Part shown: positions 1-28,107 of the stretch, one piece after another
Layout: the number at the start of each line of letters is the position of its first letter
Position numbering within the stretch: position 1 is the first letter of the stretch
IMG/VR virus record: IMGVR_UViG_3300016649_000292
Location: 1 to 28,107 of that record
Strand: one strand, 5' to 3'
Origin: a virus
Lineage: Duplodnaviria > Caudoviricetes
Length of the DNA: 28,107 nucleotides
Notes under the pieces: model-generated
The model's database searches: none
Told to the model about the DNA's origin: nothing
Seen by the model: only the letters and a program-made list of their open reading frames with translations
Made by a program: the position numbers and the translations under genes

Positions 1-211
1 GGCTTTTGCAGTCCTGGGCGGTCAGGTTTGGCACGGTAATGCGCGGCAGAATGACGGTCAGCGCGTCAACGTCGGCATTCGCCAGCGCCGCCAGGCCAAT
101 CCCGCGCAGGTGTCCCGCGTTCGGTTTGATGATTTCGACCTGGTCGATCAGCGTGTCGCCACGCTTGATTGGTTCTTCCAGGATAACGATGTTTTCAGTC
201 TGTTCTGACAT
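1..211 (-). CDS. E: Tail assembly chaperone gpE (5' part; runs off the window)
   Basis: Manual translation from ATG at 211: MSEQTENIVILEEPIKRGDTLIDQVEIIKPNAGHLRGIGLAALANADVDALTVILPRIT. It lies directly downstream of FII, as in P2. Not in the ORF track. Confidence 0.85.
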   Translation of the reverse strand, partial: MSEQTENIVILEEPIKRGDTLIDQVEIIKPNAGHLRGIGLAALANADVDALTVILPRITVPNLTAQDCKS

Positions 212-270
212 TGCGGTGTCTCTTATTCAAAAGGTGAGGTTTTGCGCCGGTGTCCGGCGCGGGTTACGGG

Positions 271-780
271 TTACAGGCCGATGTTTTTGCGGTGCTGTGC
301 CACGCGGTCAACGCCGCCGACGATTTCCACCATGTTCACGGTATCGACTTCGATCATGTCTTTGCCGTCAATCACCAGCTTGAAATAGGTGCATTGGGTA
401 GTGATTTTGGTTTCGGTGTCTTCGCCCTGTTTGTACTCGCCGAAATCCATCTCCTTATGACGTCCGCGCATCGTGACTTCCACGGCGGAGGTGTCACCGG
501 TGTCGTCGCGCTGGAAGGAACCGGCAAAGCGCAGCGGCACGGCATCCACCGCGCCCCACTGCTGCAACACCAGTTCATCCAGCCCGCCCACCGTCCACTC
601 AAAGCTCAGCGCGTCGTCGTCCAGACCAAAATCAATGGCGGCGGAACCGGTCATGCCGCCGCCGCGATAGTTCTCCAGCTTGCGGGTCAGTTTCGGCAGC
701 GTCAGCGCGCTGACCATGCCGAGGTAGCTGTTCCCGTCGTTAAACAGGTTCAGGTATTTCAGTTTCTTAGGCAGTGCCAT
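271..780 (-). CDS. FII: Major tail tube protein
   Basis: MALPKKLKYLNLFNDG N-terminus typical of P2 FII; follows the sheath gene. Confidence 0.95.
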   Translation of the reverse strand: MALPKKLKYLNLFNDGNSYLGMVSALTLPKLTRKLENYRGGGMTGSAAIDFGLDDDALSFEWTVGGLDELVLQQWGAVDAVPLRFAGSFQRDDTGDTSAVEVTMRGRHKEMDFGEYKQGEDTETKITTQCTYFKLVIDGKDMIEVDTVNMVEIVGGVDRVAQHRKNIGL

Positions 781-793
781 GTTTTAGCGCCTC

Positions 794-1963
794 TTAGCTG
801 TTAACGGAGGTGGCGAACGTCGCCAGGTACTGATCGGTGATGCGCTGACGCAGGGTTAAATCTTCCAGCGGTGGCACCGGCGTGTAGTCGTAATCAATAA
901 ACAGCTTGCCCGCTTTCAGTGTTTCAACGGTGTTCGCTTCCGCGTCATACCAGCAGGTGCCGTCAATGATCAGACCGGCGGTTTTCATCTCACGCAGCTT
1001 GGCGTTAATGCCCGCAATCATGTCCTTGATAAGCGTCGGGGTCATTGGCCGGTCCATCGCCCACAGGTGCGCTTCCGCCATCGTGTCCGCCAGCACCTGC
1101 GCGGTACGGGTGTAGTTCTCAAACAAAAATAGCGGGTCATCTGAGCAGGTGCGCTGCCCCCAGAACTTAAAGCCGTCCTTGCGGATAAGGGTGGTGACGC
1201 ACGCCTGGTTCAGCAGGTCGGCATCGGTGCCGGGGGTCTGCAAATCCCAGTACACGGAGGCAGACAGGCCGGTGACGCCGTTAACTCCGACGTTAGAAAG
1301 CGTTTTATGCCAGCCTGTTTCTGTGTCAATTTTGGCACGCAGGCCGAGCGCGTAAGCGGTGGCGGGGGCGATGTCGCTGGCGTTGGTGGTGGTGTTCCAG
1401 GACACGAAGTCAGGCCAGATCACCATCAGCTCACGCTGGCTGAAATTCTCACGGTACTTGATGGCATCCGATACGGTTTTACAGCCGTATGCGCTGACAT
1501 AGCCAAAGGCGCGGAGCTGCTGACAGACGGCGGCGAGTGCGGTCGCCACCTCCTGGTTATCCAGACCCGGCACGCCGAGAATGCGCGGCTTTACGCCGAG
1601 TTCAGTTTGCGCAGACAGCAGGGCTTTCATACCGGTATACATGCCGGTGTCGTCCGACCCGCCGATGATGTTGGAGGTGGTTTCCGCTTCGGTTTCACCT
1701 TCTGCGACGCGCACAACGACGACCACCGGCTTAGCCTGGTTGGCAATTGCCATCAGGGAGGCGCGCAGCGTGCCGGTTTTACCGGCCTTGCCGGCGGCGG
1801 TCAGCACGTTAGTAATGAGCACCGGCGTATCGAGGGGGAACGCGTCGGCGTCCGCATCCTCTGCGGTGCAGACCATCCCGATGATGGCGGTGGAAACGGT
1901 GGAGATAACGCGGGTGCCGTCATTGATTTCAACAACGCGCACACCGTGATGATAATCAGCCAT
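794..1963 (-). CDS. FI: Contractile tail sheath protein
   Basis: MADYHHGVRVVEINDGTRVISTVSTAIIG...YDYTPVPPLEDLTLRQRITDQYL; 389 aa; P2 FI pattern. Confidence 0.95.
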   Translation of the reverse strand: MADYHHGVRVVEINDGTRVISTVSTAIIGMVCTAEDADADAFPLDTPVLITNVLTAAGKAGKTGTLRASLMAIANQAKPVVVVVRVAEGETEAETTSNIIGGSDDTGMYTGMKALLSAQTELGVKPRILGVPGLDNQEVATALAAVCQQLRAFGYVSAYGCKTVSDAIKYRENFSQRELMVIWPDFVSWNTTTNASDIAPATAYALGLRAKIDTETGWHKTLSNVGVNGVTGLSASVYWDLQTPGTDADLLNQACVTTLIRKDGFKFWGQRTCSDDPLFLFENYTRTAQVLADTMAEAHLWAMDRPMTPTLIKDMIAGINAKLREMKTAGLIIDGTCWYDAEANTVETLKAGKLFIDYDYTPVPPLEDLTLRQRITDQYLATFATSVNS

Positions 1964-2033
1964 GGTGTTTTTCCTGTGATTGGGGTGAGGTCAATCATCG
2001 CGTGTTGGGAACAATCAGGCACGGCGGGCGCGG

Positions 2034-2051
2034 TGTGTGGGGAATAGCACA
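2034..2051 (-). promoter_or_regulatory. Ogr/Delta-type late activator site of the F-operon late promoter
   Basis: TGT-GTGGGGAATAGC-ACA fits the P2 late activator consensus TGT-N12-ACA, about 70-90 nt upstream of the FI start. Confidence 0.7.
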
Positions 2052-2070
2052 ACGTGGGAACGCCAGAGAC

Positions 2071-2090
2071 AAAAAAGCCCCTTTCGGGGC
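2071..2090 (-). terminator. Intrinsic terminator ending the small ORF / V-G transcript
   Basis: Minus strand GCCCC-GAAA-GGGGC followed by TTTTTT. Confidence 0.85.
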
Positions 2091-2118
2091 AGTGGGTGTT
2101 CTGAGGAAGGTCGTGGGG

Positions 2119-2262
2119 TCAGGCGCTGTCGAGTCCCAACTTTTCAGCCAGCCGGTGAAGGGCGCTGACGGTCATCACGTCCTCGGCCGCCAGTGAAAAG
2201 GCTGACCAGTTGGCCGCCAAAAATCCTGCGATAATCTCCGCTTCCTCTTTATTTAATTCCAT
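2119..2262 (-). CDS. Small hypothetical protein (47 aa), moron-like
   Basis: MELNKEEAEIIAGFLAANWSAFSLAAEDVMTVSALHRLAEKLGLDSA; AGGAGG RBS upstream and terminator downstream. Below the ORF-track length cutoff. Confidence 0.7.
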   Translation of the reverse strand: MELNKEEAEIIAGFLAANWSAFSLAAEDVMTVSALHRLAEKLGLDSA

Positions 2263-2329
2263 TTCATCCTCCTGAATAGTCTGGGGATATCCTTGGACAT
2301 CGGCGGGACATGTTCAAATAGTTACTACA

Positions 2330-2367
2330 GATCAATTATCCGTCATTGATCGTTTTCAGCGATCAAT
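2330..2367. promoter_or_regulatory. Three-GATC cluster with OxyR-like inverted repeat (candidate Dam/OxyR switch)
   Basis: GATC at 2330, 2348 and 2361. ATTGATCG-TTTTCAG-CGATCAAT is a perfect 8-bp inverted repeat giving ATCG-N7-CGAT. Confidence 0.55.
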
Positions 2368-2886
2368 TTATTCAGGTACAGCAGGCCAGTCGATATCCGG
2401 CGCAGCGGATAAATCCAGGCGGTTCAGCGCCACGCGGAATGTCTTCCAGGCTTTCAGACGCTCCCGTTCTGCGTCAGTCACGTCATCGATATCAACCGCA
2501 TCCTGCAAAGGCGCAATGGCGGCGGTGGCCTGACTGAGCAGTGCGTTTTTGCGCTGCTCCGCCACCTCAGCAGCGGGCTGCACGAACGGAATAAACTGGC
2601 CGTCCTGATAGCGGTATGCCAGCGTGCTGATATCCTCCGGCAACGCGGCGCTATCCAGTTCGTAAATGCTGACGCCTTCGGACAGCGTTAAAAAGTTGGG
2701 ATTTTCCGCCCAGGTAGAAACAAAACCGTCAGCGCCGACGGCGATAAAACAGTTTTCCCCCTGCCATTCCCTATCGCGGAGTTCGTACCAGTCCGTGCCG
2801 TTCTCATCTTCAAAATAGAGCACCGGCAGCGGCAGACCCTCTTCTAAAACCTGTCGGGTCATTTTGATATTTTTAAATGTAATCAT
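2368..2886 (-). CDS. G: Tail fibre assembly chaperone (Tfa/gpG-like)
   Basis: C-terminal IAPLQDAVD...LKAWKTFRVALNRLDLSAAPDIDWP Tfa motif; directly after the fibre gene. Confidence 0.9.
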   Translation of the reverse strand: MITFKNIKMTRQVLEEGLPLPVLYFEDENGTDWYELRDREWQGENCFIAVGADGFVSTWAENPNFLTLSEGVSIYELDSAALPEDISTLAYRYQDGQFIPFVQPAAEVAEQRKNALLSQATAAIAPLQDAVDIDDVTDAERERLKAWKTFRVALNRLDLSAAPDIDWPAVPE

Positions 2887-2887
2887 G

Positions 2888-5200
2888 TCAGTTACCCACC
2901 TGTCGCCAGCTTCCGCTGGCCGTTCGCACCATTAACGCGCGGTAATATTTCCCCAGCGTGCGGGCGTCCCCCAAATCCGGCCTGACACTTAAGCCCGTCA
3001 TAAAGCAACCGGTCGGGGCTTCCCAGCCTGTTTGTGTTGTCCAGCCCGCATTCTCCAGCGCCTGGCTGCCACGCTGGACGTCATAAATAAAACGTGAGTC
3101 CGACCAGTCGCGGGTCGCCAAAGAAACGACCGCATTGCTGCTGAGATGACGCATATAGGGATTTGTCACATCGCCAGCCGCGAATCCCGCATACGTTGCG
3201 CCATCACGCATCAAAAACCTGTCATTGGTCTCCGCTTTCGTATAGGAATCGCGCTGAGGCGGCGGGAAGTTGGTGGTGTAAACCTCCCCCATATCCGACG
3301 CATCTACCTGAATTTTGACCCTTGACCCCGTCCAGCCGATATAGACTTTATTGGACTGCATACCGGCACCGCCGCCTTGCTGCACGGCGGCAAAGTTCCC
3401 GACATTCCCCAGCCCGACATTCGCGTTACTGAGATTGATATCCGCAGTGCCATCAAACGCCACACCGGCAATCTTGCGGGCAGTGGCGAGTTTGGTCGCG
3501 GCGACTGCCGTCCCGCCTGCGGGTAACGCACCGACGTCTGCCGGTGTCGGTTTGTTCGCCTGGCAGTAAATTTCATTCCAGTTAGTCCACGGACCATCGG
3601 CACCGTTCCACGCCCCCGACGCGCCACGGGTAAACTGTCGTCCGTTGTTGTTAAAGGCAATCTGCTGCGTCGCATTCGGTCCCCAGGTCACGAAAATCAC
3701 GCCGACAAAACCGTTCATCGGGTAGCCTTTGTCCGTGGTCGCGGCGGCGGCACCGGGCACGCCGTAATGCCCAAGCATGGCCGTGCCATGCAGCGCGTTT
3801 GGCGAGTCTGTCGCGGTTAAATTGGCGCGAATTTTAAAGGCCGTCGCAATTTCATCAGACAGCGCCTTTTCACTGGCGGCGCTTTGCGCAGCCGTCCATG
3901 CCCCCACGTCGGCGGCGGTGGGTTTGTTATTCGCGCTGTACGTTGGCACCCACTCTTTCCAGGGACCATCCACGCCGTTCCAGTCAGCGGACAACCCGCG
4001 ATTCCAGATATTGCCCGTGAACGTGACGTACATCTGCTGACAGCCGTAGGCGCTCGGCGTGACGTACAGCGTGCCTGCGATGCCTTGCGGATAGTGCAAC
4101 GCCGCCGTGGCGTTGGCATTTTTAGGCTGTGCGTACAGGGCGGCACTTCCGGCTCCGCTGGCAAAGCCCAGGGTATTGATATCCGTGGTTGTCAGGATGG
4201 CCGACGGCACCGTGACGGAGTTCACCGCGCTGGCCTGCACCCAGTCACGCCAGGGGCCGTCTGTGCCATTCCAGGACGCATTCAGCGCACGCGTCCACAC
4301 CATGCCGGTGTTTTGCACGGTGTAACGCTGCAGCACGCCGCCCGTCCAGGACGCGGGGATAACCTCCAGCACGCCCGCCGCCTGTGAACCGGCCGGATAG
4401 CCATTGGCGACGGTGGCATTCGCGCCGGTGCTCTGCACGTAAACCCCGATTTTTGCCAGATTAAACGTATTGATATTCGCGGTGCCGAGAACGGCGGACG
4501 CGACAGGCAGCGCCCCCACGTCCGCCGCCTCCAGCGTAATGTCAGCGCTCAGCGCTTTATTGTTCACCTTGCGGGTGGACGGTACGCGGGTGTTGGCATT
4601 GTCGTTGGCGGCCTTGACCGCTTTGGGCGTGGCGGCCAGCACCTCACTGGTACTGCTGACCGAGCTGTTAAGCTGGACAAAACCCTTTGCCGTCAGCGTG
4701 CCGTCGGGGTGGTTGCGGGATTTTTCATGTGCGGCCAGCAGGTCATTCACATACTGCTCGGTGGCCATAATCACCGAGTCGTCGATCAGCAGGCTGATGG
4801 CTTCGGTATTGCTGACGGCAATTACCATCCGCAAAGTTTGCGTGCGGCCGGAACCTTCCGCCAAAGTGGGCTTGTAGGTGTCCGCCATATTACAGACGGC
4901 AATCAGCGTGCCGTCGTCAGCAAACAGCCCCATTTCACGCATCCAGAAACCGCCGACGCTCGCAGAAATCACCGCCTCAGCAATGACCCAGTTGCCGTGC
5001 GACGGGTCAAGCTTTAAGGAATTGAGCGGCGTGCGGTATACCTCTTTCACCAGTTTGGTCTGCGTGGCAACCGGCGTGGTCGCTTTGCCATTGCCGTCAC
5101 CGACGGCCAACTGCGTGATGTTGATGTCAGTCCCCGCCGCAATGGCCGCCGCAATACGCGACTGGCCGAGCGTGGTGACAACGGATTTAAATGTGCTCAT
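2888..5200 (-). CDS. H: Tail fibre protein with three internal knob-like repeats
   Basis: P2 H N-terminus (GGFWMREMGLF; HEKSRNHPDGTLTAKGFVQL); three repeats ending WNGxDGPW. Confidence 0.92.
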   Translation of the reverse strand: MSTFKSVVTTLGQSRIAAAIAAGTDINITQLAVGDGNGKATTPVATQTKLVKEVYRTPLNSLKLDPSHGNWVIAEAVISASVGGFWMREMGLFADDGTLIAVCNMADTYKPTLAEGSGRTQTLRMVIAVSNTEAISLLIDDSVIMATEQYVNDLLAAHEKSRNHPDGTLTAKGFVQLNSSVSSTSEVLAATPKAVKAANDNANTRVPSTRKVNNKALSADITLEAADVGALPVASAVLGTANINTFNLAKIGVYVQSTGANATVANGYPAGSQAAGVLEVIPASWTGGVLQRYTVQNTGMVWTRALNASWNGTDGPWRDWVQASAVNSVTVPSAILTTTDINTLGFASGAGSAALYAQPKNANATAALHYPQGIAGTLYVTPSAYGCQQMYVTFTGNIWNRGLSADWNGVDGPWKEWVPTYSANNKPTAADVGAWTAAQSAASEKALSDEIATAFKIRANLTATDSPNALHGTAMLGHYGVPGAAAATTDKGYPMNGFVGVIFVTWGPNATQQIAFNNNGRQFTRGASGAWNGADGPWTNWNEIYCQANKPTPADVGALPAGGTAVAATKLATARKIAGVAFDGTADINLSNANVGLGNVGNFAAVQQGGGAGMQSNKVYIGWTGSRVKIQVDASDMGEVYTTNFPPPQRDSYTKAETNDRFLMRDGATYAGFAAGDVTNPYMRHLSSNAVVSLATRDWSDSRFIYDVQRGSQALENAGWTTQTGWEAPTGCFMTGLSVRPDLGDARTLGKYYRALMVRTASGSWRQVGN

Positions 5201-5209
5201 ATCGTCCTC

Positions 5210-5737
5210 TTATGCGGGGTAAACGGTCAGCAGTTCGCCGACGTACTGCGCCGCGCCGGTGTAAACATCGCCTTTGATATCCTGGGTGATGGTCAGGCCA
5301 ATCAGATGGCGGCTGGCCGGTTTGGCGTCGGCAATCAGCCGCTCCATCTCCAAATACATGTCTTCGGTGATGCCGGTTTCCAGCACGCCGATATCCAGGC
5401 GAAACGTGCCGGGTTCGTCATTCGTTTCCCACCACTCGGTCACGTTAATCAGGTAGCCGAGCGGCTCCACCACGCGCCGGATGGCGCCGATGGTTCCCTT
5501 ATGGCAGTGAATGAACCAGGCCGACTGAATCACGCGGCGCTTAGTGGCGACAGGCCAGTTTTCATCCCAGCGGTCAACCGACAGCGCCCACGCCAGGTAA
5601 GGCAAAAACCTGGCCGGACAGGTCAGCGGATCCCAAAGCTGTCGCAGCGGCACCGGCACGTTTTCCAGCGCCGCGCAGGCCTCGGCGGCGGCAACCTCAA
5701 GAGCCGAGGAACCGACAGGCAGCAGGCGATCACTCAT
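5210..5737 (-). CDS. I: Baseplate/tail protein I
   Basis: LWDPLTCPARFLPYLAWALSVDRWDENWP motif; synteny. Confidence 0.93.
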   Translation of the reverse strand: MSDRLLPVGSSALEVAAAEACAALENVPVPLRQLWDPLTCPARFLPYLAWALSVDRWDENWPVATKRRVIQSAWFIHCHKGTIGAIRRVVEPLGYLINVTEWWETNDEPGTFRLDIGVLETGITEDMYLEMERLIADAKPASRHLIGLTITQDIKGDVYTGAAQYVGELLTVYPA

Positions 5738-6638
5738 CGTAACCGCCCACTTTCAGGGTGTACGCGGTGCAGAATGACGCCTGCGTTTTATCCAGCTCGA
5801 TGTCAGCGGCGGGGCTTTTCAGCTCCACCCGTTGCACGCCTTCAACGTGCAGCGCGGCATAAATGGCGGACAGCCGGATGTCGCGGCCTAACCGGTGCTG
5901 CGCGGTGGTGTAGGCGATAAGCCTGGCTTCGGCGGCTTCGCGAATGGGTTCGGCTTCCGGACCCGGGAACAGATACAGCACGGCATCGATGGTGTAACTG
6001 ACCACGGTGGCAGACTGGACGGTCACGCGGTCAGCCACGGGGCGCACGTTCTCGTCATTGAGCGCGGCCTGTACTTTCGCCAGCAGGTCGGCGGGCGCGG
6101 TGCCGTTGCCGGTCTGTGCCAGCACAGAAATCGTCACGCAGGCGGGCGACGGACTGATGACCGAAATATCCGCCACCCGCCCGTCAGCCGAGCGCCCGTG
6201 ATACTCATAGGAACCCACCGGACCGGCGACGCTCAGCCCTTCAAACGCCTGCTGCGCCCGGATACGCAAATCCGCATCGCTTTCCATCACTGCTGCGACA
6301 GCAGGCACGCTGACCGTATCCGCAGGCGTGATGGTCAGGCGCGCCACGCTGAACGTGGCGGCGATATTGTCGAGGTCTGTGCCGCTGGCATAGGCCAGCA
6401 TCACCGCCTGCGCCGCCTCGTTAACCCGCTGACGCAGGATCACTTCGCGGTAAGCGTTCTCCTCCAGCAGTTTGACAATCGGCTCAGACTCCAGGGTCAG
6501 CGTGCGGGCGATGGCGGCCTGCTGGTCTTCGGGGTACAAGGAGACCAGCGTGGCTTTGCGCTCCGCCAGGAGGATTTCGTAATCCAGCACTTCCACCACG
6601 TCGGGGGCGGGTAACTGGCTCAGGTCGATAGTTGCCAT
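5730..6638 (-). CDS. J: Baseplate assembly protein J
   Basis: MATIDLSQLPAPDVVEVLDYE N-terminus; 302 aa. Confidence 0.95.
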   Translation of the reverse strand: MATIDLSQLPAPDVVEVLDYEILLAERKATLVSLYPEDQQAAIARTLTLESEPIVKLLEENAYREVILRQRVNEAAQAVMLAYASGTDLDNIAATFSVARLTITPADTVSVPAVAAVMESDADLRIRAQQAFEGLSVAGPVGSYEYHGRSADGRVADISVISPSPACVTISVLAQTGNGTAPADLLAKVQAALNDENVRPVADRVTVQSATVVSYTIDAVLYLFPGPEAEPIREAAEARLIAYTTAQHRLGRDIRLSAIYAALHVEGVQRVELKSPAADIELDKTQASFCTAYTLKVGGYDE

Positions 6639-6640
6639 GG

Positions 6641-6991
6641 TTAGCTCACTGGAAGGGTTAAGGAAATGGCGGCGGACGTGTCTTTGCGGGTGCCGGTGAG
6701 TTCAACCACCGCTTTCCCATCGAACGTCGTTTCAAAGGTGATGCCGGTCAGGCTGACGCGCGGTTCCCATTTCAGGATCGCGCTGTAGCAGGCCGCCATG
6801 ATTTGCAGCCGCAGCGCCGCGTTCTGCGGGCGGTCATTCAGCATCGATAGCAGTGAACCATAGTCACGGCGCATGACGCGGGAACCGATGGGCGTGCGCA
6901 AAATGTCGCTGACCGACTGCTGAATATGTGCCAGGTCTTCGACGCTGCGCCCCGTGTCGCGCGCCAGGCCGGTGTATTTCGCGTTAGTCAT
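6641..6991 (-). CDS. W: Baseplate wedge protein W (gp25-like)
   Basis: HIQQSVSDILRTPIGSRVMRRDYGS and WEPR motifs. Confidence 0.93.
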   Translation of the reverse strand: MTNAKYTGLARDTGRSVEDLAHIQQSVSDILRTPIGSRVMRRDYGSLLSMLNDRPQNAALRLQIMAACYSAILKWEPRVSLTGITFETTFDGKAVVELTGTRKDTSAAISLTLPVS

Positions 6992-7629
6992 GAAGGCACC
7001 TGCGTCTGACCGCCGCCCGTCTGGACGCCGCCGTGTTTATGGGTATGAACAACCACGCCGTTTGACGTGATGCTCCCGCCTGAATGGGTGAGGTTGCCGG
7101 TCATGGTTCCGCCCTTTTTAATCTCGATGGTGGCGGTGGTCAGTTTGTTAGTGCAGACCACTTCCGGCGTGTCGAGGGTGATGCGCGTTTTCGCCGTGCA
7201 GGTAATCAGCGGAGCAGTCGCAACCACCTTATCCGAGGCGTTCACCGTGGCGGACTTTATGCCGGTTGTCAGCAGCGCGCCGGTTTTTGGTTCGTACTCG
7301 ATCACCGCACCGTCAGGGAAAGTGACGTGCATGGCATCGGCTGACGCCGACGGCGCAGGAAATTCATCAGAGAAAACGCCGGGCATCACAAAGGCGGTAT
7401 CCAGCTCACCGCCCAGGCAGAACAGCAGAACCTGCTCACCGGTAGACGGTGCCCACCAGGAACGGGAGCGCCCTGCGCGGGATGTCAGCCAGTGCAGCCA
7501 GTCGGTGACGTTGCCGCCGGTGTTCACGCGACAGGTGCCCGCAACCAAATCCACCTCGGCAACGGTGCCAATGCGGATCAGATTGCGCAGCAGACGCGGA
7601 ATGTCGTTGTTTGGTGTTTGCATATTCAT
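6988..7629 (-). CDS. V: Baseplate spike protein V
   Basis: LRNLIRIGTV...WWAPSTGEQV and C-terminal HTHKHGGV iron-binding tip. Start placed at ATG 7629 from promoter geometry; alternatives are 7623 and 7647. Confidence 0.92.
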   Translation of the reverse strand: MNMQTPNNDIPRLLRNLIRIGTVAEVDLVAGTCRVNTGGNVTDWLHWLTSRAGRSRSWWAPSTGEQVLLFCLGGELDTAFVMPGVFSDEFPAPSASADAMHVTFPDGAVIEYEPKTGALLTTGIKSATVNASDKVVATAPLITCTAKTRITLDTPEVVCTNKLTTATIEIKKGGTMTGNLTHSGGSITSNGVVVHTHKHGGVQTGGGQTQVPS

Positions 7630-7675
7630 GATGTTTATTTTCATCATTCGAAAAAAATGTTAAAACAAACATTCA

Positions 7676-7693
7676 TGTCTCGTTGTTGGCACA
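7676..7693 (-). promoter_or_regulatory. Late activator site of the V-operon promoter
   Basis: TGT-CTCGTTGTTGGC-ACA (TGT-N12-ACA), centred about 55 nt upstream of ATG 7629. Confidence 0.75.
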
Positions 7694-7769
7694 ACACCCC
7701 TCTTGTGTGGTGACTTAATTCTTTGAGCCCAAATAACGATCTTTATGACAAACTGAGGGAAATCATTTA

Positions 7770-8483
7770 ATGTCACACACACACCTCGTTGAGGATAATT
7801 CGCCTAATAACACTAAGATTTGTTATCACAGCACCTGGATAACATGTCTCTCAATTGCCTTTTCATCTATAGCGACAATTGTAGTTTGGGTATTAGTTTT
7901 TCAAATATCCTTAAGCGCTGGGTTTTCTTCTTACTTCGGGATCAAAACGGAATACTTTTTACAACATCCCCATGCACAAATGGATGCACTTACCCTGCAC
8001 AATATTGGAGAGTTAGTTTCCAATGGCACGTTGCTAAGCTTGGATGACTTATGGTCATTTCAAGGGACTTTTTATCAGACAATTATCACTGTTTTGATTG
8101 CTTTAAATGCTATTTTAGGTGGGTTTGCATTTTTCATGGTTAAACAATCTTCTAATGCTAAGGCAAGAGAGGAAGCGATATTAGAAGTACAAAACTATAT
8201 TGAAAGTAAATCGTTTGATCGTGAAGTCAAGGAAATAACCAACGCTAAAGTAGAATCAACTGTTAATCAAAAAATTGGTGCCTTGCAACTTGATTTAACT
8301 TCACAGATAGACACCATAGGTAGCTTGATTTCAGAAGTCGAAGAACTAAGAAAAAGAGACGAAAGAGTCAAACAACTTGAGTTAGAATGTGCGGAAATGA
8401 AAAGACACATTTCTATTTTATCACATGAAATCTCTCTAAGAGATAACTCTGAAAATGATGGTTCATCATTAACGTTAGGGTAA
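7770..8483 (+). CDS. Hypothetical membrane protein, two TM segments plus C-terminal coiled coil (cargo gene 1)
   Basis: Hydrophobic stretches WITCLSIAFSSIATIVVWVLVFQISL and IITVLIALNAILGGFAFFMV; heptad-like charged C-terminus; AT-rich; GAGGG RBS-like sequence upstream. Confidence 0.75.
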   Translation: MSHTHLVEDNSPNNTKICYHSTWITCLSIAFSSIATIVVWVLVFQISLSAGFSSYFGIKTEYFLQHPHAQMDALTLHNIGELVSNGTLLSLDDLWSFQGTFYQTIITVLIALNAILGGFAFFMVKQSSNAKAREEAILEVQNYIESKSFDREVKEITNAKVESTVNQKIGALQLDLTSQIDTIGSLISEVEELRKRDERVKQLELECAEMKRHISILSHEISLRDNSENDGSSLTLG

Positions 8484-8493
8484 GGATATTAAA

Positions 8494-9036
8494 ATGGCTT
8501 TTATGAAAAGGAAAGGTGTTGAGAATAAAAGTACTAATGGTGAAGCGATCATAGCAAATACTCCTGAAGAACTTTTATCCTTTGCTAGTAATAATGGGAT
8601 CTCAATTGAACCTCTGGATGTAACCAGTTTGACTCAAAAACTTGGTATTTCAATGAGAATGGAACCTATGATTGGCGAGGAGTCTGGTAGCCTTAAAAAA
8701 GATAAATTTGGAAAGTGGATAATGACGATTAATTCATTGCACCACCCACATCGCCAACGCTTTACAATTGCTCATGAATTGGGTCATTACATTAAGCACA
8801 CAATTTTAACAGAAAACTTTATCGACACGACTTTTTTTAGAAATGAAGAAAGCAATCAAATGGAACATGAAGCTAATAAATTCGCAGCAGAATTGCTTAT
8901 GCCTCAAGTACTTTTTGAAAAGTATATTACAGAGGTTTCTAAACAAGTAGAAGATGTAGCTAAATACTTTCAAGTTTCATCAATGGCTGTTCGTATCAGA
9001 GCTAAACAACTTGGATATGAAGGGCATAATTTATGA
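8494..9036 (+). CDS. ImmA/IrrE-family (M78) Zn metallopeptidase without an N-terminal HTH
   Basis: RQRFTIAHELGH (HExxH) and EHEANKFAAELLMP signature motifs. Confidence 0.9.
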   Translation: MAFMKRKGVENKSTNGEAIIANTPEELLSFASNNGISIEPLDVTSLTQKLGISMRMEPMIGEESGSLKKDKFGKWIMTINSLHHPHRQRFTIAHELGHYIKHTILTENFIDTTFFRNEESNQMEHEANKFAAELLMPQVLFEKYITEVSKQVEDVAKYFQVSSMAVRIRAKQLGYEGHNL

Positions 9037-10067
9037 GTGAATATTGTTATTTCCCTTTACTTAAGACTCGTGATGCTGAGCTAAAAGCAGTGTCTAAGTT
9101 TAATCCGGAAGATTTTGATAGTGTTTTACCTATATATGAATTAACCAAGTCACGGAAAACTAAAATAGCTCCTGATGGTGATATCCATAGAAAAATGTCG
9201 GCCATTAAGGAGATACAAGGAGGCAGACCATTTATTTTGGATGTTACATCTAATGAAAAATATATAAACTATCAACTAGAACAACTTTTAGATGAAAACA
9301 ATTCATTTTATGAATGGCAATATTTCATAAATTTATACAGTGATATGAATATCATACCCATGATTCACTTGTATGATGAGGATGACTTTACTGAGGTGTC
9401 AGGTTTTGTTAGAACCATGTCCGAAACTAAAGAACACCTTGCCGTTAGATTGCCCTATAACCTTGATAACTATAAAAAATTCATAAAACCTATATATGAC
9501 AACCTCTCTGATGACTGCAAACTGTATGTGATTTTGGATGGTGAGCAAGTTATGAAAGGAAAATCAGAAACTATCACTGATGATTTTATCTTCGCGTGCT
9601 CAGAACTTGAAGAGTTCGAGCAAAAAATTGAAGATATCATAACCGTATGTACATCCTTCCCATTGAGTCCTGCTGCAGAAGGGAACGATGATCACGGAGA
9701 GTTTTCCATTCTTGAGGAAGAAATATTCAAGAATGTTTCTTCCGAGTGGCCCATTAAATATGGTGATTATGCTTCTATAAATATTCAACAGGTTGAGATT
9801 AAAGGAGGGACTTTTGTTCCTCGAATAGACATTTGCCTGGAAAAAGAGTTCATATATAAAAGATATCGCAGGAATGCGGGAAGCTATATTCTCTGTGCTA
9901 AAAAAATGGTTGCAGATGAAAGATATAAGTCATTAGGAGTATGGGCTGATGAAGAAATAGTCAGCGCCGCTAATGGTGAGCCATCTGGCATCAGTCCTTC
10001 ATTTTGGATAGCGGTAAGAATGAACTATTATATGACGTCTCGAACAAGACTGAGATTAAAGGACTAA
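9033..10067 (+). CDS. Beta-family protein (P4 beta / sce7725-like)
   Basis: YFPLLKTRDAELKA N-terminus, TSFP, YGDYASI, PRID and W..VRMNYYM motifs recognised from the Beta family; ATGA overlap with the peptidase. Confidence 0.7.
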   Translation: MSEYCYFPLLKTRDAELKAVSKFNPEDFDSVLPIYELTKSRKTKIAPDGDIHRKMSAIKEIQGGRPFILDVTSNEKYINYQLEQLLDENNSFYEWQYFINLYSDMNIIPMIHLYDEDDFTEVSGFVRTMSETKEHLAVRLPYNLDNYKKFIKPIYDNLSDDCKLYVILDGEQVMKGKSETITDDFIFACSELEEFEQKIEDIITVCTSFPLSPAAEGNDDHGEFSILEEEIFKNVSSEWPIKYGDYASINIQQVEIKGGTFVPRIDICLEKEFIYKRYRRNAGSYILCAKKMVADERYKSLGVWADEEIVSAANGEPSGISPSFWIAVRMNYYMTSRTRLRLKD

Positions 10068-10667
10068 TTCTAAAGATGACATTCTTGTGAGAGTGAGAAT
10101 GTCATCTGAATGAATTTTTTCTCCGACTTCTTTCAAAAACATTCCAAAAGGGATAGCAATTTTCTTATACACATCTTTTCTAGAAATGACTCTTATTTCA
10201 TCGAGACTTTTTTGCTTAGAAAGCATTTCGCAAAGTTCATGTTTTGACTTGATTTTTTTATCCGCTACAATTTTACGGAGATGACGAATATCGATAGTAC
10301 TCGCCAAAGAAATTTTATCATGATTTCTAATGTGGTAGGACTTTCTTACTTGAGTAACAACTTCATCTTCGACAAGCAAAACACCTACGCTACGTGGTAT
10401 TTTTTTTCTAATGCTATCTAGATTTGATTTCTCACAAACAACAAAACATAAGTCGAAGTATTTTTTATAACTTTCAATTTGACTTTCTAAACGATCGGTA
10501 TTATCTCCTGCTCCTTTGATTTCATAAGCCGTAAGTTTTCCTTCAGACATGCTAATTATATCAGCCCTACGAGTCCCGAAATCAAAACGAAACTCAGAGC
10601 TTATGACGTTAGTTTTACATTTAATTAAAGACTCTATCAGAATCTTCTTTATTTCAATTTCTTTCAT
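10056..10667 (-). CDS. sce7726/MmcB-like PD-(D/E)XK nuclease-fold protein
   Basis: EFRF...RADII...AYEIKGAGDNTDRLESQIESYKKYFD...VGVL; convergent with the Beta gene, 12-nt 3' overlap. Confidence 0.7.
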   Translation of the reverse strand: MKEIEIKKILIESLIKCKTNVISSEFRFDFGTRRADIISMSEGKLTAYEIKGAGDNTDRLESQIESYKKYFDLCFVVCEKSNLDSIRKKIPRSVGVLLVEDEVVTQVRKSYHIRNHDKISLASTIDIRHLRKIVADKKIKSKHELCEMLSKQKSLDEIRVISRKDVYKKIAIPFGMFLKEVGEKIHSDDILTLTRMSSLELVL

Positions 10668-10749
10668 TACTTTTCACCATCTACACATTAGACATATTAT
10701 TTAGTTTTTATGGTTATTTGTACAGTGCTTTTTATCTCTATGGGTAATC

Positions 10750-11208
10750 TTAATTTGTGAAGAAACTCAGAACTTGTACAAGTTCATCTTCAACAATCTT
10801 CATATCCTCCGCATCCAACCCTAGTAGCGGGCGCGCCGGATACTGCATTTCTTTTGCCCGGACAGACGGACGATCCCGCAGCCCGTACTGATGCACCTTC
10901 GCCATGCGCTGAACTTGGCCGGTGAATTCCACCACCGCGTCGTCAGCGGTGCCTTTGGCCTTCATATATTTGGCCGTGCGCAGTTTGGCGAACATTTCCT
11001 GCTTAATGCGGCCTTTCTTTGCCCGCAAAGGCTGCGGACGGCGTGGCGTGAACGGCTGACCGTCAGGTGTAACCTGCTGCTTGATACGCTGCTGCTGATG
11101 TTTGCGCAGACGCTTCGCAATAGTTGCCGCCATCGCCTTCCGACTTTGCGGTGACAGCGCCGCAATCAATCCCGCCAGGCGGGTATCAAACACTGACAGC
11201 TCACTCAT
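10750..11208 (-). CDS. S: Tail completion / virion morphogenesis protein S
   Basis: QVTPDGQPFTPRR, VHQYGLRDR and YPARPLLG motifs. Confidence 0.92.
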   Translation of the reverse strand: MSELSVFDTRLAGLIAALSPQSRKAMAATIAKRLRKHQQQRIKQQVTPDGQPFTPRRPQPLRAKKGRIKQEMFAKLRTAKYMKAKGTADDAVVEFTGQVQRMAKVHQYGLRDRPSVRAKEMQYPARPLLGLDAEDMKIVEDELVQVLSFFTN

Positions 11209-11668
11209 GCCACTGACTCACTAACTCGCCGTGCAGGTACAGTTCACGCGGCCTTTCCACCGGCTCCGGCAGAGGCGGTTCCGGAAAATGCTCCACGTAC
11301 AGACCGGCATCAATCTGTTTGACGATCACGCGCTCGGTGAGCTGCACATCAATAGCGATATCGTAGGCACCATCATCCAGCATATCGGCCTTGAATTTAA
11401 AGCCGGTCTGCTGCTTCTCCGGTGTCGCCATGATGTCCGGCTGATTCTCACGCAGCCAGGCCAGAATGGGCACCACGATCAGATCGCAGTCCTGGGCAAA
11501 GTTGGTGATCAGCAGCTCGGTCTGATACTGGTATTCAAACGACAGCGAGCTGGCTAACGTGGAAACGATGCGCCCGTTATCCACAAACATTCGCAACTGG
11601 TCGGGGCTGGTTTGCAGCACGGGCACGGCGTCAGTTAAGGCTTTTCGCAGCTGTGCGGGTTTTAACAC
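11201..11668 (-). CDS. R: Tail completion protein R
   Basis: MLKPAQLRKALTDAVP...ILAWLRENQPD. Confidence 0.93.
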   Translation of the reverse strand: MLKPAQLRKALTDAVPVLQTSPDQLRMFVDNGRIVSTLASSLSFEYQYQTELLITNFAQDCDLIVVPILAWLRENQPDIMATPEKQQTGFKFKADMLDDGAYDIAIDVQLTERVIVKQIDAGLYVEHFPEPPLPEPVERPRELYLHGELVSQWHE

Positions 11669-11921
11669 GGTGTTCCTCCTGGCATTGTTTGACCGCTTCC
11701 ACCTGGAGGCCGCAGGCGGTCAGCGCGGCCTCCAGGTTTCTGACATCACTGCTTAAATCGCCGTTAGTGGCCGGTAAGCTTGCCGGTATCGGGCAGCTCG
11801 TTACCGCCGGACAGCCAACGTAAATAATCTGCGGCGTTGGCAAAGGCGGGACGTTGGTGCATCCGGCCAATACCGTCAGGCAGACGAGCGCTGTACCAGT
11901 CGCGCATTTCCTGATTTTCAT
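11631..11921 (-). CDS. lysC: Outer-membrane spanin (Rz1-like lipoprotein)
   Basis: Start reassigned to ATG 11921: MKIRKCATGTALVCLTVLAGC lipobox, Pro-rich mature region; overlaps lysB in another frame. Confidence 0.8.
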   Translation of the reverse strand: MKIRKCATGTALVCLTVLAGCTNVPPLPTPQIIYVGCPAVTSCPIPASLPATNGDLSSDVRNLEAALTACGLQVEAVKQCQEEHRVKTRTAAKSLN

Positions 11922-12189
11922 TGAGTAACCTTTGAATGTCATATTCACGATCCCTCGCCTGCTGACTTGCCCGTGAGAGCTGCGCGCGCAGGCTTTGTTC
12001 CTGGCGTTCACGCGTTACAGCCTCATCGCTCAGGCGGCTAATGGCGTTGTCTCGGCTTTCAATACCGGCGGACAGCGTGCCGATTATGCGTTGCGCCTGG
12101 TCTGCTTCGTCATGCAGGCCGCCGATACGCCAGGTTTGCAGCCCCGCCAGCGCGCAGGCTGCCAGCAGTAGCAAAATTAAAATGCGCAT
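11764..12189 (-). CDS. lysB: Inner-membrane spanin (Rz-like)
   Basis: N-terminal TM, coiled coil, RLLNENQEMRDWYSARLPD motif. Confidence 0.88.
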   Translation of the reverse strand: MRILILLLLAACALAGLQTWRIGGLHDEADQAQRIIGTLSAGIESRDNAISRLSDEAVTRERQEQSLRAQLSRASQQARDREYDIQRLLNENQEMRDWYSARLPDGIGRMHQRPAFANAADYLRWLSGGNELPDTGKLTGH

Positions 12190-12698
12190 CAGACACCCCG
12201 CAGGCAGTAGGCCAGCTCATTCGTGCGGCGGCGCTCCAGGCCGGTGACGCGCTCGCCCTTCACAAACACCCAGCGCGGCAACTGCTCGCAGGCGTCACGC
12301 CATCGACCTTTATTGATGAAAAACCCTAACGTTGATTTGCACGCCGCCGTCACGCCGACGTTAAACGCAAAGGAAACCACGGCGTCGTACACCGGCTGCG
12401 GCATGGCAACAGGCATACAGCGCGCAATCCCTTTCTCCACCCGCATCACGTCTTCCACCAGGTTAATGGCGGCCTGCCGTTCGCTGATTTGCGTTTGCGG
12501 CTTCACGCCTGCGGTGTGCCCGATGCCGTTTGTCCAGACGCCCGCGCTGCACTGATAGGCGGACAGGCGGCAGCCTTCGGCATCGGCAATCAGTGCCAGA
12601 CCGGCGGCAGACGTTTTCAACGTGGGCGTTTGCGGCAGCAGCGCGGCAATCGCCAGAACAGCGGCGACGGCGCAGCGCCTAACGATTGATGGCTGCAT
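12189..12698 (-). CDS. SAR endolysin, GH24 lysozyme with Cys-containing triad
   Basis: Ala-rich N-terminal SAR segment; E41-X8-C50-X5-T56 triad; GLERRR C-terminal motif. Confidence 0.88.
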   Translation of the reverse strand: MQPSIVRRCAVAAVLAIAALLPQTPTLKTSAAGLALIADAEGCRLSAYQCSAGVWTNGIGHTAGVKPQTQISERQAAINLVEDVMRVEKGIARCMPVAMPQPVYDAVVSFAFNVGVTAACKSTLGFFINKGRWRDACEQLPRWVFVKGERVTGLERRRTNELAYCLRGV

Positions 12699-12894
12699 TG
12701 ATTTCTCCCCTGACGCCCATGGCTTTCAGTAGGCGGTACGTTTTGCGCCGGTAGTACCAGTTCACCAGGAAGGTCGCGACGCCGACGCCCGCCCCCACCA
12801 GAAAGGCGATATCTTGCGGTGACATTGCGCCGAGCCAGGCAAGAAAGGCCGCGACGCAGTAACAGATAAACGAGGTGATGCGCTCCATGGTCAT
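12679..12894 (-). CDS. Holin (HP1/186-type)
   Basis: Hydrophobic segments followed by LVNWYYRRKTYRLL; TGATG overlap with the X stop; upstream of the endolysin. Confidence 0.85.
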   Translation of the reverse strand: MTMERITSFICYCVAAFLAWLGAMSPQDIAFLVGAGVGVATFLVNWYYRRKTYRLLKAMGVRGEINAAINR

Positions 12895-13097
12895 CAGTCC
12901 CAAAGTGAGACGGTTTCACTGACTGCGGCCTGGGTAATATCCGGCAGTTCCACCGCGTAGCCATGGGGCAAAATCGCCCCCTGTTCGGCTAACCCCACGT
13001 TAGCCGCGTAAACCTGTTCAACCACCGACTCGGTGCGCCCGTAATACCGCCAGCACAGCAGATCCACGGTGTCGCCCTGTTCGGCAGTGACTTTCAT
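12894..13097 (-). CDS. X: Tail protein X (LysM-like)
   Basis: AEQGDTVDLLCWRYYG...VSLWD. Confidence 0.93.
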   Translation of the reverse strand: MKVTAEQGDTVDLLCWRYYGRTESVVEQVYAANVGLAEQGAILPHGYAVELPDITQAAVSETVSLWD

Positions 13098-13567
13098 CAG
13101 AGCAGCCCGATGATGCAGTGCGATACACCAGCGACGTCGCTGATCGCGTTGCGCCCGTCACGCCATAAATCATCCACCGTGCTTTCCACGATCGCGGCCT
13201 TTTGGCTGCCCTTGTCGGTGGTGTCGTTATTCGGGTAACGCTCCGCCAGGAAGGCCGCCGCGATAGACGCCACGGCGCGCTGATAGGCGCAGACCTTCAC
13301 GCTTTCGTCATCAATCTGATCGGCGGGAACATCCGCCAGGCGTTTAAAGCCCTGGGCAATCTGCGCATCGCGAAAGCTGAACAGCTCGGCGTTCACTTCG
13401 GTCATGGCAAACTTTGCGGCTGTGCGCAGCCTTTTCGCCGTGACGGTGCCCTCGAGGCGCAGCGTGTCGCGCAGCTCAACCGGATCCACATCAGGCCAAA
13501 AGTGGGTATTTTTAATCGCGGGTTCCGTCGCGGCGTCCGGTTTCGGTGCAGGTACAACAAGGGACAT
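13097..13567 (-). CDS. L: Head completion/stabilisation protein L
   Basis: IKNTHFWPDVD and DDLWRDGRNAISD motifs; synteny. Confidence 0.92.
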   Translation of the reverse strand: MSLVVPAPKPDAATEPAIKNTHFWPDVDPVELRDTLRLEGTVTAKRLRTAAKFAMTEVNAELFSFRDAQIAQGFKRLADVPADQIDDESVKVCAYQRAVASIAAAFLAERYPNNDTTDKGSQKAAIVESTVDDLWRDGRNAISDVAGVSHCIIGLL

Positions 13568-13662
13568 AATGACCTCTGAATGGGGGGCGGTGGACGCCAG
13601 CGTCGAACAAGGTCAAAGACCGGTCTCGGCTGGCGTGCCGCCCTGCGCGGGGCGCATTCTTT

Positions 13663-14319
13663 TTAGCTGCCGGATGCCTTTTTAATGGCAGACTCCAGGC
13701 GCTCAATGTCTTTTTTTACGCCTGATTTGCCGTCGAGAATGAGGGCACTTTTCAGACGCTCCAGGGCTAACGTGTCCTTGCCGCCGTCGCGGTAGAGATA
13801 GCCGATAATTTTGTGCAACTGGGCACGGACTTTATCGGGCATATCCTCACTGTCAGTCAGTTCAAGCACTTCCAGCATCAGCTCAACGCTGACCGGTTCA
13901 CCGGCGGTGCGGGCACGTACAGCCTGGTCGATCACTTCCTCAGTGAAAGCGCATCCTGCCGTGCGGGTGCCGAACGGCATCGCGAGCCGGTGTTTAAAGG
14001 CATAGCGGGCAATGTTCAGCGCACCGGCAATATCACCGGCGTCAATACGCCAGACCATGACGGTCATCAGGATGGCATCCTGTGCGCCGTTCCCTTCGGC
14101 CAGCACGCCCGACACCCACGGGGCGTATTCAGGGAGCAGCTTGCGTTTCAATTCCGCTTTCGCCTGGAAGGACTGGAGCTTGTGCAGTGCCTGTTTATCC
14201 GCATTGAGCTTTTGCATCTGCAGTTCGTAGCCGGTGGCGTGGGTCAGCTGACCGGCGGCCTGCTGTGCGGCGATGATGGCTGACTGTCGCAACATGTGAC
14301 GACGGCAAGGGCTAATCAT
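13663..14319 (-). CDS. M: Terminase endonuclease (small) subunit M
   Basis: KAELKRKLLPEYAPWVSGVL...QDAILMTVMVWRIDAGD...GVKKDIERLE. Confidence 0.93.
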   Translation of the reverse strand: MISPCRRHMLRQSAIIAAQQAAGQLTHATGYELQMQKLNADKQALHKLQSFQAKAELKRKLLPEYAPWVSGVLAEGNGAQDAILMTVMVWRIDAGDIAGALNIARYAFKHRLAMPFGTRTAGCAFTEEVIDQAVRARTAGEPVSVELMLEVLELTDSEDMPDKVRAQLHKIIGYLYRDGGKDTLALERLKSALILDGKSGVKKDIERLESAIKKASGS

Positions 14320-14330
14320 GACGTCCCCCT

Positions 14331-15395
14331 TTATTCCGCTGATTCAGGCGCGGTGGTTTTGAAGGTGCCGAGCTGGATGTTTTCGACCAGGCAGCCGCCG
14401 CGATAGTCTTCCACCACGAAATCCTCATTAATGGATTCGTAGTTTTCGATGCGGTCACGCTTTGGCACTTCTTCGATGTGGCGGCGGTGTGAACCGTCCA
14501 TCCAGTAAATGGACAGGTTATCCAGGCGGGTGATAAAGAAAGCATTGGCAGGGAATCCGGGCACGCGCACCGCCGGTAAGTTACCGATGCGCTTCTGGCT
14601 GATAATCATATCCGCCGCCAGGCTTTCGGTATTTTCCTGCGCCTTGTTCACCAGCGGGAAATACTTGTCTGCCAGCAACTGACGGCCGCAGATCACCACC
14701 AGGCCGGTATCGTCCTGATAAATCGGGTCAACCATGTTGTTGGTGGCATCCATCACCAGCGCGTCCAGGTTCTCAAAGTCACCCCCGGCACCGACGCGAA
14801 CGGTCGCAGAAATCACGGCGTCATCCTCGCCGAGAATTTTGCTCATCACGCGCTCCGGCGCATTGTTGCGGTACTTTTGCAGCCAGCCCACGTTCACGTC
14901 CTGCAACAGCGGGTTTTTGGTGCGGTTTGATGTCGCCGCACGCTCAACGCCGTTAAAGCCGATGGTGATGCGATCCAGCGCCTGGCGTTTCACAATGGCG
15001 TCACGTAAACGCGCCTGGAAATCCTGATAGCGCGCCCAGAGATCGAGCGTGGCGTAGCGGAAATGGAAATCGTAGTTCGTCTGGCGGCACTCATAGCCCT
15101 CAGCGGTCAGGGTATTGAAGTCAGCCGTCTGGCGTTCACCGTTGCCGCTGGTGTCTGCGGTGCTGGCAATCGAACCAGACACGCCCACGCCAACCTTTTC
15201 CCCCTTCATTTCATCCACGGGCACGATGTTAATCATCTGCAGGAACGCGGAGGATTCCTGCACGCGGGTCATCAGCGTCTGCGTCACCGACGGCTCCACG
15301 CTGAATTTTTTATTCAGGTCGCCGGTGTCCACCGAGTTAAGTTCAGCAATGCGGGACAGGAAGGCGTTAAATTGAAAACGGGTAGTTTGTTTCAT
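14331..15395 (-). CDS. N: Major capsid protein N
   Basis: KFSVEPSVTQTL and NPLLQDVNVGWLQKYR motifs; 354 aa. Confidence 0.96.
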   Translation of the reverse strand: MKQTTRFQFNAFLSRIAELNSVDTGDLNKKFSVEPSVTQTLMTRVQESSAFLQMINIVPVDEMKGEKVGVGVSGSIASTADTSGNGERQTADFNTLTAEGYECRQTNYDFHFRYATLDLWARYQDFQARLRDAIVKRQALDRITIGFNGVERAATSNRTKNPLLQDVNVGWLQKYRNNAPERVMSKILGEDDAVISATVRVGAGGDFENLDALVMDATNNMVDPIYQDDTGLVVICGRQLLADKYFPLVNKAQENTESLAADMIISQKRIGNLPAVRVPGFPANAFFITRLDNLSIYWMDGSHRRHIEEVPKRDRIENYESINEDFVVEDYRGGCLVENIQLGTFKTTAPESAE

Positions 15396-15440
15396 GCGTT
15401 TTTTCCAAATTTGTTAACGGATTAATAGCGAGTGTTGTAC

Positions 15441-16292
15441 TCAGCAGTCGGTGAAATGGGCTGCATCACCCTTGCCGCCGCCGCTTGAAACGGGACGCTG
15501 CGTGTAGTTCTGCGGCGCGGATTTCTCCAGCTTGCCTTTCAGCGTGCTGAACTGGTCGCGATCGTCTTTCGCCGATTTCTCCAGCGCGTTCAGACGTTCT
15601 GTCACGGTGCCCTCCAGCGCGGACAGCTTTTCATCAGTGGCTTTCAGGCCGGTTTCGACGTGTTCCACCACCACTTCCACCGCGTCATGCACGTCTTTAA
15701 AACGGGCATCGTCTGAGGCGGATTTGCTGGAAAGCAGCTGTTTCACGCGGGAGAACAGCGACGGGGCGGCCGGTGCTTCTTCCACAAACTCGAACGCCGT
15801 TTCTTCGGCGGCGGTAAAGAGGTTTCCGGCATCCTGTTTACGGCTCGCCAATGGGTTCAGCTGTGCCTTCGCGCTGAATTGCAGGTACTCGGTGCCGAGG
15901 CTGGCGGGGCTGTCGGTCACGGCCAGGCCGATCAGGTAGGCTTTGCCGGTATCGGAAAACGAGGGGTTCACTTCAATGGAGGTGTAAACCTTCTGGCGGG
16001 CTTTCACCATTGAGACTAAATCCGGCGTCGGGTCGATATCGGCATACAGTGCGAGCTTGCCTTTCAGCGCGCCGTCTGCCACTTCTTCGGCGTAAACGCC
16101 GGTGACATCTCCGTACATACGAAACGCACTGTCAGGAAAATATCCCTTGATGTGCTCCATGTTGATGCGTGCGCCGTAGACCTTCGGGTCATAGGTCGCC
16201 GCCATCTGTTCAATCCACTCGCGGGTGATTTCGCGTCCGTCGGTGGTTGCCCCTTCGGTACAGATGCGAAAACGCTTTGCTTTTGTTGCCAT
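15441..16292 (-). CDS. O: Capsid scaffolding/protease protein O
   Basis: FRICTEGATTDGREI...YLIGLAVTDSPASLGTE. Confidence 0.95.
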   Translation of the reverse strand: MATKAKRFRICTEGATTDGREITREWIEQMAATYDPKVYGARINMEHIKGYFPDSAFRMYGDVTGVYAEEVADGALKGKLALYADIDPTPDLVSMVKARQKVYTSIEVNPSFSDTGKAYLIGLAVTDSPASLGTEYLQFSAKAQLNPLASRKQDAGNLFTAAEETAFEFVEEAPAAPSLFSRVKQLLSSKSASDDARFKDVHDAVEVVVEHVETGLKATDEKLSALEGTVTERLNALEKSAKDDRDQFSTLKGKLEKSAPQNYTQRPVSSGGGKGDAAHFTDC

Positions 16293-16436
16293 GTGTCGGA
16301 CTCCGGTCGGTGTGTGCTTCTGAGGGGTTCAAGTTTCCAGACACACGCCTGACATCGCCAGCCGAGGCGGGTTGATGCTTGATGGCACAACGTGGGCAGC
16401 AGGAAAATCAGCGTGCCGCCCGTTAACGTGGCAGTC

Positions 16437-18203
16437 ATGAAAACGACTCACTCAACCATCATCAGCGACCCACGGCGACAGGCGGCACTGCTTTACTGGC
16501 AGGGTTTTTCCGTCCGTCAGATCGCGGAGATGCTGAACCAAAAGTTACCGACGGTGCAGAGCTGGAAAACACGCAACGCCTGGGACAACGTCGCGCCCAT
16601 TTCCCGCGTGGAGTCCAGCCTGGAAGCGCGCCTGATTCAGCTCACCACCAAAGACGTCAAAGGGAATGCGGACTACAAAGAGATGGAGGCGTTAGGCCGG
16701 TTAATGGAACGTCTGGCAAGGGTGAACCGCTACAGCCAGAGCGGAAATGAGGTGGATTTAAACCCGAAGATTGCTAACCGGAATAAAGGCGACCGCAAGA
16801 AACCGACTAAGAACTTTTTCAGCGAGGAGTCGCTGGCGGAGCTGGAGCAAATTTTCTTTAAGAAGTGTTTCCCTTATCAGCGCATCTGGTATGACGCGGG
16901 GCTTAAGCATCGTATCCGAGACATCCTGAAATCTCGCCAGATTGGCGCAACGTTCTTCTTCGCCCGGGAAGCGCTGCTGCGCGCGCTCTCCACCGGTCAT
17001 AACCAAATTTTCCTTTCTGCCAGTAAAACCCAGGCTTACGTGTTCCGTGAATACATCATCCAGTTTGCGCGCCTGGTCGATGTCGAACTGACCGGCGACC
17101 CGATAGTGCTTGGCAACAACGGCGCGAAGCTGATTTTCTTAGGCACCAACTCCAACACCGCCCAAAGCCATAACGGCGACCTGTACGTGGACGAAATCTT
17201 TTGGATCCCCAACTTCCAGAAGCTGCGCAAGGTCGCCAGCGGCATGGCGTCCCAGGAACATCTGCGCACCACCTATTTCTCCACGCCGTCAGCGCTGACG
17301 CACGGCGCGTACCCGTTCTGGTCGGGTGAACTGTTTAACAAGGGACGGGAAGATCGCAACGACAGGATTGAGCTGGATATCAGCCACCACGCCCTGGCGA
17401 AAGGCCAGCTTTGCGGCGACGGCCAGTGGCGGCAAATCGTCACCATTGAAGATGCGTTAGCCGGTGGCTGCAACCTGTTCAACATCGATACGCTGAAACA
17501 AGAGAACAGCGCGGAGGATTTCCGCAACCTGTTCATGTGTGAATTTGTTGACGATCAGGCGTCGGTGTTCCCGTTCGCCGAACTGCAACGGTGCATGGTG
17601 GAAAGCGCGGAGGAATGGCAGGACTTCAGCCCGTTTGCGATGCGCCCGTTTGGTTATCGCGCCGTCTGGATTGGTTACGACCCGTCGCACACCGGCGACA
17701 GTGCAGGCTGCGCCGTCGTGGCTCCGCCGCTGGTGGATGGGGGCAAGTTCCGCGTACTGGAACGCCATCAATGGAAGGGTATGGATTTTGCCGCCCAGGC
17801 GAAAAGCATTGAGGAGTTAACGAAACGCTACTGCGTGGAATACATCGGCGTGGATGCCACCGGCATCGGCCAGGGCGTGTTCCAGCTTGTCCGGCAGTTC
17901 TTCCCCGCCGCGATGGAAATCCGCTACAGCCCGGAAACGAAAACGAAAATGGTGCTGAAAGCGAAAGACACCATCACGTCCGGGCGTCTGGAGTACGACA
18001 CCAACCATAAAGACATCACCTCGTCATTCATGGCAATCCGCAAAACCATGACCGCCAGCGGCAGCCGCTCCACCTATGAGGCCAGCCGCAGCGAGGAAGC
18101 CAGTCACGCGGATGTCGCCTGGGCAATCATGCACGCACTGCTTAACGAACCGCTGACCGCCGCGAACGGCGGCCAAAGCCCTAACATCCTGGAGTTTTAT
18201 TAA
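16437..18203 (+). CDS. P: Terminase ATPase (large) subunit P
   Basis: DPRRQAALLYWQG, ILKSRQIGAT (Walker A-like), LYVDE (Walker B), HADVAWA. Start set at ATG 16437. Confidence 0.96.
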   Translation: MKTTHSTIISDPRRQAALLYWQGFSVRQIAEMLNQKLPTVQSWKTRNAWDNVAPISRVESSLEARLIQLTTKDVKGNADYKEMEALGRLMERLARVNRYSQSGNEVDLNPKIANRNKGDRKKPTKNFFSEESLAELEQIFFKKCFPYQRIWYDAGLKHRIRDILKSRQIGATFFFAREALLRALSTGHNQIFLSASKTQAYVFREYIIQFARLVDVELTGDPIVLGNNGAKLIFLGTNSNTAQSHNGDLYVDEIFWIPNFQKLRKVASGMASQEHLRTTYFSTPSALTHGAYPFWSGELFNKGREDRNDRIELDISHHALAKGQLCGDGQWRQIVTIEDALAGGCNLFNIDTLKQENSAEDFRNLFMCEFVDDQASVFPFAELQRCMVESAEEWQDFSPFAMRPFGYRAVWIGYDPSHTGDSAGCAVVAPPLVDGGKFRVLERHQWKGMDFAAQAKSIEELTKRYCVEYIGVDATGIGQGVFQLVRQFFPAAMEIRYSPETKTKMVLKAKDTITSGRLEYDTNHKDITSSFMAIRKTMTASGSRSTYEASRSEEASHADVAWAIMHALLNEPLTAANGGQSPNILEFY

Positions 18204-18204
18204 T

Positions 18205-19236
18205 ATGAGTAAGCGCAAATTCCGCAAACCGGCATCAACTACCGTTACAGCAACGGGGCAGCAGACAAGCGGCGCGGAGGCGTTCAGCTTTGGCGACCCA
18301 ACGCCGGTATTAGACCGCCGTGAAATCCTGGATTACATCGAATGCACGGGGAACGGCCAGTGGTACGAGCCGCCGGTCAGCTTTGACGGCCTGGCTCGCA
18401 CGCTGCGGGCAGCGGTTCATCACAGCTCATCACTGTATGTGAAACGGAATATTCTGGCCTCGACCTATGTCCCGCATCCGCTGCTGTCACAGCAGGAGTT
18501 CAGCCGCTTTGCCCTGGATTACCTGGTATTCGGGAATGCGTTTTTAGAAGTTATCCGCAACCAGCTCGGCGACGCCGTGGTGATGAAAACGGTGCCCGCC
18601 AAATATGCACGCCGGGGGGTTGAGCCAGATACTTACTGGTTTGTGCAGCAGTGGAAGGACGCGCATCAGTTCGAAGCCGGTAGCGTGTTTCATCTGATTG
18701 AGCCGGACATTAATCAGGAGCTGTACGGCCTGCCGGAATATCTCAGCGCCCTGAATTCTGCCTGGCTGAATGAGGCAGCGACGCTGTTCCGTCGCAAGTA
18801 TTACCAGAACGGCGCGCACGCCGGATACATCCTCTACATGACCGACGCGGCACAAAGCAGCTCCGACATCGAGCAGATGCGTAAAGCCATGCGAGACACC
18901 AAAGGGCTGGGCAACTTCCGCAACCTGTTCATGTACGCGCCAAACGGCAAGCCAGACGGGATCAAGATTTTGCCGCTGAGTGAAGTCGCGACGAAAGACG
19001 ACTTCTTTAATATCAAGAAAGCCAGCCAGAACGATTTGCTGTGCGCGCACCGCGTTCCGCCACAGATGATGGGGATTATTCCGGAGAACAGCGGCGGATT
19101 TGGTGATTCGGTGAAAGCCTCGCAGGTGTTTGTCCGGAATGAGCTGACACCGTTGCAGGAACGGTTTAAGGAGTTGAATGCGTGGTTTGGGGAGGAGGTG
19201 ATCAGGTTTACTTCTTACGAACTGTTGTCAGAGTAA
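18205..19236 (+). CDS. Q: Portal protein Q
   Basis: FSFGDPTPVLDRREILDY...YGLPEYLSALNSAWLNEAATLFRRKYYQNGAHAG. Confidence 0.96.
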   Translation: MSKRKFRKPASTTVTATGQQTSGAEAFSFGDPTPVLDRREILDYIECTGNGQWYEPPVSFDGLARTLRAAVHHSSSLYVKRNILASTYVPHPLLSQQEFSRFALDYLVFGNAFLEVIRNQLGDAVVMKTVPAKYARRGVEPDTYWFVQQWKDAHQFEAGSVFHLIEPDINQELYGLPEYLSALNSAWLNEAATLFRRKYYQNGAHAGYILYMTDAAQSSSDIEQMRKAMRDTKGLGNFRNLFMYAPNGKPDGIKILPLSEVATKDDFFNIKKASQNDLLCAHRVPPQMMGIIPENSGGFGDSVKASQVFVRNELTPLQERFKELNAWFGEEVIRFTSYELLSE

Positions 19237-19464
19237 TATAATAATCCCGTGGAACGCGATTATTATATTATCTCGGGTCATGACTGGTGTTATTTTTTTT
19301 ATATCGTGCATTTGAATGTGGACATTGGGTAAGTGAGATGAATGCACATTACACGACATGAATAGCTTACAAGTAAAAACGCAGCCACATGCAGGATTAA
19401 TAGCTTGTGTTGGTGGTTTTGTCCTTTTTTGTGATATTTTATTGGTGTCATTATTTATGCTTTT

Positions 19465-20259
19465 TTATTCTTCTATTAGAAATCCGATTACATGCTTACT
19501 ACCTAAGGATGATGCTACTACAGGTTTGTTTTTATCACCGCTAGTGCACCGAAGAACATCACTAAATAGGGCGCTGATGCTTTTCACCTCGGATTTTTCA
19601 GATGTTTTATAAGCATTGAAGCCTCTGTCACTATATAAAAAAACATAGCTTTCGGGAGTGATTTTTTGCATCTTTTTTATCTGGCCTTCGAGTCTTGGGT
19701 GTTTATTATTTGTTTTTGATAAATTATCAACTTTTTTTGATTGGATCAGTATGGTTTTAACGACTCGTTGGCCAAATTTATCATTTATGTCGAATATAAA
19801 ACTAAGGTCAGCTCCATTCACTGGTTCTTTTTTGACTGATGAGTAGGACTGGAATGTAATATTTACTTTTACATTATCACTTTCGAATTTTTCAAATAAA
19901 TCTGCACCAAGAACTGCCGTAATCATATCTTCCGAGGAAAATGAATGGTATTTTTGGGTTATTTTGTTAATAACGTTATCCACGTGATGAGAGATTTTTT
20001 TAATGAAATCTTCAGACAAATGAGTTGTTGTGTTTTCACTATAATCCCATATCTGATAAAACATCAATAGAGCTTGAGATTCAAAGTTAGAACCTAATTT
20101 ATGAAGTTTTTTTAATTCAAAACCATTTTCATTTAAAGTTAATTCGAGTACGGGTAAGGCATTATTAGGGATTTTTATGAATTGTTGATCCGAGGGTGAA
20201 GTGATGTTCACTTCGTGAAGGACCATATCCAATAAGTAATACTTACACTTCTTTCTCAC
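19465..20259 (-). CDS. Hypothetical protein with a PD-(D/E)XK-like (D...QxK) nuclease fold
   Basis: E(251-like helix) KKEPVNGADLSFIFDI...KTILIQSKK pattern, followed by QIKKMQKITPESYVFLYS; AT-rich; GAGGGT RBS before a GTG start. Confidence 0.55.
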   Translation of the reverse strand: MRKKCKYYLLDMVLHEVNITSPSDQQFIKIPNNALPVLELTLNENGFELKKLHKLGSNFESQALLMFYQIWDYSENTTTHLSEDFIKKISHHVDNVINKITQKYHSFSSEDMITAVLGADLFEKFESDNVKVNITFQSYSSVKKEPVNGADLSFIFDINDKFGQRVVKTILIQSKKVDNLSKTNNKHPRLEGQIKKMQKITPESYVFLYSDRGFNAYKTSEKSEVKSISALFSDVLRCTSGDKNKPVVASSLGSKHVIGFLIEE

Positions 20260-20605
20260 TCTTCACCCTCGATGATTAAATTATGCATGACGTTTGAGTT
20301 AATTAGAATGCTTTAATATCCGGTTTGAACGAATGCTATTTGCTAATGTTAGTTTTAGGCATCGTACTAACTGTGACGTCTAATTGATCCCAGACCGCAA
20401 TGGATGCCTGACTAAGTATGAGTTAATGCAGTTTATCGTAAATGCTCTGATTATTGCAGTGGTTTTTTTATCCTGTATGCGCAACACAAGCAGGGTGCCG
20501 AACTTTGGCTAAACGCCTTGAGCCATGTTGCACGGATCCACAAGAAATCAAGTTGACTGAGATAGCATGCCCTAATGCGTCATTTTCGGCACGCTTCCAC
20601 ATCGG

Positions 20606-20756
20606 TGCGCGCAATGTTACCCGCCTGCCCGCTTCTGACTTGGCTCACAGTTTTTAATGCATGACCCAGATCGTCGCAAAGCACGGAGAGAGAGGGGAGC
20701 AGGTTTTTTTTGAGTCTTTTGGGACCATGCAGAACCATGCACATGATGCATGCGTG
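20606..20756. other. cos region, apparently degenerate
   Basis: GCGCGCAATGTTACCCGCCTGCCCGCTT resembles the P2/186 cos context at the expected position between Q and A, but the core is short. ATGCA repeats follow downstream. Confidence 0.55.
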
Positions 20757-20874
20757 GCTCACCCATATGGCTGTGCTCGATAGATATCATTTGTATAAGC
20801 TCAGACTTGAGCTTACATAACTAAAGCACAGAGCCAAACCTAACCTAGCAGGCAGCTAAGTGCCAGTAGTAGGC

Positions 20875-21732
20875 ATTGCTAATTCCTCGCTACATTAATC
20901 TTTGGGGGGAGGTCAAGAATGCCAGATTGACGATGCATAAAAATTGATTTTTCATTTATCTCAACCCTTGAATAATCGATTGCATAGTTTTATTTTGAAT
21001 TTCTTCAAAAACATTTCTTATTTCTATTATAGGGTCTTTAACTGTAGGTACATCCATTTGCTGTTTACGTTTATCAGGGCTATTAATAGACTGGTACACA
21101 TTGAATGACTTTATAATTATTTCATCAGTTTTATTTATAAAATCTTGGTCTACAATATCCCTTCCCCATAGTAATAGACAAATCTTGGCGCTTTTAAATT
21201 CCGTATATGTTTTTATAAGCAGCTGAGGCTTTTCATTCAGGTTTTTTTCATGTTTATTTTCTATGTTTGAATTGATTGCATTTAATATGCTCACAAGAGC
21301 ATTTCCCGTATAGATTAAGTTTTCAACTTTTTGAGATGTGGTTTCTTTTTTCTTTTGTTCAAACCATTTTCTAGCAGAATAAGCAGCATAAACTGCAACA
21401 TATGCCATTATTGCATTGGATAGAGCAATCACTGTGTCCATGATTGTACCGAACTGAACGCTGCTACTTGCCACATTGAATACTTTATTACCTATATACC
21501 ACAATCCTAGAACTACAAGTACTAGCAGTGCTAGAATAACTGTCTTTACGAAGACATTGCAAATCCGACCCTTCATGATCTTATCCCTCAATCTAAAAGA
21601 TGATGAATACCATAAAAAGTAGGATCAACACTATTCAATTTCATAGTTTTAAAGTAATAATAAGTGTTGAGATCATAAATATAGGTTATATGACATTCGC
21701 CTCAGAGATTAACACACATTGATGTTAGTAAT
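20875..21732. repeat. Imperfect ~42-bp inverted repeats (20875-20915 and 21691-21732) bracketing one gene
   Basis: Left ATTGCTAA...TTAATCTTTGGGGGGAGGTCA versus reverse complement of right ATTACTAA...TTAATCTCTGAGGCGAATGTCA; about 26 of 42 positions identical by hand alignment. Confidence 0.5.
20956..21591 (-). CDS. Hypothetical membrane protein (two N-terminal TM helices)
   Basis: VILALLVLVVLGLWYIG and VIALSNAIMAYVAVYAAY segments; GAGGG RBS favours ATG at 21576; AT-rich. Confidence 0.7.
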   Translation of the reverse strand: MRDKIMKGRICNVFVKTVILALLVLVVLGLWYIGNKVFNVASSSVQFGTIMDTVIALSNAIMAYVAVYAAYSARKWFEQKKKETTSQKVENLIYTGNALVSILNAINSNIENKHEKNLNEKPQLLIKTYTEFKSAKICLLLWGRDIVDQDFINKTDEIIIKSFNVYQSINSPDKRKQQMDVPTVKDPIIEIRNVFEEIQNKTMQSIIQGLR

Positions 21733-21765
21733 TGTAGTATCGTTGGCGCGATGTCTGCTTATAGC

Positions 21766-21790
21766 TGTGAGTTCAACGGGTCGATGCAAC
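21766..21790 (+). mobile_element. Orphan IS30-family-like terminal inverted repeat
   Basis: TGTGAGTTCAACGGGTCGATGCAAC resembles IS30-type ends (TGTAGATTCAA...GGTC...GCAACA, recalled). No transposase is present. Confidence 0.4.
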
Positions 21791-21939
21791 GCTATCCTTA
21801 ATCAAGGGGGACGTTGCCATTCAAACACTGATCCTTTTATAAGCCATTGCAATAAGAAAGTTGGGGTAATGAAATAAGATAATGTTGAATCTTTCCCACG
21901 AGTGTAAATTGTTTTTTGTTTGATAAATTTTACTTCCAT

Positions 21940-21980
21940 ATGCATATAAATGTTTATATGCATTGATATAAACATTTATA
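21940..21980 (-). terminator. Overlapping AT-rich hairpins downstream of the retron gene (possible terminator)
   Basis: Perfect 15-bp inverted repeat 21945-21959/21966-21980 and an alternative 11-bp inverted repeat 21940-21950/21953-21963. Confidence 0.45.
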
Positions 21981-21992
21981 CTTTGGAGGAGA

Positions 21993-23623
21993 TTATCGGT
22001 GTAAAAGTGCCTTGACTTTATCAGCGACCACCTCAGGGTTTTCATCATAGACCATGTAGAGTTTATCACGCAATAAAGGCAATGCTGTTTTCACTATTTC
22101 CTCGTCATCTTTTTTACTAACGTCAAAAGTTTTACGTCACCATCGGATATTTCACTAGCTAAAACTGCTCTTAATTCTTTCTGAGGCCACTCTTTATTAA
22201 CTGAGTCAGCTGACAATATGGCAATGACATACTTAGACTTAACTAGTGCTGAATTTATTTTTTCAATTAAAGAGTCTCCCCATTTTATTTCCACATGATC
22301 TATGAAAGCGGAGATATTTATTTTAGTCAACTCATCGTATACTGGGGTTGCAATATCTTTCTTATCTTCACTTGCATGACAGATAAATACATCAAAGTTT
22401 TCAGTTTCTTTCATGGCTCGCAGCCCTTCTTTTGTTTTTAATGGATCGTTGTGGCTCATATATGACATAAGCTTTAAATATCCAGGATAATTCTCTCCTC
22501 TAACCATTTTTATGAAACTAAGCCTTCCATAAATGTGGTTTCGGAAAATTTCAATAGCTTGGTTATTATCTCTAGTCTGATATCCTTTTTCTGTACTAAA
22601 AAGAAGTGCATACTTCACCCTATCGTCTTTCCATCTATGAATCATGGAACGTGTTATTCTTATGTATTTTCGGTCAATATTTACTTTCTCATTAACGACT
22701 AAACCAGTAACGCTTTGCCTAGTATTTCTTGTTTGAACCCTAAATTTATCATGATTAATTTTAAAACCATTTTTCGATATGATATTCTCAACGGTTTCGC
22801 TAATTACATAATTTTCATCATCACTTTTTTCAATTACATCAGTAACTTTTGACTGATTAAATGAAAAGGTGATATCGTCAGCATACCGAGAATAAGATAT
22901 ATTTTTTCTACCTGCCAATTGAGTAAGCTGTTTGTCGAGTGAAGTCGATGCAAGATTTGCTAATATAGGAGATGTACATGCACCTTGAGGCAATTTACCA
23001 TTATGAGTACAGAGCTGAGCTAAAACAGTGGCCGCTGGATGAGCAAAATTGAAAGGTTTACTTTTGAATATTCCATAAACTCTAGCGAATGTTATTGATT
23101 CAAAATAATTTTCCAGATCAATATTTACAACAAATTTTTTTTTAATGTGCATTTCGGCGTTTGTAATAATACTTTTCCCTTTTATAAAGCCGTGAGCAGA
23201 TTTTTTTGGTCTATAAAAATATTCAACGATAGGCTTTAGCTTTTCCTGGAGTATTGACAAACCTCCTTTGGGAGCATTAATAATTCTTTTTTTTCCATTC
23301 TTTTTTTCTATCTCAAAAGTTCGGTAATTATCTTTTTTATGATAGAGAATAAAGAGTAATTGGCCCGCGGGTACCTCAAGTAAATTAGCGACATCACTTA
23401 CAGATGTAATTGAAACTTCACCAGACTCAATTAGCATGCATATTTTTATTAAATTATCGTGATCTGTAGTCGCTTTATTTTTAAGTTCTTTATTTCTCCA
23501 TTTAATTTTCTTTCCATCTTTGTATGGTTGTGGTTCAATTTGAGGAAGTTCGGATATGAAGCTAGGATTTTTTTTATTGGCTAATACGAGATTGTGCATT
23601 AACAATTTATCATGTAGTGACAA
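21993..23623 (-). CDS. Retron reverse transcriptase-TIR fusion, split by a -1 frameshift at 22109-22115
   Basis: RT motifs SAHGF, NAEMH (retron region X NAxxH), LPQGACTSP, YADD and VTGLVVN (region Y VTG). C-terminal TIR: FDVFICHASEDK...WPQKEL. Frame 0 stops at 22094; the -1 frame continues DDEEIVKTALPLLRDKLYMVYDENPEVVADKVKALLHR to 21993. The AGGAG RBS favours TTG 23623. Confidence 0.9.
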
Positions 23624-23650
23624 AACCAACTCCTATCATTTTATTAATGT

Positions 23651-23790
23651 TACGGCTCTGCCCAATCACCTTGCGCAACATTTAGCTGACAAACCGTTAC
23701 GAGCAGCAACCATCAGCTGAACGGTGGCGTGTGTCCTAACATTAGTTCCTTCGAGGCGAAGCGACCTCACAAATTTAAGGCAGAGCCGTA
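23651..23790 (-). ncRNA. Retron msr-msd non-coding RNA
   Basis: Perfect 12-bp a1/a2 inverted repeat (TACGGCTCTGCC 23651-23662; GGCAGAGCCGTA 23779-23790) directly upstream of the RT. Internal stems GAGG/CCTC and AGCTGA/TCAGCT. A TATGAT -10-like hexamer lies at 23801-23806. Confidence 0.85.
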
Positions 23791-23914
23791 TAATATATCT
23801 ATCATATAGATAACTAAAAATGAAGTAGAAAATATTTCATTTGAAACTGTTCACACTGTGCACTTTGGTTTTTTATCTTTAGAATTCATTCAGTATGCGC
23901 CTTTCAGCTGCCTG

Positions 23915-23934
23915 TAGGGTAGGGTAGGGTAGGG
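23915..23934 (+). repeat. (TAGGG)4 tandem repeat, G-quadruplex motif
   Basis: GGG-TA-GGG-TA-GGG-TA-GGG at 23917-23934. Confidence 0.85.
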
Positions 23935-24169
23935 TGCGGCCTGCTCCTCACTCATTAACGCAGCACGATTTTCGTGAATCCAACACATATGACAAAAGCA
24001 ATTTTGAACTTTTGATGTTCGCCCAAACCAGACTCTCAGATTTGATAATGTTCTACTTACGAAATCAGTCAAATAATGTCTTATCATACATATCATTCAA
24101 ATTCAACCCGATCTGGCAGCGGTTAAAAAGTCATCGCCAGATCACCAAAACTAATTTTCGCCCCAAGGC

Positions 24170-26341
24170 TTAACGCTTCCAGTTTTCACCGTTAAGCCTT
24201 GATGTTGTGTTTATTAATTCGCGTTTAATCTCCGGCAAACTCGCCCTTTCTTCTGGAATCAATCTTGCCGACCGGGCAACATCACGGCCTTTCGTCGGGT
24301 CGAAACTACGTTGCGCCTTGCTGACTCTCGGTGTTTCATCACTTGTACGCGGCACAATCGCCCTCACGGCGGCTGTGTCTGTCCAGTCTATTGCCGGTTT
24401 GTTGGCCGAGATGAACGCTGTAGCGGTGCTCCCTGCCTTGCTATCGTGCCAATTTGAAGCAACTTTATCTCCACTCAACCCACAGTTATTGACAGGACTC
24501 CGAGGCGCGCCGGAGGCGCTTTTTACGGTCAAAACCTCAGAGTCAACGGCAGAAGCAACGATCTGCCATTGAGTGGTACGCGTTTCATATACATGAGATT
24601 CGCCCAGGTGGGGGGCGAAAATGCCCACAACCTTTTTCACTTCCTCATCGTATGCGTTCAGCTCGTCAGCAACGCGGCGGGCTACACGAACAGTTTGTGC
24701 GTCGCGTGGAACATTTGCGCCGCCCTGGGCAGTCATGTACGCCATGAAGTCACCGACATCAGCAGCCGCACGGACAGCTTCCACTTCTTCGTCAAAGGTT
24801 TCAGTCAGGCTGATAGAACGGATGCGGCGGCACTCACGGTATGAACCCATGGTAGGCAGGCCGATAGGATGAAACTGAGGAATACGCCAGGTAGCAGCCC
24901 AGGCGGTAACAGCGGCAGCGGAATCTGTAAGCAGCTCGCCAGTCTCGTGGTCGCGCTCTCCTTCCAGTGCGTAACCGTCGATGTTTTTTGCAATGTATTT
25001 GGCGATATAGCCCGCCGCGCCGCCGCGATTCAGGTGTTTACAGTCAAAGCGGTTTTTAGCCGCGCCACGTTCGTCGCCGTCTTCTTTCATGGCGTATTTG
25101 CGCATGATGTCGATCACCGGCTGACGCATGGCGGGTTTAGTGAATAGCATCATGTGCCAGTGTGGGGTTGCGTCGTGGTGAGGCTCAACAACGCGCATCC
25201 CGTAAACAGATAGGCCACTGTCTTTGAATGCAGTGCGCATTTTGCTCCAGATTCCACACAGATAGCGCTGAGCATCTTTTGGGGTGAAGGCTTCTTTGTC
25301 CCAGGCGTGATTCCGCTGAACGCGCTTTTTATCGCCTTTGCCGACCATGCGCGTCGGGTGAAATTTAGAAGGGGTGGTGATGGTCAGAAACATCCCGACG
25401 TCACCATTCGCGGCAGCATATTTTTCGGTGCCGGCGATAGTGCTCATCAGCTCCATGCGGCGGATTTCAGGGTTTGAAATACTCGCCATGACCTTATCGA
25501 TCAAACTGATACGCTCGCCGGTTTCGACATTCTCCAGGTCACGGCTTTTTAGATAGTCCAGATTCGACAGTCGGCGGGAACGAACTTCACGGATAGCCTG
25601 CTTACTGGCATAGGGAGACGCGTCACGGTTAACCTTGCCGATTGCGATCAGCAATGACTCACGCCAGCGGGTACGCTGGCCTTTCAACTGACTTAACCAC
25701 CAATCGGGATTTACCAGCCGAGACATGCTAGCGATGGCAGACGTCGCATCTAGCTTGCCCTTACTGAATTTTGTCCAATACATCGGGCTGACGTTGAAGG
25801 CTCGCGACATTCCTGCAATCTCGCGATACAGAGTGCACTGAGTATCTGACTCAAGAAGCACCCCATAATCACCACCATGTTCAGCCAACAGATGATCGCA
25901 ACGGTCTTCATAAATGGCCTTCAACTGTCCTGCAATATTCTGTGCGAAACGACGTAGCGGTTTGTCGCTCATGCCTGGTAACTGGTGATAAACATCGGCC
26001 TCGGAGATGAATTTCATGGAGGCATTGATATTCATTGCATGAGCTTTATTAACTGCATCCACACGCGGCAGAATGCTGCGCCCAAGGGTATAAACCAGAT
26101 ATTTATTAGCCGCGTGGATGCCCTGAGTTTTGAGCAGGTACTTATGGCGGCCAGTGAAAATTTCTTGCAGGTCTTTGGAGAGGGTTTTTACTTTGATTAA
26201 AACAGCTTGCCCCTGATCGTATTCATCACGGGTAAGCGGTCTCGGCCTTTCTTGGGGGACGATTGGGGCTAGAGGTTTATTCCAGGGGAACGCCCAAACA
26301 TCGGGCGTTTCTGTCTGAGAAGTAAAGCGATTGTTCTGCAT
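24170..26341 (-). CDS. A: Rolling-circle replication initiator A (HUH endonuclease) with altered C-terminal tail
   Basis: AFPWNKP N-terminus, EPHHDATPHWH (HUH), GYIAKYIAKNIDG (two-Tyr motif), APRSPVNNC. Confidence 0.95.
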   Translation of the reverse strand: MQNNRFTSQTETPDVWAFPWNKPLAPIVPQERPRPLTRDEYDQGQAVLIKVKTLSKDLQEIFTGRHKYLLKTQGIHAANKYLVYTLGRSILPRVDAVNKAHAMNINASMKFISEADVYHQLPGMSDKPLRRFAQNIAGQLKAIYEDRCDHLLAEHGGDYGVLLESDTQCTLYREIAGMSRAFNVSPMYWTKFSKGKLDATSAIASMSRLVNPDWWLSQLKGQRTRWRESLLIAIGKVNRDASPYASKQAIREVRSRRLSNLDYLKSRDLENVETGERISLIDKVMASISNPEIRRMELMSTIAGTEKYAAANGDVGMFLTITTPSKFHPTRMVGKGDKKRVQRNHAWDKEAFTPKDAQRYLCGIWSKMRTAFKDSGLSVYGMRVVEPHHDATPHWHMMLFTKPAMRQPVIDIMRKYAMKEDGDERGAAKNRFDCKHLNRGGAAGYIAKYIAKNIDGYALEGERDHETGELLTDSAAAVTAWAATWRIPQFHPIGLPTMGSYRECRRIRSISLTETFDEEVEAVRAAADVGDFMAYMTAQGGANVPRDAQTVRVARRVADELNAYDEEVKKVVGIFAPHLGESHVYETRTTQWQIVASAVDSEVLTVKSASGAPRSPVNNCGLSGDKVASNWHDSKAGSTATAFISANKPAIDWTDTAAVRAIVPRTSDETPRVSKAQRSFDPTKGRDVARSARLIPEERASLPEIKRELINTTSRLNGENWKR
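24481..24510 (-). other. Replication origin (gpA nick site)
   Basis: Minus strand GCGCGCCTCG^GAGTCCTGTCAATAACTGTG matches the P2 ori inside gene A. Confidence 0.85.
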
Positions 26342-26424
26342 TACAAACCGTCTTTGATATCAATGAGCAGATAGCCAGCATTGATGCCAGCCAGAATGAG
26401 CAATGCCATCGAGAACAAAATCAT
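26341..26424 (-). CDS. 27-aa hydrophobic mini-protein, coupled at both ends
   Basis: MILFSMALLILAGINAGYLLIDIKDGL; ATGA overlap with the upstream Zn-finger gene and TAATG overlap with A. Confidence 0.6.
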   Translation of the reverse strand: MILFSMALLILAGINAGYLLIDIKDGL

Positions 26425-26645
26425 TTACTGTCTCGGTAATGCTTAGCGTTTAGCTCACTGATTTCCTTGCAATAGACACACAGCTCAACGCCAGGCAGAG
26501 CTGCGCGGCGTTCTTCAGGAATAGGGCGGTCACAGTCGAGGCAATACATGGAAGAAGCGCCCGTAGTGCTTATGCGGGCAGCTTGAATTTGTGACTCTAA
26601 GATCAGGTCCGCTCGTTCTTGGGCAGCGTCAATAACATCAGCCAT
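26421..26645 (-). CDS. TraR/DksA C4 zinc-finger protein (P2 Orf82-like)
   Basis: MADVIDAAQE...CLDCDRPIPEERRAALPGVELCVYC. Confidence 0.9.
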   Translation of the reverse strand: MADVIDAAQERADLILESQIQAARISTTGASSMYCLDCDRPIPEERRAALPGVELCVYCKEISELNAKHYRDSK

Positions 26646-26827
26646 TAATGAAATTCTCCCGCTTCGTTTTGGATGCGGGTAGCCTCAACGCGTAAAGCTT
26701 CGGCGGCTTCAGTGCCGGTCATTGCCTGCTTGATGATGAAACATGCGATAGCCTCAAGACGTGCAGCGAATACGGCTGCACGATTTAAACGTTCGTCAGA
26801 ACGAGCTTCATTTATGATTTCTTCCAT
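26645..26827 (-). CDS. DUF2732-like early protein
   Basis: EARSDER...ARLEAIA...EAAEALRVEA pattern; position upstream of the Zn-finger gene. Confidence 0.75.
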   Translation of the reverse strand: MEEIINEARSDERLNRAAVFAARLEAIACFIIKQAMTGTEAAEALRVEATRIQNEAGEFH

Positions 26828-26893
26828 TATCCAATCCTGTTTTTAGGCAAAAGAATGCCCGGCGGGTTGAACGCCAATTAAATTTCAGATGTA

Positions 26894-27220
26894 TTAATGT
26901 TCTATGTTGAGAACTGAGTCGGTTTCACTAATAAAGGCCGGAAGCGCGTTACCAAACTCAATGAGTGAGTTAAGTGCTTCAATGACCTTTATTCTTTCAC
27001 TGTGCGCCAATTCAAAGAAACGCATATTGATATGACGACTTTTCAATCCAGCATGGAAGCAGATCAATTTGCGCACGGTCGGCGTACTTTCATCAAACGT
27101 TTCCTGCGCAATATTTTTCTGGCTGGTCAGCATTTTTCGGATCCCGATAATATGCTGAAAACATGCCTCTCTTTTTTCCTTCGGGATACTTTCCGAATAG
27201 CTCAATGTTTGCGATTGCAT
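26894..27220 (-). CDS. Conserved P2-like early protein (DUF5347-like, tentative)
   Basis: Start reassigned to ATG 27220 (GAGG RBS); RKLICFHAGLKSRHINMRF motif typical of P2-like early operons. Confidence 0.6.
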   Translation of the reverse strand: MQSQTLSYSESIPKEKREACFQHIIGIRKMLTSQKNIAQETFDESTPTVRKLICFHAGLKSRHINMRFFELAHSERIKVIEALNSLIEFGNALPAFISETDSVLNIEH

Positions 27221-27227
27221 AGACACC

Positions 27228-27392
27228 TCAACTAAAGAAGCGTTTGTAGAAGGGCTTCCGGATCGAACCGGTTGAATACATTTGCGGTTTAGCTGGATTC
27301 CAGCGTTTGCCACCTGGTAGCTCAATCCAGCCATGTCCAAAACTGCGGGAAGGGTTTTGTCTTTTCAGCAGTGGTGCAACTGAGATAACCAT
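27228..27392 (-). CDS. Fil/Orf78-like small early protein (54 aa)
   Basis: MVISVAPLLKRQNPSRSFGHGWIELPGGKRWNPAK; GHGWI...GKRW-P motif; GAGGGG RBS. Not in the ORF track. Confidence 0.75.
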   Translation of the reverse strand: MVISVAPLLKRQNPSRSFGHGWIELPGGKRWNPAKPQMYSTGSIRKPFYKRFFS

Positions 27393-27401
27393 TTCCCCTC
27401 C

Positions 27402-27674
27402 TTAACGTGGCTCGCCCAAGCCCAGCCACATTAGCCAGCCGTCGCGAATCTCTTTTGGACGCTTTTCAAACGCTAACTTCATACCTGCGTTCCAGGCAGG
27501 GAGGTAAACCCAGTTTTCCGCGCGTGCTGTAGGATTTTCAGGGTTACGCATTTCGACAATTGGGAGCTTGCCAGCTTCAATCATTCCTTTAACTGCTGCG
27601 GGCGTTTTGCCAATTGCCTTAGCAAATTCCGAATACGGCAGGACATCCGACACACTTACGATTTGTTTGCCCAT
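27402..27674 (-). CDS. cox: Cox repressor / recombination directionality factor
   Basis: PYSEFAKAIGKT...WVYLPAWN...RPKEIRDGWLMWLGLGEPR, closely matching P2 Cox. Confidence 0.95.
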   Translation of the reverse strand: MGKQIVSVSDVLPYSEFAKAIGKTPAAVKGMIEAGKLPIVEMRNPENPTARAENWVYLPAWNAGMKLAFEKRPKEIRDGWLMWLGLGEPR

Positions 27675-27760
27675 CTGCTAATCTCTCCGATAGTGTAATT
27701 AATTGCCTATAACTGCTTTTAATTGCCAATGGTGGCAAATTTCCGCCTTACAATGGTCAC

Positions 27761-27789
27761 ATTATTTGACGATGGTATAATTATGTCAA
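27761..27789 (-). promoter_or_regulatory. Early lytic promoter Pe
   Basis: Minus strand TTGACA (27789-27784), 17-nt spacer, AATAAT (27766-27761), overlapping the start of C. Confidence 0.7.
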
Positions 27790-28082
27790 TAGAGGTATCG
27801 GAGAAAATCAAGCTCATCCGTGAGTCGGAGAGGCTTACTCGTAAGGATTTCAGTGAGTTAACTGGAATTAAATATGCAACACTTTCGAGCTATGAAAATG
27901 GAACGAAAGGCATGAGCTTAGAAATGACGATGAAACTTCTGAATCAGCCTAAGTTCACAAAATACACAATGTGGTTTATGACTGATCAAATTTCCCCTGA
28001 AGCCGGACAGATCGCGCCGGTTCTCGCACACTTTGGGCAGGACGAAACAATGTCGTCCCACTCCGACAAAAAGACTGGTTAA
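27783..28082 (+). CDS. C: Immunity repressor C (99 aa, HTH)
   Basis: MSIEVSEKIKLIRESE...FTKYTMWFMTDQISPEAGQIAPVLAHFGQ...KKTG, P2 C pattern; divergent from cox. Confidence 0.93.
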   Translation: MSIEVSEKIKLIRESERLTRKDFSELTGIKYATLSSYENGTKGMSLEMTMKLLNQPKFTKYTMWFMTDQISPEAGQIAPVLAHFGQDETMSSHSDKKTG

Positions 28083-28107
28083 CGCTACATTTCGACTTTT
28101 TACGTTT

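Follow-up and report, generated by a model that had tools for sequence, protein, structure and literature searches.

A conserved four-gene cassette in the cargo slot of a P2-like prophage is a likely anti-phage system

In a P2-like prophage we found four genes, located between the tail genes V and S and encoding a predicted membrane protein, a predicted M78 peptidase, a Beta-family protein and a convergent cII homologue, that form a real conserved unit. We propose that this cassette is likely an anti-phage system, and put the probability that it defends against phage at about 0.85, because its gene order is kept across many bacteria and because it joins two parts of a system of proven function; it likely protects the lysogen from other phages by abortive infection. 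The window analyzed, meaning the whole stretch of 28,107 nt, is a P2-like prophage record in which sheath, V, S, A and cox are present. The features on which the argument turns are the following.

7648-10749, no strand: cargo slot of the P2-like prophage, low in GC and variable, flanked by tail genes V and S
7770-8483, plus strand: gene 1, 237 aa, intact ORF; predicted 2-TM membrane protein with a long C-terminal helix, candidate effector
8494-9036, plus strand: gene 2, 180 aa, intact ORF; predicted stand-alone ImmA/IrrE (M78) zinc peptidase
9033-10067, plus strand: gene 3, 344 aa, intact ORF; Beta-family protein, predicted TIM barrel
10056-10667, minus strand: gene 4, 203 aa, intact ORF; sce7726-family PD-(D/E)XK protein, cII homologue, convergent with Beta

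Genes 1 and 2 are separated by a 10-nt gap, genes 2 and 3 share an ATGA overlap, and genes 3 and 4 overlap tail to tail by 12 nt, exactly the geometry of three linked plus-strand genes and one convergent gene, all intact, given in a preliminary description of this DNA. The AT-rich block that it placed between V and S is likewise evident, with a GC content of 0.346 over 7700-10740 against 0.589 in V and 0.553 in S, both flanking genes being assigned with PHROGs. The spacing suggests that a single coupled transcript would carry genes 1-3, with cII expressed from the other strand; a promoter scan performed at chance (9 against 11.9 expected), as did a terminator scan (1 against 1.6 expected). Elsewhere in the window, a low-GC block between replication gene A and the head genes carries a TIR-fused retron reverse transcriptase (22094-23629, minus strand), which scored above the NCBIfam cut-off for NF042941 and matched PADLOC RT-TIR_XII. 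The same block holds two further low-GC ORFs on the minus strand (19465-20259, 264 aa, and 20956-21591, 211 aa); neither reached a family cut-off, and the second had weak membrane-protein matches only.

Conservation of the four-gene order was assessed in 35 fetched gene 1 loci, of which three were false (L039-L041) and were dropped, eight were cut by contig ends, and 24 had 2.3 kb of flank. The peptidase, Beta and convergent cII genes follow gene 1 in the same order in 24 of the 24 flanked loci, which are not independent of one another, since there are near-copies among them: L001/L016, L031/L033 and seven loci of the E. coli type. In the contig-cut loci the peptidase is the next gene in seven, and the contig ends at gene 1 in the eighth. 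The preliminary description had named neighborhood conservation as a check on its proposal, and with these near-copies counted the four genes do recur together elsewhere. Cassette loci span Vibrio, Shewanella, Pseudoalteromonas, Amphritea and Celerinatantimonas, and a GC-rich locus, L038, has the same gene order at 29-41% identity; at another, L037, Beta and cII are in two pieces. The Vibrio salilacus cassette (L007, 5980-11068) lies directly after a gene that by eye resembles glmS, the usual Tn7 site. Matches were found in 72 of 5,426 complete E. coli genomes (about 1.3%), with all four annotations in 30 of 30 among the matches listed, and in the two E. coli regions that we opened the cassette is located in an island adjoining a type I R-M locus. 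Four of 14 RNA runs gave a contig across the E. coli cassette in one run and no cover in three, library DNA being a possible source.

The V-S slot was surveyed in the 80 closest S-gene loci (L071-L150), 74 of which had a V match in range. Gaps between V and S ranged from 81 to 4,631 nt and were mostly low-GC, two loci having no valid gap, and the 74 slots contained 72 cargo protein clusters. The four-gene cassette was absent from all 74 of these slots; it adjoins V in other P2-like contigs (L001, L002, L018 and L030). At a threshold of 1e-5, PADLOC models matched 21 of the 68 cargo clusters scanned, some weakly and one as an ArsR regulator, with strong matches to Septu, Old, retron I-C, 3HP, PDC-S06 and an EcoRII-like nuclease, and an arsenic-resistance operon occupied the slot in two loci. 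The slot is rich in defence genes, though these are not its only cargo: the hotspot context assumed in the preliminary description is found in sister phages, together with the arsenic operon. The 47 scanned clusters with no PADLOC match are candidate new defence genes and, if our reading of the cassette is correct, the V-S slot of P2-like phages would be a source of further ones.

This mixed cargo bears on whether the cassette is directed at phages at all, since an addiction or stress-response cassette that stabilizes the element might also be carried in such a slot. M78 peptidases are reported to act in DNA-damage signaling and element induction (PMC13228613; 10.1101/2022.04.27.489752), and RosmerTA antitoxins are reported to be essential (PMC13566846), as for addiction modules. 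We nevertheless regard this explanation as very unlikely, because two of the four genes are homologous to those of a proven defence system and because the contexts of the cassette in phage and island are both defence-rich.

Genes 3 and 4 are homologous to Beta and cII of P4, so half of the cassette is already known as a system; gop-beta-cII of P4 protects against lambda and P1 (PMC9122126) and kills the cell when a phage gene sets it off (10.1101/2023.04.06.535777), the trigger being reported as orf184. Gene 3 matched PF14350 (E 8.6e-39), PADLOC beta (1.3e-51) and, over its full length, PD-Lambda-2_C (1.6e-12), and it aligned with P4 Beta over the full length at 28% identity (hhalign 100% over 332 columns); a 94%-identical Beta is assigned to Pantoea agglomerans, and plasmids yielded three Beta matches only, all distant. 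Its AF2 model (pLDDT 92.8) has alternating strands and helices and is predicted to be a TIM barrel, the top fold matches being barrel enzymes and designed TIM barrels that tie at Z 12-13.3 (rmsd 3.3-4.7, identity 3-12%); because many barrels tie and none stands out, no activity can be read from the fold. The ESM Atlas gave no usable match outside the Beta family, and PDB sequence searches with Beta and cII gave none. Gene 4 scored above the cut-off for NF033832 (sce7726 family), an annotation that P4 cII also carries, and matched the PADLOC cll model (E 6.4e-20 over residues 1-197) and P4 cII itself (32% identity over 1-97, E 2e-10). Across 22 aligned rows, P4 cII among them, E25, D36, E49, K51 and Q63 do not vary, as would be expected of an active PD-(D/E)XK nuclease. 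The preliminary description saw a gop-beta-cII-like chassis here; its Beta homologue and convergent partner stand, but it left gene 4 unnamed as cII, which PADLOC, the sce7726 model and P4 cII all indicate.

Gene 2 has the features of an M78 peptidase. It matched PF06114 (E 3e-23), and its HELGH motif (H94, E95, H98) is invariant across 50 aligned relatives and is accompanied by a third Glu zinc ligand, so that a peptidase is predicted; the HExxH and D...ExK motifs noted previously in the two putative enzymes are both present, with key residues invariant in relatives. All PADLOC matches were partial: capP (1.6e-33), where gene 2 ends at position 154 of 242 in the model; RmrA (1e-15), whose models (357-400 long) are matched in the peptidase part only; and PD-Lambda-2_B (5e-10), aligned at positions 292-377 of 402 only. 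PDB sequence matches were CapP (7t5t) and IrrE (3dte). No HTH Pfam matched, and gene 2 has neither an Xre HTH nor a GAF domain nor, by eye, a cysteine switch. "HTH-less", as the peptidase had been called, is thus right for an N-terminal Xre HTH, but by eye the last 30 residues resemble the HTH-like linker of CapP/IrrE. The Arg that precedes the first zinc His by seven residues in CapP/IrrE is kept in gene 2 as R87. CapP binds ssDNA between its peptidase and GAF domains, the latter forming the ssDNA groove (PMC13228613). Because gene 2 keeps the CapP-equivalent Arg and has no GAF domain, we speculate that Beta may fill the sensor role.

Gene 1 likely has two predicted TM helices, an outer loop of about 50 aa and a coiled-coil C-terminal helix in the cytoplasm. 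Hydropathy analysis found two hydrophobic segments (windows starting at 21-37 and 101-108), and the AF2 model (pLDDT 71, pTM 0.27) has helices at 22-48, 91-145 and 147-224. In 95% of 140 relatives TM2 is followed by a basic residue (K/R), an arrangement that suggests a cytoplasmic C-terminus. The same 140 aligned rows have conserved polar residues in TM2 (Q103/T104/T107/N113), and a conserved outer segment, SLDDLW, precedes TM2. The family is large (664 representatives/clusters at 50% identity, E<=0.001), and gene 1 reached no Pfam, PADLOC or NCBIfam cut-off: PADLOC gave no match for the window protein, with each model matching at most 8 of 140 members, and neither the gop, PD-Lambda-2_A and RmrT models nor Pfam toxin models matched. 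Homology to Gop was not detected with a single P4 Gop sequence as template (hhalign probability 0.6% and 1.3%), and the ESM Atlas returned only unnamed clusters. Some relatives are named "hydrolase" or "HD family hydrolase" in databases, names that we rejected, 0 of 140 members having an HD or other hydrolase Pfam match.

Our preferred but tentative model, to which we give slightly less than even odds, is that gene 1 is a latent membrane killer restrained by the peptidase and Beta and released by infection, with cII adding DNA cutting or a signal. The gene 1 protein would be anchored in the inner membrane, its coiled coil reaching into the cytoplasm, and would be kept silent by Beta and by the peptidase, its constant partner; infection would be sensed via Beta and possibly also via DNA that the cII nuclease has cut, and the lifting of control would depolarize the membrane and kill the cell. 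The model draws on Gop, which is a 2-TM protein (Rousset Table S1B, PMC9122126) reported to be toxic without Beta (PMC9122126, citing Ghisotti 1990), and on RosmerTA, whose toxin, the partner of an M78 antitoxin, depolarizes membranes (PMC10440598). The polar face of TM2, the gene order kept in the 24 flanked loci and in L038, the homology of Beta and cII to a system active against lambda and P1, and a location in a slot that holds defence genes in sister phages, or beside type I R-M in E. coli, are consistent with it. Weighing against it are the near-copies among the 24 loci, the arsenic operon as slot cargo, the missing GAF domain that forms the ssDNA groove in CapP, and the lack of detectable relation between gene 1 and Gop or PADLOC models.

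The opposite polarity has to be considered because in PD-lambda-2, where the same X-peptidase-Beta order occurs, the peptidase protein B is toxic and the upstream A rescues (PMC9519451). By analogy, the peptidase would be the toxic effector, gene 1 a membrane tether and antitoxin, and Beta the component coupling infection to release. The PD-lambda-2 Beta-like protein is reported to be required for defence and not for neutralization (PMC9519451), which also counts against restraint by Beta in our preferred model. However, the Xre HTH of PD-lambda-2B could account for its toxicity, M78 proteins elsewhere are antitoxins or anti-repressors (PMC13566846; PMC10440598), and in a quick tree of trimmed rows the long M78 proteins group apart, on a long branch. 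We consider this polarity unlikely, and return to it with the other Beta architectures below.

Drawing Beta genes independently of gene 1 (6 of 400 and 10 of 401 genomes, in samples that overlap and include the seed genome) gave 13 non-seed Beta loci in 11 genomes, the unreadable locus G321 being scored as a miss. An M78 gene lies directly upstream in 9 of the 13; a TM gene, a short M78 gene and Beta occur together in 5, which makes the membrane-protein version the commonest peptidase form among the drawn loci; a convergent cII is present in 6, and all four genes in 2. Other operon heads upstream of peptidase-Beta look HigB-like or GNAT-like by eye, and this variation in the upstream gene is as the PD-lambda-2 polarity would have it. 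The peptidase profile was used to fetch 80 viral loci; Beta is present in 24 of them, 19 of which also contain cII, and a TM gene lies directly upstream in 23 of the 24, the other being cut, as expected if gene 1 is the killer. Eleven of the 56 viral peptidase loci without Beta (10 distinct) combine a similar TM gene with a short peptidase in 3.4 kb of Beta-free flank, three matching the gene 1 profile and the others judged by eye; this pairing suits both polarities. When the cII profile was used to fetch 80 viral loci, 67 had a convergent Beta and only 13 an M78 gene; in several, as in Pasteurella phage Pmp11, a small TM gene resembling Gop is present instead. Because each pair also occurs apart in viral loci, membrane protein plus peptidase and Beta plus cII are separable modules. 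Beta-free and Beta-bearing peptidases interleave in the quick tree of trimmed rows, which shows no single origin. The two-gene units of membrane protein and short M78 peptidase, seen without Beta in viral contigs at L168, L169, L177, L178, L194, L195, L198, L200, L202 and L208, are possibly a minimal system.

That Beta and cII can stand without genes 1 and 2 raises a further possibility, that cII is the main effector, cutting phage or host DNA under the restraint of Beta, and that genes 1 and 2 form an added sensor at the membrane, through which Beta or gene 1 is proteolysed on phage injection. The invariant catalytic residues of cII, the 67 of 80 cII-anchored viral loci with convergent Beta and the conserved SLDDLW segment would fit such an arrangement. 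Yet 7 of the 13 drawn loci have no cII beside Beta, including 3 of the 5 with TM gene, peptidase and Beta, and PD-lambda-2 protects as a three-gene unit with no named cII; we judge this explanation quite improbable. Other loci show further combinations: a tandem duplication of peptidase and Beta in which the second peptidase has no third zinc ligand and a third M78 gene lies upstream (L059, 4596-9390); a gene that looks GNAT-like by eye with M78, Beta and cII (L062, 4230-7494); a 351-aa gene with a long M78 and Beta (L065, 4399-8032); and an M78 pair tail-to-head with cII-Beta (L069, 2427-5917). It is conceivable, though doubtful, that a modular and uncatalogued defence superfamily is organized around Beta, with a TIM-barrel sensor controlling an M78 peptidase; in the membrane-protein form, infection would trigger the proteolysis of a membrane effector and thereby kill the cell, and gop-beta-cII and PD-lambda-2 would be special cases.

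Both gop-beta-cII and PD-lambda-2 protect against phage, and the available text of the cited papers reports a mechanism for neither. The cassette holds parts of both, together with the putative catalytic residues E95 and K51, and so makes the role of Beta directly testable. If our reading is true, about 1.3% of complete E. coli genomes (72/5,426) would carry this defence system, and a large membrane-protein family with no Pfam model would gain a function.

Comparison with described systems places the cassette beside several of them. We found no description of the four-gene unit in the openly accessible literature or a 2023 copy of PADLOC, subscription papers and bioRxiv supplements being outside reach, and a recent screen may list it; the available text and supplement of a Pectobacteriaceae Tn-seq paper mention no sce7726, beta family or ImmA (PMC13566846). 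The earlier statement that the arrangement is not characterized agrees with this, but the same domain order is listed, untested there, in two rows of Rousset 2022 Table S1A (PMC9122126), to which the accessions WP_064767764 and WP_140158689 belong. A PADLOC run on all four proteins, a check suggested previously, gave no complete match to a described system. Like gop-beta-cII, the cassette has homologues of Beta and of a convergent cII in a variable phage slot, and a 2-TM, coiled-coil-like gene heads the operon in both. It differs in having an M78 peptidase between the membrane gene and Beta, in a gene 1 of 237 aa with an outer loop, compared with 133 aa and no detectable homology in Gop, and in a Beta only 28% identical to that of P4; Beta and convergent cII are thus in place, whereas Gop directly upstream of beta is not. 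The preliminary description placed a membrane effector in the toxin slot, and gene 1 is indeed a predicted membrane protein, but this is no change of kind because Gop itself is 2-TM; the real addition is the peptidase. With PD-lambda-2 (Vassallo et al. 2022, PMC9519451) the cassette shares the order of X, M78 peptidase and Beta-like gene, but X, a membrane protein in the cassette, is HigB-like in PD-lambda-2, whose peptidase has about 400 aa and an Xre HTH compared with 180 aa in gene 2, and cII belongs to the cassette unit, so that the Beta-like third gene is common to both while the HigB-like first gene and the Xre-M78 fusion are absent. RosmerTA (PMC10440598) similarly pairs an M78 peptidase with an unrelated membrane-located partner; the cassette, however, has no full-length RmrA (HTH plus peptidase) and no RmrT match, and Beta and cII are extra. 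CapP/IrrE (10.1101/2022.04.27.489752; PMC13228613) is the best PADLOC and PDB sequence match to the peptidase domain, with R87 kept, whereas the cassette has no GAF domain, cysteine switch or HTH repressor gene, and with neither the GAF domain nor the adjacent HTH repressor it is not CapP+CapH. Judged from its sequence by their defining genes, the cassette falls outside gop-beta-cII, PD-lambda-2 and RosmerTA and appears to be built from their parts.
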